Below, piece after piece: positions 1 through 64,000 of a DNA stretch of 64,000 nt. Below the pieces are notes generated by a model. It made no database searches. It was not told where the DNA came from and saw only the letters and a list, made by a program, of their open reading frames with translations. The stretch's first letter is position 1. Each line of letters opens with the position of its first letter. The position numbers and the translations under genes are program-made. Location: contig OZ240215.1 of assembly GCA_965197585.1 (NCBI GenBank), positions 992,001 through 1,056,000 of the forward strand, given 5' to 3'. The DNA comes from Dehalococcoidia bacterium. GTDB lineage: Bacteria; Chloroflexota; Dehalococcoidia; Plut-88900.

Positions 1-1
1 G

Positions 2-415
2 ATGTTGGATGCCGCGGGAACGACAAAGGTCAGCGAGGAGATCGGGCGCAGGCAAGGCACTGTCGAACCTGTGTCGAGCGCCCAACTGATGCTGCTTCTG
101 GAAGAGCTGGACGCTTACCGGTCGGACATGCTGGCCTATATGCAAAGTTACGACATCATCGTGTGTCCCACGGCGGCTTTCCCCGCTACGCCGCACGGGA
201 CATGGAAGTTGGGCGGCATATACCGGGAGTACAGCCATACGTCGGCGTACAACCTCACGGGCTGGCCGGGTGGCGTGGTCCGGGCGGGAACTTCACCCGA
301 GGGACTGCCTATCAACGTGCAGATCGTGGCTCGACCCTGGAGGGAAGACGTGGTCCTGGCAGTGCTCGCGCACGTTGAGGAGCGATTCGGCGGATGGGTG
401 ATGCCGTCGGTATAG
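2..415 (+). CDS. Amidase signature family protein, C-terminal part (5' truncated by window edge)
   Basis: DIIVCPT...NLTGWPG...GLPINVQIVARPWRED is a typical amidase C-terminus. Confidence 0.85.
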   Translation: MLDAAGTTKVSEEIGRRQGTVEPVSSAQLMLLLEELDAYRSDMLAYMQSYDIIVCPTAAFPATPHGTWKLGGIYREYSHTSAYNLTGWPGGVVRAGTSPEGLPINVQIVARPWREDVVLAVLAHVEERFGGWVMPSV

Positions 416-448
416 CGGTCTGGGCCTAGACAAGAAGGAGGAGCAAGC

Positions 449-1612
449 TTGGAATACGGAGAGCAGTTCGGGCAGACCTTTCCGAAAGAGGAGTTCGAGA
501 GACGGTTGTCGGAGGTGCGGCGCGGGATGGAGGAGAAGGGGCTGGACGCCTTGCTGCAGTTCTCTCCGGCCAACCTTTTCTACCTCACCGGATATAACAC
601 GGCGGGCTTCAACAACTGGCAATGCCTGGTTGTTCCTCTTACCGGGGACCCTGTCCTGGTCCTCCGCCTGTTGGAGCGGCCCATCGCCCTGGCGACCGCC
701 TGGAGCGAGTTGATTGAGACCTACCAGGACCACGAGGACCCCGAGGCCGCGGTAGCGCGCACACTGAGCGACCTCGGCCTTTCGAACTCGAGCCTCGGGG
801 CTGAGCAGACGAGCCCATTCTTAACTGTTGGCTCGTACAACAAACTGGATGGATTAGTCGGCGGACGGCTGGTGGATGGAACGGGTATCGTTGAGTCGGT
901 GCGGCTGATCAAATCGGAGCTGGAGTTGACCTATTTCCGGAGGGCTGCTCGGTGTACGGAGGCAGGGATGAAGGCCGCAATCGAAGCGATTGAAGAGGGG
1001 AAGACTGAGAATGACGTGGCCGCCGAGTCGTACCGGGCGATGACCGACACCGGCGGCGAATTCTTCTGCAACAGCCCGATTGTGACAGCCGGACCTAAAT
1101 CGGGTATAGCGCATACCACCTATCACCGGCGGACTCTGGAGCGAGGCGACCCAGTTGCCATCGAGATAGGGGCCACCTTCAACCGGTACACTTCACCCTT
1201 GTTCAGGACGGCTGCGGTTGGCGAAGCGACCCCCGAGCTGCAGCGGATGCACGACGCCTGCAAGGAAGCCATGGAAGCGGCAATCGAGGCGATAAAGCCG
1301 GGCGCGCGGTCTCGGGATGTCCAGGAGGCTTGCCAGAAGGTGATAGACGCTCGGGGTTTCGAGCCGCACTTCAGGAAGCGGGTGGGGTACGGGCTGGGGG
1401 TCGGGTATCCACCGACGTGGGGCGAGGGACACATCATCGATCTTAAGCACCACGACGAGCGAGAGCTTCGACCCAACATGGTATTCCATGTGGTTCCGGC
1501 ACTTCGAGAACACGGCGAGTACGGAGTCGGGACCAGCGAAACTGTGGTGGTCACGGAGTCGGGGCACGAGGTTATTACGGATTTTCCAACTGAGCTGTTC
1601 ATCAGGGGATAA
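449..1612 (+). CDS. M24/creatinase-fold hydrolase (Xaa-Pro peptidase family, ectoine hydrolase-like)
   Basis: Creatinase N-domain (NLFYLTGY), RLIKSELE, GYGLGVGYPPTW; SD AGGAGG before TTG start. Confidence 0.85.
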   Translation: MEYGEQFGQTFPKEEFERRLSEVRRGMEEKGLDALLQFSPANLFYLTGYNTAGFNNWQCLVVPLTGDPVLVLRLLERPIALATAWSELIETYQDHEDPEAAVARTLSDLGLSNSSLGAEQTSPFLTVGSYNKLDGLVGGRLVDGTGIVESVRLIKSELELTYFRRAARCTEAGMKAAIEAIEEGKTENDVAAESYRAMTDTGGEFFCNSPIVTAGPKSGIAHTTYHRRTLERGDPVAIEIGATFNRYTSPLFRTAAVGEATPELQRMHDACKEAMEAAIEAIKPGARSRDVQEACQKVIDARGFEPHFRKRVGYGLGVGYPPTWGEGHIIDLKHHDERELRPNMVFHVVPALREHGEYGVGTSETVVVTESGHEVITDFPTELFIRG

Positions 1613-1651
1613 ACGGATACACGTTACATAATGAGGAAGGAATAACGCACA

Positions 1652-2812
1652 ATGAGCTACGAAATCATTTCCGCAGACACACATCTCGACATAACGTGGT
1701 TACCTGGAGACATGTTTGTAGAGGGCGCCCCGGCGAACATGAAGAGCAGGATGCCCCGCGTAAAAGACACGGATGCCGGGCCCCGATGGATGGTGGAGGA
1801 CACCGATGTAGCGGGGGTCGGGGGTGGGGGTTTGACTGGCAACTTCAGCAAGTACGTGCGGGGGCAGTCCAAGCTGCTGGACAAGATGGACGACGTCGGT
1901 TTCTTCTCCGGCATCGACGAAGGGATATACCACCCGTCCGACGTTGACCTTCGAATCAAGGACCAGGAGATAGACGGCATCGACGCTGAGGTGATGTACG
2001 GAATTCTCGCTATTGGCGGAGGGGCCTTTTCGATACCGGGGTTCCAGGACCCGGCAGTCCTGGCGACGGTCTATGACGTTTACAACGCGTGGGTCGGCGA
2101 TTTCGTCAAGGCGAACCCGCAGCGGTTGGCGGCGTTGGGCTGCCTCAGTGTACATGACCCGGAGGACGCGGCTCGACAGTTGCGTCTGGCAGCGGAGTCG
2201 GGGTTGAGAGGGGCCGAGATCAATGTGAAGAAGATGACTAAGCCGATGTATCACGGGGCGTGGGACCCTCTGTGGGAAGCCTCGCAAGAGCTTGGTATGC
2301 CGGTGTCGTTCCACGCGCTGGGGCCTGAGCTCCGGGGCCCGGAGCCCGAGGACGAAGCCGAATATGGAACAATACACCAGGGGATGAGCACCGTGACGTT
2401 CCAGTTGTCCGGCGCGGAGATTGTGTTGGCTGTGATTCTGTCGGGGGCGTGTGAGCGGTATCCGGGGTTCAGGTTCGTACTTGGGGAGTGCGGAATTGGG
2501 TGGATACCCTACGTGGTCGAAAGGATGGATATGGAGTACGAGGACAAATTCTTCCGGCTGGGCCTGAACTTAAAGCCAAGCGAGTACTGGCGAAGGCAGG
2601 GATTCTCCACGTTCCAGTACGAGCACGTGTCGATGGACCAGGTGAACAGGATCGGGGTGGACAGCATCATGTGGGGGTCCGACTACCCGCACCCGGACGG
2701 CGTGTTCCCCGAGTCCCGCAAGGTGATCGAAGAGACCCTCGGGCACCTGGAACCGGAAGTGTTTCGAAAGATAGTCTGCGAGAACGCGGCTAACCTGTAC
2801 GGGTTTAACTAG
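1652..2812 (+). CDS. Amidohydrolase_2 family protein
   Basis: ISADTH, SFHA, IMWGSDYPHPDG, ENAANLY motifs. Confidence 0.9.
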   Translation: MSYEIISADTHLDITWLPGDMFVEGAPANMKSRMPRVKDTDAGPRWMVEDTDVAGVGGGGLTGNFSKYVRGQSKLLDKMDDVGFFSGIDEGIYHPSDVDLRIKDQEIDGIDAEVMYGILAIGGGAFSIPGFQDPAVLATVYDVYNAWVGDFVKANPQRLAALGCLSVHDPEDAARQLRLAAESGLRGAEINVKKMTKPMYHGAWDPLWEASQELGMPVSFHALGPELRGPEPEDEAEYGTIHQGMSTVTFQLSGAEIVLAVILSGACERYPGFRFVLGECGIGWIPYVVERMDMEYEDKFFRLGLNLKPSEYWRRQGFSTFQYEHVSMDQVNRIGVDSIMWGSDYPHPDGVFPESRKVIEETLGHLEPEVFRKIVCENAANLYGFN

Positions 2813-2835
2813 GCACGATTTAAACAAGGATAAAG

Positions 2836-2873
2836 CGAAGGCCCCACCGCTAGCGGTGGGGCCTTCGTCTTTT
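2836..2873. terminator. Probable bidirectional intrinsic terminator
   Basis: Perfect 32-bp palindrome CGAAGGCCCCACCGCTAGCGGTGGGGCCTTCG followed by TCTTTT, between convergent genes. Confidence 0.8.
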
Positions 2874-2909
2874 GCCTGAAGAATGCCTGCCCGGGATACG
2901 ATGGCCGAA

Positions 2910-4202
2910 TTAGCTGGTAGAGCCGTTGTGACGGGCGGTGAGTTGGGGGTCGGGGGGTTGTTTTAGGCAACCGTGGGCCCCGCCGAGGCGTCGGAAGTCG
3001 CGGGAGCGTCGGGCGAGGTGGTTGCGGAACCGTATCACACCAATGTCGAGCCCGGAGAGCTTCTGCGGCAGGTCAAGGTTGAGCCGCTCTTTCTTGAAGA
3101 CGACCAGGTCTTCCTTTTCGTTGATGGCCACTACCGCCGCAGGCTTGCGCCAGAAGTAGTACCAGACGTCCTGCCAGAAACGTCCGAGGAAGGTCTTGGG
3201 GGTCTTGCAGAGGGTGAAGGTCCACATGCGGGTGTTGTGCTCGTCCAGGGGAACGCCCCATCGCATGTGAACGAAGGTGCCGACGCAGACCCGAACCTTG
3301 CTGGGAAGCTCGGCGTTGTGGTTGTAGGTAGCCCAGGCATCCTCTCCCTTGGCAGTGGGAATTGAGCCCGAGACAGGGGCATCGGGGGATTTCAGCTTTC
3401 GCCACCAGGTCTTGCGGGGCCATTTGCCAAGGCCGGGATATTCCGCCTCTCCGAAGATTACGTTCTTCTGGTGGAGGGTTACGAAGTCGTCACCCTCTTC
3501 GACGATCTTCACGCCGCCGGTGTAGACGGGCTTGGGTCGCCAGAAGGGGAGCCGCCAGTCCACGAAGCGCCAGAAGTTGACGTTCCGGTGCAGATAAAAC
3601 TCATGGTAGTCGACGCCCTGGTTGACGGGCTCGGTCCAGTTGACCTCCCAGTCCTTGACCCGGGTGTAGCGGCGGTCGTTGAGGGTGGGGTCCTTGAACT
3701 CCCAGGGCAGGTCTTCTTCCAGGGGCACCGGCTCGGTCTGGCCCATCCAGATGAAGACGATGCCTCGCCACTCGGCGGTGGGATATTTGCGGGAGCGCAT
3801 CTTGCCGACCATCGGGGAGTCTTCAGTCTCGATGAGACCGGCTACGCACTTCCCCGTCTCGTCAAAGGTGTAGCCGTGATAGGGGCAAGTCACCGTACCC
3901 TTGAATTCGCAGAAGCCCCGAGACAAGCGTGCGCCTCGGTGGGGGCACCACTCGTTCAAGGCTACGACGTTGCCGTCTTTGCCTCGAAACAGGACCAGCT
4001 CGTCGCCGAGCATCTTGAGGTTGACCGGCTTTCGACCGAGCTTTTTCGACCAGACGCCCGGATACCAGTACTCCCGGAACCCGACCCTGGGAACATAGTC
4101 GAATGGCCCGACCTGGGACGCCCCGAAGACTTCGTCCCCTCTCTGGGGAGTCACCTCCGCGATGCCAATGTCTTCCTGGGTTCTCGGAGCAGTGCTTACC
4201 AT
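2910..4202 (-). CDS. Rieske non-heme iron aromatic ring-hydroxylating oxygenase, alpha subunit
   Basis: CPHRG...CPYHG Rieske motif; NxxxDYHxxxxH mononuclear iron motif; EYWYP N-terminus. Confidence 0.9.
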   Translation of the reverse strand: MVSTAPRTQEDIGIAEVTPQRGDEVFGASQVGPFDYVPRVGFREYWYPGVWSKKLGRKPVNLKMLGDELVLFRGKDGNVVALNEWCPHRGARLSRGFCEFKGTVTCPYHGYTFDETGKCVAGLIETEDSPMVGKMRSRKYPTAEWRGIVFIWMGQTEPVPLEEDLPWEFKDPTLNDRRYTRVKDWEVNWTEPVNQGVDYHEFYLHRNVNFWRFVDWRLPFWRPKPVYTGGVKIVEEGDDFVTLHQKNVIFGEAEYPGLGKWPRKTWWRKLKSPDAPVSGSIPTAKGEDAWATYNHNAELPSKVRVCVGTFVHMRWGVPLDEHNTRMWTFTLCKTPKTFLGRFWQDVWYYFWRKPAAVVAINEKEDLVVFKKERLNLDLPQKLSGLDIGVIRFRNHLARRSRDFRRLGGAHGCLKQPPDPQLTARHNGSTS

Positions 4203-4229
4203 GTCATCCTGCTTTCAGTTGCATTTGCT

Positions 4230-5324
4230 TTAGCCGGCCGGGGTCGCGGCGGGGGCCCTGGCCACCATCATGCACTTGGACGAGTTGAAGATGTGGGTCT
4301 GCATGAAATCGACGATCTCGGGTTGGTATCCGGTCTCGGTCAGGGCGCCTGCAAGGCACACCCAGTTCAGCAGCTCCTGCTGTCCCGACTCCTCGATCTG
4401 GTCGAGGGAGAGGTTGGCCCACAGGTGCTGGTTGCCGTCCCGGAGCTCTTCGAAGCGGGCGAGATCGGCGTCATTGTCGGGCCAGAGGAGGTGGTTCTTG
4501 GGTGTAAGGAACGCGTGAGACCAGCTGGAGGAGCCGATCAGAACTGCCCGGTAAGGGCTTTCCAATAATGCCTTGGCAGTTGCCGCCCCGATATCGAAAC
4601 AGAGGCGGGGGGATGGGGCGGGAGGGTCGGGCTCCGCGCCTTCCTCGGCGTTCAAGAAGCTGCCGCCCCTGTTCCGCACGACGCTGGAGCCGTAGCAATT
4701 GACGTGGAAGGGGACAACCGGATAATCAAACCCCGTGCGGTCGTAGTCCAGGAACAGGAGGGTGTTCATGAAGGCGTGAGGGAGGCCGCTGAAGTGCAGG
4801 TTCTTGTAGGAGTAGGGCATCGGGTAGCCATACTCCAGCAGCTTGGTAGTCAGATATTTGGCGGCGTTGGGGTGGCCGCGGTGGGTGAAAGTCTTGTCGA
4901 TGGACTCGTCCCAGACGTTGAAGACCTGGGTGCCATCGGGGGTGAACCATTTTCTATGAAAAGGCTGCGTCTCGAATGCATCGCTGATGTAGATGGAGAA
5001 GGGAGGCACGAGGTCCTCTCGGAAGTTCTCGTACTGATCGTCGCCCCAGATCAGGACGAAGTCGGGGTTGAAATCGTCGATCTCCTTACGGAGGGCGCGA
5101 AAGGATGAGACGAGGCGGTCCCGGTGAGCGGCAGCAGAGGCCTCGGCGTTGGCCCCATTGGGTCCATATTCCTGCTGCATAGCCTCCGGCCAATTGGTTT
5201 CGATCTTCATGTCGGGGGGCGTACGGTCGCTCTCGACATGCTTGCGTAGCTGGGAATACATGCCCTCGTCGGGATAGATGAGGGGAGGGTAGTGGGTCGT
5301 GCCGACCAGAAGCAGTTCAGCCAT
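4230..5324 (-). CDS. Extradiol ring-cleavage dioxygenase, LigB/class III type
   Basis: THYPP, WGDDQYENF, PHAF, SSWSH motifs; GGAGG SD before ATG at 5324. Confidence 0.8.
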   Translation of the reverse strand: MAELLLVGTTHYPPLIYPDEGMYSQLRKHVESDRTPPDMKIETNWPEAMQQEYGPNGANAEASAAAHRDRLVSSFRALRKEIDDFNPDFVLIWGDDQYENFREDLVPPFSIYISDAFETQPFHRKWFTPDGTQVFNVWDESIDKTFTHRGHPNAAKYLTTKLLEYGYPMPYSYKNLHFSGLPHAFMNTLLFLDYDRTGFDYPVVPFHVNCYGSSVVRNRGGSFLNAEEGAEPDPPAPSPRLCFDIGAATAKALLESPYRAVLIGSSSWSHAFLTPKNHLLWPDNDADLARFEELRDGNQHLWANLSLDQIEESGQQELLNWVCLAGALTETGYQPEIVDFMQTHIFNSSKCMMVARAPAATPAG

Positions 5325-5428
5325 GGGACCTCCGTGGGCCATACTAAAGGCAGGTTTAGGTGTAAGTTGAGTTTGTAGTATAGGGCATCTGGTTTGTCAA
5401 CCGGCGAGGCCCTCGCATCCACCGGACA

Positions 5429-5453
5429 ACCACGAAGGTACAACCTTCGTGGT
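5429..5453. repeat. Short perfect hairpin (REP-like or terminator)
   Basis: ACCACGAAGGT-aca-ACCTTCGTGGT just downstream of the qor stop. Confidence 0.55.
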
Positions 5454-5460
5454 GCGAGGA

Positions 5461-6429
5461 CTAAGGCTTGAGAAGCAACTTGCCTATAGTGGCCCGGCTG
5501 GCGAGTCGGATGTGGGTGTCCGGGGCTTGGGGGAGGGGAGTTATGGAGTCGATGGTGACGTTCAGGTCGCCGGCAGCTACCCAGGAAAGAATGTCGTTTA
5601 GACGCCACTCGAGCTCTTCCCGGGTCGATGAATAGTCGACGCCCGAGGGCCGGGTCAGGTAGAGGGAGCCGAGGGAGTTCAGGACTCGGGGGTTGAAGGG
5701 GGGTACAGGGCCGCTGGACTGGCCGCAAAGAACGAGGTAACCCCTGCGCCTTAGGCACTGAAGGCTTTGATCGAAGGTGGTCTTCCCGACGCTGTCGTAG
5801 ACGACATGAACTCCGACATCGCCGGTAATGCGCTTCACCTCTGCCTCAAAGTCCTGCTCGGTGTAGATGATGACCTCATCGCACCCCGCGGCCTTTGCCA
5901 CCTCCGCCTTTACGTGGGTCGAGACCGTGCCTATGACGGTCGCGCCCAGGCGTTTCGCCATCTGGACCATGAGAAGGCCGAGACCCCCGGCGGCGGCGTG
6001 GACCAGGCAGGTCTCGCCTTCCTTCAGGGGGTAACAGCTATGGACAAGATAGTGGGCAGTGGTCCCCTGCCCCATGACCGCGGCAGCGCTTTCGAAGGAA
6101 CAGACGTCGGGGAGGTTGATGACGCGTCGGATGGGGACGTTGGTCATCTCGGCGTAGGCCCCGAGAGCCCCGTAATACCCCACACGGTCCCCAATGCTGA
6201 AGTCGGTAATCCCATCTCCAAGTGCTGTTATCGTTCCCGCGCCCTCGGTTCCGGGGGTGTAGGGCAGCTTCATCGGGTACTCGCCGCTGCGCTGGTAGAT
6301 GTCCCGGAAGTTGACACCGATAGCTTCCTGTTTGATCTGGACTTGGCTGGGGGCGGGGGGTGGCAGCTCGAAGTCCTTGCATACCATGACCTCAGGGCCG
6401 CCCTGCTCTTCGACTCGGATGGCTTTCAT
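5461..6429 (-). CDS. qor: NADPH:quinone oxidoreductase (zeta-crystallin/MDR family)
   Basis: AIGVNF.D, PGTEGAG, HAAAGGLG, YDSVGKTTF, GSLYLTRP, GKLLL. Confidence 0.9.
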   Translation of the reverse strand: MKAIRVEEQGGPEVMVCKDFELPPPAPSQVQIKQEAIGVNFRDIYQRSGEYPMKLPYTPGTEGAGTITALGDGITDFSIGDRVGYYGALGAYAEMTNVPIRRVINLPDVCSFESAAAVMGQGTTAHYLVHSCYPLKEGETCLVHAAAGGLGLLMVQMAKRLGATVIGTVSTHVKAEVAKAAGCDEVIIYTEQDFEAEVKRITGDVGVHVVYDSVGKTTFDQSLQCLRRRGYLVLCGQSSGPVPPFNPRVLNSLGSLYLTRPSGVDYSSTREELEWRLNDILSWVAAGDLNVTIDSITPLPQAPDTHIRLASRATIGKLLLKP

Positions 6430-6530
6430 GGGGGTATTCTAACATTCCGGTTTATGAGGGTATTGGAGGAAGTGGTAGGATGGTGCAAGAGGGTGAGACA
6501 TTAGGCCGATTCGTGCTTGGGAAAGTCCTA

Positions 6531-6556
6531 GATTCCTCGCGGAGCCTCGGAATGAC
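6531..6556 (-). repeat. REP-like palindrome, GTCATTCC family
   Basis: Reverse complement GTCATTCCGAGGCTCCGCGAGGAATC is identical to the reconstructed IS target site at 15802/16888. Confidence 0.8.
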
Positions 6557-6604
6557 AAGGGTAAGGGCGTTGGCTCGATTCGGGTTTTGTAATGGAGGTA
6601 TCTC

Positions 6605-7363
6605 ATGGCTGACGATATGACCGGCAAAGTGGCATTGGTGACCGGCGGGGGCTCGGGGATTGGGAGGGCGGCGGTTCTGGCCTTTGCGAAGAGGGGTGCG
6701 ACGGTTGCGACCGTCGACTTGGATGAGGCCGGAGGCGCAGAGACAGTGCGGTTGGCGGGTGAGCTTGGGGCGAAGGTGGACTTCTGGCGGGTCGACGTGT
6801 CCAAGGCCGATGAGGTGGAGGCGATGGTATCGCACGTGGTGGCGAGCCACGGGCATCTGGACTACGCCTACAACAACGCAGGAATCGAGGGCCCGACGGG
6901 CAGCCTCGTCGACTGCTCGGAAGCCGACTTCGACAAGGTGATCTCGGTTAACCTGAAGGGCGTGTGGCTCTGCATGAAGTCCGAGATTCCGGTGATGGTT
7001 GCCGCAGGCGGAGGGGCGATAGTCAACACGTCGTCGATAAGCGGATTGAAAGGGAGCTCGCGGTTAGGGCCGTATACGGGGAGCAAGTTCGGGGTGGCGG
7101 GGCTTACGAGGTCGGCGGCGCTGGAGTTCGGAGGGCAAGGGGTGCGGGTCAACGCGATATGTCCCGGCACTATAGACACTCCGATGGTCGAGCGGCTCTG
7201 GGGCGCCGACCCGAACAAGAGCCGCCAACTCCTCGAAGGGACGCCGCTGCATCGGCAAGGAGATCCGGCGGAAGTGGCGGAGGTTGTGGTGTGGCTGTGC
7301 TCGGACGCGGCTTCGTACGTGAATGGGAACCTGATGAAGGTGGACGGGGGTTATCTGGCGTAG
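6605..7363 (+). CDS. Short-chain dehydrogenase/reductase
   Basis: TGGGSGIG, NNAG, YTGSK (YxxxK), VDGG. Confidence 0.92.
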   Translation: MADDMTGKVALVTGGGSGIGRAAVLAFAKRGATVATVDLDEAGGAETVRLAGELGAKVDFWRVDVSKADEVEAMVSHVVASHGHLDYAYNNAGIEGPTGSLVDCSEADFDKVISVNLKGVWLCMKSEIPVMVAAGGGAIVNTSSISGLKGSSRLGPYTGSKFGVAGLTRSAALEFGGQGVRVNAICPGTIDTPMVERLWGADPNKSRQLLEGTPLHRQGDPAEVAEVVVWLCSDAASYVNGNLMKVDGGYLA

Positions 7364-7394
7364 GGGGCAGCGCTCCGGATTCGGGAGTGAGTGG

Positions 7395-7886
7395 TTAGCT
7401 GCTTAAGGTTTTCTCGTAGAAGAAGCTGAGCGGGTCGTCCCAGTAGTCTCCGAACGGCGGGATCTTGTAATAACCGTTCCGTTCGTAGAGGCCGATGGCT
7501 TCCGGCTGGGAAATACCGGTTTCCAGGCGCACCTTGGAAAATCCTCCAGCGACTGCCTGGTCTTCCAGGTGTTTGAGCATTTGTTTGGCGTAGCCCCGAC
7601 CTCGGAACTCGGGGCGAACGTACATGCACTTGATTTCACCGTAGCTCTCGTCGGCCCCGTTTGGGTCGCCGAAGAAGTGCACGCCTCCGCAAGCGGTCGG
7701 CGCTTCGTTTTCGTATAGAACGAAGAACTCGACCCGTTGGGCCACCAGTTTCTCGATGCTGTACCCGTGCTGGCTTTCCTCTGGATACAGCGGGTCCAGG
7801 TAGGCGTCCAACTCCCCGATGAGCGTGCGCGCCGCCTCAGTTCGGGGATCTTCTTGCCGGATGGTGAAAGACTTATCGGCAGTCAT
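7395..7886 (-). CDS. GNAT acetyltransferase
   Basis: MYVRPEFRGRGYAK, LETG..QPEAIGLYE. Confidence 0.9.
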   Translation of the reverse strand: MTADKSFTIRQEDPRTEAARTLIGELDAYLDPLYPEESQHGYSIEKLVAQRVEFFVLYENEAPTACGGVHFFGDPNGADESYGEIKCMYVRPEFRGRGYAKQMLKHLEDQAVAGGFSKVRLETGISQPEAIGLYERNGYYKIPPFGDYWDDPLSFFYEKTLSS

Positions 7887-7942
7887 GTTCTCAGTCTAGT
7901 AATGCCGCATCAGACTGCCTCCTCTCACCAGCGAGTCCGGGG

Positions 7943-8389
7943 TCATCCGACTTCCGGGTGGGCGCTCCAGGAGGTGAAGGGCTGACTGCTCGCGGGAAGG
8001 GTGATGTCGGATATCTGTCCTGGGGCCAAATTGACCGGCGTTGTCGGGCCTAGCTCTATCCCGTTGGAGAGATGGACCTCTACCCTGACTCGGGTTAGAG
8101 TGGTCTCCGTGGTGTTTTCGACCGTGCCAACGAATGCGTTGGAGGTCGAGTCATACCGAAGAATCAGCCGGGCGCCGGCGCGAACCTCATCGAAGGTCTC
8201 GTTTAGAGAAAACTGGGTGCCGGATTCTTCTTCGCCATCGTCTTCACCGGATTCCGACTCGCTGCTGTGCTCACCATTCTCTGAGTTGTCACCAGCCTCG
8301 CCGGATTCCGGGTTGCTGCCGCCGCAACCGGCTAGAGAGATTGCCAGAACGAGACCGATTAATATTAAGACCATCCAATATCGGGTCAT
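7943..8389 (-). CDS. Lipoprotein with acidic linker and beta-rich (FxLYD-like) domain
   Basis: SD GAAGGAG before ATG 8389; signal peptide with lipobox LAGC; E/S/G-rich linker; GTVENTT...VEVHL. Confidence 0.7.
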   Translation of the reverse strand: MTRYWMVLILIGLVLAISLAGCGGSNPESGEAGDNSENGEHSSESESGEDDGEEESGTQFSLNETFDEVRAGARLILRYDSTSNAFVGTVENTTETTLTRVRVEVHLSNGIELGPTTPVNLAPGQISDITLPASSQPFTSWSAHPEVG

Positions 8390-8555
8390 GGAACTCCTTC
8401 TTTGTGTTGACGGGATTACGCGTTTCGTGTTGCCCCAGTATCCGATGACAACACTGATGGGAGGGCGCATTCTAGGGCAGGCTTTCGACGCTGGCAAGTC
8501 CCTCGACAGCATACCTAGAGCTTCCACGTACCCTGGCCCCGAGGAAGTAAGGGGG

Positions 8556-10523
8556 TTACACAGCCCTCCCCGCCCGAGTCCCCTCCAGGATGGCGTCGTG
8601 GATGCGGCGGGGGGCCATTGCGTCGCCGACGAGCCGGACGTCATCTACCTTACCCTTTAGTGTCTTGTACAGGTCGTCCTGCGCCCGACGCAGACCCGCG
8701 TGGACTATGGTGGCAACGCCGTCCACGGTGCGCTCTTCGTTGTTGTAGATGTTGCGAAGGACGACCTGCTCCTCCCGGATCTCTTTTACCTCGGTGTTGG
8801 GGCTGAGGGTGACGTGGTTGGTGTAGAGACGCTGGTAGACCAGGGGTTTGACGCTGATGTCGATGTCCTCGCCGACGGTGAAGAGGTCGGAGACTACCTC
8901 AACCTTGCTGCCCTGCAAGGCCAATTGCTCGGCGACGGCGGGGCCCTTGTGATGACCGTCCTGATCGATTACCAGCACTTTGTCACCCCAGTCCACTTCT
9001 TTGGTCAGGGCCTCTTCAGTGGTCACCACGGGCCCCGACTCTGCGCCGGGAATGTCGGGGGGCAGGGCTACCGAGCCGGCGGCTATGATGACGGCGTCGG
9101 GGGACTCGGAGAGGATGGAGTCGGCGGTGGCTTCGGTGCCAAGGCGGATGTCGACACCCAGCTTTCGGGCCTGCTCTTCCAGCCAGATGGTGATTGCCCC
9201 GAAGTCCTCCCTGCCTGCGGCCTTGGTATAGGGGGTGATCTGTCCTCCCAGAACAGGCTTCTTTTCGAAAAGGACCACGTTGTGGCCGCGCTCTGCTGCG
9301 ACTCGGGCAGCTTCCAGGCCCGCAGGCCCGCCGCCAACAACTACGACCTTTTTCTTGCTCTTGGCGGGTTTTACGACAGCGAGCTCGGTCTCGCGGCTGA
9401 TGACCGGGTTGTGGATACAAGTGATGGGCTTGCCGTGGAAAAGACGCCCGATGCAGCCCTGGTTGCTGCCGATGCACGGCCGGATATCCTCGACCCTGCC
9501 CTCGCGAGCCTTGTTGGCAAGGTGGGGGTCGGCGATCATTGCCCGGGTCATGGCCACCAGGTCGGCCTTGGATTCGGAGACAATCCATTCGCCCTGCATG
9601 GGGTCGGTGATCCGGCCGGCGATTAGGATGGCGAGGCTGCTATGGCGCTTGACCTCGGCGGACCAGTCGACCCAGAGGCCTGTCTTGAACCACATCGCAG
9701 GCACGGCCTCCGACTGTCCCATCATGTACTCAGGCGTCGCACCGACGACGCTCAGGTAGTCGGCCTGGCCCGTGGTCTCGAGAATTTCGATTATATCGAG
9801 TTGGTCGGCACGGGAAAGGCCGCCCTTGGTCCTCTCATCCTCACCCCCGACCCGAAGGCCTACCACGAAGTCCTCTCCCACGTTTTCCCTGACCGACTCC
9901 ATGACTTCCTTTGAGAAGCGGATCCGGTTTTCGAGCGAGCCGCCGTAGGAATCGGTGCGCTGGTTGGAGAAGGGAGAGAGGAATTGCTCGGGGAGGTGGC
10001 CTGAGCCGATCATGATCTCGACACCGTCGAATCCACCGGCCTTGAGCCGGCCCGCGGCCTTTCCGTAGGCCCGGACTACGTCGTTGATCTGATCGATTTC
10101 CATCTCGTGAGGCGTCTCTCTGTGGACGCGCTCGGGGAGGCCGGAGGGAGCTAGAAGGGGCGTCCAGGACAGGTCGGAGGCGCCGCGTCGGCCCCGGTGA
10201 GAGATTTGGGCAAAGATTTTTGCGCCGTGCCTGTGGACGGCGGCTGACGCGTTGATGAGGTAGGGGATTACCTTGTCGTTGTAGAGCTCGACGCCACCCC
10301 AGTCGAAGGCGGGGGAGGAATCGTGGACGGCGGCAGAACCGTAGCAGATGATCAGGCCTGCACCGCCTCGGGCCTTCTCGGCCTGGTAGGCGTTGAGCGT
10401 GGGCCCTGGCATACCGTCTTCGGCGAGGACCGTCGCGTGGCCCGTGCTGACAATGCGGTTTCGTATGACGACGTTTCGCATGGTCAGTGGGCTGAACAGG
10501 TTGGGGAATGGGGTTGTTGCCAT
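8556..10523 (-). CDS. NADH:flavin oxidoreductase (OYE-like TIM barrel + 4Fe-4S + FAD domain, FadH/TMADH-like)
   Basis: EKARGGAGLI, QFLSP..NQRTDSYGGS, CIGSNQGC, VVGGGPAGLEAA. Confidence 0.9.
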   Translation of the reverse strand: MATTPFPNLFSPLTMRNVVIRNRIVSTGHATVLAEDGMPGPTLNAYQAEKARGGAGLIICYGSAAVHDSSPAFDWGGVELYNDKVIPYLINASAAVHRHGAKIFAQISHRGRRGASDLSWTPLLAPSGLPERVHRETPHEMEIDQINDVVRAYGKAAGRLKAGGFDGVEIMIGSGHLPEQFLSPFSNQRTDSYGGSLENRIRFSKEVMESVRENVGEDFVVGLRVGGEDERTKGGLSRADQLDIIEILETTGQADYLSVVGATPEYMMGQSEAVPAMWFKTGLWVDWSAEVKRHSSLAILIAGRITDPMQGEWIVSESKADLVAMTRAMIADPHLANKAREGRVEDIRPCIGSNQGCIGRLFHGKPITCIHNPVISRETELAVVKPAKSKKKVVVVGGGPAGLEAARVAAERGHNVVLFEKKPVLGGQITPYTKAAGREDFGAITIWLEEQARKLGVDIRLGTEATADSILSESPDAVIIAAGSVALPPDIPGAESGPVVTTEEALTKEVDWGDKVLVIDQDGHHKGPAVAEQLALQGSKVEVVSDLFTVGEDIDISVKPLVYQRLYTNHVTLSPNTEVKEIREEQVVLRNIYNNEERTVDGVATIVHAGLRRAQDDLYKTLKGKVDDVRLVGDAMAPRRIHDAILEGTRAGRAV

Positions 10524-10583
10524 TGTCAGGGTTCCTCCGATAGAGGTGTCGATTCGATGTCGACGGTATGCCGAGTTAGCCGG

Positions 10584-11444
10584 TTAAACCAGGGCTACGG
10601 GGTTCCAAGGGGTGCCCGATGCCTCGGTGAGAGGGAGAGGCGCGCCCACGAACATGAATTCGTAGACCTGGTCTCGGGCCAGCTCCTCCAGGTTCATATT
10701 CTCCAGCAGGTAGATGCCGAGGTCTCGGAGGGCGAAGCGATGGAGCATGCTGGCACCATACCCGTCGACAGCCCCTTGCACTTCGATGGTCGGCTGGTCC
10801 GCCCCGATGGCGCAAACGTCTCTTTCCTTGAGCCACGGGGCAAGGGAGCCGTCAGGGCCGGGGACGCCGGAGCTCCAGAGGGCGTAGTCGCTGTAGAAGA
10901 CGGTGTGCCAGCCGGTGCGGAAGAGGAGGATGTCTCCCGGCTCGATGGCTATGCCCTGAGACGCAGCGACGGCGTCCATCTCTTCGCCGGTCAAGACTTC
11001 GCCGGGGCCCATGTGCTCGGTTCCCCGGTACCGGGGAACATCCAACATGATCCCGCGTCCGACCATGGTCTTCACCTGGTCGATGCCAATCTTGCGAACG
11101 CCGGCTTTGAAGACCTGCTCCTCCGAGTAGCCGTTATAGAACTGTCCCTCGGCCCAAGTGTGCCCGAGGGAGTCGATGTGGGTGCCGGAATGGGTATCGA
11201 TGGTAAGGACGTCTTCGGTGAAGCTGACGTCGGGGCCCGGGGAGGTGAAGGTGACCTTCCAAGTCTTGTGGAAGGGAACGTGCTGGTGGCCGTTACGCTC
11301 CAGGGGCACGGCGAGGCTGTAGGCCTTGCCCTTCTTGATCAGTTTGGCGGCCTTGAGCATCACGTCGGGAGTAAGGAGGTTGAGAGCCCCGACACTGTCG
11401 TCGGCGCCCCATCTTCCCCAGTTAGATACGGCAGCTTGAGTCAT
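10584..11444 (-). CDS. Cyclase family (kynurenine formamidase-like) metal hydrolase
   Basis: NWGRWG.DD..GALN, HSGTHIDSLGH, GDILLFRTG; GGAGG SD. Confidence 0.88.
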   Translation of the reverse strand: MTQAAVSNWGRWGADDSVGALNLLTPDVMLKAAKLIKKGKAYSLAVPLERNGHQHVPFHKTWKVTFTSPGPDVSFTEDVLTIDTHSGTHIDSLGHTWAEGQFYNGYSEEQVFKAGVRKIGIDQVKTMVGRGIMLDVPRYRGTEHMGPGEVLTGEEMDAVAASQGIAIEPGDILLFRTGWHTVFYSDYALWSSGVPGPDGSLAPWLKERDVCAIGADQPTIEVQGAVDGYGASMLHRFALRDLGIYLLENMNLEELARDQVYEFMFVGAPLPLTEASGTPWNPVALV

Positions 11445-11527
11445 GGCATTGCCTCCGGTTGAAGTGTGATAGTGGAATTGAGGATATTCTAACATCGCCC
11501 GCCTTTGTAAAGGGGCAGGCATGGGGC

Positions 11528-11550
11528 GGCGGTTCTCGAACCGCCCCTAC
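11528..11550 (-). repeat. GTAG-type REP-like palindrome
   Basis: GTAGGGGCGGTTCGAGAACCGCC on the minus strand. Confidence 0.6.
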
Positions 11551-12158
11551 GGGAGGGAGCCTCCAAGGAAGGACTTGAGCATGATGTGCGCCATCGGTAG
11601 GAGCATGATCGGGGCAAGCAGGTAGGTCTTCCTTGTCTTGAAGCCGAAGGCAATTTCGTAGAAGGCACGTGGTAGGAAGGACACGAAGACATAGGCGAAA
11701 AGCCCGATGAAAAGGGTGTGCGGCACTGACCAGAGGCCGTGATAGGTCTCAGTTAGAAAAATGCTGAAGGCCGCCGTGGCCCCTGCCGAAATGGTCGCTA
11801 TGAAGGCACTAGCGATTGTAATTCCGACGCCCGACTCCCTGGGTATCTCGATGGAGGCAGAGCGGTAGAAGAAAGCCATGAGAGCGGTGGCGAGGGGCAG
11901 GAGGATGAGGTCGCCGACCATAAAGGCCGGGCTGCGGAGGAAGACGCTGGTTATGACTTCGAGGCGCCAGGCGATGAGGAGAAGCGAACCCCACCCGAGA
12001 ACCAGAATCATCAGCCCGACAATGAGCGGGTGAAGGGACATCAACCGGGCGAGAGGATCACCTGCTAGGAGGGCTCTCGGACCGGCTCTTTTCTTTTCTT
12101 CAGACTCGGGGTGGGGCGGTCGCTTGGGGAGGTCGAACCTCGAGCAGCGTGTTGTCAT
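11547..12158 (-). CDS. Hypothetical multi-pass membrane protein (start may be ATG at 12041)
   Basis: About five hydrophobic segments; same strand as the flanking genes. Confidence 0.6.
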   Translation of the reverse strand: MTTRCSRFDLPKRPPHPESEEKKRAGPRALLAGDPLARLMSLHPLIVGLMILVLGWGSLLLIAWRLEVITSVFLRSPAFMVGDLILLPLATALMAFFYRSASIEIPRESGVGITIASAFIATISAGATAAFSIFLTETYHGLWSVPHTLFIGLFAYVFVSFLPRAFYEIAFGFKTRKTYLLAPIMLLPMAHIMLKSFLGGSLP

Positions 12159-12168
12159 CGGGGGTGCG

Positions 12169-13464
12169 TCAGACCACGGCTTTGATCATATCCATGTCTC
12201 CATCCTTGAAGCGGCTGTGTCGGAGAGCATGGATGTCAACGGAAGATTCCCCGTCGGCTATTAGCTCGGCGGTGACCTTGCCTGCGATCGGCCCGATGCC
12301 TATGCCCCGACCGCTGAACCCTGTGCAGAAGTAGAACCCCTTTGGAGAATCAGCTTCTCCTATAACGGAAAGGGCGTCGGGAGTAGCGTCGATGCGGCCC
12401 GACCAGTAGTGGTTGATCTTCAGGTCCTTCAGATCGGGGAACATGGACTTGAAGGTGACCAGGGCCTTGTCGATAACCTTCCTGTTGGGCTCGGGCTCGA
12501 CGCCCACGGTGTGAGCGAAGGGGTGTCGGCGGGATGGGGAGCCGGGCAAGCTTCTCAGGATGTCCTTTATCAGCGCACTCCCGACATGAAGACGGAACAT
12601 CTCTCGGTTCCTGCGGAAGTTTGGCATGAAAAGACGGATGTGTTTGAAGCTGTCCAGGTCAACGTCGTAGTCCGTGCCACCGGACCCCGGTGCGATGTAG
12701 ACCTCGCCCGTTGGCCTCTGCCGGAAGGCGATCCGGGGCCCGATGACCGCCATATCGGTAACGTGGTCGGTAGGGTTAGTCTGCCCGACGCTCGCCCGCA
12801 CCATCCGGTAGGGAAGGGTTTGGCCGACCATGCGGGCCACTTTGTGAGACCATGCCCCGGCCGCGCAGACTACGTTCTTGGTGACGATTCTGTCCCTTTC
12901 GGTGACTACGGCGGAGACTTGGCCATCGGTCACCTCGATGCCCTCGACGGCCTCCATAGTCCTGAAAAGGGCGCCGTGCTCCCGTGCCCCGATGGCGATG
13001 GCGTTCGTTGCCTTGTTGGGCTGGGCGTGGCCGTCGCTCGGGGTATACATGGCCCCAAGCCACTCACCCCGCATGGCCGGAAGAAGCTCTTTCACGTCCT
13101 CGTTGGTCAGGAACTTGGTCTCGATGCCGAACTGCTCCCCGACTTTGAGCCACGCTCGGATTCTTCCGAGTATCTCCTCGTCTCCCGCCAGGGTTAGTGA
13201 GCCACCCTGGTTCCATTCCACGTCTGCATCAAGCTCGCGCTCCATCTCCTGCCATACTATGGCCCCGGCAATCATCAGGGGCAGCTCGCGGGCGGTACGG
13301 GCCTGCTGGCGTACGAAACCCCAGGCTCGGCTGGACTGCTCATCCCCGACCTCGCCTTTATCGACTACTACTACGTTGAGGCCCTTCTTGGAGAGGTAGT
13401 AAGCGGTGGCGCAACCGGCTATCCCGGCCCCGATTACGACTACGTCGGCGGTGCGAGTATTCAT
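12169..13464 (-). CDS. FAD-dependent oxidoreductase, DAO/D-amino-acid dehydrogenase family
   Basis: VVIGAGIAG, EQSSRAWGFVRQQ, DATPD, GFSG.GIGIGP. Confidence 0.88.
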   Translation of the reverse strand: MNTRTADVVVIGAGIAGCATAYYLSKKGLNVVVVDKGEVGDEQSSRAWGFVRQQARTARELPLMIAGAIVWQEMERELDADVEWNQGGSLTLAGDEEILGRIRAWLKVGEQFGIETKFLTNEDVKELLPAMRGEWLGAMYTPSDGHAQPNKATNAIAIGAREHGALFRTMEAVEGIEVTDGQVSAVVTERDRIVTKNVVCAAGAWSHKVARMVGQTLPYRMVRASVGQTNPTDHVTDMAVIGPRIAFRQRPTGEVYIAPGSGGTDYDVDLDSFKHIRLFMPNFRRNREMFRLHVGSALIKDILRSLPGSPSRRHPFAHTVGVEPEPNRKVIDKALVTFKSMFPDLKDLKINHYWSGRIDATPDALSVIGEADSPKGFYFCTGFSGRGIGIGPIAGKVTAELIADGESSVDIHALRHSRFKDGDMDMIKAVV

Positions 13465-13474
13465 GCACGATCAC

Positions 13475-13915
13475 CTAGCCTTGGTTTTCTGGCGGGTAGA
13501 CTCGCTTGGCACACAGTTTATCGTTAGCCATTTCAAAGATTTCCACGTCATCCGGAAATAGGTGGCAGTAGCGTCTTACGTAGTGCTCTGCCAAAGTTTC
13601 ACCGGCTCGGTTTTTGTCAGTCTTCCGTAAGAAGAGCATCTTATTGTACTTATCGGATGTGGCAGAAAAGTAAAGCATTGCCTCGTTAGCCGTTGAGAAC
13701 TTGGCGCTAGGTGACCCTCCGCTTTTTAACCAACTGTACGATTTGCATTCAACCAGCAGGGCGTCGCTACCTAAATCGAACTTGTGCAACGCATTGTGCC
13801 GAGTATTTACACTGATCGTGACCTTATGCTCTGCCTCTAGGCAGTGCCCCTTGCATTCCTTCAAGTAGCGTTGAACACGACAAGTGAATTGTCTTCCCTT
13901 TTCGAAGTTGTTCAT
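13475..13915 (-). CDS. Hypothetical protein, putative PD-(D/E)XK nuclease fold
   Basis: E...HKFD...VECKS pattern; AT-richer than its neighbours. Confidence 0.55.
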   Translation of the reverse strand: MNNFEKGRQFTCRVQRYLKECKGHCLEAEHKVTISVNTRHNALHKFDLGSDALLVECKSYSWLKSGGSPSAKFSTANEAMLYFSATSDKYNKMLFLRKTDKNRAGETLAEHYVRRYCHLFPDDVEIFEMANDKLCAKRVYPPENQG

Positions 13916-14130
13916 CTATCTCCCCACTCTTTCAATTTATCTCGCACACAATACTCGCGCACAACAAGGGAATAGTGCCTCTATACGTCACGTATAGAAC
14001 AGCTAGTGAACTGGTTGACAATTCTATCATGTTCTAATAGATTATCCGATAATGCTGGTAGAATACATACGACAAAACCTCTTCACCTACCTACAGCACT
14101 CTCATTTAATAGCATGTTATTTATCATATT

Positions 14131-14292
14131 ATGCCAGTTATCATTTGTTTGGGCCTAATCTTGCTAGGTTTACTGGCCTTCACACAAGGCTGGTACTTCC
14201 GTGGTAACGCCCTGGTCGCTGCCGCCTTCATCCTTATGGGCCTCTCAGCTATATCCCGCGTCTTAGTCGCCGTGTGGCCCGCAGCTGCATAA
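14131..14292 (+). CDS. Small 53-aa membrane protein with two hydrophobic segments (below the ORF-track cutoff)
   Basis: Hand translation MPVIICLGLILLGLLAFTQGWYFRGNALVAAAFILMGLSAISRVLVAVWPAAA*. Confidence 0.45.
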   Translation: MPVIICLGLILLGLLAFTQGWYFRGNALVAAAFILMGLSAISRVLVAVWPAAA

Positions 14293-14313
14293 AAACGTCC
14301 CTTTTCAACCAAT

Positions 14314-14592
14314 ATGCGTATGAACAATCTTTGGGAACAAGCCTACCTTCCGGGCACTGGGGCTGAGCTTTATCAATGCGATGGCAAACTATGGCACTCT
14401 ATTGAATACCACGATCCGGACTACATGACCTGGATAAACGGACACCCAGGCACACCACAGCCTGAGGATGGGTTTTACTGCGACTCGTGTGTTTGGTATG
14501 CTGAACGAGAGGCCAAGAAGGGTAACAGACCCGAAGTTGCTCTCGGCCCGACCCTGGATGAAGAGCTAAAGCGACGACTCTTGTCTTCCTAA
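14314..14592 (+). CDS. Hypothetical protein, possibly Zn-binding
   Basis: C..H..H and CDSC residues; 92-aa ORF in the low-GC islet. Confidence 0.5.
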   Translation: MRMNNLWEQAYLPGTGAELYQCDGKLWHSIEYHDPDYMTWINGHPGTPQPEDGFYCDSCVWYAEREAKKGNRPEVALGPTLDEELKRRLLSS

Positions 14593-14628
14593 ATCCCGTG
14601 GTGTAAAGGTATCTATCCCTAGACAAAA

Positions 14629-15507
14629 CTACTCCCGGGGCTTTGACCTGGGGCCGAAGGGCTCGGGGATGAAGGGGCCGTCGCGGAGCTTGAGGAACTC
14701 ACGGAGACCGCCGCGGCGCTGGGCATCGTCCAGAGGCTGGTAGAAGTCTCGGCTGCGGGAGAGGTGAGCCAGGGCCTTCATCTCGTTGTTGAGGAGGAGG
14801 GCGTTGCGAAGACCCATCATGTTGAGGCCCTGGGTAGCGACCTGAAGGTTAATCTTCACGGTCTCGGGGGCGTTCATGGCGATGCGCTCGACTATGGAGA
14901 AGCAGCGGTCTATAAGCTGGTTGTGGGGCACGACTTCGTTGATCAGACCGATGCGGAGAGCTTCATGGGCGTCGATGTGGTCGCCGGTAAGGGCGTAGCG
15001 CAGGGCGTGCTTGTACCCGGCGTTGAGGACCCAGAAAAAATTGGTGTCGTCACCCATCCGGACCTCGGGCTGACCGAAGACGGCCTCGTCTGAGGCAAAG
15101 GTCATGTGACAGGCGAGGGCGTACCAGGAGGCTCCAGCGAGACACCAGCCGTTCACTGCGGCAATCACGGGCGTTCCCATGTCCCAAATCTGCAGGAGGT
15201 TCGCCTGCTCACCCTTGTCATGGTTCCGCTGAAACTCAATCTGCTCGGCGATGTTTGCGCCTTCGGGCAGTCCCGAGGGCCATTCCATTGGGCGTCCCGC
15301 TCCGATGTCGTATCCTGACGAAAAGGCCCGGCCCGAGCCGGTAATGACGACGGCGCGGACCTCGGGGTCAGCGTCTGCGGCGTAGAGGGCGTTGCTTAGC
15401 TCAGACGCTACCTCTTGCGAGATGGCGTTCAGGGTCTCGGGGCGGTTGAGGGTGATGAGGACACCCTTACGCTGCTTCTCGTAGAGGATAGTGTTGTATT
15501 CGGTCAT
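14629..15507 (-). CDS. Enoyl-CoA hydratase/isomerase (crotonase) family
   Basis: ITLNRPETLNA, GRAFSSGYD, IAAVNG, FGQPEV. Confidence 0.92.
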   Translation of the reverse strand: MTEYNTILYEKQRKGVLITLNRPETLNAISQEVASELSNALYAADADPEVRAVVITGSGRAFSSGYDIGAGRPMEWPSGLPEGANIAEQIEFQRNHDKGEQANLLQIWDMGTPVIAAVNGWCLAGASWYALACHMTFASDEAVFGQPEVRMGDDTNFFWVLNAGYKHALRYALTGDHIDAHEALRIGLINEVVPHNQLIDRCFSIVERIAMNAPETVKINLQVATQGLNMMGLRNALLLNNEMKALAHLSRSRDFYQPLDDAQRRGGLREFLKLRDGPFIPEPFGPRSKPRE

Positions 15508-15603
15508 GAGGTGCTCCTTCTTTTGAACGGCTGATGAGGCAACACTATCGTGTCGTATTTGTGATGGTTGTGCAACACTTTATTTCCCGCCCCCCTGCCC
15601 CTC

Positions 15604-15750
15604 GTCGTTTCTGCGCAGGCAGGAACCCACCCTTTTCTCCCCCGTCATTCCGGCCGCCGAGGCGTGAATCCATCCTTGGGGAGGGGCCGCTCATCCTGAG
15701 CTTGCTGTAAGTCCGCTGAGGCGGATCGAAGGGTCGAGCGGGGGGAGGCC
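15604..15750. repeat. Cluster of REP-like palindromes (GTCATTCC type and CCTGAGCTTG..TCGAAGG type)
   Basis: Similar cluster at 54213-54360: GAATCCATCC..GGGG..AGGGGCCGCTCA.CCTGAGCT..TCGAAGGGTCGAGCGGGGGG. Confidence 0.7.
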
Positions 15751-15809
15751 CAGTTTTGCCAATACATCGCCCTCACCCCCCGCCTCCACCCCAGCCCCCC
15801 TGTCATTCC

Positions 15810-16865
15810 TGTAAGTGTTAGGTAATTCGTTGACAGATTGGTATAAGAGGCCAACACCAATCTGGAGGCGAGAATGCGAGACAATAGCAAGGACCTCACC
15901 CTTGAACGGAACTACATTCAGAAGTGGCGGTTCCTCATCCATGAGTATCAACTGGTCAAGGCAGGGAAGCATCCCCGTTTCCGCTTCGCCCAGGACTTCT
16001 ACTCCTTCCACGGCACTAGCCGTCAGACCTTCGCCAAGTACTACAACCGGTTCCTCCTTTCCCCCTCCGACAACGCCTTCCTCCCCCGTAAGCGGGGTCC
16101 CGGGTGGAAGTCCCGCCGCACCCTGCCCTACATTGAGCAGAAGGTCATCAACGAGCGCCTTAACGGTACCAACCGTTACGAGATCTATGCCATACTCAAA
16201 CCCATCCTTAAACACAACACCCCTAAGCCCTCCACCATCTACGCCATCACCAGACGCCACGGTTTCAATAGGCTCACAAAGCCGATGCAGCAGTCGAAGC
16301 GCAAGATCATCAAGACCCGGGCAGGAGAGCTGGGCCACCTGGACAGCCACCACCTCAGCCGGGATACCATCGTGGGCACCAAGCACCGCTACTACCTGGT
16401 GGGCCTCATCGACGCCTACACCCGTCTGGCCTGGGCCGAAGTGGTCGGAGACATCAAGAGTCTCTCCGTTATGTTTGCTACTCTGAAGTCCATCAATTTC
16501 CTTAACGTGGAGTACGGCATCCAATTCGAGGCCATCCTCACCGACAACGGCCCCGAGATGGCCTCCCCAAGGAACACCGAGGGCCACCCCATGGAACGGA
16601 TGCTCAATGAGCTGGGCATAAAGCACCGCTACACCCGACCCTATAGGCCCCAGACCAACGGGAAGATAGAGCGGTTCTGGAGAACCTTGAACGAGGACCT
16701 GCTGGAGGGGACAACCTTCGAATCGGTCTCGGAACTGAAGGACGAGCTTCAGCAATACCTGATCTACTACAATACTCAGAGACCCCACCAGGCAATGGAC
16801 GGAAAGACCCCTTTGGAGACCCTTAAATCCACCTAATTCTGTCAACGAATTACCTGACATCCACA
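15810..16865 (+). mobile_element. IS481-family insertion sequence, 1056 bp, apparently intact
   Basis: 28-bp imperfect TIRs TGTAAGTGTTAGGTAATTCGTTGACAGA (15810-15837) and TCTGTCAACGAATTACCTGACATCCACA (16838-16865); TGT...ACA ends; 5-bp target duplication ATTCC. Confidence 0.9.
15874..16836 (+). CDS. IS481-family DDE transposase (integrase core)
   Basis: GELGHLD, LTDNGPE, PYRPQTNGKIERFW, YYNTQRPHQ. Confidence 0.92.
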   Translation: MRDNSKDLTLERNYIQKWRFLIHEYQLVKAGKHPRFRFAQDFYSFHGTSRQTFAKYYNRFLLSPSDNAFLPRKRGPGWKSRRTLPYIEQKVINERLNGTNRYEIYAILKPILKHNTPKPSTIYAITRRHGFNRLTKPMQQSKRKIIKTRAGELGHLDSHHLSRDTIVGTKHRYYLVGLIDAYTRLAWAEVVGDIKSLSVMFATLKSINFLNVEYGIQFEAILTDNGPEMASPRNTEGHPMERMLNELGIKHRYTRPYRPQTNGKIERFWRTLNEDLLEGTTFESVSELKDELQQYLIYYNTQRPHQAMDGKTPLETLKST

Positions 16866-16907
16866 ATTCCGAGGCTCCGCGAGGAATCCGGGGGGCAGCG
16901 TCCTGTC

Positions 16908-16944
16908 CCCTCTCCCTTTGATGGGAGAGGGCTAGGGTGAGGGT
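16908..16944. repeat. REP-like palindrome CCCTCTCCC...GGGAGAGGG..GGGTGAGGG
   Basis: CCCTCTCCCtttgatGGGAGAGGGCTAGGGTGAGGGT. Confidence 0.65.
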
Positions 16945-16963
16945 GATCCTACTTGGCAAATTG

Positions 16964-17625
16964 TGACACGAACCCCTTGACTACATTGAAACATGTGTAC
17001 TATATTCACTCCCGACTAGCCAGTCACACACCCTAACCCCAAAGGAGGAACCCAAAACCCAAGGGGAAGCCCAGCCCCGGCCCCCGAGGACTCAACGTCT
17101 AAGCCCATCCCAAAGAGCGACGCGCGCCGCTCCATGGCTCAAGCAAACCACGCCATCTCCTCGTACAAAGGCCCCGGCTATCCCCTTCCCCCCGCCCCAG
17201 GCGATAGAAGACGCCCTGGTTCGTTAAGTTCCCATAGTGCCTTTCTGCCCTCTATCTCAACAGAGGGTCTCGTCCTTTTGGCAGCCGCCGGAGCCTCTTA
17301 ACCGCTCCCCAACGCTGCTCTGTCCGGAACGCCGCCGCTCCCCGCTCCAGGATGCGCCGGCGTATAGTGGCCCTGGCTGCGCCTCACAGCGTGGAACGTC
17401 CGCCCCTGGCGGACATTGCGGCCATTCTTTGAGGAGCCTGGCTCGAACTGTCGGCTCGAACCGGTCGCCCCGTGCGCCGAGCGCATGAGAACGCCAGCCG
17501 ACGCGTCCCAGCCCCCGGGCGCCGAGCTATAGATGCACTGAAACAGGGGCAGCGTCCAACGGGCGTCTTCCATCGCCAAACCCCAGCAAAACAACCGGAA
17601 CTTCAACCTCACAACCGAATATCGT
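16964..17625 (+). ncRNA. Candidate structured non-coding element, copy 1 of 2
   Basis: Homologous to 54395-55082; no shared ORF; inverted repeat 17200-17216 / 17561-17577. Confidence 0.4.
16977..17006 (+). promoter_or_regulatory. Sigma70-like promoter with LexA-like box (copy 1)
   Basis: TTGACT-18 nt-TATATT; AAAC-ATGT-GTAC abuts the -10; same arrangement at 54408-54437. Confidence 0.55.
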
Positions 17626-17667
17626 AAGGGCCGTTGCCATACCCTTCATTCTGGGGGCGTCGGAGCG

Positions 17668-18900
17668 CTATTGCAGAAACCGCCAGTCGTAGGCGGCGGT
17701 GGAGATGATTTCCGGTCCGTCGGCAGTGATGATCATCTGCTCCCCGAGCTTGGCCGCCTCCCGTGCCCCGACCTCGCCCACGTAGCATTCCAGGGTCACT
17801 ACCATGTTCTCTTCCAGTGCCCCCGGCTCGTGACCGAAGCCGTGGGGCCGCCAGTCGGGGTAGGCGATGGCGGGCCATTCGTCGGACATGCCTGCGCCGT
17901 GGGACATGACCGGGTAGCGTTGTGCCTTGTACTTTTCCGGGAACTGGTAGGACTTTTCGGATATCTCCTGGTAGGTCATGCCGGGCCGGAACAGGTCCAT
18001 CGACTGTTGGATGAACTCGTATCCTGTCTTGTATACGTCCATCTGCTCGGGAGTGGGGTTGCCATCGCCGCAGAGGTAGGTCCGGGACACGCAGAGGAAG
18101 TAGCCCATCGGCCCGGCCATGTCGATGTCAAAGCCGACAAGTTCCCCCGGCCTGACGAGCCTGCCCGAGGAGTCTTTGAACCACGGGTTCATGTTTCCGC
18201 CTGCGGCAAGAAGCTTGCCGTCGGTGTGCTCACCGCCATACTTGAGGTTCGTGCCTGCGAGTATCGACCAGAGCTCATCCTCCGTGACGCCGGGCTTAAT
18301 AGCCCGGCGGGTGTTGTCGATGGCTACGTCGGCGATGGCTGCGGCCTGGCGCATCAGGGTGAGCTCGTCGGGGGTCTTGATGGAGCGGGCTCTCTCGATT
18401 GCTTCCCAGCCGTCCGCGAGGCGGATGCCGTGACGTTTGGCGGCCTCGAAACCCGTGGTGTCCAGTTTGTCCAGCCCGATTCGCTCGGAGGCGATGCCAA
18501 GCTCTTCCAGGACGCTCTTCACGCCCGCGGCCCAGAGCTCGACGGCCTCGTCCATGTAGACGCCGCAGGGGAAGAAGTCCCAGACCTGTCCGGGCCTGAC
18601 GCGCAGCTCGTCGGTGTCCTGGGCGCTGGACATGTCGCCGAAAAGGACGGGCGCGCCCTCGCGGGGGATGAGGGCATAGCGCTGGAAGCGGCGCAGGTTG
18701 TAAGCGCCGGAGGATCGGGAGCCGGTGGCGTAGCGCACGTTGACGGGGTCGAACATGAGAATGCCGCCGAGGTCCAGTCGGGCCATTTCGCCCTGGAGCC
18801 GGGCGAGGCGGTCTCTTTTGAGCCTTGCAATGTCGACCCGCTCCTCGAAATCGACCATCTGCTGCCCTACGAGGTCCTTTTGATGCGCTGCCTTAGGCAT
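17668..18900 (-). CDS. M24 peptidase-fold protein, DddP-like subfamily
   Basis: DPVNVRYATG, LLAAGGNMNPWF, FDIDMAGPMGY, HGAGMSDEWP, LECYVG; GGAGG SD. Confidence 0.8.
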   Translation of the reverse strand: MPKAAHQKDLVGQQMVDFEERVDIARLKRDRLARLQGEMARLDLGGILMFDPVNVRYATGSRSSGAYNLRRFQRYALIPREGAPVLFGDMSSAQDTDELRVRPGQVWDFFPCGVYMDEAVELWAAGVKSVLEELGIASERIGLDKLDTTGFEAAKRHGIRLADGWEAIERARSIKTPDELTLMRQAAAIADVAIDNTRRAIKPGVTEDELWSILAGTNLKYGGEHTDGKLLAAGGNMNPWFKDSSGRLVRPGELVGFDIDMAGPMGYFLCVSRTYLCGDGNPTPEQMDVYKTGYEFIQQSMDLFRPGMTYQEISEKSYQFPEKYKAQRYPVMSHGAGMSDEWPAIAYPDWRPHGFGHEPGALEENMVVTLECYVGEVGAREAAKLGEQMIITADGPEIISTAAYDWRFLQ

Positions 18901-18922
18901 GGTGTACCTCCTTGGCTCGGGG

Positions 18923-20089
18923 CTAGGTGTTATATGCGCCTGCTTGCCATGACCAGGTCTTTCTCCAGTTCCTGGGCACGTGGCGTAATCGATCGAAGCG
19001 GAAGGCTGATATATCCACGGCGCACTCTCCGTCGACAATCAGCTCCTTGACGGCGAGGCCCGTGGCGGGAGAAAGGCCGAACCCGTTGCCCGACGCCGAT
19101 ACGATGACGAAACCCTCTGGGTCACTGAGCTTGTCGATGATGGGGATGCTGTCCGGGGTCTGCTCTACGACTCCCGCCCAGGAGCGGAGGACTCGGGTGT
19201 CCTCCAGAGCTGGGAAGAGCTCGGCGAGACGGCGGGAGATGTTGCGGACCAGGGGCGTGTTGGGCTTGGGGGGCGACTCCTGGAGGGCCACGTCTATCCA
19301 TTCGTGGGGGCCGCCGCCGAATACCAGGTTGCCCCGGAGCGTCTGCCGTCCGTAGAGGCCGTTACCGGCTATATATGTGCTGAATCTCGGCTCTAACGGC
19401 ACGGTGGCGATGATCTCCACGCGGCCGGGAGCGACAGGAATGTGAACCCCGACCATGTCGCCAATGAGCCCCGACTGAGGCCCTGCAGCGCTTACCACCA
19501 CGTCGGCGGATACGGTACCCCGGGTGGTCTGGACGCCCTGCACACGGCCCCCCGACACGTCGATGCCCGTGACTGCGGTGTCCTGGTATATGCGACCGCC
19601 CCGGTCCTGGCAGGCCCAGGCGTAGGCTTGCACAGCGCGCTGGGGGTTGGCGTGTCCGGCGTTGGGAAAATACATGCCGCCCAAGGCCTTGTCTGTAAGC
19701 TCAGGAACTAAGGACCGCATTTCTTCGGGGTCCAGGGCCCGGGCCTCGACCCCGTATTTGGGGGCGTTGATGGACATGGCCCTGACGAGGTCCATCTCCT
19801 CCTCCCACATGGCGACCTGAAGACGCCCCTCGTGGATGAACTCGGTGGGGTAGCCAAGCTCCTCGTGGAGGGTGATCCAGGTCTCTCGGGCGCGGGTGGC
19901 CATGGGGATGGCAAAGGGCTCATCGGCGCGGGGACTCATGCTCCCGCCGTTGCGCGCCGAGGCCTCCTCGCCTATCAGACCCTTCTCAAGCACGACGATG
20001 TTAACGCCCGCATTTGCAAGGAAGTAGGCGGAGCTGAGCCCGGAAACCCCGCCCCCGATAATCGCAACCTCGGCGCTGTCCAGCTTCAA
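18923..20089 (-). CDS. FAD-dependent amine/amino-acid oxidase subunit (HcnC/OoxB/SoxB-like)
   Basis: IIGGGVSG, EASARNGG, SWAG, GNGFGLSPATG; directly follows the upstream gene's stop. Confidence 0.85.
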   Translation of the reverse strand: MKLDSAEVAIIGGGVSGLSSAYFLANAGVNIVVLEKGLIGEEASARNGGSMSPRADEPFAIPMATRARETWITLHEELGYPTEFIHEGRLQVAMWEEEMDLVRAMSINAPKYGVEARALDPEEMRSLVPELTDKALGGMYFPNAGHANPQRAVQAYAWACQDRGGRIYQDTAVTGIDVSGGRVQGVQTTRGTVSADVVVSAAGPQSGLIGDMVGVHIPVAPGRVEIIATVPLEPRFSTYIAGNGLYGRQTLRGNLVFGGGPHEWIDVALQESPPKPNTPLVRNISRRLAELFPALEDTRVLRSWAGVVEQTPDSIPIIDKLSDPEGFVIVSASGNGFGLSPATGLAVKELIVDGECAVDISAFRFDRLRHVPRNWRKTWSWQAGAYNT

Positions 20090-21586
20090 CTAGCCGCCAC
20101 CATTCGGGGATTCAAGCTTGATAGTGGGCCGTTTGAACCACTTAGGCCAGTCGTCACGGGTCTCTTCGGTTTCGTCGGTGGCCCACATAGACCGGAGGGG
20201 TAGGGGACGGGCGGGGGTGCGGTAAGTTGCTATCGGCACATCTGAGGCGTCGACGCCCGCGGCCTGGGCAGAAATGAGAGCGACCTCCTCGCGGCAGCAT
20301 CGGCCTTGGCAGTAGCCCATACCGGCCCTCGTAAGGCGCTTCAACCTGTCGAGGTTTACGGGGGCTTCTTCGAATAATGTGGCCAAACCTCTGTTCCCCA
20401 TGCGCCTCAAAGGCCAGCCGAGATATCGTGGCGGTGACACAGCCAGGAGGTCGGCCCTGCTCACCTCCTCGCAGAGGCAGACGGTTACGTCTTCGGTGCC
20501 TCTGCTGGAAAGGGAGGAACGCCAGGACTGCCAATATTGGACGACGGGTATAGATCCGGTTTGAGCCTCGGGCGTGAGTGTCTCGGCGTACGCGTCAATT
20601 ATTCCCGCTGCCGACATCCCGGCCCGTACACCTTGCCTTTCGGCGAGACTAGTGCCTGAGCTATTTACCTCAGCGATGCCGCAAACGTCCCCCGCCCCGA
20701 AGACACCCTCAATGCTGGTCTGCATGTTGGAGTCGAAGACCGGGATGTATCCACCGAGGTGGGAGTCGAATCGTAGGTCGCAGCCGGTAAGATAGGGGAG
20801 ATCAACGGAGGGGACGAGGCCAATGGCGAGGCAAACCGTGTCACAGAGGATTTCGTGGGTTCCGGATGGTGAAGATAAGACCAGGGCCTCGACCTCTCTT
20901 TGGCCGCGGGCCTCGACTACGGAGTGGGAAGTATAGAAGGGGACGCCGCGTGCCTTAAGGTCGTCGGCGAGGGCACCTGGAGAGCGGAGCTCGGGGCCCG
21001 GTTCTACGATGGCTGCCACCTCAATGCCGTGGTCAAGGGCGAGGGCAGCGCTCGCGAGGGCGAGGTCTCCAGACCCGAGAATCGCCACCCTGGTTCCGCT
21101 GAAAGCCTGGTACTTCTTAATAAGGGCGCACATGCCTTGCGCACCAACTACACCTACGAGATCGCGGCCGGGAAAGCTCAGCGACAGGTCTCGGGCGCCG
21201 GTTGCGAGGACCAGCCGGTCGTATTCGAGCATCCACGTTTCGCGGTCGTTGCCAAGGCCCAGGACGGGCTGCATTACGTGACGGCTGTTCTGCCGGTCTC
21301 TGAAGCTGCCCCAGACGTAGACGCCGGGCTGGACGTCGACTCCCGCCTCCTGGGCGCGGGCGATACCGGGGTTGGCAGCGACGGCACGCTGCAGCATGAG
21401 GCCCGGGTCCCGGACGGTGGGGGTCATACGCTGGCCGAAGAGGTAAGGAATGTCGAGCCCCATCATCGAGGAGTCGATAGGGTGCTCGTCAATGAGGCTC
21501 ACCTTGGCCCCGGCCTCCGAGGCTGCAAGGGCCGCAGCAATGCCCGCGAGCCCCGCACCAACCACGACCACGTGGGGATCAGACAT
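20090..21586 (-). CDS. FAD/NAD(P) oxidoreductase with C-terminal BFD-like Fe-S motif (HcnB/OoxA-like)
   Basis: VVGAGLAG, LATGARD, AGD, VCLCEEV...KRLTRAGMGYCQGRCC. Confidence 0.85.
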   Translation of the reverse strand: MSDPHVVVVGAGLAGIAAALAASEAGAKVSLIDEHPIDSSMMGLDIPYLFGQRMTPTVRDPGLMLQRAVAANPGIARAQEAGVDVQPGVYVWGSFRDRQNSRHVMQPVLGLGNDRETWMLEYDRLVLATGARDLSLSFPGRDLVGVVGAQGMCALIKKYQAFSGTRVAILGSGDLALASAALALDHGIEVAAIVEPGPELRSPGALADDLKARGVPFYTSHSVVEARGQREVEALVLSSPSGTHEILCDTVCLAIGLVPSVDLPYLTGCDLRFDSHLGGYIPVFDSNMQTSIEGVFGAGDVCGIAEVNSSGTSLAERQGVRAGMSAAGIIDAYAETLTPEAQTGSIPVVQYWQSWRSSLSSRGTEDVTVCLCEEVSRADLLAVSPPRYLGWPLRRMGNRGLATLFEEAPVNLDRLKRLTRAGMGYCQGRCCREEVALISAQAAGVDASDVPIATYRTPARPLPLRSMWATDETEETRDDWPKWFKRPTIKLESPNGGG

Positions 21587-21625
21587 ATCGCATCCTGCCA
21601 GACCTGATATAGGAAACGCCGGGTA

Positions 21626-21654
21626 ATGGTAGGACGGGGGTGGGGTGGGGTCAA
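21626..21654 (-). promoter_or_regulatory. Sigma70-like promoter with C-run spacer
   Basis: TTGACC-CCACCCCACCCCCGTCC(17)-TACCAT upstream of ATG 21586. Confidence 0.55.
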
Positions 21655-21665
21655 GGGGGAGGGAA

Positions 21666-24128
21666 TTAGGTTAGCACACCGGCAGCAGCGACTTCGGCTA
21701 TCTCTTCGTCGGTCATTTCCAGGATGTTCTTGAGGACGTGTTCGTTGTGCTGCCCTAGCTGCGGTGAAGGTTTTTTGTAGAAGGCAGGAGTGTCGGAGGC
21801 GATGAACTCCGTACCGTCGAAGGGGTAGAGGCCCATTTCCGGGTGGTCCATGTAGATGTAGTGGCCTCTGTGTGCGAGCTGTTTGTCGGAGAAGAGGTTC
21901 TCGCAGCTGTTGACTGCACCCGCCGGTACGCCGGCCTGCTGAAGAGTCTCCATCAGGGTTACGGGGTCGAAACTGCGGCTCCAGCCGGAGATGTGCCGGT
22001 CAAGCTCGTCTTCACGTGCCTTACGGCCTGCAAGGGTGTCGAACCTCGAGTCCACTGCCCACGTCGGACTACCCATCACCGAGACCAACACCTTCCACTG
22101 CTCATCTGTCTCCACAGCTATGGCGCACCAGGTGTCGGGTTCGCTGCAAGGGTAGACGGCGTGGGGGGCGGCGGTGGGGGAACGGTTCCCATCCCGTTGC
22201 TGCTCGCGCCCGTTTGCCGAGTAGTCGAGAAGGGCCGGGGCCAGGATCTGGAGTGCGCCCTCAAGCTGCGAGAGATCCAGGTACTGCCCGTGCCCCGTGC
22301 GCTCCCGGTAGTCCAGGGCTGCAATGAGAGCGGAAGCGCCGAACCTGGCAAGAAAGAAGTCGGTGTAAGCGCCGTAGGGTGGCACGGGAGTGCGGTCGGG
22401 CCAGCCGCAGTGGTGAACGAACCCGGCAAGGGAGCCGAGCATTGGGCCGAAGCCTGCTTGGCTATCGTAAGGCCCCCCTCTCCCGAGCATGGAGGCGCTG
22501 TACATGACGATGCCGGGGTTTATCTTCTTGAGGTCTTGGTAGCCAAGCCCATAGCGTTCCAGAGTGCCGGGGGAGAAGTTCTCGGTGACGACGTCGGCCC
22601 AGCGGACTAGTCGATGAATAACACTTTTGGCTTCCGGATTCGAGAAATCTACGCTTATTCCGAATTTGTTGGAGTTGTAGTTGGCGAAGTAGCCGCTCCT
22701 GTTTATTCCCCACTCCCCATCTGCGAAGGGAGATGCCGTTCGAAGCACTTCGACTCGGCGGAGCGATTCCACTCTAACCACCGTTGCGCCATGGTCGGCG
22801 AGATAGCGGGTTGTGAGAGGCCCGACGGCAACCCAGCAGAAATCCAGCACTTTCAGCCCTTCGAAGGGGCGGGTCTTGGTTGTTTGCTGGAAGCGCCGTT
22901 CCCCTCTTGGGTGGGTGTCATTACCAAGGATTTCTTTATTATGCTCACCGAGATAGGGGGCGCGGCCTCTCGGGCCCAGGGAGGAGGCGGAGGACTTTAT
23001 GAAGGAGCCGGGGTAGCGGAAGGAGCGCCCTTCTTTCGCGTGATCTATATCGGTGAAGAAATTGCGGGCGGCGAGCTGAGGGTCGGAAAAAGCGTCGTCA
23101 GCGTTGCCCACGGGGAACATGAGGATGCCGCGATCAGATGCGCCCTGGTAGAGTTCCCGCTTCGTGTGAGTTAAAAAGAATGCAGCCATTGCGCCCTCGA
23201 CGCTCTCGAGTACCTCTTCGGACAGCTTTCCCGCGTCGACTTCCCGCCAGTCTGCCGGGGCTTCGGGGATGGGCCTAAATCCCTCGCTAGCCATCCACCG
23301 GAAGAGAGAATTCGTGCGCTCTCCGAGTACGCCGCCCATTACGAAATAGGATACGAAGCCGTCCTTGGCGGGCCAGGTGGTCCGCAGCTGTCGCTCACCC
23401 CCCATGCCCCGGTAACTGCCTCGACGGACCACATTAATGTGGTTGAGGCCCCAGGTTGCGGGAGCCTCCGAGAGGACGCGGGCCACGGCTTGCTGACCTG
23501 AAACGTCGACGTGCTGCCCCTTGCCGGTGGCGAGCCTGTGGTAGTGAGCGACCATTGCACCGATCGCTCCTGATGCCCCAGTCAATGGGCCAAACTGGGG
23601 CTGGGTCACCCGCAGAGGCGGCCTGTCGGGGTCTCCGGTGAGGAAGGTGAGGCCGCCGAGGGCCATGCCGACAAGGTCGGGGCCCAAGAACCGGGAATAG
23701 GGACCCGTCTGGCCGAAAGGAGTCATGGAGACCATGACGAGGGACGGATTTATTTGCCGCAGGTCTTGATATCCGAGGCCGAGGCTGTCCATATAGCCCG
23801 GGGCAAAGCCTTCGAGCAGGAAGTCGGCGTCTGAGGTGAGGTCTTTCAGCTTTGCCGCGCCCAACTCGGACGTGATGTCCAATGTGACGCTGCGCTTTCC
23901 GGCGGCGAAGGCCCACCAGACCAGACTGCGCTCGGGGTGCGGGTCGTCTTTGTAGAAGGGGCCGAGCCTGCGAACGGTATTGCCGTCCGGGGGCTCGATG
24001 GCGATGACCTCGGCACCGAGATCGGAGAGTATTTTGCCGGCAAGGATGCCATTTTCGCCGGCTAGATCGAGGACTCGGTAGGGGGATAAAAGGCCGGAGC
24101 CTTGGTTTTCGGGCGGGGGTGTGGGCAC
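21666..24128 (-). CDS. Tandem-fused family III CoA-transferase (two CaiB/BaiF domains)
   Basis: Two repeats of VLD..G..L.DxGA.V..xE and KRS/NK.G motifs; 820 aa. Confidence 0.9.
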   Translation of the reverse strand: MPTPPPENQGSGLLSPYRVLDLAGENGILAGKILSDLGAEVIAIEPPDGNTVRRLGPFYKDDPHPERSLVWWAFAAGKRSVTLDITSELGAAKLKDLTSDADFLLEGFAPGYMDSLGLGYQDLRQINPSLVMVSMTPFGQTGPYSRFLGPDLVGMALGGLTFLTGDPDRPPLRVTQPQFGPLTGASGAIGAMVAHYHRLATGKGQHVDVSGQQAVARVLSEAPATWGLNHINVVRRGSYRGMGGERQLRTTWPAKDGFVSYFVMGGVLGERTNSLFRWMASEGFRPIPEAPADWREVDAGKLSEEVLESVEGAMAAFFLTHTKRELYQGASDRGILMFPVGNADDAFSDPQLAARNFFTDIDHAKEGRSFRYPGSFIKSSASSLGPRGRAPYLGEHNKEILGNDTHPRGERRFQQTTKTRPFEGLKVLDFCWVAVGPLTTRYLADHGATVVRVESLRRVEVLRTASPFADGEWGINRSGYFANYNSNKFGISVDFSNPEAKSVIHRLVRWADVVTENFSPGTLERYGLGYQDLKKINPGIVMYSASMLGRGGPYDSQAGFGPMLGSLAGFVHHCGWPDRTPVPPYGAYTDFFLARFGASALIAALDYRERTGHGQYLDLSQLEGALQILAPALLDYSANGREQQRDGNRSPTAAPHAVYPCSEPDTWCAIAVETDEQWKVLVSVMGSPTWAVDSRFDTLAGRKAREDELDRHISGWSRSFDPVTLMETLQQAGVPAGAVNSCENLFSDKQLAHRGHYIYMDHPEMGLYPFDGTEFIASDTPAFYKKPSPQLGQHNEHVLKNILEMTDEEIAEVAAAGVLT

Positions 24129-24150
24129 GGTTTCCGCCGCCTCCTGCCGG

Positions 24151-25254
24151 TTAGAGGCCCAGGGCGTTGCCGAGCTTGCGCTTGTGGTCCTTAGGGTCGC
24201 CGAGGTAGCCGTAGAGGGTCCGGGACATCTGGGAGTGAAGCGTAAGTCCGTAGCCCTTGTCGATGCCTATGCCGGCCAAAACCTCGTGGGCGGCATCGCA
24301 GGCCTTTACATAAGCCTCAGATGTGACGGCTTTGGCCATGTGTATCGAGGTCTCGGCGTCCCGGCCCGTGTCCAGCTTCCATAGGGCCTCGTAGGTGGTC
24401 CAACGGGCGGCGTCCAGGTGGTTGACCAGGCGGACTATGTGGTCCTGCACCCTCTGAAATCTGCCTATGGGTCTGCCGAATTGCACCCGGGTGCGGCTGT
24501 GGTCTACTGCCATATCAAAGACGGTCTGCATTCCGCCAACCTGGTAGGCGCACAATATGGGAAGGGCCTTCAATACAGCCCGCTCGAGTGCAGACCAGCC
24601 TTCGCCCAGCAACGCCGACGCGGGGACTTCCACATTGTCGAAGGTGACCTCGTTCATGGAGGTCATGAAACCGTCCAACGCCCGAACGGCGACGCCCGTG
24701 GCCCGGGCATCTATGATTGCGAGAGATACATATCCGCCATTTCGAACGGTACAGAGAAGGTGTGTGGCAGACTGTGCGTCCTGCACAAATAGTTTGGTCC
24801 CGTAGAGGTTGTGCGAACCGTTATTCGAAGTGAGCGACATACCGACGGACTCGGGGGTCCAGCCGTAGTCGGGTTCGGTGACGGCGAGGCCAACGGCATA
24901 GTCCCCGGCAGCGATCTTGGGGAGAATCTCGCTCTTCTGCTCTTCCGTTCCTGCCTCGGCGATAGTTAGAGCGGCTAGGACGCCGGACGAGAAGAAGGGC
25001 CCGGTCACGGGCCCGCGGCCAAGCTCTTCGAAGACGACGGCGGCGTCGGTGAAAGAATTGCCTGAGCCGCCGTATTCGACGGGGATGAGCATGCCGAGCC
25101 AGCCCATGTCTCGGGCGCGGGCCCAGAGCTCGGGGGTGATTTCTCGGTGGGTGTCTTCAAGCTCGATGAGGGTCTCTTTGGGAAACTCCCGCTGTACGAA
25201 GTCCCGGGTAACCCTTCGGAGAAGTTCCTGCTCTTCGGTGAGGGATAGGTCCAT
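24151..25254 (-). CDS. Acyl-CoA dehydrogenase (short, beta-type subunit)
   Basis: GWLGMLIPVEYGG, RVQFGRPIGRFQRVQ, AHEVLAGIG. Confidence 0.88.
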   Translation of the reverse strand: MDLSLTEEQELLRRVTRDFVQREFPKETLIELEDTHREITPELWARARDMGWLGMLIPVEYGGSGNSFTDAAVVFEELGRGPVTGPFFSSGVLAALTIAEAGTEEQKSEILPKIAAGDYAVGLAVTEPDYGWTPESVGMSLTSNNGSHNLYGTKLFVQDAQSATHLLCTVRNGGYVSLAIIDARATGVAVRALDGFMTSMNEVTFDNVEVPASALLGEGWSALERAVLKALPILCAYQVGGMQTVFDMAVDHSRTRVQFGRPIGRFQRVQDHIVRLVNHLDAARWTTYEALWKLDTGRDAETSIHMAKAVTSEAYVKACDAAHEVLAGIGIDKGYGLTLHSQMSRTLYGYLGDPKDHKRKLGNALGL

Positions 25255-25284
25255 CTGGAATCCAGGCGCTAGGAGTCCAGCCCG

Positions 25285-26517
25285 TCAGGCCAGGGCCCCG
25301 GCCTTCTCCTTGACGGACCTGCCGATGCCGATTCGACGTGACATAATGACGCGTTGGATGTCGGCGGTTCCGGCGGGGTGCAGGTTGGCGATAGAGTTTC
25401 GCTGGTCGAGCTCTATGGCGGTCTTCAGAATGGCCCAGCGGTCATCCTTGACGAGGGCGTAAGGGCCAAGGATATCCAGGATAGTCTCAGCATTTTCCAG
25501 ACCGGCGATTTTATCGTAATAGGAAAGCTGGGAGCCTTCATAAGAGCGAGGTTGTTTGGCGTTGGCAAGCCAGAAGTTGCGCACCCCGAACAGGCGAACG
25601 ATCTCTGAGCGTATGTATATGTCAGCGATACGGAGGCGTATTTCGGGGTCGGCGTTAAGGGGTTTGCCGCCGCGTCGGGTCTCCTTGCAATACTCGATGA
25701 ACCGGTCGACGAGGGTATTGCGCTGGACTGCGCCTCCACCCCCGTGTTCCAGCTCAAGGTGAGTGGTTGCGACCTGCCAGCCGTTGTTCTCACCGCCGAC
25801 GAGGTTGAAGGCCGGGACCCGTACGTCCTCGAAGTGGATAGTATTTTTCCTGCCGGTGCCGGCCCCGCCTTCGTTTCCGGTGCCCAGCAGGTCCATGGGT
25901 AGAATCGAAACACCGGGAGCATCCATTGGGATGATGAACCAGGAGAGGTTTTCGTGGCGCGGGGCTTCGGGATTGGTCTCGCAGAGGACCCAGGCCTGCT
26001 CTGCCCCGTGGTCGCTGCCGACGAAAATCTTCCCGCCGTTGATGACATACTCGTCGCCGACTCTGGTGGCGTTGGTCTTGACACCAGCGAGGTCGGATCC
26101 GGCTTCGGGCTCGGTGAGGAGCTGCCAGGTGCGGACTTCACCCTTGAAGATGGGTGGAAGGAAGTGGGCCTTCTGCTCCTCGCTGCCCCAGACAAGTATG
26201 GATGCGCCTCCGAGCTGGCCGCCGCTGTCGTAATAGGGTGGAAGGGTTAGTCCGGCGCTCCCAAGCTCCTCTTCGATGATAATGGCGTGGTCGATGCTCA
26301 GGCCCCCGCCGCCGTACTGAGTCGGGGATGTGGGCCAGAGCCACCCCTTCTGCCCGAGAGCCCGGCCTATCCTGCGCCGCTTCTGGTACTGGTCGTAGGA
26401 GAGGTCATGGGAGTCGACGGGGAACTCCAGTTCGTCGAGCCCGGAACTCTCCAGAAGAGAGCGGACTTCTTTGCGGAAGGCTTCCTGCTCGGGGGTATAT
26501 TCAAGCTCGAAGTTCAT
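25285..26517 (-). CDS. Acyl-CoA dehydrogenase
   Basis: LTEPEAGSDLA, INGGKIF, GGENNGWQVA, GTADIQR. Confidence 0.9.
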   Translation of the reverse strand: MNFELEYTPEQEAFRKEVRSLLESSGLDELEFPVDSHDLSYDQYQKRRRIGRALGQKGWLWPTSPTQYGGGGLSIDHAIIIEEELGSAGLTLPPYYDSGGQLGGASILVWGSEEQKAHFLPPIFKGEVRTWQLLTEPEAGSDLAGVKTNATRVGDEYVINGGKIFVGSDHGAEQAWVLCETNPEAPRHENLSWFIIPMDAPGVSILPMDLLGTGNEGGAGTGRKNTIHFEDVRVPAFNLVGGENNGWQVATTHLELEHGGGGAVQRNTLVDRFIEYCKETRRGGKPLNADPEIRLRIADIYIRSEIVRLFGVRNFWLANAKQPRSYEGSQLSYYDKIAGLENAETILDILGPYALVKDDRWAILKTAIELDQRNSIANLHPAGTADIQRVIMSRRIGIGRSVKEKAGALA

Positions 26518-26609
26518 GGCTGGACTAGCCGGTATTATTGGGGGTGGGGGGTGGGGGTGTCAATTAGGGGAGTATAATTGCATGTCCATTCATCAGGATA
26601 GAAGGTGTA

Positions 26610-27380
26610 ATGATTAAGGCATTTTGGCTCTTGGGTATTTTAGCTCTGCTGTTGGGGATTGTATTAACCGGTTGCGAATCGGATGCGCAGCGCATACGGG
26701 CTACGAACGAGGCTCTTGACCCTCCCGTCGCCACAAATACTCCCGTACCAAGACCTACGGCCACAAGTACACCGTTAGTAGCCGAGATACATTCATTAGA
26801 CCTTCAAGATGGAGACTGCATAAATTCCACACTTCCCGAGGGCATCGATGTAGAGTCAGTGGATATTGTTACCTGTGATGAGCCTTGGCAGTACCGAGTC
26901 CTCAATACCATTGAGGTTGCGCGGTCAGGTAGTTACCCAGGAGAAGAGGTCTTCACTCGAGAGGCTCTTGCCAATTGTGACAAACGATCCATCTGGTGGC
27001 TATACCCAACCAGGGAGTCTTGGAACCAAGGTGATAGAGTGGTCAGTTGTCTTCAAGAAAGCTTTGGGTTGTCCACCAGTGATCCAGCTAAGCTAGACCG
27101 GATGGTTGGGTATCAGGCATTGCGCGCTGGGGAGTGCTATAACGATGTTCCTGAATCAGACTATTTCTTAGCCGAGGTAGTAAGCTGTTCGGGTGAGTGG
27201 GAGTACCGCGTTACCAACCGGTTTGAAATTACACGCTCTGGCTCTTTCCCAGGTGAAGACTTCATTGATCAAGAAGCCTATGAGCGCTGTGAAGAGCCGT
27301 ATGACTTTTATCTGTTCCCCAGTTCCGAAACCTGGACATACGGGGATCGGGTGGTGCTGTGTATCGAAGAGGGATCCTAG
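26610..27380 (+). CDS. Lipoprotein with two Cys-rich septum-formation-like domains
   Basis: Lipobox LTGC, PT-rich linker, two repeats of GxC...V.C...W.YRV...PGE...C...P..E.W..GDRVV.C. Confidence 0.75.
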   Translation: MIKAFWLLGILALLLGIVLTGCESDAQRIRATNEALDPPVATNTPVPRPTATSTPLVAEIHSLDLQDGDCINSTLPEGIDVESVDIVTCDEPWQYRVLNTIEVARSGSYPGEEVFTREALANCDKRSIWWLYPTRESWNQGDRVVSCLQESFGLSTSDPAKLDRMVGYQALRAGECYNDVPESDYFLAEVVSCSGEWEYRVTNRFEITRSGSFPGEDFIDQEAYERCEEPYDFYLFPSSETWTYGDRVVLCIEEGS

Positions 27381-27401
27381 TGTCTGAATCTCAGGGATAA
27401 T

Positions 27402-27722
27402 ATGATATGGGTTAGCACTGACTTAGTCCAAAGAGAGAAAGGAAATGGACTTAAATTGGGAGGCTTGGATGAGGAAGTAGTATCAAAGCTCAAACGCAGG
27501 GCCGCCCAGAACAACAGATCTCTAGAAATCGAGGCCCGCCACATACTCGAAATGGCGGCAGAGTCTGAAGAAAAGGTTGTTGAGGCCGACATGAAGGAGA
27601 GAATGAGGGCATTCCGAGCCAGGGCCAGAGAACTGCGTAAGCTGACCCGCGGCACGAGTCAGGTACCTTCAGAGGTAATTATCAGGGAGGCCCGGGACTT
27701 TGGATACGGGCCCGCATCGTGA
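27402..27722 (+). CDS. FitA-like ribbon-helix-helix antitoxin, orphan; start uncertain, possibly degraded
   Basis: LDEEVVSKLKRRAAQNNRSLE.EARHIL and SEVIIREAR; the SD-linked ATG at 27445 is out of frame. Confidence 0.65.
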   Translation: MIWVSTDLVQREKGNGLKLGGLDEEVVSKLKRRAAQNNRSLEIEARHILEMAAESEEKVVEADMKERMRAFRARARELRKLTRGTSQVPSEVIIREARDFGYGPAS

Positions 27723-27812
27723 AGACTTAATGGGAAGGCCGTTTTTCTCTGCTAGAATTGATGCTTACAGCCTTGTAAACTAACCCACAGATTATTCAGG
27801 AGACACTCACAC

Positions 27813-28967
27813 ATGCGTTTTGCCGCCGTAAGCACCATGATCGACCCCAAGAAGCGCTACACCCAGGCGCAGCTTTTGGACACGCTGCGTGAGCAGGTGG
27901 TTGTGGCGGAGGATATGGGGTTTGAGGCGTACTGGCTTGGGGAGCACCACTTCGGGCCGCACGGGATGGGGAACGTACCTAACCCGATATTGGTCGGGGC
28001 CGACCTGGCAGCCCGTACAAAGCGGATCAGGATTGGACAGCTGGCGAACATCGCCGTCTGGTGGCACCCGCTAAGACTGGCCGAGGACCTGGCCGTTCTC
28101 GATAACCTTACCAAGGGTCGAATAGAGGTCGGTTTCGGGCGGGGAATCTGGCCTTACGAGGGCCCCCAGTTCCACCCCAACGCCGACCCCCGCAAGGGTG
28201 ACGAGAATCGGGAGCTTTTTAAAGAGGTAATCGACGTCGTCAAGAAGGCCTGGACTGAGGATTTCTTCTCCCACAAGGGCCCGAACTTCCAGTTTCCGGC
28301 GGACGACACTAGCTTCTCTCACCCGAAATTTGCGCCAAACCCCGAATGGCAGGATGGAAACCGGGTCCTCAAGCTCAACGTGACGCCGAAGCCGTACCAG
28401 AAGCCTCACCCGCCTCTCTGGATGACCGTATCGACTGACAGGTCCGTAGCCTTTGCAGCGAAGCTGGGGCTGAAGCCCTGCTACTGGCAGCCGCCGCCAC
28501 TGCGCCTGCGGGAGAGATTCAAGCTGTATGCGGAGATGCGCTCGGAGATTGAGGGTCGGCCGTTCAGGATGGGAGAAAACCAGGCGGTGATGAGGCACAC
28601 CTTCGTGGCCAAGGATGCGGAGGAGGCTCGACGCGTCGCCGGAGAAGGGATCATGTTCAGCTTCACCTACAACGACCCGTTCCGCGGGCTGCAGGTGTTT
28701 ATGAACCCCGGCGAAGAGGTAACCCCGGACATGAAGATGGACTGGGACTTCCTGAGTAGCCGACACTTGCTTGTCGGGAGCCCGGACGAGGTAGCCGAGA
28801 AGATCCACGAGCTCCAGGAGGTCTGCGGGCTGGAATACCTGGTTGTTAACTACGGTCACGGCTGGCTTCCCAAAGAGGATGCAATGCGAAGTCTTGAGAA
28901 CTTTGCGGCCAAGGTGATGCCCCAGTTCCAGAAGACACCTGACCCAGTGCCGGTCGCCGCGTCCTGA
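27813..28967 (+). CDS. LLM-class flavin-dependent oxidoreductase (luciferase-like)
   Basis: WLGEHHF, HPLRLAED, GRIEVGFGRG, PKPYQKPHPP. Confidence 0.92.
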   Translation: MRFAAVSTMIDPKKRYTQAQLLDTLREQVVVAEDMGFEAYWLGEHHFGPHGMGNVPNPILVGADLAARTKRIRIGQLANIAVWWHPLRLAEDLAVLDNLTKGRIEVGFGRGIWPYEGPQFHPNADPRKGDENRELFKEVIDVVKKAWTEDFFSHKGPNFQFPADDTSFSHPKFAPNPEWQDGNRVLKLNVTPKPYQKPHPPLWMTVSTDRSVAFAAKLGLKPCYWQPPPLRLRERFKLYAEMRSEIEGRPFRMGENQAVMRHTFVAKDAEEARRVAGEGIMFSFTYNDPFRGLQVFMNPGEEVTPDMKMDWDFLSSRHLLVGSPDEVAEKIHELQEVCGLEYLVVNYGHGWLPKEDAMRSLENFAAKVMPQFQKTPDPVPVAAS

Positions 28968-28983
28968 AAAGCGAAGAATAACC

Positions 28984-30171
28984 ATGACTTTAAACGGAAT
29001 AGCGTCGGTTTTTCAGAAAACTAGGGCCGAGATCGACATCGGCGCGCTGGCGCACAACTACAATTACCTGAAGAGCCGAATCGAAGAAGGCCTCAAGGTG
29101 ATTGCCGTGGTCAAGGCCGACGCATACGGCCACGGCGCCACAACGGTGGCTAGAGCCTTGGAAGGCATGGGTGTCGACGCCCTTGCTGTCGCCACAATCG
29201 ACGAGGCGGTAGCTCTCAGGAAAGAGGGCATCGGGAGTCCGATCATCGTGTTCGGGGGGGCGCTGCCGGGTGAAGAGGCAGCAGCTCTCCACTACGATTT
29301 ATTGCCTGCAGTCCACAGCATCGAGGCCCTCGGCAGGCTTTCTCAGTCGGCTAAGTCACTGGGCATGGAGGCGGGTTATCACCTGAAGGTTGACACTGGG
29401 ATGGGACGTGTCGGGATCGACTACCGGCACCTTGGTATGTTCCTGGACCATGCGATGGAGCTTCCATCGGTGAAACTGGAAGGCGTGCTCACCCATCTCT
29501 CCTCCGCCGACGAGGATTCCAGCGACTACTCCTCGCTGCAGTTAGAGAGGTTCAGGTCGGGTCTAGAGGAGATCTACTCTCGGAATATCGAGGTCGGGAT
29601 GGTGCATGCGGCAAACAGCGCCGGAGTGCTGTTCCACCCGGAGTCGTGGTTCGACGCTGTCCGTCCCGGGGTCGCCCTGTACGGCATCAATCCCAGCTCC
29701 AACTGGCAGGACCCCGAGCTAAGGCCCGTGCTCTCCTTCAAGAGCAGTGTGTCGCTGATCAAGAATGTTCCTGCGGGGAGCCCATTGAGCTATGGCAGGA
29801 CATTCGTCACGGCAAGGGACAGCGTTATCGCCAGCGTGCCCGTGGGGTACGCCGACGGATTGAGCTTTCTGCTGTCGAACCGGGGGTCGGTGATCGTGCG
29901 GGACACGCTGGCGCCGATAGTCGGGCGGATTACGATGGACACGACGCTAGTAGACGTGACGGACGTGCCGGACGTGAGCTTCGGAGACGAGGTTATGTTG
30001 ATCGGGGAAGGAAACTCAGTTTCCATGACCGCGGAGGGAATCGCCGAGACAATAGGGACGATACCCTACGAAGTGCTGTGTAACATAAGCAAGCGGGTGC
30101 CGAGGGTGACGGTGGGGTCGGCGCTTCCAATGCACGACAAGAGCGGGGAAGCGTTGACGATCTCCGGATAG
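28984..30171 (+). CDS. alr: Alanine racemase
   Basis: AVVKADAYGHG (PLP Lys), HLKVDTGMGR, HAANSA, VRPG, SYG (catalytic Tyr), GYADG, GRITMD, TIPYE. Confidence 0.93.
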   Translation: MTLNGIASVFQKTRAEIDIGALAHNYNYLKSRIEEGLKVIAVVKADAYGHGATTVARALEGMGVDALAVATIDEAVALRKEGIGSPIIVFGGALPGEEAAALHYDLLPAVHSIEALGRLSQSAKSLGMEAGYHLKVDTGMGRVGIDYRHLGMFLDHAMELPSVKLEGVLTHLSSADEDSSDYSSLQLERFRSGLEEIYSRNIEVGMVHAANSAGVLFHPESWFDAVRPGVALYGINPSSNWQDPELRPVLSFKSSVSLIKNVPAGSPLSYGRTFVTARDSVIASVPVGYADGLSFLLSNRGSVIVRDTLAPIVGRITMDTTLVDVTDVPDVSFGDEVMLIGEGNSVSMTAEGIAETIGTIPYEVLCNISKRVPRVTVGSALPMHDKSGEALTISG

Positions 30172-30189
30172 CGGGAAGGAGACAGGAAC

Positions 30190-31347
30190 ATGAGGTTTGC
30201 GGCATTTACTACCGTAGCGGACGCAGCAGGTGAAGCCACAACTGCAGCGGACTTGCTGGACAATCTGAGGGAACAGACCATATTGGCGGAACAGATGGGG
30301 TTCGAGGCAATGTGGCTGGGCGAGCACCACTTCGGACCCTACGAAACTGGCGACATTCCCAACCCCATCCTGCTCGGTGCGGACCTGGCGGCACGGACGT
30401 CGAAGATTCGAATCGGGCAGATGGCGAACATCGCCCCCTGGTGGCACCCGATACGCCTCGCCGAGGATGTAGCGATCCTGGACAACCTGACGCGTGGCAG
30501 GGTGGATGTGGGGTTTGGTCGGGGGATATGGCCGTATGAGGGCCCTCAGTTCCACCCGAACGCCGACCCCAGGAAGGACAAGGAGAACCGCACGCTGTTC
30601 TGGGAGATCATTGAAATCGCCAAGGAGATATGGACAAACGAGTACTTCTCCTACGAGGGTGAGAACTTCACTTTCCCGGCGGCGGAGACTCAGTTCAAGC
30701 ATCCCCTTTACCCGCCTAACGACGTGTGGCTGGATGGGGACAAGGTCACGAAACTCCGGGTTACCCCCAGGCCCTACCAGAAGCCGCACCCACCCCTTTG
30801 GATGACCGTATCCACTGACAGATCTGTGACCACCGCGGCGGAACTGGGTTTGAAGGCCTGCTACTGGCAGCCGCCTGCACTCAGAATCAAGCAGCGCATG
30901 GAGCGATATGCAGAAGTAAGATCGGAGAAGGAAGGACGACAATTCACCTTTGGTGAGCATCAGGCGGTGATGCGCACTACCTACGTGTCGACATCCATGG
31001 AGCAGGCTCGACGCGAGGGAGAAGCCGGAGTGATGTCCGGATTCATCTACAACGACCCCTTCCGCGGACGTGAAGTGTTCGCGAATCCCGAAGAGGAACT
31101 GGAACCCGGCACCAAGATGGACTGGGACTTCCTCGAGCCCCGATCCTTGCTGGTAGGCTCACCGGACGATGTCATAGAGAAACTGCACGAGTTACAGGAA
31201 GTGTGCAAACTGGACTATCTCCTCGTCTCCTATTCCCACTTCGGCATTCCGACTAACAAGGTGCTCAAGAGCCTGGAGCTCTTTGCCACAAAAGTAATGC
31301 CGTGGTTCTCCAAGAAGGAAGCCGAGACCCCGGTGGCCGCATCCTGA
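30190..31347 (+). CDS. LLM-class flavin-dependent oxidoreductase, close paralog of 27813-28967
   Basis: Shared peptides GIWPYEGPQFHPNADPRK, WMTVSTDRSV, YNDPFRG, C-terminal PVAAS. Confidence 0.92.
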   Translation: MRFAAFTTVADAAGEATTAADLLDNLREQTILAEQMGFEAMWLGEHHFGPYETGDIPNPILLGADLAARTSKIRIGQMANIAPWWHPIRLAEDVAILDNLTRGRVDVGFGRGIWPYEGPQFHPNADPRKDKENRTLFWEIIEIAKEIWTNEYFSYEGENFTFPAAETQFKHPLYPPNDVWLDGDKVTKLRVTPRPYQKPHPPLWMTVSTDRSVTTAAELGLKACYWQPPALRIKQRMERYAEVRSEKEGRQFTFGEHQAVMRTTYVSTSMEQARREGEAGVMSGFIYNDPFRGREVFANPEEELEPGTKMDWDFLEPRSLLVGSPDDVIEKLHELQEVCKLDYLLVSYSHFGIPTNKVLKSLELFATKVMPWFSKKEAETPVAAS

Positions 31348-31378
31348 CCGTCGGGACTGAAGTCCCGGGAGCCTGAAA

Positions 31379-32227
31379 ATGACATCACAACGCCAACTGA
31401 TAGACTGGCACACCCATACGTGGAAGCCGGAGCACATGACGGCCCAGGCCCGCTCCGACATGAAGGTCCACGGCGTCATAGGTGGGGAAGCTACGCCGGA
31501 AGACCACAAGAAGTCGGTGGTGGATGGAGGGGCGGAGAAGTTCGTCGTGATCAACGCGCCTGTTCGCGCCTACAAGAAGATACCCAACGACTTCATCGCA
31601 GACTACGTGGCGCAGTACCCGGGCCGAGCCGTAGGGTTCGCCTCCGTCGACCCCAATGACCCCACTGCCGCGGAGGAGTTTGAGCGCAGCGTCACCGACC
31701 TTGGATTGCAAGGACTGAAGGTATCGCCGGTGTACCAGGGCTTCGATCCCTGGAGCCCTGAGGCGTGGGAGCTTTACTACCTGGCCAACAAGTACGACGT
31801 TCCGTTGATGTTCCACATGGGCGGCATGTACGACCCCAACGGGACCCTGGAATGGGGCCATGTCTTGAGGCTGGACAAGGTCGGGAGAGCGTTTCCGGAC
31901 CTGCGAATAATCGTTGCCCACTTCGGGCAGCCGAATATGCAGGAAACCGCAATGCTGATGCGGAAAAATAAGAACGTTTTCACTGACCTGTCGGCGAGGT
32001 TCCACAGGAAGTGGCAGCTGTACAACGGGCTGCTGGTGGCAATCGAATACAAAGTCACCGAGCGCATCCTCTTCGGCTCCGACTTTCCCGTGATGACCAC
32101 CATGGACGCGGTCAACGCCTTCAAGAACATCAACGACTGGGGCGAAGGCATAAACCTGCCCAAGATCCCTCCCGACCTGATCGATGAGATCATCTACAAC
32201 CGCCCCTTCGACCTGCTGCGATTCTAA
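31379..32227 (+). CDS. Amidohydrolase_2 family metal-dependent hydrolase
   Basis: IDWHTH, MFHMG, IVAHFG, LFGSDFP. Confidence 0.88.
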   Translation: MTSQRQLIDWHTHTWKPEHMTAQARSDMKVHGVIGGEATPEDHKKSVVDGGAEKFVVINAPVRAYKKIPNDFIADYVAQYPGRAVGFASVDPNDPTAAEEFERSVTDLGLQGLKVSPVYQGFDPWSPEAWELYYLANKYDVPLMFHMGGMYDPNGTLEWGHVLRLDKVGRAFPDLRIIVAHFGQPNMQETAMLMRKNKNVFTDLSARFHRKWQLYNGLLVAIEYKVTERILFGSDFPVMTTMDAVNAFKNINDWGEGINLPKIPPDLIDEIIYNRPFDLLRF

Positions 32228-32239
32228 AGGAGACACCGG

Positions 32240-33409
32240 ATGACGAGTGGTAACCTGGAAGCGAAAGACTGGGCCTTTTCCGAAAGCGAGTACCGGGGCC
32301 GCGTGGCCGGGGCCAAGGAAGCCCTTAAAGAAGCGGGCCTGGACTGCGCGGTGTGCGTCGGGCCGGAGCTTATCAACTACTACGCAGGCTACGACGCCCA
32401 TACCTTCTTCCAGTTCCAGGGCCTGGTCTTCGGGCCTGGGGACGACGAGCCTACTTTCGTAATGCGGGACGTGGACATCGGGCGGGCGGAGGTCACGTCG
32501 TGGGTATCGGATGTGCGGCTGTATCGGCACGGGGCTGAGGACCCGGTGGAAATGGTGGCCAAGGCGGTCAAAGAGCGCCTGGGCAGTGGCACGAGGGTCG
32601 GGGCGGACCTGCAGGCCTACGCCTTCACGGGGATCCACGCCCTTCGCCTTAAGGACGCGCTCGGTTCTGCCAGCTTGGAAAACTTTTCCAACGGGCTCGA
32701 TGGTGTGCGGCTTTCCAAGTCCGACGAGGAGATGAACTACGTCCGAAAGGCGGCGGCAATCGCGACGGCAGGGCTCGAGCGGGCCAACGCCACAGCGCGC
32801 CCAGGCATCACCGAGATAGACCTCGCAGCGGAGATAGAATCAGCCATGCGCCAGGCCGGCAGCGAGTATCCGGGCATGCCGACGTGGATATCCTCCGGTG
32901 CGAGGAGGATTGGGCACAAGACGGCGGACAGGAGAGTTATTGAGTCCGGGGATCTGATTTCGATGGAGTTTCCCGGCGTTTACCGCCGATATCACGCTGC
33001 CACGATGCAAACGATTTCTGTGGGAGAGCCGACGCCTGGGTGCCGAGAGGCCTACGGGATCGCGTTGAGGGCCTTGCGGGCCGGGAGCAAGGAGATCGCC
33101 ATTGCGAGACGGGTGTCGGATGCAGAGCAGGGTGCGGTCGACTCGCTTATCGCAGACGGGTTCGATGCCACGGTCAGGGCGAGGTTCGGGTACGGCGTAG
33201 GAATCGCATACCCGCCGACATGGCTAGAGACTCTCGACATAACGCTGGAGTCGGACCAGGTGTTTGAGCGCAACATGACCTTCGTCCTGCACACGAGCTC
33301 AAGCGACCCGGACACGGGTCAGCAGGTCCTGGTCGGCGGGGCGTACGCCGTCACGGACAATGGACTCGAAGTCCTTAGCGGGGGAGACTTGGAGCTAAAG
33401 GCCGTTTAA
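32240..33409 (+). CDS. M24/creatinase-fold hydrolase
   Basis: NYYAGY, RLSKSDEE, FGYGVGIAYPPTW. Confidence 0.85.
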   Translation: MTSGNLEAKDWAFSESEYRGRVAGAKEALKEAGLDCAVCVGPELINYYAGYDAHTFFQFQGLVFGPGDDEPTFVMRDVDIGRAEVTSWVSDVRLYRHGAEDPVEMVAKAVKERLGSGTRVGADLQAYAFTGIHALRLKDALGSASLENFSNGLDGVRLSKSDEEMNYVRKAAAIATAGLERANATARPGITEIDLAAEIESAMRQAGSEYPGMPTWISSGARRIGHKTADRRVIESGDLISMEFPGVYRRYHAATMQTISVGEPTPGCREAYGIALRALRAGSKEIAIARRVSDAEQGAVDSLIADGFDATVRARFGYGVGIAYPPTWLETLDITLESDQVFERNMTFVLHTSSSDPDTGQQVLVGGAYAVTDNGLEVLSGGDLELKAV

Positions 33410-33501
33410 GGCCTTGTATCCAGCGGGGCTAATCCCCGCGCCCCTCTACCGTAGGTTCCTCTGCTTAAGCGGGAATTGCGGGAGAGAAAAGGAGCGGGAG
33501 G

Positions 33502-33873
33502 CTAGTTTTCCCACCGGTTGATTCCCGTGGAATCGGCAATTACCTGCCTGGCGGAGGTCAGCTTGGCCTCATCCGCACTGACGTCTGTCAGCCGATAGAC
33601 GAACAATGGCTTGCCGGGCATTCGGCATTGCATCTCGATGCATCTGTGGGCTTCTGTGCCAAACGCGGACATCCGGAATACAATGTGCTCGAAGAGATGG
33701 CTTCTCTTGGAACCCATGATGAAGAATTTCTTGTCGGCGATGGTTACGGTCTCACGGGCGCGGTCAAAGACATATTCGCGCCGGGACAATATGCCGTGAG
33801 GAGGTGTAACGGTGAGCTTGTCACCACTGGCGACGATAGTGCCGAAGGCCTCCTGAATGTGAGCATCAGCCAT
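33502..33873 (-). CDS. Hypothetical protein
   Basis: 123-aa ORF filling the intergenic space; promoter-like TTGCCC-17-TAAAAT upstream. Confidence 0.55.
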   Translation of the reverse strand: MADAHIQEAFGTIVASGDKLTVTPPHGILSRREYVFDRARETVTIADKKFFIMGSKRSHLFEHIVFRMSAFGTEAHRCIEMQCRMPGKPLFVYRLTDVSADEAKLTSARQVIADSTGINRWEN

Positions 33874-34004
33874 GTTGTGTTTGCCTTTCGCGAAAAAAAT
33901 GGTGTAGTCGGTGCGCGGGGATTTTATAGTAAGCAGGGGCGGTGGGCAAGGGTGGGGTAGAATAACTGCGCTGAAGCGACTTAAGGCAGGAAAAGAAGTA
34001 ATCG

Positions 34005-34484
34005 ATGAGCAACTCGGAACCCGGTGGCGTTGAGAAAGTTAGGGAGGCCCTTGTGGGGTTGGGGTATGGGTACTGCCCCATTGTACTTCCTAAGTCGGCG
34101 CGGACGTCTGTAGAGGCGGCAGAGGCCCTTGGCTGCGATGTTGCGCAGATCGCCAAGTCCCTGGTGTTTCGTGGCCGGGACTCGGGGCGGGGGGTCTTGG
34201 TGGTTGCGAGCGGGGCGAACCGGGTGGACGAAAAGAGGCTGGGTCGGACAATCGGGGAGAAGGTTGGGAAGCCGGACGCCGATTTCGTGAGGGAAGTTAC
34301 CGGGTTTACTATAGGCGGGGTGCCGCCCGTGGGACATACTAGCCCACTGGAAACGCTTATCGACGAGGACCTGCTCCAATACGAAGTGGTCTGGGCTGCC
34401 GCGGGCAATCCGAAGGCCGTGTTTTCGCTCGACCCGAAAGACCTGGAGTCAATGACCGGAGGTCGGGTGACCCAGATAAAGTAG
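34005..34484 (+). CDS. YbaK/EbsC family aminoacyl-tRNA editing protein
   Basis: AAEALGC..AQIAKSLVF, TGFTIGGVPPVGH, WAAAG. Confidence 0.9.
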   Translation: MSNSEPGGVEKVREALVGLGYGYCPIVLPKSARTSVEAAEALGCDVAQIAKSLVFRGRDSGRGVLVVASGANRVDEKRLGRTIGEKVGKPDADFVREVTGFTIGGVPPVGHTSPLETLIDEDLLQYEVVWAAAGNPKAVFSLDPKDLESMTGGRVTQIK

Positions 34485-34530
34485 GGACACGGGCTTCCGG
34501 GCCTTGCCACATGCAGCAGGGAGGCAACGT

Positions 34531-35511
34531 TTGAAAAGGCTAAAGGTCTTAGCGACCGGCGGCACAATAGCATACAGATGGGACGAGGCCAGTGGCGGAG
34601 CGATTCCCGCGGTGACCGGCGCCGACCTCATCGAGGCCGTGCCTCAACTTGCCGCATTAGCCCGGATAGACGTGCTTGAGGTGTCCAACGTAGCCAGCCA
34701 AGTCCTCGGGCCATCGGACTTTCTGGCCTTTGCCAAGGGATGTGAGAGAATCGCTGCCGCCGACGAAGCGGACGGGATAGTCGTAACCATGGGTACAGCG
34801 ACCTTGGCGGAGTGTGCGTACACGCTGCACCTGCTCCTGAAGCTGGAGATCCCGGTGGTCGTAACAGGCGCCATGCGGACCCATTCCCACCCCAGCCCCG
34901 ACGGGCCGGGTAACCTGCTCGATTCAGGGATAGCGGCGATTTCCGACGAGACTCGGGGGTGGGGGGTGTTGGTCTGCGCCAACGGGGAGATCCACGACCC
35001 ACGAGAAGTGGTGAAGAGCAATTCTACAGACTTGGCAACGTTCAAATCGCCGGAGTTCGGGCCGGTGGGAATGGTCAGGAATGGCATGGCAGTCCTCTTC
35101 CGGAGGCCAACCATACGGGAACACATCCCGGTGGAGGCTATTAACGCCAGGGTGTCGATAGTCCCTGCGATAGAGGGCGATGACGGCAAATTGGTGGATG
35201 CGGCAGCCGAGTTCTCGGACGGCATGGTTATCGTGGGATTTGCGCCTGGCTGCGTGCCTCCGGGGATGACCCCGGCTATAGAGCGTGCGGCGGCAAGGGG
35301 CAGGGCTATGGTCCTGGTCACCCGTTCTTACGGCGGGTCCCTCGGCACTGGGGTATACGCGAGGAGCCTTGGAGGTATAGAGCACCTGATGGAGATGGGC
35401 GTCCTGCCGGGCGGAAGTCTTCGTGCTTCGAAAGCGCAGATCAAGCTGACGCTGGCCCTCAGCGCCACCCGAGACCCCGCACGTATTAAAAATCTGTTCC
35501 CTAACATATAG
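34531..35511 (+). CDS. Asparaginase/glutaminase-family amidohydrolase with a variant active site
   Basis: ATGGTIA, MGTAT, VVTGAMR, DGPGNL, KSNS; GGAGG SD before TTG. Confidence 0.85.
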   Translation: MKRLKVLATGGTIAYRWDEASGGAIPAVTGADLIEAVPQLAALARIDVLEVSNVASQVLGPSDFLAFAKGCERIAAADEADGIVVTMGTATLAECAYTLHLLLKLEIPVVVTGAMRTHSHPSPDGPGNLLDSGIAAISDETRGWGVLVCANGEIHDPREVVKSNSTDLATFKSPEFGPVGMVRNGMAVLFRRPTIREHIPVEAINARVSIVPAIEGDDGKLVDAAAEFSDGMVIVGFAPGCVPPGMTPAIERAAARGRAMVLVTRSYGGSLGTGVYARSLGGIEHLMEMGVLPGGSLRASKAQIKLTLALSATRDPARIKNLFPNI

Positions 35512-35535
35512 AGGCCTGAAATTCGGACACAGGAG

Positions 35536-36936
35536 ATGAGCATGGACCTGGTAATCAGAAGCGGGAACGTAATCACGGCTGAATCCAACTACACTGCGGA
35601 CATCGGGGTGCGGGGTGGGGTGATTGCACAGATCGGCGGGACGATGGACGCGCCAAGGGAGATCGACGCATCAGGTAAGCTTGTGATACCGGGAGGAGTG
35701 GACGTGCACGTCCACTTCGAGCCGGACGAGGGCCTGGGCCCCGATTGGGGAGGGATGGTGGACGGGTACTACTCGGGGTCCGCGGGTGCGGCTATCGGGG
35801 GCATCACCACCTTTGGAAACATGGTCGCGCCTCTGGGTGACGAAGGGGAGGGGGATGGAGGGGAGGGGTTGATGGAGATGCTGGAGCGCGCGGAAAAGTG
35901 CGCTCTAACCAACTCGGTGCTGGATTTCACCCTGCACCCGATCATCTATCACCCCACCCCCGACATCATTGCCGAGATGCCCAGGATGGCCGAGGCCGGC
36001 TACTACAGCATCAAGATATTCACCCTGTTCCAGTTCGACAGGAGGATCAAGCACTTCATAAACGCTATCGACGCTGCCCGACAGCACGGTATGATCACGA
36101 TGATGCACTGCGAAGACCAACCCATCAACGGCTATTTGGCCAGAAGGCTGATCGGCGAGGGTAAGTCCGGCATTCAATACTACAACGACAGCAGGCCCGA
36201 CTACGCAGAGGCCATAGCCACGGCCAGGGCCGTCGCCATTGGTCGGGCCACGGAGGCGAGCATCTACGTGGTGCATCTATCGTCGAAGGCAGCGCTGGAA
36301 GTCACCCGACGTAATCCCGTTGAGGGACAACGCGTGTACGTCGAGACCCGGCCCCTCTACCTCCACCTGGACGTCCGAAATTACGACGAGCCAAATGCGG
36401 AGAAGTATACGGGGTGGCCACCCTTGAGAGACCCGGAAGACGTCGAGGCCCTGTGGCACGGGGTAAATGCGGGGAACATCCACACGGTCTGCAGCGATCA
36501 TGCTCCTTGGAACTGGGACCAGAAGCTCAACCCCAAGCTGAACGTCAGCAATTTCCTTCCGGGAATGGCGAACCTGGAGACCATGCTGCCCATGCTCTAC
36601 GACGACGGCGTACGTACGGGTCGGATAACGGCTAACAAGTGGGTGGACCTGGTCGCTACCACCCCGGCCAAACTTTTCGGGATGTTCCCGCAGAAGGGAA
36701 CGATAGCCGTGGGATCGGATGCCGACATCGCGGTATGGGACCCGAATCGGAAGCGGACGATCAGGGGCGAGGAGATGGCGTCCAACGCGGGCTTCGATAT
36801 CTACGAAGGAAAAGTGGTCCGGGGCTGGCCCGAATACACGATCTCCCGCGGCGAAATCATCGTGGATAAGGGAGAACTGGTCGGGAGCCGGGGCCGAGGG
36901 CTGAGGGTGAAGCGTGGGCCGCACCAGCCGCTATGA
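35536..36936 (+). CDS. Dihydropyrimidinase/hydantoinase-family cyclic amidohydrolase
   Basis: PGGVDVHVH, SIKIF, HCED, VHLSS, SDHAP, GSDADI. Confidence 0.9.
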   Translation: MSMDLVIRSGNVITAESNYTADIGVRGGVIAQIGGTMDAPREIDASGKLVIPGGVDVHVHFEPDEGLGPDWGGMVDGYYSGSAGAAIGGITTFGNMVAPLGDEGEGDGGEGLMEMLERAEKCALTNSVLDFTLHPIIYHPTPDIIAEMPRMAEAGYYSIKIFTLFQFDRRIKHFINAIDAARQHGMITMMHCEDQPINGYLARRLIGEGKSGIQYYNDSRPDYAEAIATARAVAIGRATEASIYVVHLSSKAALEVTRRNPVEGQRVYVETRPLYLHLDVRNYDEPNAEKYTGWPPLRDPEDVEALWHGVNAGNIHTVCSDHAPWNWDQKLNPKLNVSNFLPGMANLETMLPMLYDDGVRTGRITANKWVDLVATTPAKLFGMFPQKGTIAVGSDADIAVWDPNRKRTIRGEEMASNAGFDIYEGKVVRGWPEYTISRGEIIVDKGELVGSRGRGLRVKRGPHQPL

Positions 36937-37758
36937 GACGAGGATTTCCAGTCGGCAATGGTCGCTGGGGCCCCACTCTTCGGGAGAGTTGAGAGCGCGC
37001 ACGCTTACGGAATCGGAGAATCCCTCAGAGGCGAACGCGTAATCCAATTGGAGGGTAGCGGTTGATGGACTCTGAGTGGAATGGTAGTAAGTAGGAACGT
37101 TCTTGCTATCGGACGGCATGTGGTCGGGCCAAGGGTCAGCCTGCCGCCCGTGGGGATCCTGAGGACCAACAAAGGAAAGTTTCAGCGATGCCATTCTGTC
37201 AAACACTGTCCGGTCACGAGCAGCCCAATACGGACTTCCCCCCAATCCGTAGCCGTGGAGGATGTTGAGGTCGCCCGCCGCTAATATGCGGTGTTTGTAT
37301 GGGTAAACATGACCGATGAACGTGGATAGGTCGGAAATGATACGGTGGGCGGAGGCGTCGGAGTATATCCAGCTGCTTTCCGCCGACGGATGAGGGTTCA
37401 ACCATCGGCCGTACATGGATACTGCTATGAAAGGATCCGCGCCATCCAGCGGTATGACCCTAGCCGCCGCCATGGTTCCGATATCAGAAACAACAATCTC
37501 GCCTTTTTTGGTTTCGTAAGCCGGAATGGTCGGAGTGAACCACTCGACCCGCACTCGATCCGATAATTTGACCACCAGGGGCCAACGGTCAAAATCCTTC
37601 CTCATCCAGGGTTCGCCTTGGCCGAATGCAACCGCTTCAGCTACTTCTGCTGGTGGTCGGCCCGCCTCCTGAAGTAGCGCGACATCCGCGTCCATTTTCA
37701 GGAGCTCGGGCCACGGGCTCTGCCGCCTGGCAATGTTCCAGCTGATGACCGTTATCAT
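36931..37758 (-). CDS. Endonuclease/exonuclease/phosphatase (EEP) domain protein
   Basis: SWNI, LLQEA, AGDLN, LDYAF, SDH. Confidence 0.85.
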   Translation of the reverse strand: MITVISWNIARRQSPWPELLKMDADVALLQEAGRPPAEVAEAVAFGQGEPWMRKDFDRWPLVVKLSDRVRVEWFTPTIPAYETKKGEIVVSDIGTMAAARVIPLDGADPFIAVSMYGRWLNPHPSAESSWIYSDASAHRIISDLSTFIGHVYPYKHRILAAGDLNILHGYGLGGSPYWAARDRTVFDRMASLKLSFVGPQDPHGRQADPWPDHMPSDSKNVPTYYHSTQSPSTATLQLDYAFASEGFSDSVSVRALNSPEEWGPSDHCRLEILVS

Positions 37759-37777
37759 TTATGGGGGCCGGTCAAGA

Positions 37778-38395
37778 TCAGCTCTCGGAAATGTCTATGC
37801 TCTCGATGACGACTGGGTCAGCGGGTTTGTCCCGGGGCCCGGTGTTCACCTTGGAGATTGTTTCCACCACGTCATAGCCGTCTGTGACCTTGCCGAAGAT
37901 GGTGTGCTTGCCGGTGAGGTGCGGAGTCGGAGTGACGGTGATGAAGAACTGGCTGCCGTTGGTCCCGGGGCCCGAGTTGGCCATGGCCAGCAGGCCCGGC
38001 TCGGCGAAGGTTAGGGAAGGGACTATTTCGTCCTGGAACCTGTAGCCCGGGCCTCCGGTCCCCGTGCCGGTGGGGTCGCCGCCCTGGATCATGAAACCGT
38101 CTATCACCCGATGGAATATGACGCCATCGTAGAAGTTTTCTTTGGCGAGAAAGATGAAGTTGTTGACGGTAACTGGGGCATCGGAGGCGAAGAGCTCAAT
38201 TGTGACCTCGCCGTGATTGGTGTTGAGCTTGGCCGTATAAGACTTTCCGGCGTCTATGGACATTGCTGGGGGACTGCTGTATTGCGTGATGACTACTTCT
38301 CCTACTGTCGGGGTTGGGGGCTCGGAACCCGAGCAGGCGGAGAGGACGAACGCGGTCAAGGCCAGGGCAACAACTATCAGGGCCTTGATATTCAC
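37778..38395 (-). CDS. Cyclophilin-type peptidyl-prolyl isomerase, lipoprotein
   Basis: FHRVIDGFMIQGGDP, LAMANSGPGTNGSQFFIT; lipobox LSAC; probable GTG start. Confidence 0.92.
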   Translation of the reverse strand: MNIKALIVVALALTAFVLSACSGSEPPTPTVGEVVITQYSSPPAMSIDAGKSYTAKLNTNHGEVTIELFASDAPVTVNNFIFLAKENFYDGVIFHRVIDGFMIQGGDPTGTGTGGPGYRFQDEIVPSLTFAEPGLLAMANSGPGTNGSQFFITVTPTPHLTGKHTIFGKVTDGYDVVETISKVNTGPRDKPADPVVIESIDISES

Positions 38396-38453
38396 GTTTC
38401 GTATCCTCCCTGGCGCTGGGGTCCGAACCAAATGCTGAAGGTATTCTCGAAAC

Positions 38454-38813
38454 TTAGTCCAGGATCTTGTTCTCGCCGGGGAGCAGGACGGAGATTTGCG
38501 AGAATGACGAGTCCTTGGTAGCGCCGTGCCAGTGAACCTCGCCCTGGGGGACGTGGACTACGTCGCCCAGAGAGACTTCATTCTCCTCCTCGTCAGTGGC
38601 GAGGATTCCGCGGCCGCCGGTGACCACGATCACCTGGTCGGACTCATGGGTGTGACGCTTGGTGCGGGCGCCGGGGCTGAAGACTACGTTGCCGATGATC
38701 AGGTGGTCGGACAATTCCTTGGTGACCATCCTCTGGGTCTCGACCGAGCCGACGAACATGGGGTTGGTCCCCTCGAGCTTCTTGTCCATCTTGTTCATGT
38801 TGAATACTTGCAC
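38454..38813 (-). CDS. Cupin domain protein
   Basis: FSPGART.RHTH..DQ, GEVHWHGA; AAGGAGG SD before GTG. Confidence 0.85.
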   Translation of the reverse strand: MQVFNMNKMDKKLEGTNPMFVGSVETQRMVTKELSDHLIIGNVVFSPGARTKRHTHESDQVIVVTGGRGILATDEEENEVSLGDVVHVPQGEVHWHGATKDSSFSQISVLLPGENKILD

Positions 38814-38978
38814 GATTCCTCCTTCTTGGCGGGGCCTCGGTGATATGGATTCCGAGCGCCGGGGGTAATGTATTGACCTTTGCACCGGAATGCAAGACCC
38901 GCAACCCAAAAAAACCGAGCCGCGCCGGTCTCCATTCCGCGGCGGTCACTGCTGATACAATAGCCCGTGGAGGGCCCA

Positions 38979-40457
38979 ATGGAACCGGAATTAACAATAT
39001 ATGACGTGATAGTTGTCGGAGCGGGGAATGCAGCCCTGACTGCGGCTCTTTCGGCCAAGGAGGCCGGGGCCCGTGTCCTGGTCCTTGAGAAAGCACCCCA
39101 CGCAGAAAGGGGAGGAAACAGCCGATTCAGCGGCGGCCTCTTCCGCTTCGCCTATTCATCCGTCGAGGCGGTGAAGGGTCTATTGCCCGAAGGTGAACGG
39201 AAGGCGATGGTGGAAGTCGGCGAATACGGCGAAGACCGATTTTACGACGACCTGATGAAGGTGACCGAGGGAAAGGCTAACCCGGAGCTGTCCAGGAAGC
39301 TGGTGGAGGAGTCCCTGGGAACGATGAAATGGATGGCGCGACAGGGGATTGAGTGGGACTGGACGCACCTTTGGTCGGTAGAGGCGTCGGGAGGGGGTAG
39401 GAAATACAATCCCGGCAGCATTCTGGAGGCTAAGAATAAGGGAGTGGGGTTGGTGGCGGCGCTGTTTAAGGCAGTAGAGCGGGCGGGTATCGAGGTGCGG
39501 TACGGAACTGCGGTGATGGGGTTGGATGTCAGCCAAGCGGAAGGCTTAGTCAAACTTTGGGTGGAAGGAGAGAAGGGACAGAATGAATTGGTTGCCAAGG
39601 GCGTCGTATTAGGGAGTGGGGGCTTCGAGGCCAACGGAGCGATGCGGGCCCGACACCTGGGCCGCAAATGGGAAAACGTGAAGGTACGCGGCACGAGGCA
39701 CAATACTGGAGAAGTGCTCACGTTGGCTTTGGAAGCAGGAGCCTCGGAGGCGGGGCAGTGGGACGGGTGTCATGCCACCCCCATCGACGCCTTCGCTCCT
39801 GATGTCGGAGACCTGCGGCTCACGGACAGGACCAACCGGCTCTCTTACCCGTTTGGGATCATGGTCAACCGACGCGGGCGTCGGTTCTTCGACGAAGGAG
39901 AAGATCTGGGCGCCTATACTTATGCCAAGGCCGGAGGGCTGATCCTGGAGCAGCCGGGCGGAATAGCCTTCCAGATTTTCGATAGGAAAACTCTTCACCT
40001 GCTGGAGGCCCGCTACGAGACTGCTGAGCCCATAATGTCCAAGACCATCGACGAGTTGGCAGTGGATTTGGGGCTCGCGCCCCAGGGACTTCTCAAGACT
40101 GTCCGGGAATTCAACCTGGCAGTGGCCCGAGGCCCCTTCGACCCCTCGATCAAAGACGGCAACGGGACAAGGGGGATAGAACCGCGCAAGTCCAACTGGG
40201 CCCTCCCCATCGACTCTCAACCCTTCGCCGCATATCCCGTGACCGGGGGCATAACCTTCACCTTCGGTGGGTTGAAGATCGATACGGAGGCGAGGGTATT
40301 GGACACCGGCGGAAGCCCTATGCCCGGACTGTACGCTACCGGTGAGATAACGGGAGAGTTCTTCTATCACAACTACCCCGGCGGGTCGGGGTTGATGAGG
40401 GGGGCGGTCTTCGGGCGAATAGCGGGAAGCAACGCCGCCTACTACGCTCGAGGTTAA
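38979..40457 (+). CDS. tcuA: FAD-dependent tricarballylate dehydrogenase-like flavoprotein
   Basis: VVGAGNAAL.AA, RGGNSRF, GGFEAN, VRGTRHNTG, GITFTFGGL, YHNYPGGSGL. Confidence 0.75.
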   Translation: MEPELTIYDVIVVGAGNAALTAALSAKEAGARVLVLEKAPHAERGGNSRFSGGLFRFAYSSVEAVKGLLPEGERKAMVEVGEYGEDRFYDDLMKVTEGKANPELSRKLVEESLGTMKWMARQGIEWDWTHLWSVEASGGGRKYNPGSILEAKNKGVGLVAALFKAVERAGIEVRYGTAVMGLDVSQAEGLVKLWVEGEKGQNELVAKGVVLGSGGFEANGAMRARHLGRKWENVKVRGTRHNTGEVLTLALEAGASEAGQWDGCHATPIDAFAPDVGDLRLTDRTNRLSYPFGIMVNRRGRRFFDEGEDLGAYTYAKAGGLILEQPGGIAFQIFDRKTLHLLEARYETAEPIMSKTIDELAVDLGLAPQGLLKTVREFNLAVARGPFDPSIKDGNGTRGIEPRKSNWALPIDSQPFAAYPVTGGITFTFGGLKIDTEARVLDTGGSPMPGLYATGEITGEFFYHNYPGGSGLMRGAVFGRIAGSNAAYYARG

Positions 40458-40470
40458 GACCAGAGGCGCT

Positions 40471-41832
40471 ATGAACGAGACCCGGCAACTGGCCGAATTC
40501 GTGCACGACACCGGTTACGATGACTTGCCTAAGGATGTCGTAGACGCCTGCAAGGTCTTCCTGCTGGACAACCTGGCGAGCGCGTTGGTCGGGGCCCGGA
40601 CCCCGTGGGCCGGGATGGTGAGAGAGTTGGCGGGGGAGAGCGGTGGAAATGGCTCATGTTCGATACTCGGAACAGGAGAGACGGCCTCGGCCTCCTATGC
40701 GGCGCTGGCCAACGGCACGGCAATCGCCGGCTTCGAGACTGATCAGGCATTCTATCCGGGGTCGTGCCATCCTGGGGCGGTAGTCCTCCCTGCGCTCCTT
40801 GCCGTTGCTCAGAGCCAAGTTCTTGACGGCAGGCGTTTCATGGAAGCGTTTGCCGTGGGATACGAGGCGGTTTGCCGAATAGGACTGGCAGCAGGTCGGG
40901 CGGTGGAGGATAAGGCGGGCTTTCATGGGCCGGGGACCAATGGCCCCTTCGGCGGGGCGATGGGTGCGAGTAAAGCGATGGGGTTGGGGGTGGATGGGTT
41001 GGTGAATGCGCTGGGCATAGCGGGCTCGCACGGTGCGGGCTTGATGGAGTTCGCCAAGGAAGGGGCTATGACCAAGAGGCTCCACCTTGGGAGGGCGGCA
41101 CAGACGGGGCTCGAGAGCGCGCTGCTGGCCGAGAAGGGGTTCACGGGACCAAGCACCGTCCTTGAAGGCGAACGGGGATTCCTGAACGTCTACTCTCCGG
41201 CTCCGGACCCCTCACAGTTGACCAAGGACTTGGGCAACGAGTGGCTGCTATTCGACATAAGCTGCAAGAGCTATGCCTGCCATATGTCCTTTCATCCCAT
41301 TATCGATAGCGCGGTGGAATTCAAAGGGAAGTCGGGAGTCGGGGCCGGGGAGATAGAAGGCGTGAAGGTGGTCACGAACCCGACAGTGGTGAGGAAGCAC
41401 GGACAAAACGCCCCGACGACGATTCTCGGGGCGCAGTACAGCCTGCCCTTCTCCCTTGCAATAGCCCTTGTCGGAGACATCAAAGACCCCGCGACCTTCA
41501 ACGAGTCGACCCTCTGGGACGAAGAGGTCAGAGCATTGGCGGGGCGAGTGGAATTGGAAGCCCGAGAGATGAGGGATGGCCCGATGGCGGAAGTCACCAT
41601 CAAGTCGGTGGCGGGGGAGCACAGGCTGGAGGCGAGAGACTGGAAGGGCGCCCCAAGTAATCCCTACACATTAAGCGAAATGAACGAGAAGTTCAGGACC
41701 TATGCCTCGGGGTCGCTTTCGGAAGAGAGAATCGAAGAGGTGATTGGCACGGTGGAGAAACTGGAGGATGAGAGGGACGCGGGGAGGTTGGCCCTGCTGC
41801 TTACGCCTGATGTATCGGGTGAGACTTGCTGA
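40471..41832 (+). CDS. MmgE/PrpD family dehydratase/epimerase
   Basis: ALANG, CHPGA, KRLH.G.AA, GFTGP..VLEG, KSYAC. Confidence 0.88.
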   Translation: MNETRQLAEFVHDTGYDDLPKDVVDACKVFLLDNLASALVGARTPWAGMVRELAGESGGNGSCSILGTGETASASYAALANGTAIAGFETDQAFYPGSCHPGAVVLPALLAVAQSQVLDGRRFMEAFAVGYEAVCRIGLAAGRAVEDKAGFHGPGTNGPFGGAMGASKAMGLGVDGLVNALGIAGSHGAGLMEFAKEGAMTKRLHLGRAAQTGLESALLAEKGFTGPSTVLEGERGFLNVYSPAPDPSQLTKDLGNEWLLFDISCKSYACHMSFHPIIDSAVEFKGKSGVGAGEIEGVKVVTNPTVVRKHGQNAPTTILGAQYSLPFSLAIALVGDIKDPATFNESTLWDEEVRALAGRVELEAREMRDGPMAEVTIKSVAGEHRLEARDWKGAPSNPYTLSEMNEKFRTYASGSLSEERIEEVIGTVEKLEDERDAGRLALLLTPDVSGETC

Positions 41833-41841
41833 GGACGAGAC

Positions 41842-42756
41842 ATGAGTAAAGGCGGTGAGTTCCGGCGTCTGCTCAAAGAGAATGACTATGTGTACAGCAC
41901 GGGGGTGACCGGCGCGCTGGACGCGTCGATTGCCGAGAGGGTCGGGCTCAAGTTTGTCTATATGAGCGGGTACTCGACCTCCCTCGCCCTTCTAGCGAAG
42001 GCCGACCTCGGGTTTCTTTCTTCCACGGAGATGGTCTCCCATGCGGCACAGATCGCAGATGCGACGACACTGCCGGTGATCGCCGATGCGGATGACGGTT
42101 TCGGAAATGCGTTGACGGTTATGAGGACCGTGGAGAACTACGAAAAGGCCGGGGTGGCGGGAATCCACATCGAGGACCAAGTTGCGCCTAAACGGTGCGG
42201 TCACCTGGCGGGGAAGAGGGTGCTGCCGTTAAACGAGGCTGTCGGCAAGTTCAAGGCGGCGCTGGCCGCGCGCCAAGACTCCGACTTCGTGATCATTGCG
42301 CGGACCGACGCCCGTGACGCAGACGGTGGAACCTTCGAAGAGGCCGTACGCCGAGGCCGTACCTACGCGTCCCTTGGCGCGGACATGGTGTGGTCGGAGT
42401 TCAGGAACCCGGACGCCCTGGGCGAGTTTGAGAGGTTTGCCAGTGAGGTGCAAAGGGAACGACCCGGAATTCCCCTGGTCTTCAACTACTCGTCATCGCT
42501 CAAGTGGGGGAGGAGCAAGAACCGGGTGTCGTTCCAACAATTGGCCGACATGGGGTACAAGGTGATACTGGTGAGCATGGGCTGCGTCCACGCTGCCATG
42601 CACGCAGTATGGGACTTCATGGCCGACCTGAAGGACAACGGTGAAGAAGCCCAGTTCCGCCTCGAAGATACGGTACGCGGCCACCCCACCGAGGACCACC
42701 ACGCAATGGGCAACATCACCCTCTACGAGAAGCTGACACAGGACTACGTTAGATAG
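41842..42756 (+). CDS. Isocitrate lyase/PEP mutase superfamily lyase
   Basis: YMSG, DADDGFG, HIEDQVAPKRCGH, ARTDA, FNYSSS. Confidence 0.88.
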   Translation: MSKGGEFRRLLKENDYVYSTGVTGALDASIAERVGLKFVYMSGYSTSLALLAKADLGFLSSTEMVSHAAQIADATTLPVIADADDGFGNALTVMRTVENYEKAGVAGIHIEDQVAPKRCGHLAGKRVLPLNEAVGKFKAALAARQDSDFVIIARTDARDADGGTFEEAVRRGRTYASLGADMVWSEFRNPDALGEFERFASEVQRERPGIPLVFNYSSSLKWGRSKNRVSFQQLADMGYKVILVSMGCVHAAMHAVWDFMADLKDNGEEAQFRLEDTVRGHPTEDHHAMGNITLYEKLTQDYVR

Positions 42757-42759
42757 TCG

Positions 42760-43572
42760 TCAGGCGGGTCTTGGGACGATGATAAAGTCGTCGTGGACTT
42801 CGCGCCGGGGCTCGGAGCCCATGCTCTTGACCCCTTCCCACAGCTCTCGCAGATGCTCAATGCCTAATTCCAGGCGGCGCTCGTTAGGGTGTGTGGGTGC
42901 CGACTGTTCGTAGTCGTCACGCGGCTTCGTAGTCATCTCTATGTGGCAACCCAGGACCCATGACACGGGCCGGGTGTCGGTGAACTCGATCATACGCTGG
43001 AGGCTGGCGCTGTAGGCCGGAAAGTCTCGGACGTATAACCTGCCGGGATAAAGGAAGTCGTTGGTTATGAGGATGGCCGTGGCCCGGTCGTAGGTTGCTA
43101 TGCCGGCAACGTCGTGGCCTGGGATGGGGATCAGGTCAACGACCCGGTTCCCGAGATCCACGGTTGCGGAAGTGACGGGCCAAGGTGTCATGCCGAAGAA
43201 GTCTGCGACCTCCTCAGGCGTGTGCCCGACTATCTTGGTGTTCTCCCGACCGTCGAACAGCCAGTCTCCTGCAATATGGTCGAAATGAGAATGAGTATGG
43301 GCGACAATAAGAGGGAAGTCCGTCCCTACCAGGTCGTCGACGGTCTCGCGCAAAGGAAATTTGCCGGGGGCGCCGGTGTCGAAGAGGATGGAGCGCTCTT
43401 CTCCGGCGAAGAGATATATGAACGGGCCCTCCCAGTGGTCAAGCAGCGACTGACGCATAATCCACGTGCCCTCGGCGTGATGATGGACCTGCAAGGCAGC
43501 CTCGTTGGGGTCAAGGCCGTCGACCCAGTGATTGGGGAAGGGGGCTTCCGGGGACGAATGTTCGGTAGGCAT
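42760..43572 (-). CDS. Metallo-beta-lactamase-fold hydrolase
   Basis: DTG, HTHSHFDH, PGH, GCH. Confidence 0.85.
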   Translation of the reverse strand: MPTEHSSPEAPFPNHWVDGLDPNEAALQVHHHAEGTWIMRQSLLDHWEGPFIYLFAGEERSILFDTGAPGKFPLRETVDDLVGTDFPLIVAHTHSHFDHIAGDWLFDGRENTKIVGHTPEEVADFFGMTPWPVTSATVDLGNRVVDLIPIPGHDVAGIATYDRATAILITNDFLYPGRLYVRDFPAYSASLQRMIEFTDTRPVSWVLGCHIEMTTKPRDDYEQSAPTHPNERRLELGIEHLRELWEGVKSMGSEPRREVHDDFIIVPRPA

Positions 43573-43606
43573 TATCCGGCTCCTTTTTCTACCCAGCGAG
43601 ACTTGG

Positions 43607-44947
43607 CTACGGCCGGAGGGCCTCCAGGGACGCTTCCAGGGCCTCAATGTACAGGTCCAGCTCCTCCCGGCCCATAGGAGTCGACAGACATCCGAAGTCC
43701 CGGTTGATGCAGACTATGCCCCGGTCTAGCATGTGGTCGGCGAAGAAGTCGGAGCCTGGCCAGTCGTGCTGGGAGGCAACGAAGGACCTGTAGTCGGTCA
43801 ACTCTTTATCGGTAAGATGGACCCAGAAGAGGGACCCCTTGCCCGAGACCTGAGCGGGGAACTCTCTGCGATCGATAACCTCCTGAACACGGCTGCGAAG
43901 GTCGTCACCCATGCGTTCCAACCGCTCGAAGACCGGTGGTGTCAGCTGATTCATGGTGGCCAGTCCGGCGGTCATGGTTACCGGGTTGGCGTTGAAGGTG
44001 CCTGCGTGCAGCAGCCATTCTCCCCCGGCTCGGGTGTGGTCGAACACGTCCATCACCTCGTCGGTGCCCCCGATTGCGCCCACCGGAAACCCGCCGCCGA
44101 TTATCTTGGCCAGAGTAACCAGGTCGGGGTTGACGCCGAATTCTGCGCAGCCGCCGCGATAGGAGAGGCGGAAGCTCACCACTTCATCGGCGATGAGCAG
44201 TACGCCGTTGGCCCGAGTCACGTCCCGGAGGGTCTCGATGAAACCGGGTTTGGGCGCGACCAAGCCAAGGGAGGCGGGCAGAGGGTCGAATATCAGGGCG
44301 GCCAGTGCCTCCCTGTTGGCTTCTATCAAGTCGACGCAAGCTTGGACGTCGTTCCAGGGCAGGACTACGACATCATCGGTGGACTGGGGCGTCGAGCCTA
44401 AAGCCCCGATGCTGCGGGGAGAGTGTGGGTCTCCCCAGGACTCCGGGTCGGGGGTGAGGCTTACCTGAGCGTAGTCGTAAGTCCCGTGATAGGCCCCCTC
44501 GAACTTGGCAATCTTCGGCCTGCCTGTGAAGACTCGAGCGGCTTTTATGGCGTTCATCACTGCCTCGGTGCCCGAGTTGCAGAAGCGCACTTTGTCAATG
44601 TAATCGACCCTGTCCACTAGCAGGGAGGCAAGTTCAACCTCAGGTTCCGTCGGCATGGCGAAGGATGTGCCTAGTTCCAGTTGCCGGGCCACGGCCTCCA
44701 TGACCTGTGGATTAGCGTGACCCAGAATAGCCACAGTGGCGTTGTTTATGAAATCTACGCGCTCCTGGCCTTCAACGTCGGTAACCCGGCAGTCTTTACC
44801 GCTGCGAACGTATATGGGGTATGGAGAGAAGGCTATGGAATGGCGGGTGTTGCCGCCTGGCATCACCTGCCGGGCACTATCGTAGAGTCGCTTGGACTGG
44901 GAGGAGGTTGATTTGTAAGCAGTGGTCTGAATGGGTTTACGGGTCAT
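43607..44947 (-). CDS. Class III PLP aminotransferase (GSA aminomutase-like)
   Basis: NSGTEA, FEGAYHG, ADEV, LAKIIGGGFP. Confidence 0.88.
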   Translation of the reverse strand: MTRKPIQTTAYKSTSSQSKRLYDSARQVMPGGNTRHSIAFSPYPIYVRSGKDCRVTDVEGQERVDFINNATVAILGHANPQVMEAVARQLELGTSFAMPTEPEVELASLLVDRVDYIDKVRFCNSGTEAVMNAIKAARVFTGRPKIAKFEGAYHGTYDYAQVSLTPDPESWGDPHSPRSIGALGSTPQSTDDVVVLPWNDVQACVDLIEANREALAALIFDPLPASLGLVAPKPGFIETLRDVTRANGVLLIADEVVSFRLSYRGGCAEFGVNPDLVTLAKIIGGGFPVGAIGGTDEVMDVFDHTRAGGEWLLHAGTFNANPVTMTAGLATMNQLTPPVFERLERMGDDLRSRVQEVIDRREFPAQVSGKGSLFWVHLTDKELTDYRSFVASQHDWPGSDFFADHMLDRGIVCINRDFGCLSTPMGREELDLYIEALEASLEALRP

Positions 44948-45078
44948 GGGGCTATCTTATCGGGGTGAGGGGCGGGGCGCTATAGGGAGTGCCGACTAAA
45001 GTCGGGACAGAGAGGCGGGTTTAGTGATAAAGTCGGGAAGCGAGGCCAGAGATGGGACTGCACGGCTAGGAGCGTTAC

Positions 45079-46263
45079 ATGCGTTTCGACAGTACGCCTT
45101 ACTACCACGTTGGGGAACCCTACTACGCCATAGGTTGGGACGCGCTGATGTCAGAGGTCCGGCAGGAAGCCCAACTGCTGGAAGAGGCGGGTTTCACCAC
45201 CATGTGGTTCGCCGAACACCACTTCGCCTGGGACGGCTACTACAACGCCGCCCCGAACCCCCTCCTGGTGGCCGGAGACCTGATTCCGCGCACGAAGACC
45301 TTGCGCCTCGGGGCCCTGGGCACGGCCCTTCCCGACAGGCACCCGATACACGTGGCGGAAGACGTCGCCATGCTGGACCGGATGAGTCAGGGCCGCATGG
45401 AGTTCGGGATAATGCGGGGCGCAAATAATAGAGCCGGCGTCCAGTTCCACCCGGCCGCCGACCGCCGGAACAAGGAACAGAACTATCGACTATTCGCCGA
45501 ATGCCTGGAGATCATCGTCAAAGCATGGACTCAGGAGGCTTTCACCCACGAGGGAGAGTTTTACAAGTTCCCCGTGCCCGGGTGGCGGGAGTCGGTCAAG
45601 GAGATAACGGACGCCAGTCCTCTCCACTTCGCAGATGACGGGGAGATGGTGGCGTTGGGCCTGCACCCGAAACCCTATCAAAAGCCCCACCCGCCCATAT
45701 GGCAGATGGCGGATGCGATGGACTCCCATATTTTCGCCGGTGAGCGGGGCATCAACGCGATGTGCTACTCACCCCCCGTGGCCTCGATCAAGGAGCGGTG
45801 GCAGGCATATCGGGAGGCGGCCAGGGCGTCGGGGTGTGAGTTGGAGTACGGGGAAAACCTGGCAGTGATGAAGCCGTGCTTCGTGGTGAGAAGCATGGAC
45901 GACGAGGCGCTGTCCGCGGCGCGAATCGGTACCAACTTCCTGTTCGACCGTTCGCCACTGGCCAAGGTCGGTCGGCACATATACATCGGCGAAGGAGAAA
46001 CGTTGACAGCGGACGACAAATCGGACGACTGGTTCGACTTTCTGCGCCGTAATGGACACCTGTGGGTCGGGACGCCTGATTTCGTCGAGGAGAAGCTCGC
46101 TGAGTTGGAGTCGGAGTTGAACTGCAGCCACGTCGGCTTGTTTCTGAACATTCCGGGGCTCAGTTTCCGGCAGGTGATGGACAGCCTGACCCTGTTCGGC
46201 GAGCAGGTGATGCCGAGGTTCGACAGGACGGCCCCGGCCATCGGGGCGCAGGCAGTCGGATAA
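45079..46263 (+). CDS. LLM-class flavin-dependent oxidoreductase
   Basis: WFAEHHF, HPIHVAED, PKPYQKPHPP. Confidence 0.9.
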   Translation: MRFDSTPYYHVGEPYYAIGWDALMSEVRQEAQLLEEAGFTTMWFAEHHFAWDGYYNAAPNPLLVAGDLIPRTKTLRLGALGTALPDRHPIHVAEDVAMLDRMSQGRMEFGIMRGANNRAGVQFHPAADRRNKEQNYRLFAECLEIIVKAWTQEAFTHEGEFYKFPVPGWRESVKEITDASPLHFADDGEMVALGLHPKPYQKPHPPIWQMADAMDSHIFAGERGINAMCYSPPVASIKERWQAYREAARASGCELEYGENLAVMKPCFVVRSMDDEALSAARIGTNFLFDRSPLAKVGRHIYIGEGETLTADDKSDDWFDFLRRNGHLWVGTPDFVEEKLAELESELNCSHVGLFLNIPGLSFRQVMDSLTLFGEQVMPRFDRTAPAIGAQAVG

Positions 46264-46295
46264 GCAAATTATTCGTTCACGGAGGACTCAGACTA

Positions 46296-46745
46296 GTGCA
46301 GAGCACATCCCAAACCGTAGAAGACTACCTGGCCGAGCTATCCCCAGAGCGACAACTTGTGTTGAGTGAGGTCCGCAAGGCCATCCTCGAAAACCTGCCC
46401 GATGGCTTCGAGGAGACGATGGATTTTGGGATGATCGGGTATGTAATTCCGCTGGAGACCTACCCCAAGACATATAACGGTCATCCCCTTCAATATGCAG
46501 CGCTAGCATCTCAGAAAAACCATATGTCGCTGTACCTCATGTGCATCTACTCGCACGAAGGGTCGAGGATGTGGTTCATGGACGAGCTTGAGAAGCGGGG
46601 CAAAAAGCTCAGCATCGGGAAGGCGTGCATACGGTTCAAGCGGCTGGAAGACCTTCCCCTTGACCTGGTGGGAGAGGCGATAGCCTACAGCTCGGTGGAG
46701 GGGTATATCGAGATTTACGAGACGGCCCGCAAGGGCCGGAAGTAG
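46296..46745 (+). CDS. DUF1801 (YdhG-like) protein
   Basis: GMIGYVIPL..YP, ALASQKNHMSLY, GKACIRFK. Confidence 0.8.
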   Translation: MQSTSQTVEDYLAELSPERQLVLSEVRKAILENLPDGFEETMDFGMIGYVIPLETYPKTYNGHPLQYAALASQKNHMSLYLMCIYSHEGSRMWFMDELEKRGKKLSIGKACIRFKRLEDLPLDLVGEAIAYSSVEGYIEIYETARKGRK

Positions 46746-46778
46746 ACGCCCGCGCTCCGCGATTCTGGAGAACTTAAT

Positions 46779-48233
46779 ATGGCAGACATGCTCATAACTG
46801 GCGCCACCGTCATCACCATGGACCCCGAGAGACGGGTTATAGAGGACGGGGCGGTGGCCATCGATGGCGACCGGATTACCGCAGTCGGGAGCCGAGCCGA
46901 GATCGAGGCTGCCCACCCGGCTCCCACGGTCATAGACGCCAGCAGGATGGTCTGCCTGCCAGGTCTGGTCGACGTGCACGGCCATGCGGGCCACGCCCTG
47001 GTCAAGACCATGGACCACGACTCCTTTACCCGCTGGCGGGAAACCGTCGAGCTTATCTACGCCGAGGGTGTCGACGAAGAATTCTGGTACGCCGAGGCCT
47101 CGCTGGCCGCGCTGGAAAGGCTGAAGTTTGGGACCACCACCGGACTCAGCTACTTCGGCGGTGGCCGAATGCTCATACGCACCGACGACCCGGTCTACGC
47201 AGAGCGGCACTGCGAGGCCGTGGCCGCGGTCGGCATCCGAGAGTTTCTGGCCGTGGGCCCGTGCTCTCCCCCCTTCCCGCGACGCTTTGTCCGGTGGGAC
47301 GCCGACGGCAAGAACGAATATCTCGCTGACTTCGATCGTCAAATGGCAACGACTGAGGACATCGTCAACAGGTGGAACGGCGGGGCCGACGGTCGTATAA
47401 GCGTCTGTCTGACCTCGTCGACGATGAACATGTCGCGGCCACCGTACGCGGGCTTGCCTATGAATGAACTGAAGGCCGAGGCACGGGCCGTCCGAGACTT
47501 GGTGGACCGGCTTGGAGTTCTGTTGACTCAGGATGGTCACAGCACCGGAACAATAGCGTTCGCTCATAAGGAGTTGGGAATCCTCGGACCGAACGTGATT
47601 CTATCGCACAGCGTGGGTCTCACCGACGAGGAGATCGCCATCTGCGCCGAAACCGACACAAAAATAGCCCACAACCCCAGCTCTCCAAACTCCTATCCGG
47701 CACGCTGCCCCGTACCCCAGCTTCTCGACGCTGGTGTGACGGTCGCCTTGGGGTCGGATGCGGCCTCACCGGACATGAACTACGACATGTTCCGCCACAT
47801 GTACTCGTGCATGAGGCAGCACCGTGCGCAGTTCGGCGAAGGGGCATACATCCCACCCGGAAAGGCCCTGGAGATGGCGACTATAGACGGGGCACGGGCC
47901 TTGGGGATGGAATCTGAGATCGGGTCGCTGGAGCCGGGCAAGAAGGCAGACCTGATCCTGGTGGACATGGACAAGCCTCACCTTTACCCACTAAACATGC
48001 CCGTCCACAGGATCACCAACTTCGCCGGTGGGCAGGACGTAGACACCGTGATAGTGGACGGCAAGGTACTGATGCAGGGCCGAGTCGTGAGCACGGTGGA
48101 CGAGTCGGAGGTTTTGGCTCGTGCGCAACAGGCAACCGAGACCATGCTTGAACGCACAGGCCTGCAATCAAGCCTGGGGATGGGAGAGGGGTTCTGGGGC
48201 AAGAGTCGTTACCCGGGGGCCTGGGACGAGTAG
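46779..48233 (+). CDS. Amidohydrolase, SsnA/MtaD deaminase-like
   Basis: PGLVDVHGH, GTTT, SHSV, HNPSS, LGSD, GSLEPGKKAD. Confidence 0.88.
   Translation: MADMLITGATVITMDPERRVIEDGAVAIDGDRITAVGSRAEIEAAHPAPTVIDASRMVCLPGLVDVHGHAGHALVKTMDHDSFTRWRETVELIYAEGVDEEFWYAEASLAALERLKFGTTTGLSYFGGGRMLIRTDDPVYAERHCEAVAAVGIREFLAVGPCSPPFPRRFVRWDADGKNEYLADFDRQMATTEDIVNRWNGGADGRISVCLTSSTMNMSRPPYAGLPMNELKAEARAVRDLVDRLGVLLTQDGHSTGTIAFAHKELGILGPNVILSHSVGLTDEEIAICAETDTKIAHNPSSPNSYPARCPVPQLLDAGVTVALGSDAASPDMNYDMFRHMYSCMRQHRAQFGEGAYIPPGKALEMATIDGARALGMESEIGSLEPGKKADLILVDMDKPHLYPLNMPVHRITNFAGGQDVDTVIVDGKVLMQGRVVSTVDESEVLARAQQATETMLERTGLQSSLGMGEGFWGKSRYPGAWDE
48159..48233 (+). repeat. 75-bp direct repeat, copy 1 (3' end of the amidohydrolase gene)
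   Basis: 71/75 identical to 49570-49644 by hand alignment. Confidence 0.92.
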
Positions 48234-48241
48234 GGGATAAA

Positions 48242-48688
48242 TTGAGCGTGACACAGGAAGACTTTGACGCCCTTCTCGCCGACGATACAAAGTCGATATT
48301 GGGAGACATTACATGGCGGAATGATGTTGACCATTCGCCAGCACAGGAATTCAGTGCAAAGGTTAAGACGGATGCCGGATATCGGCTATCCATAGAAGGC
48401 TACTATAACCCTCTAGCCGGCAAGCTCTCTTATGCGATAATTGTTCGTGGCGAGGCTCGCTTATATGCCCTTGATCTAGGCGCGGATCATCGTAATCCCG
48501 ACGGGATACGAGTAGGTGAGAAACACAAGCACTACTGGCGAGAAGGCTACCGTGACAAATGGGCATACGTTCCAAGGGATATCACCGAGACCTGGGACAA
48601 ACCGGTAGGCGTGTGGCGTCAGTTCTGCGTTGAGGCAAAGCTGTCGCATTCGGGTAAGATGTTGCAACCTTCAGTGCAGGGGGAATGA
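48242..48688 (+). CDS. Hypothetical protein, DUF6978-like, His-rich motif
   Basis: LD...HRNPDG..VG.KHKH.W.E...DKWAY. Confidence 0.65.
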   Translation: MSVTQEDFDALLADDTKSILGDITWRNDVDHSPAQEFSAKVKTDAGYRLSIEGYYNPLAGKLSYAIIVRGEARLYALDLGADHRNPDGIRVGEKHKHYWREGYRDKWAYVPRDITETWDKPVGVWRQFCVEAKLSHSGKMLQPSVQGE

Positions 48689-48692
48689 TGCT

Positions 48693-49538
48693 ATGAATGC
48701 CATTGAACTCTGTTCATCCATCGCTATGACTATGCCGCCCCTATTCGAATGTTCACCGGCCCCACAGGAGGGCATTCGTGTGCGCACCCCCCTAATGTAC
48801 CCTGACGGGGGGATGATAGATGTATTTGTCTTGGAGCGCGACAAAGAATACATCCTTACGGACTTCGGCGAGGCATTGGGTTGGCTCAGAATGCTATCTT
48901 CCAATGCTCGACGAACAGCAAAGCAACAGCTACTGGTAGAAGACATTTGCCAGACTCTAGGTATTGAACTGTCTCGTGGGCAGCTGACGTTGCGATGCAG
49001 AATGCGGGCGCTGCTGGCAGAACACGTCCTCCGTGTTGCTCAAGCGGTTGTGCGGGTTTCCGACCTGTGGTTTACCCTGCCCAATAGGTCCCTGCAGGTC
49101 CCCGCTGAAGTGGCGGCGTTGGCCTCCGGGCCGCAGACTGCCCTGCGCGGTATGTCCCAGCAGGACACCGCCAACGAGGTCGACAAATGGCTGTCCGCAA
49201 GGAATATACATTTTGAACGTGAAGTTACTCGAACCGGTAGGTCGGGACAAAGCTGGAGGGTTGACTTTGAGACCTACACTTATGAACGTACGGCCCTTAT
49301 CTTTCTTTTGAGTGCTGGAAACCGTAGAGCTACACGCAGGATAACTGAGCACACCTTGGCTGGATGCGTAGACTTGACTGACCTACAGAACAACCGGCCT
49401 TCTCTAGTATTAGTCTCCCTATTCGACGATAGAAAAAACATATGGAGCGCACAGGATTTCACCTTGATGGATCGTTTTGCTAAAGTCGCCCGATGGTCGC
49501 AACAGGATGAACTGGAGCGCATCCTCACCACGAGATGA
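48693..49538 (+). CDS. DUF1828-like protein
   Basis: RTPLMYPDGG.ID, LTDFGE, QAVVRVSD, GRSG..WRVDF. Confidence 0.65.
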   Translation: MNAIELCSSIAMTMPPLFECSPAPQEGIRVRTPLMYPDGGMIDVFVLERDKEYILTDFGEALGWLRMLSSNARRTAKQQLLVEDICQTLGIELSRGQLTLRCRMRALLAEHVLRVAQAVVRVSDLWFTLPNRSLQVPAEVAALASGPQTALRGMSQQDTANEVDKWLSARNIHFEREVTRTGRSGQSWRVDFETYTYERTALIFLLSAGNRRATRRITEHTLAGCVDLTDLQNNRPSLVLVSLFDDRKNIWSAQDFTLMDRFAKVARWSQQDELERILTTR

Positions 49539-49569
49539 CCATCCTCACCGAAACCGGTGTCGAGTGGGG

Positions 49570-49644
49570 GGCCTGCAATCGAGCCTGGGGATGGGGGAGG
49601 GGTTCTGGGGCAAGAGTCGGTACCCGGGGGCCTGGGACGGGTAG
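49570..49644 (+). repeat. 75-bp direct repeat, copy 2 (displaced gene end)
   Basis: Encodes GLQSSLGMGEGFWGKSRYPGAWDG* with no upstream gene body. Confidence 0.92.
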
Positions 49645-49770
49645 TAACCAAGTTGTTTTTATTGCCGCTATAATGCAAGCCACCCTCGTCGCTTTGCGCT
49701 AGAGGGGCAGGCTTGGCGGCAAGGAAACGGAAAGTGTCCTCGGTTTGCGATTTCACCAGGAGGTGTAGGG

Positions 49771-50952
49771 ATGATAGAAAGATTTAGTATTCTGTATGCA
49801 GGCCACGTCAATGTCGATAATCTCGGATATGCCGGGACCCCGGCCAACGAGCGTTTTCTTTCGGACGAGGACCTCGCCTCGGCCCTCACCATTACCGATG
49901 AATTAGCTCAGACCGCCGACCGGCTCGGGTATCACACCCTGTGGATGGCGGAACACCACTTCCAGCGGGAAGGGTACGAGTGTCTGCCCAACCTCCTGAT
50001 GCAGAGCGTGCACCTGGCGCACATCACCAAGAACCTGAAATTCGGGTGCGCATTCAATGTGCCGCCCATGTGGAATCCACTGCGTCTCGCCGAGGACTAC
50101 GCCCTGGCCGACCACCTGACCGACGGCAGGGTCATCTTCGGGGTGGGGCGCGGGTATCATACCCGGGAGGTGGAGTCCTTCGGCGCGCCCATGCTGGACA
50201 GAGACGCGAACAGGGACTATTTCGAAGAGCAGGTGGAGGTCATTTTCAAGGCCTTTAACAACCGCTCCTTCTCCCACCACGGCAAATACTTCGATATCCC
50301 TCCCAAGGTGCCTTACCGCGGCTACGAATTGGAGGAAATAACCCTGGTCCCCAGGCCCAAACACCTGCCCGTTGAGTGCTGGCAGCCTATAGTGAGCTCC
50401 AACCCGCGAGGCATTGATTTCATGATCAAGCACGGGATCAAGGCCATCTCGGGTGGGGGCGCAGCCCCCGGCGGCGCCTCCCGGAGGGTTGTGGAGCTTT
50501 GGAGAGACTCACTGGTCAAGGCGGGCCGAGACGCGGCGCTTGGAGAAGACTTGATCATCGGCGAAAAATTCCACATAGCCGACAGCAGAGAGAAAGCCAT
50601 TGAAGAGGCTAGGCCCTACTTCGAGGAAAACACGAAGATGTTCGGTCCCTTGGGATTCGTCGGAGGCCTGACCGACGAGCAGAAGAAGGGCTTGGAAAAT
50701 CCGACACAGGAGCTTTGGGCCAGCCTGCCCACCATCGAAGACGACGTCCGGTCGGGGAACTTCCTGTGCGGCACTCCGGAGCAGGTAATCGAACCTCTGA
50801 TGCTGCTTCAGGACCTCTATCCCGGTCTGCGGGAGATCAACATCCAACCCATGATATCAACACCCTCGAAGGTCATCCTCGAGCAGATCGAGTGGTTTGC
50901 CAAAGAAGTGATGCCGGCTTTTCAGGTGAAACAGCCCAGTGCGGCCGGCTGA
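49771..50952 (+). CDS. LLM-class flavin-dependent oxidoreductase
   Basis: WMAEHHFQ, PLRLAED, GVGRGYH. Confidence 0.9.
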   Translation: MIERFSILYAGHVNVDNLGYAGTPANERFLSDEDLASALTITDELAQTADRLGYHTLWMAEHHFQREGYECLPNLLMQSVHLAHITKNLKFGCAFNVPPMWNPLRLAEDYALADHLTDGRVIFGVGRGYHTREVESFGAPMLDRDANRDYFEEQVEVIFKAFNNRSFSHHGKYFDIPPKVPYRGYELEEITLVPRPKHLPVECWQPIVSSNPRGIDFMIKHGIKAISGGGAAPGGASRRVVELWRDSLVKAGRDAALGEDLIIGEKFHIADSREKAIEEARPYFEENTKMFGPLGFVGGLTDEQKKGLENPTQELWASLPTIEDDVRSGNFLCGTPEQVIEPLMLLQDLYPGLREINIQPMISTPSKVILEQIEWFAKEVMPAFQVKQPSAAG

Positions 50953-51015
50953 ATGGACGTAGAGAGCAATGGGCCTAGATTCCATCTCGACTCAGACTCG
51001 TAGGAGCAAGCGAAC

Positions 51016-52239
51016 ATGAAGGTTTCCTATTTCCATTTGATGCCGTACCAGGACCTGCCCCGGGACTTCGAGTCCCGGTACCACAGCGCGTGGGTCGACC
51101 TGCCCAACGAGCACTTCGACTCGGCGAAGGGTGGACAGTACTACAAAGACTACTTAGCACAGCTCCAGCACGCAGACCAGCTGGGCTTCGACGGCATCTG
51201 CGTCAACGAGCACCACGGCAATGCCTATGGCCTGATGCCCTCACCGAACCTGATGGCGAGCATCCTGACCCAGACCACGTCCGACGCGGCGCTCATAGTG
51301 CTGGGCAACAGCCTCGCTCTCTACCAGCCACCGCTCAGGGTAGCGGAAGAGATGGCTATGCTCGACATAATGAGCGGTGGCAGGCTCGTAGCGGGGTTCC
51401 CGGTGGGAACCTCGATGGACACTACGTTCTCCTATGGACAGGTCCCGTTGCAACTGCGGGAACGCCACGCCGAGGCACACGACCTGATTATGAAGTCGTG
51501 GACGGAGAGAAAACCCTTCGCCTTCAACGGGAAGTACACCAAGCTGCGGTACGCGAACGTCTGGCCCCGACCCCTACAGAAGCCTCACCCACCGGTCTGG
51601 ATACCGGGAAGCGGGAGTTTGGAGACGTGGGACTGGGTGCTTAACCACAACTACGTCTACTGCTACCTGAGCTACTTCGGGTACCAGAGGGCCGAGAAAG
51701 TGGTGCAGGGCTACTGGAACACCGTCGCCGAGCGGGGCATCGACGACAACCCACACAGGTTTGGGTTCCTTCAGTTGGTGTGTGTCTCGGAGACGGATGA
51801 GCAGGCGGAAAAGGACTACGCGGAGCACGTGAAGTACTTCTACCAGAAGATGCTCTGGATACACCCGCCCTTTGCGGAGGCGCCCGGGTACCGGTCGATA
51901 AACTCGATGCGGAATTCGGCAAGAGCGCAGACGGGAAAGGAAGCGGCAAAAGCAGCGCTGGAGATGGGCTGGAAGGACTACGTGGAGAAGGGGCACATCA
52001 TCGCCGGGAGCCCGAGCACCGTGCGTGAACAGCTCACCGACGCCGTCAAGAGGCTCAGGATCGGCCACCTGATGTGCCTGCTGCACATTGGCAGTATGCC
52101 CGACGATATAGCCCGCAAGAACACGGAGCTCTTTGCCAAGGAAGTCATGCCGGGCCTCCAGGGATTGTTCAGCGAGTACGACGACCCGTGGTGGCCGCAA
52201 GCCGTGTCGAGACCCGTGGCGGCTCCTACGGTAGGCTAA
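51016..52239 (+). CDS. LLM-class flavin-dependent oxidoreductase
   Basis: NEHH, PSPNL, PLRVAEE, PRPLQKPHPP. Confidence 0.9.
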   Translation: MKVSYFHLMPYQDLPRDFESRYHSAWVDLPNEHFDSAKGGQYYKDYLAQLQHADQLGFDGICVNEHHGNAYGLMPSPNLMASILTQTTSDAALIVLGNSLALYQPPLRVAEEMAMLDIMSGGRLVAGFPVGTSMDTTFSYGQVPLQLRERHAEAHDLIMKSWTERKPFAFNGKYTKLRYANVWPRPLQKPHPPVWIPGSGSLETWDWVLNHNYVYCYLSYFGYQRAEKVVQGYWNTVAERGIDDNPHRFGFLQLVCVSETDEQAEKDYAEHVKYFYQKMLWIHPPFAEAPGYRSINSMRNSARAQTGKEAAKAALEMGWKDYVEKGHIIAGSPSTVREQLTDAVKRLRIGHLMCLLHIGSMPDDIARKNTELFAKEVMPGLQGLFSEYDDPWWPQAVSRPVAAPTVG

Positions 52240-52258
52240 AAGATTTCGGAGAAGACAC

Positions 52259-53053
52259 TTGGTCGAATATAAAGAAACAACGCTCTCCTTGCGTGGAGGC
52301 AAGTTCGAGATTCAGCTCGTGGAAGGGGGCTCGGGGCCCGATTTGCTCTACCTGCACGGGGAGCATGGGTTCCCGGGGTGGGCCCCATTCATCGACGCCC
52401 TGGCCGAAAAGTTCCACGTCTATGCTCCGGCCCATCCGGGTGTCGCTGAATCCATTGGCCTGGAGGAATTGGACGACTTGTGGGACTTGGTCTTGTTCTA
52501 TGAAGAGCTGATGACGGGGCTGGGAATCGAGGGCGCTGGAGTCGTGGGCCATTCCTACGGCGGCATGGTGGCTGCCGAGCTGGCAGCGCACAGGAAGGAC
52601 CTCGTGTCCAGGTTGGCATTAGTGGCATCCCTCGGTCTTTGGCGGGATGAAGCCCCTACCTTGGACTTCTTCACTCTGACACCATCAGAAGAGGCGAATG
52701 CCTTTTGCTTTGACCCCGAAAGTAAAGCAGCAAAGTCGGCCTTCGCAGTGCCGTCAGACCCAGAGGCCAAGAAAGAGGCGATGATCGAGCGGGCCAAAAC
52801 CCTATCGTCTATCGGCAAGTTCATCTGGCCCATCCCCGACCGCGGGCTGCCGAAGAGAGCGCATCGTATCGGAGCGCCGACGCTGCTGGTGTGGGGCGAC
52901 TCGGACAGGATAGTGCCGCCGGAATACGGGAATGCGTTTCAGGACCTGATTGCCGGTGCAGAGCTGCAGGTGATCGAGAACTGTGGTCACCTGCCCCAAT
53001 ACGAGCGGCCTGAGGCATTCGTGTCGGCAGTGTCGGCATTCATGACTCGATAA
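52259..53053 (+). CDS. Alpha/beta hydrolase
   Basis: GHSYGG nucleophile elbow, WGDSD, CGH. Confidence 0.9.
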   Translation: MVEYKETTLSLRGGKFEIQLVEGGSGPDLLYLHGEHGFPGWAPFIDALAEKFHVYAPAHPGVAESIGLEELDDLWDLVLFYEELMTGLGIEGAGVVGHSYGGMVAAELAAHRKDLVSRLALVASLGLWRDEAPTLDFFTLTPSEEANAFCFDPESKAAKSAFAVPSDPEAKKEAMIERAKTLSSIGKFIWPIPDRGLPKRAHRIGAPTLLVWGDSDRIVPPEYGNAFQDLIAGAELQVIENCGHLPQYERPEAFVSAVSAFMTR

Positions 53054-53072
53054 GGACAAAAGGAGAAATAAC

Positions 53073-54194
53073 ATGGCTGCGTACAGGGTGATCTCCTCCG
53101 ACTCCCACATAATCGAACCACCCGACCTGTGGACGGCGAGGGTCGAGGGCCGGTTCAAGGAAAAGGCCCCGAGAGTTGTCTCGGAAGAGAATGGGGACTG
53201 GTGGTACATAGACGGACATCGCACCAACTCCTTTCAGAGCGGCGCTTTCGCAGGCGTGCGTTTCGACAACCCGGAAGACCTGCGGATGAGCGCCAAGTGG
53301 GAGAACGTTCGGCCCGGCGGCTTCATGATCGACGACAGGATCAAGGACCTTGACGCCGATGGCGTGGACGGCGAGGTGATTTACCCGACAGAAGGGCTGC
53401 TGGCCTACAACACCGGAGACCCGGAGCTGCTAACAGCGATATGCGCCACCTACAACGAAGCGATGTCCGAGTTCTGTAGCCCCGCCCCCGACCGGCTCAA
53501 GGGCATCGCCATGATCAACGTCGACGATGTCGGGAGTGCGGTGAAGGAGATGAACAGGAGCCGGCAGTTGGGACTCGTTGGTGCGATGATTACAGTCTAT
53601 CCGACCGAAGACAAGTCCTACGACCGGCCCGAATACGAACCGTTCTGGGAGGCCGCCGAGGAACTGGGAATGCCGCTGAGCCTCCACGTCGCTACCGGCC
53701 GGCCGGGACCCGGGCAGGAGTTCCAGGACCCGACCAACGTGCGGCCCGCGTTCTTCGCCACCGCCGATTACTGGGTGCGTGTATCGTTGGCCCACATGAT
53801 CTTCTCGGGTGTTTTTGAACGGCACCCGGGGCTGAAGGTGATATCTGTGGAGCATGAGGTGGCGTGGGCGCCCTTCTTCATCGAGTTGCTGGACTACACC
53901 TACACCCAACGCGCCCACCGGGGCCCCGGATGGCGGCGCTTCAAGCCGGGCGTATTGCCCAGCCACTTCTTCCGGTCCAACATTCTGATCAGTTTCCAGG
54001 AGGACGGACGAGGTATCAATGACCGCGCTGCGATAGGCGTCGACAACCTGATGTGGGGATCAGACTACCCGCACACGGAGTCGACGTTCCCGAGGTCTCG
54101 GCAGATCCTGGACGAGATCCTGGCCGGCGTCCCCGAGTATGAGAAGGCGAAGATAGCCGGAGGCAACGCCGCCCGGCTGTACAACTTCAACTAG
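53073..54194 (+). CDS. Amidohydrolase_2 family protein
   Basis: ISSDSH, SLHV, MWGSDYPHTES, NAARLY. Confidence 0.9.
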   Translation: MAAYRVISSDSHIIEPPDLWTARVEGRFKEKAPRVVSEENGDWWYIDGHRTNSFQSGAFAGVRFDNPEDLRMSAKWENVRPGGFMIDDRIKDLDADGVDGEVIYPTEGLLAYNTGDPELLTAICATYNEAMSEFCSPAPDRLKGIAMINVDDVGSAVKEMNRSRQLGLVGAMITVYPTEDKSYDRPEYEPFWEAAEELGMPLSLHVATGRPGPGQEFQDPTNVRPAFFATADYWVRVSLAHMIFSGVFERHPGLKVISVEHEVAWAPFFIELLDYTYTQRAHRGPGWRRFKPGVLPSHFFRSNILISFQEDGRGINDRAAIGVDNLMWGSDYPHTESTFPRSRQILDEILAGVPEYEKAKIAGGNAARLYNFN

Positions 54195-54212
54195 TCTTAC
54201 CCACCCCCCGCC

Positions 54213-54360
54213 GTCATTCCTGCGGAGGCAGGTCGCAGATGCGCCAAGGCGTGAAACCATCCCTCCTGAAGGCGCACCCCCCGCCGAGCCGGAATCCATC
54301 CCTGGGGCCGAGGGGCCGCTCACCCTGAGCTCCGTCGAAGGGTCGAGCGGGGGGGGGCCG
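54213..54360. repeat. Cluster of REP-like palindromes, homologous to 15604-15750
   Basis: GTCATTCCTGCGGAGGCAGG; CCGCTCACCCTGAGCTCCGTCGAAGGGTCGAGCGGGGGG. Confidence 0.7.
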
Positions 54361-54394
54361 CACTTGCCGACCCGTCGCGCCCGCCCCCCAAAAA

Positions 54395-55082
54395 TGACAC
54401 GAACCCCTTGACCAAACTTGTACACATGTACTATATTCACCCCCGATAGGCCAATCACTCACCCTAAACCCAAAGGAGGAACCACAACCCAGGGGGAAGC
54501 CCACCCGACCCCACCCGAGGACTCAACGCCTAAGCCCATCCCAACGGCCCTCGCGCAGGCCCGCGGCACAAGCAAACGACGCCATCTCCTCTTACCGGGC
54601 CCCGTGCCCCCTTCCCTGACCACTAGGCGATGGAAGACGCCCTGGACCGTACTTGAAAGTCTCCTTACGGAGCAACCTTGTCCTATGGAGCGGAACGGGG
54701 CAGCCCGTAGCCGAGGCCCGCTCGGCTCTCCGTCCGCTTCCTCAAATAAACTGGGCTGCCGTCGTCTCCCGGCTCCGGGACATCGTCGGCTAACTGGATA
54801 CCCCGTACTCCTGCGAGGGGAACTGACCCTGGACTTTCCCCTTCCTGCACCCGCCTCCGGCGGACAGCGCAGCCAACCCTGTATCGGAGCCTATGACGGA
54901 TGACGGACCCGTACGTCCGACCATACTTCCAGGTCTAGGCGGCGGCGGAGCCCCGTCCCCACGTTCCCGGGATGCCTCCATGCCCGCATTATCTAAATAT
55001 AGGGAGCCGAATCCGGCAAGCGTCTTTCATCGCCTTCCCCCTACTACACCAAACCGAAACCCCAACACCCAATCGAAGATGG
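54395..55082 (+). ncRNA. Candidate structured non-coding element, copy 2 of 2
   Basis: Homologous to 16964-17625; inverted repeat 54625-54640 / 55020-55035. Confidence 0.4.
54408..54437 (+). promoter_or_regulatory. Sigma70-like promoter with LexA-like box (copy 2)
   Basis: TTGACC-18 nt-TATATT; GTAC-ACAT-GTAC at 54420-54431. Confidence 0.55.
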
Positions 55083-55209
55083 AACATCCGCCTCTGGAGG
55101 ACTGAATAACCCACCCCCCTCACCCGAGGGGAGCCTGTCCGCCTTAGGCGGATCATTCCCGACCCCGATCGTGACTCCCTGTGTTGGAAGACGCCTTGGA
55201 ACGTAGTGG

Positions 55210-55467
55210 CTACACCCCCTCTGGGCGGCGGGCCAGGGCCGACTCTATGGCGGTGACCAGGGCCATCGCCGACTCCGGCGTGAGTTCCACGGCCACCCTC
55301 GCGCTCAGACCCCTGTCCTCATTCACGAAGCTGATGTTGAGTGAATGGTCCATGGGGGCGTGATAGGGGTGGTCATAGGTGACGTTGGCCTGCTTTAGCG
55401 GGAACCAACCCTGGTGCCCCTTCCCACTCCCCGAGACTTCAACCTTTTCGACAATCATGGTGCACAT
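55210..55467 (-). CDS. Small conserved protein, DUF6295-like
   Basis: MCT...GSGKG..GWF...YDHPYHAP..H.LNI.F...RVAVEL. Confidence 0.75.
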   Translation of the reverse strand: MCTMIVEKVEVSGSGKGHQGWFPLKQANVTYDHPYHAPMDHSLNISFVNEDRGLSARVAVELTPESAMALVTAIESALARRPEGV

Positions 55468-55513
55468 GTTTTTCTCCAGCGTGATTAGACTCAACTCTGA
55501 GTAGGCATGAACG

Positions 55514-56269
55514 CTAGCTGAGGTGCCTCTCGAAGAAGTCCCAGATCCTGGCCCAGCCGTCGACAGCATGCTCTACGCGGTAGGCGGGGCGATGGTAGTA
55601 AAAGAAGCCGTGGCCCGCGTTGGGATACCTGTGGAACTCGTAGTTCTTCCCGTGCTTCTTCAGCTCGGCTTCATGAATGTCTACCTGCTCCGGCGTTGGA
55701 GATTGGTCATCCAAGCCGAAGAGCCCGAGGATGGGGCACGAGACGTTCGCAGTGTAGTCGATTGGAGCGACAGGGTTCTTGTCGTTTAGCTGGTCCTTGG
55801 ACATGACGACTCCCCCGCCCCAGCAGTCGACCCCGGCATCGAATCCCGACTCCCGGCCCACGGTTAACATGACGTGTCGGCCGCCGGAGCAAGTACCGAA
55901 CACGCCGACCTTGCGGTTGTGGTACGGCAGGACCCGGAGGTATCTCATAGCCCCTACGATGTCACCGACAGCCTGATCATCGGGGACACCACCGTCGGCC
56001 CAGACCCTGGCGCCAACGTCTTCAGGGTCGCCGTGACCCTCGCGATGATAGAGATTTGGTGAGATGGCCGCGAAGCCGTGGTGCGCGAACCGGCGCGCGG
56101 CCTCCCTGTACCACTCGTCCCAGCCGGGCAGGTGATGGATGAGCACCACGCCCGGGAAGGGGCCGCTGCCCAGCGGACGGGCGAAGTAGGCGTTGATAGA
56201 GTCTCCGTTGTGTCCATGCATGGTTATGGTCTCGGCCAGCATGCCTTCGTACATATTCGTCTGGTACAT
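55514..56269 (-). CDS. Dienelactone hydrolase family protein
   Basis: GTCSGG (Cys nucleophile), D, AGHGF. Confidence 0.9.
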   Translation of the reverse strand: MYQTNMYEGMLAETITMHGHNGDSINAYFARPLGSGPFPGVVLIHHLPGWDEWYREAARRFAHHGFAAISPNLYHREGHGDPEDVGARVWADGGVPDDQAVGDIVGAMRYLRVLPYHNRKVGVFGTCSGGRHVMLTVGRESGFDAGVDCWGGGVVMSKDQLNDKNPVAPIDYTANVSCPILGLFGLDDQSPTPEQVDIHEAELKKHGKNYEFHRYPNAGHGFFYYHRPAYRVEHAVDGWARIWDFFERHLS

Positions 56270-56321
56270 AAATCGCCTCCTTGAGTTCTGGGAGCTTTAC
56301 TTGGTCTGTGGCCGGGGTACG

Positions 56322-57311
56322 TTATGCCTTCTCGACGGCAGGAATGATCTCCTTGGCGAAAATCTCGGACTGGTCCAGCATGTCCTGGAAATCGTCTGTG
56401 GCGGTGTGCATCACGATGAAGTGGTCGACGCCCATCTTCTTTAGCCCGACCAATCTTTCGATGATCTCGTCCGTAGTCCCAATCCAGTGACCGCTCACCA
56501 GGTCCTCGGTGGGGGTGTTCCTACGGAAGTAGCCGAGAGTGCTGTCCTGGTAGCGCTTGACCGCCAGATCATGGTCTTTTTCGACCCGAAGGTCGGCCCA
56601 TACGCAGAAGTCGATGTCGGAAATGGTCCTACCGTTCTCTTCGAGCATGGGGGCAAGAGATTTGAGGACTGTCGGGGTCTCGGGGTCACGGACCATGGGC
56701 CCGAGACCGTACTTGGCGGTCCTCCTGAGAGAAGCCTCGCCGTGGGCTGCCAGGTACATGGGCAGCGGTCGTTGCACGGGTTTGGGACTGAGCTCCATAC
56801 TCCCGAACTCCACGTATTTACCGGAATAGGAGGCCGGGCCATCGCCGTTTAGGAGCAATGCCAGGGCGTCCAACTTCTCATCGAGCATGTTTCCCCGATG
56901 AGCGCCTCGGCTCCGCGGCCTTACGGTGACGAACTCCTCCCGAGAGCCGCCGAGGCCCAAACCCAACAGGAACCGCCCATTGCTGAATTGGTCAAGGGTC
57001 GCCGACTGCTTGGCCAGGATGACGGGGTCCCGTAGAGGGATGATTACCACACCGGCGCCCAGTTTAATGGTCTTCGTGACGCCGGAAAGGCTGGCGAGGC
57101 TGATCATAAGCTCGTACCAGTTGGGCTCAGTGTCGTCGGATGGACGGCCTCTGAGGTCGGAGACCGGGGCGGTGAAGTCGAACCCCCAAAGGGCGTAGTA
57201 GCCGAGCCGCTCGGCGTCCTGGGCGAAGTGCACAAGCTCCGCAGGCCCGGCAAAGTTGGCCGGGACCAGGAAACCCTCCATGCAATTGGGCAGGGCGATG
57301 TCGAACTTCAT
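56322..57311 (-). CDS. LLM-class oxidoreductase, probably F420-dependent type
   Basis: RDPVILAKQ.ATLD..SNGR..LGLG.G, PKPVQ. Confidence 0.88.
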   Translation of the reverse strand: MKFDIALPNCMEGFLVPANFAGPAELVHFAQDAERLGYYALWGFDFTAPVSDLRGRPSDDTEPNWYELMISLASLSGVTKTIKLGAGVVIIPLRDPVILAKQSATLDQFSNGRFLLGLGLGGSREEFVTVRPRSRGAHRGNMLDEKLDALALLLNGDGPASYSGKYVEFGSMELSPKPVQRPLPMYLAAHGEASLRRTAKYGLGPMVRDPETPTVLKSLAPMLEENGRTISDIDFCVWADLRVEKDHDLAVKRYQDSTLGYFRRNTPTEDLVSGHWIGTTDEIIERLVGLKKMGVDHFIVMHTATDDFQDMLDQSEIFAKEIIPAVEKA

Positions 57312-57477
57312 TGTTGTTCTCCGTGTGAGGGGTGGGGGCGGGGATGAGGTTATTCTAATGGGAGGGGGGTGGGTGAGCAATGGAGTCGTTCATAGCTAGG
57401 GGAGTCCTGTGTCGGGGCACGGTGACGATGGAGAATAGAAGGAGTGGGAAGCTAATGGAGGAGCGCAGGTGAGCCGG

Positions 57478-57818
57478 CTATTCTTCTTGCAACAATGCAT
57501 CGACTTCCTTGGCTAGTGTTGGGAGATTCAATTCTACAACGCCCCAGACCAAACGATTGTCGACGTCCGCGTATCCATGAATCAAGACGTTGCGGAAGGC
57601 CTGATGCGCCTATACTGGGTGATCCTGCCGACCAACTCTTCGTCCACCCCGGCAAGGCGGGTCATGGCCTCGCCTATGATCTCGAACTCTCTCTCCACAG
57701 CAGCGCACAACATTGCGTCACTTTCGTAGTCCTCAAAAATCTTGTCCCTAGTGAAATCTTGGAGCAAGGTGACGGCACTCTTAATGTCGTGCAGGTATTT
57801 CTTCGCCTGGAGCGCCAT
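57478..57818 (-). pseudogene. HEPN/DUF86 (HepT-like) RNase toxin with a single-base frameshift
   Basis: AAVEREFEIIGEA...YRRI, then the frame shifts near 57601 to AFRNVLIHGYADVDNRLVW...LLQEE*. Confidence 0.85.
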
Positions 57819-58116
57819 ATACGGACATCCTTGTCTTCTGTACCACTTCGAGGAAGTACGGATTCCTGATAGCTGAGCCGACCACCAAGTCCACGGGCTT
57901 GTTGAAGAGGCTTTCCAAGGACTCCCAGAGGCCGAAATAGGCGTCCGCATAGGCCCCGAAGCCCGTGGGTCGGAATTCGACCACGAAATCCAAGTCGCTG
58001 CCCTTTGTATAGCCCTCACCGGTTGCAGCGGAGCCGAACAGACTGAGACATAGCACGTTATGCCGGCGACAAAGCCGTTTTATGTCTGCGTAACTTTCTG
58101 CCACTACTTCGATCAT
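57781..58116 (-). CDS. Minimal nucleotidyltransferase (MNT) antitoxin
   Basis: LFGSAATG...SDLDFVV, VDLV, IRNPYF. Confidence 0.88.
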   Translation of the reverse strand: MIEVVAESYADIKRLCRRHNVLCLSLFGSAATGEGYTKGSDLDFVVEFRPTGFGAYADAYFGLWESLESLFNKPVDLVVGSAIRNPYFLEVVQKTRMSVYGAPGEEIPARH

Positions 58117-58332
58117 TGATGGTCTCCCGGTCTGAGGCCCCAGCCTTTGTGCTCGTCGTCAATATGTGCTTTGGCCTGTATGTGTCGTTCCGATATCCTG
58201 CTGCCCTCCTCCTAGGAGCCATTCTAACATGGACCCGGAGTCGTCTTGAGCCAATGCGGAACAGTGGCGATTGAGGTAGTAACGGGCTAAGATTGGGGGC
58301 CGAGTCCGACACGAGAGTAGAAAGGGACCGAT

Positions 58333-59250
58333 TTGAAATTAGGCATGGTAGGCCTCGGGCGGATGGGCGCAAACATGGCCCTGCGTCTGATGAGGGGCGG
58401 CCACGAAGTCGTGGCCTATGACCCGCAACTCGAGGCAGTACGGGCCATCGAGAGTGAAGGCGCTTCGGGTGCAAACTCCCTTGAGGAGTTGGTTGAAACA
58501 CTGACCTCCCCCAAAGCGGTATGGGTGATGGCCCCTGCAGGAGACCCTACCGAAACCACGATTCACGCTCTTAGTAATCTCCTATTTACCGGCGACGTCG
58601 TAGTGGATGGAGGCAATGCGTTCTACAAGGACAGTATGCGCCGCGCCGAGATGCTTAAGGAGAAGGGAATCGGATATCTGGATGCCGGCACCAGTGGAGG
58701 CGTCTGGGGTCTGGAGGAGGGCTATTGCCTGATGGTCGGCGGGGATGAGTGGGCCTATGAATTCATGCTGCCCGCGCTGGAGACCCTGGCCCCGAGCGGA
58801 GGAGTGGGTCTCGGAAGAGTGGGAGCGGCGGGCGCGGGCCACTTCGTAAAGATGGTTCACAACGCGGTCGAATACGGACTAATGCAGGCCTACGCCGAGG
58901 GTTTCGAATTGATGTCGGCAAGCGATAAATTTGACATAAACCTAGAGCAGGTGGCCGAGACTTGGCGTCACGGCAGTGTCGTTCGCTCATGGCTGCTGGA
59001 CCTGACCGCCCGAGCCCTGAAGGATGACCCGGGTTTGGCAGGCATACGTGCGTACGTGGAAGACACGGGTGAAGGGCGGTGGGCTGTGCAAGAGTCGGTT
59101 GATCTGTCGGTGCCCGTGCCAGTGATCGCGGCATCGCTGCAGGCCCGGTTCCGGTCTCGGCAGGAAGAGCCCTTGGGCGCGAGGCTGCTGGCCGCGCTTC
59201 GCAAGGAGTTCGGTGGACACCAGGTTATGAAATCGGACGATGGAAGATAA
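58333..59250 (+). CDS. gnd: 6-phosphogluconate dehydrogenase (decarboxylating), short NAD-type
   Basis: GLGRMG, DAGTSGG, GHFVKMVHNAVEYG, SWLL, GEGRW, FGGH. Confidence 0.93.
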   Translation: MKLGMVGLGRMGANMALRLMRGGHEVVAYDPQLEAVRAIESEGASGANSLEELVETLTSPKAVWVMAPAGDPTETTIHALSNLLFTGDVVVDGGNAFYKDSMRRAEMLKEKGIGYLDAGTSGGVWGLEEGYCLMVGGDEWAYEFMLPALETLAPSGGVGLGRVGAAGAGHFVKMVHNAVEYGLMQAYAEGFELMSASDKFDINLEQVAETWRHGSVVRSWLLDLTARALKDDPGLAGIRAYVEDTGEGRWAVQESVDLSVPVPVIAASLQARFRSRQEEPLGARLLAALRKEFGGHQVMKSDDGR

Positions 59251-59252
59251 AT

Positions 59253-60671
59253 ATGAAAGATTTGTATAAGCAGACAGCCCGGCAGATGGTAGAGCTTCTG
59301 CGAACGCGACAGGTCAGTCCCCTGGAGGCGATTGACGCTTCCGTGGCCCGTATCGAGGAGACGGACGGCCATCTTAACGCCCTCCCGACCCTCTGCGTGG
59401 AGCGGGCAAGGGAGAATGCGAAGAAACTGATGGCGGAGCCGCCTCGGGAACCGGGGCGAGGGAATCTCTACGGCTTGCCCATAGCCGTGAAGGACTTGGT
59501 AGACGTGGCCGGGGTGCGATCCACCAAGGGTTCGCCTATCTACGCGAACCGGGTTCCGAGGGAGTCCTCCTACTCGGTGGGGATTCTGGAGGCCAACGGG
59601 GCGGTGGTGATCGGCAAATCGAATACACCGGAGTTTGGGGCGGGCGCCAACACTTTCAACGAGGTGTTCGGGAAGACCCGGAACCCGTGGGACACCCGTA
59701 CCACTTGTGGAGGCTCTTCGGGTGGCTCGGCGACGGCTTTGGCCTCGGGTCAGCTCTGGCTGGCCACGGGGAGCGACCTTGGCGGGAGCCTGAGAATTCC
59801 TGCGAGCTTTTGCTCGGTGGTGGGCCTGCGCCCGAGCCCCGGCCGCGTGCCGGAAGGGCCCAAGGCATTGCCGTTCGAGACACTGTCGGTAGACGGGCCG
59901 ATGGGCCGTACCGTCGGGGACACGGCCCTTATGCTCGACGCGGAGGCAGGGCATCATCCCGGTGACCCCTTGAGCTACCCCGCCCCCGAGTCCTCATACG
60001 TGGAAGCTGTGAACAACCCCAATCCCCCTACCCGGATCGCCTACACACCCGATCTCGGCATCGCTCCCGTGGTGTCAGAGGTGAAGGATCTCTGCGCCAA
60101 GGCAGTAAAGCTCTTCGATGGGATAGCCGAGGTGGAAGAGGACACCATCGACCTGCACGACGCCCGGGACACCTTTCAAACTCTGCGTGCATCCCAGTTC
60201 GCGGCGAACATGAAACCGCTGCTCGGAACACATAGAGACCAGCTGAAGCCGGAAGTCATCTGGAACATCGAAAAGGGGTTGGCTTTAAGTCGGCGGGATG
60301 TAGAGAAGGCACAGGCGGCTCGCGGTGCGTTGTTTCACCGAGTCACAGCCTTCTTCCAGAAGTACGACTTGCTGGTCTGTCCAACAGTCTCGGTCCCTCC
60401 ATTCGACGTGGATATCCGCTACCTGACGGAGATTGAAGGCGTGGAGCTGGACAACTACGTCGATTGGCTGCTGCTGACCTTCGCTCTGACACTGACGGCT
60501 TGCCCGGCGATATCCGTGCCGTGCGGCTTTACGGAGTCGGGGTTGCCGGTCGGGCTGCAGATCGTAGGTCCGCCGAGGGGCGAAGCCCCGATGCTCTCAG
60601 CGGCGGCCCTGTTCGAGCAGGCTGCGGGTCTGGCGTCGAAGGTGCCGATTCATCCGGTCGTAAGGCACTAG
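59253..60671 (+). CDS. Amidase signature family protein
   Basis: GLPIAVKD, GGSSGGS, GSDLGGSLRIPA. Confidence 0.92.
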   Translation: MKDLYKQTARQMVELLRTRQVSPLEAIDASVARIEETDGHLNALPTLCVERARENAKKLMAEPPREPGRGNLYGLPIAVKDLVDVAGVRSTKGSPIYANRVPRESSYSVGILEANGAVVIGKSNTPEFGAGANTFNEVFGKTRNPWDTRTTCGGSSGGSATALASGQLWLATGSDLGGSLRIPASFCSVVGLRPSPGRVPEGPKALPFETLSVDGPMGRTVGDTALMLDAEAGHHPGDPLSYPAPESSYVEAVNNPNPPTRIAYTPDLGIAPVVSEVKDLCAKAVKLFDGIAEVEEDTIDLHDARDTFQTLRASQFAANMKPLLGTHRDQLKPEVIWNIEKGLALSRRDVEKAQAARGALFHRVTAFFQKYDLLVCPTVSVPPFDVDIRYLTEIEGVELDNYVDWLLLTFALTLTACPAISVPCGFTESGLPVGLQIVGPPRGEAPMLSAAALFEQAAGLASKVPIHPVVRH

Positions 60672-60763
60672 GCAACTGGGCTAGGGGAAGACCTGCTCAT
60701 ATCGGCGGAGGAAGTGGCGCCCATGATGGGCTTGACCTCTCTAGCGTAGAGTCATAGCCGCTC

Positions 60764-61915
60764 CTAGGAAATGATCGCTAACTCCTCGCTGCCTGGTGTG
60801 AGTTGCTCCAGTCCCTCGTTGGTGAGCAGATAGCTGGCCCCGACCAACGCCCCGATGCCCTCGTCTGGAATCTGGATGGACGTGTGGAGATAGAAGGACA
60901 TCCCCGACCGGAATACCTCCTTTGACTCCTTTATGATGCTCATGGTGTCAACCCAGCTGGGCGGAAACGCTGCCGAGATTCCAATTCCGAAGCGCATGTT
61001 GGAGAACTGGGAGAACCCACTGCGTTCCATGGGCGCGATGGAAGCCTCTTCAGCGGCGGCTACCCTCTCGCCGACGGCTATGGCCTTAGCCCCGGTCAAC
61101 AGCGAGTCCCGACCCGCCTTGTGCATCGCCCGGACCCGCGTGCTCGGGCCTCCGAGGGAGAAGGTCTTCATGGTGACGCACTGGTAGCGCCGGGCGATAC
61201 CGGCAAACTCGATGCACACGACGTCGCCATTCTCCATAATGCGGCCCGTGGCCTGGCTGTGAGCGTTGGGGGACCGAGGCCCGCTTCTCACCCACGTGGG
61301 CATTGCGGCGTAGTCGCAGCCACGGGAGCGCATGGCGTACTCGATCTCGGCGGCCAATTGGATCTCGGAGATTCCGGGTCGGATCGCGGCCACGGCCGTG
61401 TCCATGCCGATATTGGCATATGATGCGGCCTCTCGAATATAGCCAATCTCATCGGTAGACTTGACGAGCCTCAGGCTGTTGATAAGCTCGGTGGCATCAA
61501 CTATCTGGGAGGGCGCAAGGGCGTCTCTGAGGCGCTGGACATAACCCGCGGATGCTGAAAAGGAGCCGAGGTCCACTCCAATTTTCTTGCCTACCAACCC
61601 CTTCTCCTTGACCGCCTCCCCGACCAGGTCCGCCGGGTCATCCTTGCCGTAGTGGAAGGTGCGGAAGTCGCTGATCCAGGCCGTCTCTCGAGACACGGGC
61701 TCGTCAACCTCACGGATGACGAGGCTGGGCTCGTCATCACCGGTAGTGAAGATCAAGGCTTGGTCGCTGAAGAAGGTGTAGGCCTCGTGGCCGGCGAAAT
61801 AGTAGAGGAGCTCAGGTGCGATGCAAATACATCCGTCCAGGCCCTGGTCTCGGAGAAAGTCTCGGGCGCGGGCGAGGCGGTCTCGGTACTCGGATTCAGG
61901 GAAGGCGGGTGGCAT
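60764..61915 (-). CDS. M24/creatinase-fold hydrolase (paralog of 32240-33409)
   Basis: F.ESEYR.R, HEAYTFF, RLVKS, RFGIGI..AFPPSW. Confidence 0.85.
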   Translation of the reverse strand: MPPAFPESEYRDRLARARDFLRDQGLDGCICIAPELLYYFAGHEAYTFFSDQALIFTTGDDEPSLVIREVDEPVSRETAWISDFRTFHYGKDDPADLVGEAVKEKGLVGKKIGVDLGSFSASAGYVQRLRDALAPSQIVDATELINSLRLVKSTDEIGYIREAASYANIGMDTAVAAIRPGISEIQLAAEIEYAMRSRGCDYAAMPTWVRSGPRSPNAHSQATGRIMENGDVVCIEFAGIARRYQCVTMKTFSLGGPSTRVRAMHKAGRDSLLTGAKAIAVGERVAAAEEASIAPMERSGFSQFSNMRFGIGISAAFPPSWVDTMSIIKESKEVFRSGMSFYLHTSIQIPDEGIGALVGASYLLTNEGLEQLTPGSEELAIIS

Positions 61916-61985
61916 GGTTTGTCTCCGTGACAGGGAAAGTTTGGGTTGAGGCATGGTACTGAATCGGCAATGAAGATTCAATGAA

Positions 61986-62021
61986 GCATCTTGACATCAA
62001 CTTGTTGTGACACTAAGATGC
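61986..62021 (+). promoter_or_regulatory. Leaderless TA promoter with inverted-repeat operator
   Basis: TTGACA-17-TAAGAT with ATG 7 nt later; GCATCTT/AAGATGC inverted repeat overlaps -35 and -10. Confidence 0.7.
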
Positions 62022-62025
62022 CTGC

Positions 62026-62286
62026 ATGAGAACTACCTTGACTTTGGACAATGATCTGGCCGAGGCGCTCAAAGAGCGATCCCGTCTCCTGGACGTGCCT
62101 TTCAAGCAAGTCGTGAACGACGTACTGCGTCGAGGGCTTTCGCTTGGCACAATTAAGGAAGCCCCGGCGAAATACAGGGTGAAGCCCAATCGGAGTGGCT
62201 TCCTTCCCGGTGTAGATCCATTGAAACTGAACCAACTCAACGACGAGCTTGAGGTCCAAGACTTCCTCGAATCGGAGCGCCGGTGA
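62026..62286 (+). CDS. vapB: VapB-type RHH antitoxin
   Basis: MRTTLTLD.DL...K.VVN..LRRGL; overlaps the PIN toxin start (GTGA). Confidence 0.85.
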   Translation: MRTTLTLDNDLAEALKERSRLLDVPFKQVVNDVLRRGLSLGTIKEAPAKYRVKPNRSGFLPGVDPLKLNQLNDELEVQDFLESERR

Positions 62287-62708
62287 TTGTCCCCGACCTC
62301 AACCTGCTAGTCTACGCCCACAATGATTCCACTCCCTTCCATGACCCTGCGCTAGTATGGTGGGAAGGGCTGATTAACGGCTCTGAGAGGGTGGGGGTGC
62401 CGTGGATTGTTTTAGCAGGATTTGTGAGGTTGATGACGCATCGTCGGATGCTGGCGAATCCTGTTACGACCACCCAGGCAATAGACTACATTCGCGAGTG
62501 GTTCCGGTTTCCACACGTTATGCCGATCAATCCTGGAGTCGGTCACCTGGACCACTTTCAGAGGAACCTGAAGGCTGCCGGAGTGGGCGGAAACCTTGTT
62601 ACCGACGCCCATATCGCTGCCCTCGCCATGGAATACCAGGCTGAAGTACATTCCAACGACACTGATTTCAGCCGCTTCCCCGGCCTCCGTTGGCGTAATC
62701 CCCTTTAG
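62283..62708 (+). CDS. vapC: VapC PIN-domain toxin
   Basis: PDLNLLVYAH, DAHIAALA.E, S.D.DF.RF. Confidence 0.9.
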   Translation: MIVPDLNLLVYAHNDSTPFHDPALVWWEGLINGSERVGVPWIVLAGFVRLMTHRRMLANPVTTTQAIDYIREWFRFPHVMPINPGVGHLDHFQRNLKAAGVGGNLVTDAHIAALAMEYQAEVHSNDTDFSRFPGLRWRNPL

Positions 62709-62728
62709 TCCCAATAGGAGCAAAGGCA

Positions 62729-63946
62729 ATGTCTCAGGTGCTAAAAGGGATAAAAGTCCTGGAACTCGGCAGCTTCGTGGCTGTGCCGGCGGCAGGGACG
62801 ATTCTGTCCGACCTCGGGGCTGAGGTGGTGAAGGTCGAGCACCCCGTGACCGGAGACCCGGGCCGGGGGTTCGACGTGAACACGAAGGGTGTGATCACTC
62901 ATGAGGGGGGACTCAACGTCTCCTTCGAATTGTTGAACCGAGGCAAGAAGAGCATCGCCCTGGACCTGGCGAGTCCGGCAGGGCAGGAGGTCGTCCACCG
63001 GCTGACCGCGCATTTCGACGTGGTTGTCACCAATCTGACGCCTCACCGGCAGGAACGCTACCGCATGCGGTACGAAGACCTGGCGGCAGTTAACGAGAAG
63101 CTGATATACGTCGTGCTCACGGGTTACGGGATGGAGGGTCCGGAGCGAAATCGTTCGGGCTTCGACTATGCGGCTTTCTGGGCCCGGTCGGGGCTGATGG
63201 GTATGTTGGGACAGCGGGGCGGCCCCCCTGTGCAGGAACGCCCCGCTATGGGCGACCTGACGACTGCGCTGGGTTTGACGACCGCCGTCGGGATGGCCCT
63301 GTTTGAGCGTGAGAGGTCGGGCAAGGGGCAGCGGATCGACACCTCGCTTCTGCACACGGGGATGTGGGTCATGGGTACCGACCTGATAGTAGCCCTCAAA
63401 GACCGGGTCCCGGTGCAGCGTAACCTCCGAACCGACGTCATTAACCCGATCTTCAACTTCTATGAGGCCAAGGACGGGAAGTGGATGCAGTTGGTGATGG
63501 TGCACGGGTACAAGTATTGGCCCAACTTTTGCCGTGCCCTGGAGATCGAGGAGCTTATTGACGATCCGAGGTTCGATTCGCTGGACAAACGCTATGAGAA
63601 CAACAGCGAGCTGATCAATATTCTCGATGACAGGTTCGCCGAAAGGACTCGGGACGAGTGGGCCGAGCGGCTGGAGGCCGAGGGCTGCATGTGGGGCCCG
63701 GTGCAGAGCCTGGATGAGGTGATAGCCGACCCCCAGGCCGAGGCCAACGGCTACTTCCTGGACATGACCCATCCGTCAGAAGGCGATTTCACTCTGGTCT
63801 CGCCACCGCTGAAATTCACCCGTACTCCTGCCCGGACACCCGACGTGGCCCCCGAGTTCGGCCAGCACACGGAAGAGCAGCTCCTCTCCGTGGGCTACAC
63901 CTGGGACGAGATATCCCGGCTCAGGGACGAAGGGGCAATAGTCTAA
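62729..63946 (+). CDS. Family III CoA-transferase (CaiB/BaiF)
   Basis: DLGAEVVKVE, NRGKKS, GD catalytic Asp, APEFGQHT. Confidence 0.92.
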   Translation: MSQVLKGIKVLELGSFVAVPAAGTILSDLGAEVVKVEHPVTGDPGRGFDVNTKGVITHEGGLNVSFELLNRGKKSIALDLASPAGQEVVHRLTAHFDVVVTNLTPHRQERYRMRYEDLAAVNEKLIYVVLTGYGMEGPERNRSGFDYAAFWARSGLMGMLGQRGGPPVQERPAMGDLTTALGLTTAVGMALFERERSGKGQRIDTSLLHTGMWVMGTDLIVALKDRVPVQRNLRTDVINPIFNFYEAKDGKWMQLVMVHGYKYWPNFCRALEIEELIDDPRFDSLDKRYENNSELINILDDRFAERTRDEWAERLEAEGCMWGPVQSLDEVIADPQAEANGYFLDMTHPSEGDFTLVSPPLKFTRTPARTPDVAPEFGQHTEEQLLSVGYTWDEISRLRDEGAIV

Positions 63947-63956
63947 CCGCAAAAAG

Positions 63957-63990
63957 AAAGGGGAGGACGCCTGAGCGTCCTCCCCTTTTA
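63957..63990 (+). terminator. Intrinsic terminator
   Basis: AAAGGGGAGGACGC-ctga-GCGTCCTCCCCTTTT. Confidence 0.85.
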
Positions 63991-64000
63991 CTTTCCTCAG

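Follow-up and report, generated by a model that had tools for sequence, protein, structure and literature searches.

The ORF-less unit that occurs twice in the 64,000-nt window (the whole stretch of DNA analysed here) is probably a non-autonomous DDE-type transposable element, an oversized MITE that carries a promoter and a structured noncoding RNA, i.e., a mobile promoter/RNA cassette. The unit would run from a 27-bp imperfect terminal repeat through a sigma-70-type promoter and a 600–650-nt noncoding RNA to a matching terminal repeat. The evidence comes from the number and distribution of the copies, their ends and target sites, exact empty sites in sister species, and the pairing pattern of the RNA.

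Two copies in the window

BLAST of window positions 16964–17625 against the genome returned a second copy at G000:C1:1046395–1046645 (window 54395–54645), with 80% identity over query positions 1–256 (E = 3.4e-55), which bears out the sequence-only reading of the two intergenic gaps as homologous. The shared blocks listed in that reading are all found in the pairwise alignment (CCCGAGGACTCAACG.CTAAGCCCATCCCAA, CAAGCAAAC.ACGCCATCTCCTC, AGGCGATRGAAGACGCCCTGG, a CCGCC-nnn-GGCGG hairpin, GCGTCTTYCATCGCC and an A/C-rich tail). As it had described, both copies run convergently into a minus-strand gene, Peptidase_M24/Creatinase_N (17668–19038) after copy 1 and DUF6295 (55210–55569) after copy 2, and each has a sigma-70-type promoter (Table 1). 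Its view that the two lie downstream of the same REP-like cluster was not confirmed, as the cluster types differ (containing ctctccctttgatgggagagggctagggtgagggtgatcc at copy 1 and gccgctcaccctgagctccgtcgaagggtcgagcg at copy 2). The proposal of a multicopy family proved an understatement: nhmmer finds 57 full-length copies in this 3.43-Mb genome (G000; one contig, 92% complete), and model R1 gives 58.

Table 1. Features of the two element copies and the adjacent insertion sequence, in window coordinates
Feature	Position	Strand	Evidence or remark
IS481-like insertion sequence, directly upstream of copy 1, outside the element	15810..16865	+	21 copies at 89–99.8% identity
Copy 1 of the element	16964..17627	+	nhmmer match 1008964–1009627; A-type 5′ end, without 3′ terminal repeat
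Promoter of copy 1, TTGACT-18-nt spacer-TATATT	16977..17006	+	10/12 consensus matches
Conserved 5′ RNA domain of copy 1, begins AAGGAGG, helices H1–H6	17042..17221	+	R1 match L001:1579–1758, 125 bits
5′ arm of long-range helix P7, copy 1 (GGCGATAGAAGACGCC)	17200..17215	+	pairs with 17562–17577 in MFE fold
3′ arm of P7, copy 1 (GGCGTCTTCCATCGCC)	17562..17577	+	sequence, MFE fold
C/A-rich, G-poor tail of copy 1	17578..17627	+	sequence
Copy 2 of the element	54395..55109	+	nhmmer match 1046395–1047100; A-type 5′ end, without 3′ terminal repeat
Promoter of copy 2, TTGACC-18-nt spacer-TATATT	54408..54437	+	10/12 consensus matches
Conserved 5′ RNA domain of copy 2	54473..54647	+	R1 match L010:1579–1753, 172 bits
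5′ arm of P7, copy 2	54626..54640	+	alifold pairs 171–185 with 568–582; also in MFE fold
3′ arm of P7, copy 2 (GCGTCTTTCATCGCC)	55020..55034	+	one G-U pair on + strand
C/A-rich tail of copy 2, with one REP-type hairpin (TCCGCCTCTGGAGGA), terminating in ACTGAATAA	55035..55109	+	sequence

Size and distribution of the family

The nhmmer bounds of the copies span 600–825 nt, and the unit itself measures about 0.7–0.9 kb. At 57 copies of ~0.7 kb, the family accounts for about 1.2% of the 3.43-Mb genome. R1 matches number 23–70 per genome in all nine genomes of the genus searched, and none were found in three genomes from the other genera of the taxonomic family. Across the class, 6 of 151 genomes have matches, all of them from the same genus, and the 145 others have none; on these sequence matches, the family is genus-specific. 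Viral contigs gave no match to the element. The centres of the 57 copies fall into eight subfamilies and five singletons that cannot be aligned between subfamilies. The centre of copy 1 is such a singleton, with no relative in this genome, and copy 2 belongs to a subfamily of 10 copies and has an ortholog in G002. A BLAST search of the 57 centres against the element-masked genome revealed no gene targets, the only matches being REP fragments, the sister family, and one broken copy at 3315508–3316147.

Ends, target sites and empty sites

Complete copies are bounded by imperfect inverted terminal repeats of 27 bp. When the 5′ end (TGATCCCGTTCACATAGAGGGGTGACA) is aligned with the reverse-complemented 3′ end, 13 columns agree; shifting one or two gaps by visual inspection raises this to about 17–18 of the 27 positions. 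Both repeats are kept in 15 of the 57 copies and the 3′ repeat in 27; the window copies are without them. The 27-nt 3′-end motif occurs 28 times in the genome, each time at an element end, and the 5′-end motif 16 times, 13 of them at element starts and 3 solo. A 5-bp target duplication accompanies the ends, with at least four of the five flanking bases identical in 11 of the 15 two-ended copies versus 4 of 210 mismatched pairings. Past the 3′ end, TTGAC (at least four of five matches) stands at +6 to +10 in 18 of 27 copies, compared with 1.5% of random positions, placing the 3′ end of the element 5 bp upstream of a −35-like box.

Each of the two elements taken through the empty-site test proved to have an exact empty site in sister species. 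G000 and G005 carry element p1428077 with identical junctions; it is exactly absent from G002 and G003, and absent from G001. Element p889242 is exactly absent from G003. The empty sites already hold TTGAG and TTGAC. In p1428077, the terminal repeats (TGAT...GAGTACA) enclose 872 nt; the breakpoints of the BLAST alignments to the empty sites lie 874 nt from each other, an effect of overlap in the flanking repeat. Between G000 and G005, orthologous copies are 87% identical in the 5′ domain and 83% in the centre, against 98.6% in the flanks; the interiors thus diverge more than their surroundings, and purifying selection on single copies is not evident. Elements are also retained at orthologous sites beside a flanking gene of just 84% identity.

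Among the resident insertion sequences, the IS481-like one of the window has the 27-bp ends closest to those of the element. The element 3′ end and the IS left end are identical at 16 of 27 positions, the repeats are equal in length, and a 5-bp duplication occurs in both. Its transposase scores 184 bits with the NCBIfam IS481 model (NF033577), below the cut-off of 224. With this transposase as the query at E ≤ 1e-20, three of the nine genomes (G004, G006, and G007) gave no match, G005 gave 32%-identical paralogs only, and close copies (at least 84% identical) were limited to five of the nine element-holding genomes. Searches of G000 turned up no autonomous element whose ends match. A 375–380-aa rve transposase adjoining element m2983120, with a relative in G008, was considered as the partner and rejected; its ends differ (TGTATAGACCGGGGACATAGGTAACA), and it sits in REP hairpins.

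Promoter and RNA structure

All 57 copies have kept the promoter, always equally far from the conserved core, and shuffled controls of the promoter search yielded means of 0.3 sites (copy 1) and 0.1 sites (copy 2). The predicted RNA comprises the invariant AAGGAGG, a 175-nt 5′ domain, a 15–16-bp long-range helix (P7) around a variable centre of 300–520 nt, and a C/A-rich tail; its 5′ domain would be rod-like. The structure was set from per-subfamily folds, and sequences were then fitted with a covariance model; RNAalifold on plain MAFFT alignments of all copies returned structure fragments only. The single-sequence MFE fold of copy 1 reproduces H1–H6.

The noncoding RNA proposed in the sequence-only reading gains support from compensatory changes in the 5′ domain. 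In an alignment of 61 distinct sequences, which was fitted to the model itself, 95.6% of the cells are paired versus 32–52% with the partners slid, and double-sided changes affect 13 of 32 pairs (84 cells) versus 3–6 pairs (4–23 cells) when slid. None of 500 shuffles reached the observed values. Independent compensatory events are nonetheless few, because the changes trace to a small number of subfamily-level events and whole-cassette transfer between copies affects at least one hairpin (H6). Of the 145 predicted pairs in the copy 2 subfamily, only 2 show double changes. Across the 61 distinct sequences from nine species, the 5′ domain has invariant loops, and P7 exists in two covarying types, GGAAGACGCC/GGCGUCUUCC and GGAAGGUCC/GGACCUUCC. 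G-U exceeds A-C both in the first 10 bp of P7 (26 versus 7 in 82 elements) and in the 5′ domain (46 versus 27).

In the predicted folding energy, the signal ranges from weak (z −0.7) to moderate (z −2.1). Copy 1 has a z of −2.05 and copy 2 of −0.68, with 5 of 20 shuffles folding as well as copy 2; for the minus strand, shuffled sequence folds at least as well (z +0.90). REP-type hairpins are optional inserts within the element; the GTCCGCC-NNN-GGCGGAC type numbers 161 in the genome versus 8 in the reversed-sequence control and occurs inside elements as well.

Transcription and neighboring genes

Evidence of transcription, which the sequence-only reading had assumed, is weak. Contigs from RNA libraries of four studies fall on the element interior (54511–54944); such contigs cannot show starts or ends, and the promoter bin (54410–54510) and the tail bin (55016–55116) have next to no cover in the four RNA runs. 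No contig in these runs bridges the element and a neighboring gene. The flanking genes are covered by the same libraries, so carried-over DNA is possible.

Twenty-six downstream ORFs were examined, of which 20 have Pfam matches, to unrelated families, and no functional coherence was found among the downstream genes. The Pfam-supported neighbors are co-oriented with the element in 13 cases and convergent in 7, and a crude ORF call gives 38 co-oriented versus 18, an only moderate degree of co-orientation with the downstream gene. A role as a CsrA sponge was considered and dropped, as the genome has no CsrA gene.

Proposed mechanism

An IS481-type DDE transposase acting in trans would have moved the unit, and most copies are presumably old and now fixed. 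Each unit would be transcribed from its own promoter, and an insertion would set a promoter and RNA cassette before an unrelated gene. The RNA may continue as a long structured leader into the downstream gene; alternatively, it may be a separate RNA that is ended by Rho at the C-rich tail. Rho is present in the genome, a rut site is a C-rich, G-poor stretch of weak structure, and the tails have a GC skew of −0.41 to −0.50. Segment exchange among copies by gene conversion could account for an RNA core that is uniform at the level of the family.

A more far-reaching version is improbable in our estimation. It would make the conserved 175-nt core and the long-range helix a new class of large functional RNA riding a DDE transposon, the insertion beside −35 boxes an active, possibly RNA-polymerase- or RNA-assisted, form of promoter targeting, and the family a mobile regulon that puts dozens of unrelated genes under shared RNA-based control.

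Alternative explanations

The copies could instead be a host RNA gene family, i.e., selection-kept paralogs of a large structured noncoding RNA that acts in trans, for example by binding a protein or the ribosome, with transposition merely historical. The invariant loops of the 5′ domain despite unalignable centres, the full length and intact promoters of all copies, the excess of G-U over A-C on the plus strand, and the persistence of elements beside a flanking gene of only 84% identity would all suit such genes, as would the 40–70 copies held by the three genomes without an IS481-like transposase match. We consider this unlikely, however: no partner protein or target is known and CsrA is not found, divergence within single copies outpaces that of their flanks, it would be unusual for one trans-acting RNA to have dozens of near-redundant genes, and the 5-bp spacing from a −35-like box suggests a cis relation to the neighbor. 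The unit could also be a DNA-level repeat in which the RNA has no function, namely a large composite of REP/BIME-like palindromes whose pairing stems from hairpins in the DNA or from inverted repeats that bind proteins, with an incidental or tolerated promoter match. The abundance of REP-like hairpins in the genome and within elements, the several types of REP cluster that adjoin elements, the swapping of hairpins as cassettes, and the weak folding-energy signal of copy 2 point this way. Nevertheless, a 10/12 promoter at fixed spacing to the core in all 57 copies, a strong strand asymmetry of base composition together with the G-U excess, a minus strand that folds no better than shuffles, and nested asymmetric helices with invariant loops, unlike REP palindromes, leave this explanation with a small probability.

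The sequence-only reading had described a noncoding RNA of about 600 nt or an RNA-guided or retro-type element; its structured, non-autonomous element family stands, and the retro-type and RNA-guided part is not supported. None of the outcomes that this reading had named as refuting it came about, with the evidence of transcription weak. A retron, an ORF-less group II intron, a SINE-like element, or a relative of the IS110 bridge RNA or the TnpB omega-RNA would fit a long, structured RNA in which an inverted repeat closes off a variable region, and the genome has nine IS110-family recombinase matches, two of them directly upstream of elements (1396256 and 3412979); the other 55 of the 57 elements have none nearby. 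The one-contig, 92%-complete genome gave 0 matches to RVT_1 (with working positive controls) and 0 to the TnpB zinc-ribbon PF07282, and terminal inverted repeats with 5-bp duplications indicate a DDE transposase. Copying through an RNA intermediate would have left out the promoter, which is part of the copied unit but precedes the likely transcription start, and the eight subfamilies and five singletons of centres do not amount to one guide per copy. In Rfam 15, no group II intron or other family reached the gathering threshold anywhere in the window, and copy 1 drew four chance-level matches at E ≤ 10, in keeping with the lack of a match to tmRNA, RNase P, SRP, 6S or group II intron motifs in the sequence-only reading. 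We regard the retro-type or RNA-guided origin as largely refuted and very improbable. Decay from a multicopy protein-coding gene is likewise largely refuted, and its probability is slighter again. The Shine-Dalgarno-like AAGGAGG, the open stretches of up to 254 codons in many copies, and a sister family with SD-ATG and open frames of 220–325 codons would suggest it. However, no start codon follows AAGGAGG in the alignment of copies, and the longest open stretches vary in frame and strand across the 57 copies, so that no ORF is shared, as initially claimed; they are expected because the sequence is T-poor (37% C and 16% T on the plus strand). Codon-level constraint was seen on no ORF of any relative. 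Within the sister family, the comparisons completed show mismatches that are even over codon positions (e.g., 43/41/42, 45/53/35, and 39/33/34). Compensatory changes keep the pairing.

Significance

The movement of promoters and regulatory RNAs to new genes in bacteria is poorly understood. The mobile cassette proposed here displays the full vehicle: it has ends, a duplicated target, empty sites, and a defined insertion point that lies 5 bp from a −35-like box. Its cargo is a promoter and a 600-nt RNA with a core that does not vary across nine species. Should this RNA be functional, it would be a new large RNA class in uncultured Dehalococcoidia, and one mobile cassette could rewire or co-regulate about 40 unrelated genes per genome. 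If it is not, the family is a well-defined, unusually large, promoter-targeting MITE. At about 1.2% of the genome, it warrants masking and annotation in these genomes.

Comparison with known systems

MITEs are non-autonomous derivatives of DDE transposons, such as the Correia elements of Neisseria, and those of bacteria usually measure about 100–400 bp. The element resembles them in its lack of a transposase gene, its multiple copies, terminal inverted repeats and target-site duplications, its intergenic location, its presence/absence polymorphism between relatives, and a promoter activity that, judging from the promoter motif, may affect neighbors. It differs in its length of 0.7–0.9 kb and in that its most conserved part is the internal 175-nt RNA domain instead of the ends; in over half of the copies, one end or both are gone, and the promoter and RNA core are kept. 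Unlike MITEs, it inserts with a constant spacing of 5 bp to a −35-like TTGAC box. The search of G000 for an autonomous partner found none with matching ends, the nearest IS ends reaching 16/27. REP and BIME sequences are short (20–40 nt) palindromic units in clusters, whereas the element is a 0.7-kb unit with an ordered set of modules.

OLE, ROOL, and GOLLD are large bacterial noncoding RNAs of unknown function, all represented in Rfam. The element is similar to them in being 600–800 nt long, highly structured, ORF-less, and taxonomically restricted, but it matches none of them in the Rfam search; to our knowledge, those RNAs exist in one or a few copies and do not travel on a transposon with terminal repeats. 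With the IS481-like insertion sequence, the element shares 27-bp terminal repeats beginning with TGT, a 5-bp duplication, and the 16/27 identity of its 3′ end to the IS left end. It differs from the IS in having no transposase and in its target beside TTGAC, as the IS inserts at ATTCC in a REP hairpin.

Putative mobile promoters (PMPs), described in “Promoter reuse in prokaryotes” (PMC3575422), are homologous noncoding upstream sequences before nonhomologous genes; some PMPs carry RNA motifs, their mode of movement is unknown according to the authors, and the article mentions Correia elements. Compared with PMPs as presented there, the element is likewise a homologous noncoding sequence upstream of unrelated genes. 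Unlike them, its vehicle is identified by terminal repeats, a 5-bp duplication, and empty sites, and it carries a 600-nt structured RNA and stands upstream of the resident promoter instead of replacing it.

Family, ends and insertion sites

The two window copies belong to a multicopy family of repeats that show defined termini, target-site duplications and empty sites, inserted beside −35-like boxes, whose cargo is a promoter and pairing-constrained, ORF-less, strand-asymmetric sequence. The homology of the two gaps, proposed from sequence alone, was confirmed by BLAST (54395–54645 versus 16964–17625; across the first 256 nt, 80% identity with an E-value of 3.4e-55), and every shared block named then was recovered in the pairwise alignment. 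Each copy bears the promoter expected of it and runs, as described, into a minus-strand gene (Peptidase_M24/Creatinase_N for copy 1, DUF6295 for copy 2), but the supposedly common REP-like cluster upstream consists of repeats of different types. A profile made from the first BLAST hits matched 70 places in the 3.43-Mb host genome (G000), 57 of them full-length units of 600–825 nt, and host copies share 75–96% identity with their nearest paralog. Their centres cluster into 8 subfamilies and 5 singletons; copy 1 is one of the singletons, and copy 2 is a member of a 10-copy subfamily. R1, a covariance model of the conserved 5' domain, matched 58 times in the host and 23–70 times in each of the 8 other genomes of the genus, bearing out the multicopy claim, and not once in 3 genomes from the family's other genera. 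At class level, 6 of 151 genomes had matches, all of the same genus; a motif scan of species-representative genomes gave, among the matches listed, only 'MAG: Dehalococcoidia bacterium' records. Viral contigs held no match, and five short metagenome contigs did. In one species (G004), pieces of the 5' domain (model positions about 31–133) are additionally duplicated in short tandem arrays adjoining full copies.

Features of the window and related loci, followed by the modules of the element in their order along the plus strand
Feature	Location	Strand	Description
IS481-like IS directly upstream of copy 1	window 15810–16865	+	21 copies in G000, 89–99.8% identity
Promoter match, copy 1	window 16977–17006	+	sigma-70-type, 10/12
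Promoter match, copy 2	window 54408–54437	+	sigma-70-type, 10/12
REP-type hairpin, examples	window 17399–17415, 55086–55101		(G/A)TCCGCC-NNN-GG(C/A)GGA
Second rve-type IS	L003:1791–3082 (G000); L058:21–1284 (G008)		ends TGTATAGACCGGGGACATAGGTAACA
IS110-family recombinase genes beside elements	G000:C1:1396256–1397340, 3412340–3413422		
tRNA-like sequences	G000:C1 about 1531430 (after p1530642), about 2398900 (after m2399691)		GCGGGAGTAGCTCAGCGG..., GGGGCGTGGCGCAGTCCGG...
Tandem partial duplications, examples	G004 C1:667242–667867, 1019007–1019294		
Sister family, examples	G000:C1, L085 (3021985–3023285), L086, L087, L088		
Module: outer 5' end		+	21 nt, tgatcccgttcacatagaggg; in some copies
Module: promoter		+	TGACA(C/T)...CCCCTTGAC, 17/18-nt spacer, TAT(A/T)(T/A)T
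Module: AAGGAGG		+	invariant; follows about 35 nt after promoter
Module: conserved domain		+	175 nt, 3' of AAGGAGG
Module: between conserved domain and centre		+	GGCGATGGAAG(ACGCC/GTCC)
Module: centre		+	300–520 nt
Module: directly 3' of centre		+	(GGCGT/GGAC)CTTCCATCGCC
Module: tail		+	C/A-rich, then 0–3 REP-type hairpin copies
Module: after REP-type hairpins		+	ACTGAA(G/T)AA
Module: 3' end		+	GTGTCACTAAYCTACCGAACGAGTACA; in 27 copies

All 28 genomic occurrences of the 27-nt 3' motif mark an element end, and 13 of the 16 occurrences of the 5' motif lie at element starts; the termini form an imperfect inverted repeat. In the 15 copies that have both ends, the 5-base flanks match on average at 4.0 of 5 positions (at least 4/5 in 11 copies), compared to 1.39 for mismatched flank pairings (at least 4/5 in 4 of 210). 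The host element p1428077 has identical junctions in G000 and G005, its site is uninterrupted in G002 and G003, and G001 lacks it; likewise, G003 lacks p889242 with a gap exact at the element ends. Five variable bases downstream of the 3' end comes TTGAC, matched at 4/5 or better in 18 of 27 copies versus 1.5% of random positions. Since empty sites already carry a TTGAG or TTGAC box, the element inserts upstream of a −35-like box, at a distance of 5 bp. The REP-type hairpin is an optional insert at two places of the 5' domain besides the tail; genome-wide it has 161 occurrences, compared with 8 when the sequence is reversed as a control, and 98 of the 161 fall outside elements.

Mobilization and neighbouring insertion sequences

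A transposase of the IS481-like type is the likeliest mover, as 16 of 27 positions in the element's 3' end match the left end of the IS481-like IS and terminal-repeat and duplication lengths are the same in both. This IS has 27-bp terminal repeats and a 5-bp ATTCC duplication within the REP hairpin GTCATTCCGAGGCTCCGCGAGGAAT; it looks active, and a comparison of coordinates places five of its copies no more than about 500 nt from an RNA element. An autonomous element with matching ends was not found in the host genome. With the transposase as query (E ≤ 1e-20), close IS481-like copies (at least 84% identical) occur in only 5 of the 9 element-bearing genomes; in G005 the query reached just 32%-identical paralogs, and in G004, G006 and G007 nothing. 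Because close copies did not turn up in several element-bearing genomes, most element copies look old and fixed. The copy-1 peptidase gene has an ortholog in G001 at only 84% nucleotide identity, and beside the orthologous gene G001 and G005 carry an element of another subfamily. A second rve-type IS, whose transposase ORF (375–401 aa) is only 30–32% identical to the IS481-like one, has at least 14 matches in G008 and occupies the loop of a REP hairpin (CTCTCCCTTAA.GGCCCTAAGGGAGAG) that is often found ahead of RNA elements.

Structure, coding potential and possible gene conversion

The claim of secondary structure is supported by compensatory changes, with points on the other side given below. 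Per-subfamily RNAalifold folds share a rod-like 5' domain (helices H1–H6) and agree on P7, a long-range helix of 15–16 bp that closes the centre and exists in two covarying versions. In 61 distinct sequences, under an alignment itself fitted to R1, 95.6% of cells are paired versus 32–52% with slid partners, and both sides change at 13 of 32 pairs (84 cells) versus 3–6 pairs (4–23 cells); 0 of 500 shuffles reached the observed values. On the plus strand, G-U outnumbers A-C in the first 10 bp of P7 (26 versus 7; 82 elements) and in the 5' domain (46 versus 27). Plus-strand MFE folds form P7 in both window copies and reproduce H1–H6 in copy 1. Against this compensatory pairing, the P7 types and the G-U excess stand the fitted alignment, an origin of the compensatory changes in a few subfamily-level events, double changes at only 2 of 145 predicted pairs inside the copy-2 subfamily, and unremarkable single-sequence folding energies (copy 2, z −0.68 on the plus strand and +0.90 on the minus strand; copy 1, z −2.05). 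No Rfam family reached threshold in the window, in line with the earlier failure to match known RNAs, and permissive settings returned chance-level matches only.

The patchy differences between orthologous copies suggest frequent gene conversion among copies. Flanks of p1428077 are 98.6–98.7% identical between G000 and G005, whereas its 5' domain is 87% and its centre 83% identical. The 5'-domain differences are cassette-like patches (loci L024 versus L073), with the H6 hairpin exchanged as a unit for the other family type and a REP hairpin inserted, and the centre shows a 37-column gapped stretch plus scattered point differences. Such conversion fits a uniform family core together with the lack of evident purifying selection on individual copies, and reduces the number of independent compensatory events.

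ORF-less repeats of about 0.9 kb make up a sister family, which has at least 9 copies in G000, none in the window, and is present in all 8 other genus genomes. It has the same promoter type, another 5' part (GGCCCGAC...GUCGGCCC, AAUCAAGGAAAGG, AAAGGAGUCCCAUGAGUCGCAC) and a frame open for 220–325 codons, yet mismatches are even over codon positions; it gave no Rfam hit. In the family-1 copy p2178911 the centre is family-2-like, with 86% identity across 448 nt.

Alternative readings and possible function

Decayed genes would also leave long open stretches, which are expected here because the plus strand holds only 16% T; the longest ones differ in frame and strand among copies, making a pseudogene origin improbable at best and agreeing with the sequence-only reading that no ORF is shared. 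The retro-type and RNA-guided elements entertained there are not supported. A retroelement is excluded or unlikely given zero RVT_1 matches, TnpB systems have the same standing, and an IS110 bridge RNA is disfavoured as the recombinase adjoins only 2 of 57 copies. The genome has nine genes for IS110-family recombinases; the two in question sit immediately upstream of elements in the same orientation, with a long palindrome (..ATATATCAGCCATGTTGC..GCAACATGGCTGATATAT..) between gene and element. By eye, this palindrome also stands before about six further elements that have no recombinase. A CsrA sponge is likewise excluded or unlikely.

The mobile, promoter-bearing element would be mobilized by a DDE transposase of the IS481 type acting in trans, and transcription would start from its internal promoter. 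The transcript might act in cis on the downstream gene or be a separate RNA that Rho may terminate in the tail, which is rich in C and poor in G; tail GC skew is −0.41 to −0.50, the genome has Rho, and neither window copy has a detectable intrinsic terminator. By a crude ORF call, which mis-calls shadow frames, downstream genes are 38 co-oriented and 18 convergent, and upstream genes 36 divergent and 15 co-oriented. Pfam-supported downstream ORFs (20 of 26 examined, 30 loci) are 13 co-oriented and 7 convergent, and belong to unrelated families (UvrA, Lgt, ZnuA, MFS, amidohydrolases, CoA ligase and others). At two sites, a tRNA-like sequence was seen by eye right after the downstream promoter-like site. 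RNA-library contigs of four studies map to the interior of the element (54511–54944; for example, 350 nt on 54680–55022 and 290 nt on 54569–54856) and hint that it may be transcribed; the same libraries also cover flanking genes, and the contigs show neither strand nor ends.

Comparison with known systems

The portions of the literature available on sponge and Chloroflexi non-coding RNA in metatranscriptomes, on MITEs with IS481 and promoters, and on SAR202, sponge and Dehalococcoidia transposases contained no description of this family. The nearest known kinds are MITEs and the 'putative mobile promoters' of PMC3575422. The family differs from them in size, in an invariant internal RNA core that outlasts its ends, in a position fixed relative to a −35-like box, and in being confined to a single genus across the searches of 12 genomes of the family and 151 of the class.

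Follow-up and report, generated by a model that had tools for sequence, protein, structure and literature searches.

Conserved inverted repeats in a Dehalococcoidia genome are probably the inner arms of a promoter-bearing, partly mobile repeat family built from a phage-terminase-like gene

Two pairs of long-range inverted repeats lie in the window, which is the whole 64-kb stretch of DNA that was analysed. Taken together, the evidence makes it moderately probable that these pairs are the conserved inner arms of a DNA repeat of about 70 copies that carries a promoter, is partly mobile, is specific to one genus of Dehalococcoidia, and was built from a phage-terminase-like gene, and that they belong to neither a retron nor an invertible switch. 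An nhmmer profile of the leader detected 57 full-length units, here called family A, in this 3.43-Mb Dehalococcoidia genome, and DNA searches found the family in 8 of 8 genomes of the same genus and in 0 of 32 other genomes. The units are ~0.7 to 1.0 kb long, so that ~1 to 2% of a small genome consists of one repeat family of ~70 units. Their parts follow this order: a GTGACAC upstream motif, a sigma-70-like promoter, a C/A-rich leader, a left arm, a core of 325 to 553 nt, a right arm, and a C/A-rich tail. The leader (~200 nt) is conserved and non-coding. In the alignment of the 57 copies, the promoter columns CCCCTTGAC and TA.TAT show at least 95% conservation, and the upstream motif is conserved as well. 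The unit's own promoter, the transposon-like ends of complete units, and the terminase-like origin are features beyond those described in the earlier note on this DNA. A coarse full-text literature search outside subscription journals turned up no paper on such a repeat family.

Both copies in the window follow this plan (Table 1). The indels that separate their leaders are not multiples of three. The tail end of copy 2, GAATAA, together with the sequence that follows it, matches the stop-codon region of a full-length terminase-like gene, and the gene next to copy 1 is a convergent M24 peptidase gene. Because the right-end module is absent and convergent genes are faced, both copies are probably old, immobile members that have retained the promoter and the arms.

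Table 1. Positions of the parts of the two family A copies in the 64-kb window
Feature	Position	Strand	Sequence	Basis
Copy 1 upstream motif	16963..16969	+	GTGACAC	
Copy 1 predicted promoter	16977..17006	+	-35 TTGACT (16977-16982), -10 TATATT (17001-17006)	
Copy 1 conserved leader	17013..17199	+		
Copy 1 left arm	17200..17216	+	GGCGATAGAAGACGCCC	MFE fold
Copy 1 core, singleton type c7	17217..17560	+		clustering
Copy 1 right arm	17561..17577	+	GGGCGTCTTCCATCGCC	MFE fold
Copy 1 C/A-rich tail, right-end module absent	17578..17622	+	ends CCGAATAT	tail alignment
Copy 2 upstream motif, 7 nt ahead of -35	54394..54400	+	ATGACAC (family consensus GTGACAC)	sequence; 57-copy alignment
Copy 2 predicted sigma-70-like promoter	54408..54437	+	-35 TTGACC (54408-54413), -10 TATATT (54432-54437)	column conservation in 57 copies
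Copy 2 conserved C/A-rich leader	54444..54624	+		nhmmer profile, copy alignment
Copy 2 leader element, no start codon behind	54472-54481	+	AAAGGAGGAA	
Copy 2 leader block	54514-54544	+	CCCGAGGACTCAACGCCTAAGCCCATCCCAA	
Copy 2 left arm	54625..54640	+	AGGCGATGGAAGACGC	pairs with 55020-55035 in MFE fold
Copy 2 core, type c1 (10 members in genome)	54641..55019	+		clustering
Copy 2 right arm	55020..55035	+	GCGTCTTTCATCGCCT	MFE fold
Copy 2 C/A-rich tail with CCGCC-N3-GGAGG hairpin unit	55036..55109	+	ends CTGAATAA	tail alignment
REP-like sequence behind copy 2	55110..55171	+	CCC..CCCGAGGGGAGCCTGTCCGCCTTAGGCGGATCATTCCCGACCCCGATCG	near-identical stretch after terminase-like gene 1 stop codon

Analysis of the arms bore out the earlier description of a conserved, long-range, helix-forming pair around a variable domain. 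Both pairs lie where the note had placed them, with one A.C mismatch in copy 1 and one G.U pair in copy 2, and they form the closing helix in the MFE fold of each arm-to-arm stretch. The fold z-scores for the two copies were -3.1 and -4.1 on the + strand, where 0 of 100 shuffles folded as well as the native stretch, and -1.65 and -3.5 on the - strand. Throughout the genome, the arm motif occurs as inverted pairs ~330 to 550 nt apart, just as had been predicted. An arm 15-mer with one mismatch at most was found 29 and 31 times, compared to 1 and 2 times for the reversed control, and a convergent arm pair 325 to 553 nt apart is present in all 57 full-length units. The possibility that the arms might stand singly or lose complementarity in further homologs was not borne out, since they are paired in 64 of 64 non-identical copies from sister genomes. 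The mean arm-arm duplex energy is -34.9 kcal/mol, compared to -13.6 when the right arm is shuffled.

Complementarity survives changes on both arms. A good example is the inner 5 nt, which read AGACG or GACGC opposite GCGTC in 51 copies and GGTCC opposite GGACC in 27 copies; a further co-varying pair, GACAC/GTGTC, was also seen. Arms formed 1,667 Watson-Crick pairs with their own partners, compared to 1,543 ± 13 (maximum, 1,579) in 300 permutations, a comparison in which the kinship of the copies overstates their independence. Some further trends were apparent. First, for the outer 10 nt of each arm, conservation extends to the sequence itself, beyond complementarity. Second, the helix runs on past the shared arm into type-specific sequence. 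Finally, it is true that no target-site duplication flanks the arms, as the note had pointed out; this is because the arms are internal, and complete units carry the duplication at their outer ends.

A coding reading of family A was rejected: none of the core types has a shared ORF among the 57 units, most cores contain stops in all frames, and the core lengths fall into no single mod-3 class. Gene calling, for which a simple script scoring codons took the place of a standard gene finder, placed no ORF inside any unit at a coding score above 10. A co-oriented gene lies downstream of 45 of the 57 units, and because these genes come from many unrelated Pfam families, a riboswitch or cis-regulator of one gene class was rejected. 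A convergent gene faces the other 12, both window copies among them, and such a unit cannot be that gene's promoter.

We infer that the arms act either as a closing helix in RNA or as a site in DNA. In the proposed mechanism, the unit's own promoter would transcribe the leader, core, and tail, and in this RNA the arms would form a 15- to 17-bp helix that closes the terminase-derived domain, much like a processing or stabilising stem. Transcription may continue into the gene behind the unit, where there is one, and cores would be reshuffled between copies by recombination in the parts they share, namely the conserved leader, the arms, and the tail. A rival reading, which we consider unlikely though far from negligible, holds that the units are genes for trans-acting structured non-coding RNAs: in a stable RNA of ~650 to 750 nt, the arms would be the closing or processing stem (e.g., for RNase III) around a variable domain that is functional, and mobility and terminase ancestry would be only the mode of origin. 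The promoter, leader blocks, and arms are indeed present in 57 of 57 copies and the outer transposon ends only in a minority, and the 12 units that face a convergent gene are in keeping with RNA genes. The co-variation of the arms and the + strand folds that beat shuffles point the same way; however, the - strand folds too, and the outer 10 nt of the arms are kept in sequence and not in complementarity alone. Rfam gave nothing at the gathering threshold for the whole window and, for both copies, only chance-level matches at E-values of up to 10.

Each within-type core alignment holds 3 to 14 compensatory pairs, but most variation at predicted pairs breaks them: in six core types, 653 variant events fell on sites predicted to be paired, and of these events 441 broke the pair, 59 were compensated, and 153 led to G.U. 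Transitions at paired core sites kept pairing in 191 cases and broke it in 175, which is no excess. The interior structure test relies on this 191:175 split; a control with unpaired sites is confounded by base composition because the loops are C/A-rich. With most variants breaking predicted pairs and no excess of transitions, only the closing helix, and not the interior fold, is backed by variation. Nor is there strand asymmetry, since the mismatches in 55 distinct arm pairs include 22 G.U pairs on the + strand and 21 on the - strand. In 71 of 121 units the arms pair more stably on the - strand, and neither duplex energy nor G.U counts in arms and cores gave a sign of selection on a + strand RNA. 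Assembled RNA-library contigs from three studies fall on the copy 2 core and thereby show presence, not strand or ends, which would favor RNA genes and is a weak sign of transcription, DNA carry-over being possible; as type c1 is multi-copy, the library depth is not readable as expression. One RNA-library contig joins position 54358 to 55066 with 9 other letters between them; its short side is 27 nt long with 90% likeness, and because it may stem from another organism or repeat, it was left out of the evidence.

The interiors had been described as fast diverging in both copies, with only patchy similarity left. The patchy similarity holds for copies 1 and 2, but the cores are not simply fast diverging and instead fall into types. 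Clustering resolved the 57 cores of this genome into 7 multi-member types and 5 singletons. For instance, type c1, to which copy 2 belongs, has 22 distinct members across genomes with a mean identity of 0.92, stops in all frames, and member lengths that are not multiples of three. Cores were also considered as antisense guides to other genes, a candidate that was rejected when BLAST against the masked genome led back only to further members of the family, to the two terminase-like genes, and to a short motif of REP-like type. A search for copy 2 in phage and plasmid sequences, which the earlier note had suggested, gave no match (blastn, word 11).

These core types allow the idea that the arms are DNA sites of a site-specific recombinase, which would invert or exchange the core, to be weighed; we regard it as very improbable. 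An invertible cassette is contradicted by the all-against-all BLAST of the 57 cores, in which 0 minus-strand matches were found, so that there is no inverted copy among them. For exchange the outcome was mixed. The orthologous copy 2 site does carry differing interiors in sister genomes: G002 and G005 have the same core type, G003 has a different core type, and G001 has a sister-family (B-like) interior. Promoter subtypes, arm classes, and core types are also variously combined among the copies. However, recombination between paralogues fits the differences at the copy 2 site as well as site-specific cassette exchange does, and homologous recombination via ~250 nt of leader and ~60 nt of tail would suffice. 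Against recombinase sites also stand the same arms in frame within intact, conserved protein-coding genes (see below), the extension of the helix into type-specific sequence, and the finding that the sole integrase-like protein in the 57 downstream neighbours is an rve-type insertion-sequence transposase.

A retron-like element, whose msr-msd RNA would have the arms as its a1/a2 repeats, was another suggestion, and it is hardly credible. The likeness is one of architecture only: in retron msr-msd and in rRNA-type RNase III stems, as in family A, a long-range inverted repeat surrounds a structured non-coding segment behind a promoter. Unlike a retron, family A has 57 copies per genome, a reverse-transcriptase domain in 0 of 57 downstream neighbours, and no match to an Rfam retron family. 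Its arms are of coding-gene origin, and the enclosed 325 to 553 nt derive from the terminase-like gene.

This origin could be traced to a chromosomal operon that consists of a promoter, ORF1, ORF2, and a gene for a terminase-large-subunit-like ATPase-nuclease, from which family A and a sister family B descend. The units retain the operon's promoter type, what looks like the ORF1 start, a segment that encodes the nuclease domain, and the region around the stop codon. This genome has two full-length terminase-like genes, each behind a predicted promoter of the form GTGACACGGACC.ATTGAC...TATATT, and the upstream motif type of family A is found ahead of the operon promoter too. Here two ORFs precede the terminase-like gene: ORF1, of 132 aa and without a family match, and the small ORF2. 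With the gene interior (arms removed) as the query, nhmmer gave direct hits to 14 family A cores (types c2, c6, c8, c9, and c10) and 10 family B interiors, compared to 0 hits with shuffled interiors. The copy 2 core matched the terminase-derived profile over 65 nt in iteration 2 only (E-value of 2e-4), and the copy 1 core was not recruited in 6 iterations.

Family B comprises 14 ORF-bearing loci. In 10 of the 14, frame 0 is free of stops over 750 nt, whereas the other five frames contain 1 to 17 stops; changes are about equally frequent at the three codon positions (6043:5733:6401). Residues 34 to 192 of the family B ORF align to residues 196 to 359 of the 464-aa terminase-like protein (E-value of 5e-23, 36% identity), and the family B ORFs had no match in Pfam and PHROGs. 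That family B resembles the terminase-like protein through composition only is unlikely because the nucleotide-level matches are 72 to 90%. In this way, the gene for a phage-type DNA-packaging enzyme has been turned into multi-copy elements that are either non-coding or frame-open but unconstrained in sequence. Plant elements of the Pack-MULE type carry gene fragments, and their interior is a rearranged fragment of a cellular or phage-type gene that is transcribed from the element. Family A resembles these, and internally deleted transposons, in its gene-fragment interior and in having many derived copies beside few full-length parents. It differs in its parent operon, which shares the promoter and a left-end-like sequence with the units but in which no right end was found.

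The relation of the parent protein to terminases was examined further. The 464-aa protein matched PHROG terminase-large-subunit families at E-values of 7e-6 to 0.017. Against Pfam Terminase_6C it scored 15.6 bits, below the cutoff of 22.6, and a few database homologues carry a precomputed PF17289 assignment. Searches of NCBIfam, PADLOC, and PDB sequences with the terminase-like protein, ORF1, and one family B ORF gave no match. An AlphaFold model of the protein (mean pLDDT, 56; nuclease part, 70 to 92) matched T4 gp17 (2.4e-10) and HK97 (2.4e-8) best, and its best nuclease-domain match was phage G20c (TM, 0.65). Among the 32 Foldseek matches with E-values of ≤0.001, the best-ranked ones, down to 4.6e-4, were all large terminases or complexes or domains thereof. 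Two blocks, ARQGGKNE and DESQD, which we take to be Walker A and Walker B, are invariant, and the mean column identity among 21 sequences is 63%; still, the protein is called "hypothetical" in every source naming it. Judging from the model, the parent would be TerL-like, a two-domain ATPase-nuclease of ~460 aa whose best folds are solved large terminases. Unlike a phage TerL gene, it is widespread and highly conserved, and reading the ORF lists of the 5.5-kb loci brought up no gene for a portal or a capsid (families were scanned for ORF1 and the terminase-like ORF). In two other genera, the ORF lists of the terminase-like loci contained no further large ORF on that strand. The family B ORF query had a match in 110 of the 301 Dehalococcoidia genomes searched (unpublished G243 included), most with one per genome. 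The parent is an unnamed terminase-like ATPase-nuclease of high conservation, which this query found in a third or more of the sampled Dehalococcoidia genomes.

The arms themselves were inherited from two places in the terminase-like reading frame, the codons for D-G-R-F and G-S/P-S-I-V. Both genes in this genome carry them in frame, with lengths of 10 nt and 13 nt, 100% complementarity, and distances of 386 and 382 nt. Within the genus, the arm repeat (seed of at least 9 nt) was found in 7 of 16 full-length genes compared to 121 of 121 derived units, and it is thus more strictly kept in the derived units. No inverted repeat was found at the homologous place in the terminase-like genes of two other genera. 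These numbers bear on another explanation, that the units are functionless, decaying pseudogene copies of the terminase-like gene and that the arms came along with them as a coincidental repeat. An inverted repeat of 10 nt is roughly what chance would produce in a gene of 1.4 kb, and there are other 10- to 13-nt repeats in these genes; but the retention in every derived unit, the growth of the arms to 15 to 17 bp, and their changes on both sides run counter to decay. Likewise, interior variation appears unconstrained and the codon-position rates of family B are equal, as expected of pseudogenes, but the promoter is present in all copies and the family B frame has stayed open in 10 of 14 loci. 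We therefore consider pure decay highly doubtful.

A different possibility, which we put forward as quite unlikely, is that the orphan terminase-like operon is the active partner of the repeats. The ~70 units per genome would then be cis-acting sites made up of the ORF1-start leader and the paired arms. The ATPase-nuclease might be a new kind of transposase, or the units might be pac/cos-like sites of a domesticated system for DNA packaging or cutting. This would fit the full-length genes, which number 1 to 4 per genome at different places in the genus and mostly amount to one match elsewhere. It would also fit the sequence conservation of the outer 10 nt of the arms and the outcome that no strand-specific RNA signal was found.

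Under the preferred reading of a partly mobile repeat, mobility could be observed in a subset of the units: those whose ends are complete act like non-autonomous DNA transposons. Complete units measure ~0.9 to 1.0 kb end to end. Their termini are TG...CA, their two ends form imperfect inverted repeats of ~30 bp, and a target duplication of 5 bp flanks them. When compared by eye, the left end, TGATCCCGTTCACATAGAGGGGTGACA.., has TG..C.CGTTC...TAGA...GTGACA in common with the reverse-complemented right end, TGTACTCGTTCGGTAGATTAGTGACA.., over ~30 nt. Among 22 units with both end motifs (~15 distinct sites), the duplication matched at 5 of 5 positions in 12, at 4 of 5 in 7, and at 3 or fewer in 3, compared to means of 1.0 to 1.7 matches in slid and permuted controls. 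Of the 57 copies in this genome, only 14 have both end motifs, flanks included, and neither window copy is among them. A clean pair of filled and empty sites was provided by L071 of a sister genome (filled) and positions 2384001-2384208 of this genome (G000; empty), where a single-copy TTTCG stands directly before TTGACA, that is, insertion occurred 5 bp upstream of a -35 box. The pair L083 and G000 1494730-1494900 was less clean. A TTG is found at +5 past the right end in 13 of the 22 units. The insertion point of complete units lies 5 bp upstream of a -35 box, and the units are oriented toward the gene behind. The genes behind intact-ended units are unrelated and include those for tRNA synthetases, uvrA, transporters, and many amidohydrolases, and the placement of a strong-looking promoter could alter how dozens of genes are expressed, all at once.

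In several respects family A is like the Correia repeat-enclosed elements of Neisseria, which are also multi-copy, non-autonomous, and intergenic, have terminal inverted repeats and a target duplication, and carry sigma-70-like promoters, often just upstream of genes. However, Correia elements are ~100 to 200 bp long and duplicate TA, whereas complete family A units are ~0.9 to 1.0 kb long with a 5-bp duplication and TG...CA ends; they also exceed the usual size of MITEs, which is under about 0.5 kb. The pairing repeat is internal in family A (the arms) and terminal in Correia elements, and the interior derived from a terminase-like gene and the insertion at a fixed distance from a -35 box also set family A apart. 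Passages of a review (PMC10969869) describe the shared properties listed here and also that the inverted repeats of Correia elements base-pair in the transcript, where RNase III cleaves them.

No autonomous partner with the same ends was found. An IS481-like element beside copy 1 was rejected as a partner, its termini differing from the unit ends, and a 1.3-kb stretch between the left end and the promoter of unit E660607p proved to be an unrelated insertion sequence. At terminase-like operon 1, CTCCCG was rejected as a target duplication because the sequence is common to operons 1 and 2. Finally, the left end motif also occurs alone upstream of the groES-groEL promoter; some of it may thus belong to a promoter-upstream element rather than solely to a transposon end.

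The arm pairs, the internal inverted repeats that bound the cores, were recovered as the earlier note had described them, with pairing at 16/17 positions in copy 1 and one G.U pair in copy 2. The arm-pair finding is real, and behind it stands a large, previously undescribed family of repeats. The arm pair is the closing helix of the MFE fold in both stretches, and the arm-to-arm folds had z-scores of -3.1 (copy 1) and -4.1 (copy 2), with 0 of 100 shuffles as good; the reverse-strand folds gave -1.65 and -3.5, respectively. Pairwise alignment showed that the two copies also have in common a promoter-like region, a ~200-nt leader, and a ~60-nt tail, and that their cores align poorly, in agreement with the patchy interior similarity reported before.

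This multi-copy family (family A) has units consisting of promoter, leader, left arm, core, right arm, and tail. A two-round nhmmer census with the leader as the query gave 80 matches, 57 of them full-length, in the genome around the window, a single contig of 3,429,519 bp with 59% G+C. As expected if the arms always occur as inverted pairs, all 57 full-length units carry a left and a right arm, 325 to 553 nt apart, and the arm 15-mer, allowing at most one mismatch, occurs 60 times in the genome versus 3 times for the reversed control. Both arms are also present in each of 64 further non-identical copies extracted from sister-genome loci. Family A was found in 8 of 8 same-genus genomes and, by DNA search, in 0 of 32 other genomes of the taxonomic family and class. 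The cores of the window genome fall into types of 12, 10, 9, 7, 6, 6, and 2 members plus 5 singletons; the copy 2 core belongs to the 10-member type, and the copy 1 core is a singleton. An invertible switch, one of the readings proposed earlier, found no support, since comparison of the 57 cores with one another gave no reverse-orientation match, and the retron reading of the arms was not supported either. No Rfam family matched, no ORF is common to the members of a core type, and no ORF inside the units has a codon-model score above 10. In most cores every frame contains stops, cores of one type differ in length by 1 to 2 nt, and the leader carries a AAGGAGGA block without a start codon behind it.

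The two arms co-vary. The inner helix mostly reads either (A)GACGC with GCGTC or GGTCC with GGACC; a rarer version, GACAC with GTGTC, occurs in single copies. Arms paired with their own partner make 1667 Watson-Crick pairs versus 1543 ± 13 (maximum, 1579) when permuted, a test that overstates independence because the copies are kin. Type-specific sequence extends the helix past the arm; CTGGA/TCCAG and GACTA/TAGTC are examples. At the predicted core pairs, pairing is broken by 441 of the 653 variants seen in six core types, and the 191 pair-keeping transitions are not in excess over the 175 pair-breaking ones. Thus, the variation supports the closing helix only. The arms may well pair in RNA; the variation by itself assigns the helix to neither RNA nor DNA, and would-be G.U mismatches are equally common on the + strand (22) and the - strand (21) among 55 distinct arm pairs.

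Several features mark complete units as mobile DNA. First, the units end in imperfect inverted repeats of ~30 nt with TG...CA termini (compared by eye): (T)GATCCCGTTCACATAGAG opens 17 units right upstream of the GTGACA motif, and many units have a right-end module, GGCCGGTGTGTCACTAATCTACCGAACGAGTACA, beyond the tail. Second, these ends are flanked by a 5-bp duplication. Among 22 units with both end motifs and flanks (14 from this genome and 8 from sister genomes, at ~15 distinct sites), the pentamers preceding TG and following CA are identical (5/5) in 12 units, agree at 4/5 positions in 7, and agree at no more than 3/5 in 3, compared to a mean of 1.0 to 1.7 matches in slid or permuted controls. 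Third, TTG, mostly as TTGAC, lies behind the right-hand duplication in 13 of the 22. Finally, one orthologous pair is precisely filled in a sister genome and empty in the window genome: the empty site reads ...GC TTTCG TTGACAGC..., and the unit at the filled site has TTTCG on each side. A second filled/empty pair is less clean. Complete units are inserted 5 bp upstream of -35 boxes, aimed at the gene. We infer an agent of this mobility; no partner element with matching ends and a transposase was found.

Downstream of the units, a co-oriented gene was called by a simple codon-score gene caller in 45 of 57 cases, usually 70 to 450 nt past the right arm, and 32 of the 57 units also have a divergent gene upstream. 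The 12 "convergent" units include copy 1 and copy 2, with an M24 peptidase and a DUF6295 protein as neighbors, and one unit that actually precedes a co-oriented tRNA gene. The genes behind the units are unrelated to one another and include nine Amidohydro_2 genes, LeuRS, Glu/Gln-tRNA synthetase, UvrA, MFS transporters, peptide deformylase, Lgt, and FAD synthetase. The GTGACAC...TTGAC promoter type is also present in front of a tRNA gene and a few protein genes. The units are likely to have promoter activity and may affect the downstream genes. RNA-library contigs from three studies, one labelled sponge metagenome, map to the copy 2 core, which is of a multi-copy type; their strand, ends, and level are not readable, and DNA carry-over is possible. 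One contig in RNA-library run X17 connects window position 54358 to 55066 via 9 other letters, with the whole unit absent; either an empty-site relative or a repeat chimera could explain it.

A sister family (family B, 14 loci) has the family A promoter but a different leader, with a Shine-Dalgarno sequence and start codon (AAGGAG-N4-ATG), and an open frame of 220 to 455 codons beginning MSRTSL.RPRR.RAV. Frame 0 from the ATG is stop-free over 750 nt in 10 of the 14 loci and is interrupted once in 3 others, versus 1 to 17 stops in the five remaining frames. The differences are spread evenly across codon positions (6043:5733:6401), and of the 10572 codons that differ, only 1955 do so synonymously. 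The frame is preserved, and the amino acid sequence is not. Public gene calls include at least 471 family B proteins, none with a name or Pfam domain. In a search of the class (301 genomes), the family B ORF matched 110 genomes (a count that includes the unpublished genome G243), mostly once per genome, with open frames of ~450 to 540 aa; matches were many in the genus, where almost all are stop-free.

Residues 34 to 192 of the family B ORF align to residues 196 to 359 of the terminase-like protein encoded by these class-wide matches (E = 5e-23), which has a mean column identity of 63% over 21 sequences, with ARQGGKNE and DESQD invariant. Its database relatives number more than 3600, "hypothetical" wherever a source names them, and it weakly matches PHROG terminase-large-subunit families. 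Its AlphaFold model (mean pLDDT, 56; nuclease part, 70 to 92) has solved large terminases as top structural matches. Full-length genes number two in the window genome and 1 to 4 per genome in the genus, at differing positions. Each of the two operons consists of a promoter of the GTGACAC...TTGAC...TATATT type found in the units, ORF1 (132 aa), a small ORF2, and the terminase-like gene (457 to 463 aa, ATPase-nuclease); no head genes were noticed beside them in the ORF lists.

Both families descend from this operon. Using the gene interior without arms as an nhmmer query, 14 family A cores (c2, c6, c8, c9, and c10) and 10 family B interiors matched directly, core types c3 and c1 were recruited at iteration 2, and c5 was recruited later; c0, c4, c7 (copy 1), and c11 were never recruited, and shuffled gene interiors gave no match. 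The stop region of terminase-like gene 1 is matched both by the tail end, ...GAATAA, and by the REP-like sequence that follows copy 2. Compared by eye, the units resemble forms of the operon with internal deletions, and the family B start codon seems to be that of ORF1. The arms lie in frame in the two full-length genes, as ACGATGGAAG/CTTCCATCGT (386 nt apart) and GACGATGGAAGGT/ACCTTCCATCGTC (382 nt apart). The arm repeat (seed of at least 9 nt) is present in only 7 of 16 full-length genes of the genus and in 121 of 121 derived units; none was found at the homologous place in terminase-like genes of two other genera. GGTCC/GGACC is the gene-like arm version, and GACGC/GCGTC, present in both window copies, is derived and required changes on both arms.

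Coordinates of the arms, flanking elements, and related loci (G000, genome holding the window; G001, sister genome; C1, contig)
Feature	Sequence	Coordinates	Remark
Copy 1 arms	Window	17200-17216 / 17561-17577	
Copy 2 arms	Window	54625-54640 / 55020-55035	
IS481-like insertion sequence	Window	15803-16880	rve-type transposase ORF 15874-16836; directly upstream of copy 1
Tail hairpin unit, copy 2	Window	55077-55103	Also in most family members' tails
Dense REP-like GC-rich palindromes	Window	54204-54400, 55110-55171, 16850-16950	Flanking units
Family B loci L229-L242	Outside window	e.g., G000:C1 3021950-3023700	
Terminase-like operon L252	Outside window	G000:C1:1115500-1121000	
Terminase-like operon L253	Outside window	G000:C1:2870000-2875500	
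Lone left end motif	G000:C1	3404940-3405440	Upstream of groES-groEL promoter
Insertion sequence in E660607p promoter	G000:C1	659340-660650	Transposase on minus strand
Copy 2 site, L224	G001:C1	1412289-1413360	

Sister genomes also have units at the copy 2 site. In G002 and G005 it is copy 2's unit, with 97% and 91% identity, respectively; in G003 the unit has a similar leader and a different core; and in G001 the interior is family B-like, with three ~62-nt tandem repeats (GCGGATGCCTGCGGCA.TGCGCCGCGGATGA...). This means that the site was occupied before the species split and that the interior has since been replaced, most simply by recombination with paralogous copies.

Other elements were observed around the units. 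The left end motif (GATCCCGTTCACATAGAGGGGTGACATCACCCCCTTG) occurs alone upstream of the groES-groEL promoter, next to a TTAGCACTC-N9-GAGTGCTAA inverted repeat that we take to be CIRCE-like. The IS481-like element has TGT.AGGTAATTCGTTGACAGA terminal repeats, and family member E2681846m is followed by a further copy of it. In the promoter of unit E660607p, another insertion sequence separates the GTGACA motif from the -35 box. Tails carry 0 to 3 tandem copies of the hairpin unit (T)CCGCC-N3-GG.GG(A) between CCACAA and CTGAATAA, and a similar hairpin occurs within cores and family B leaders. The REP-like palindromes are of two types, GTCATTCC...GGAATC and GAGGGGAGCC..GTCCGCC.TAGGCGGATCATTCCC, and recur genome-wide.
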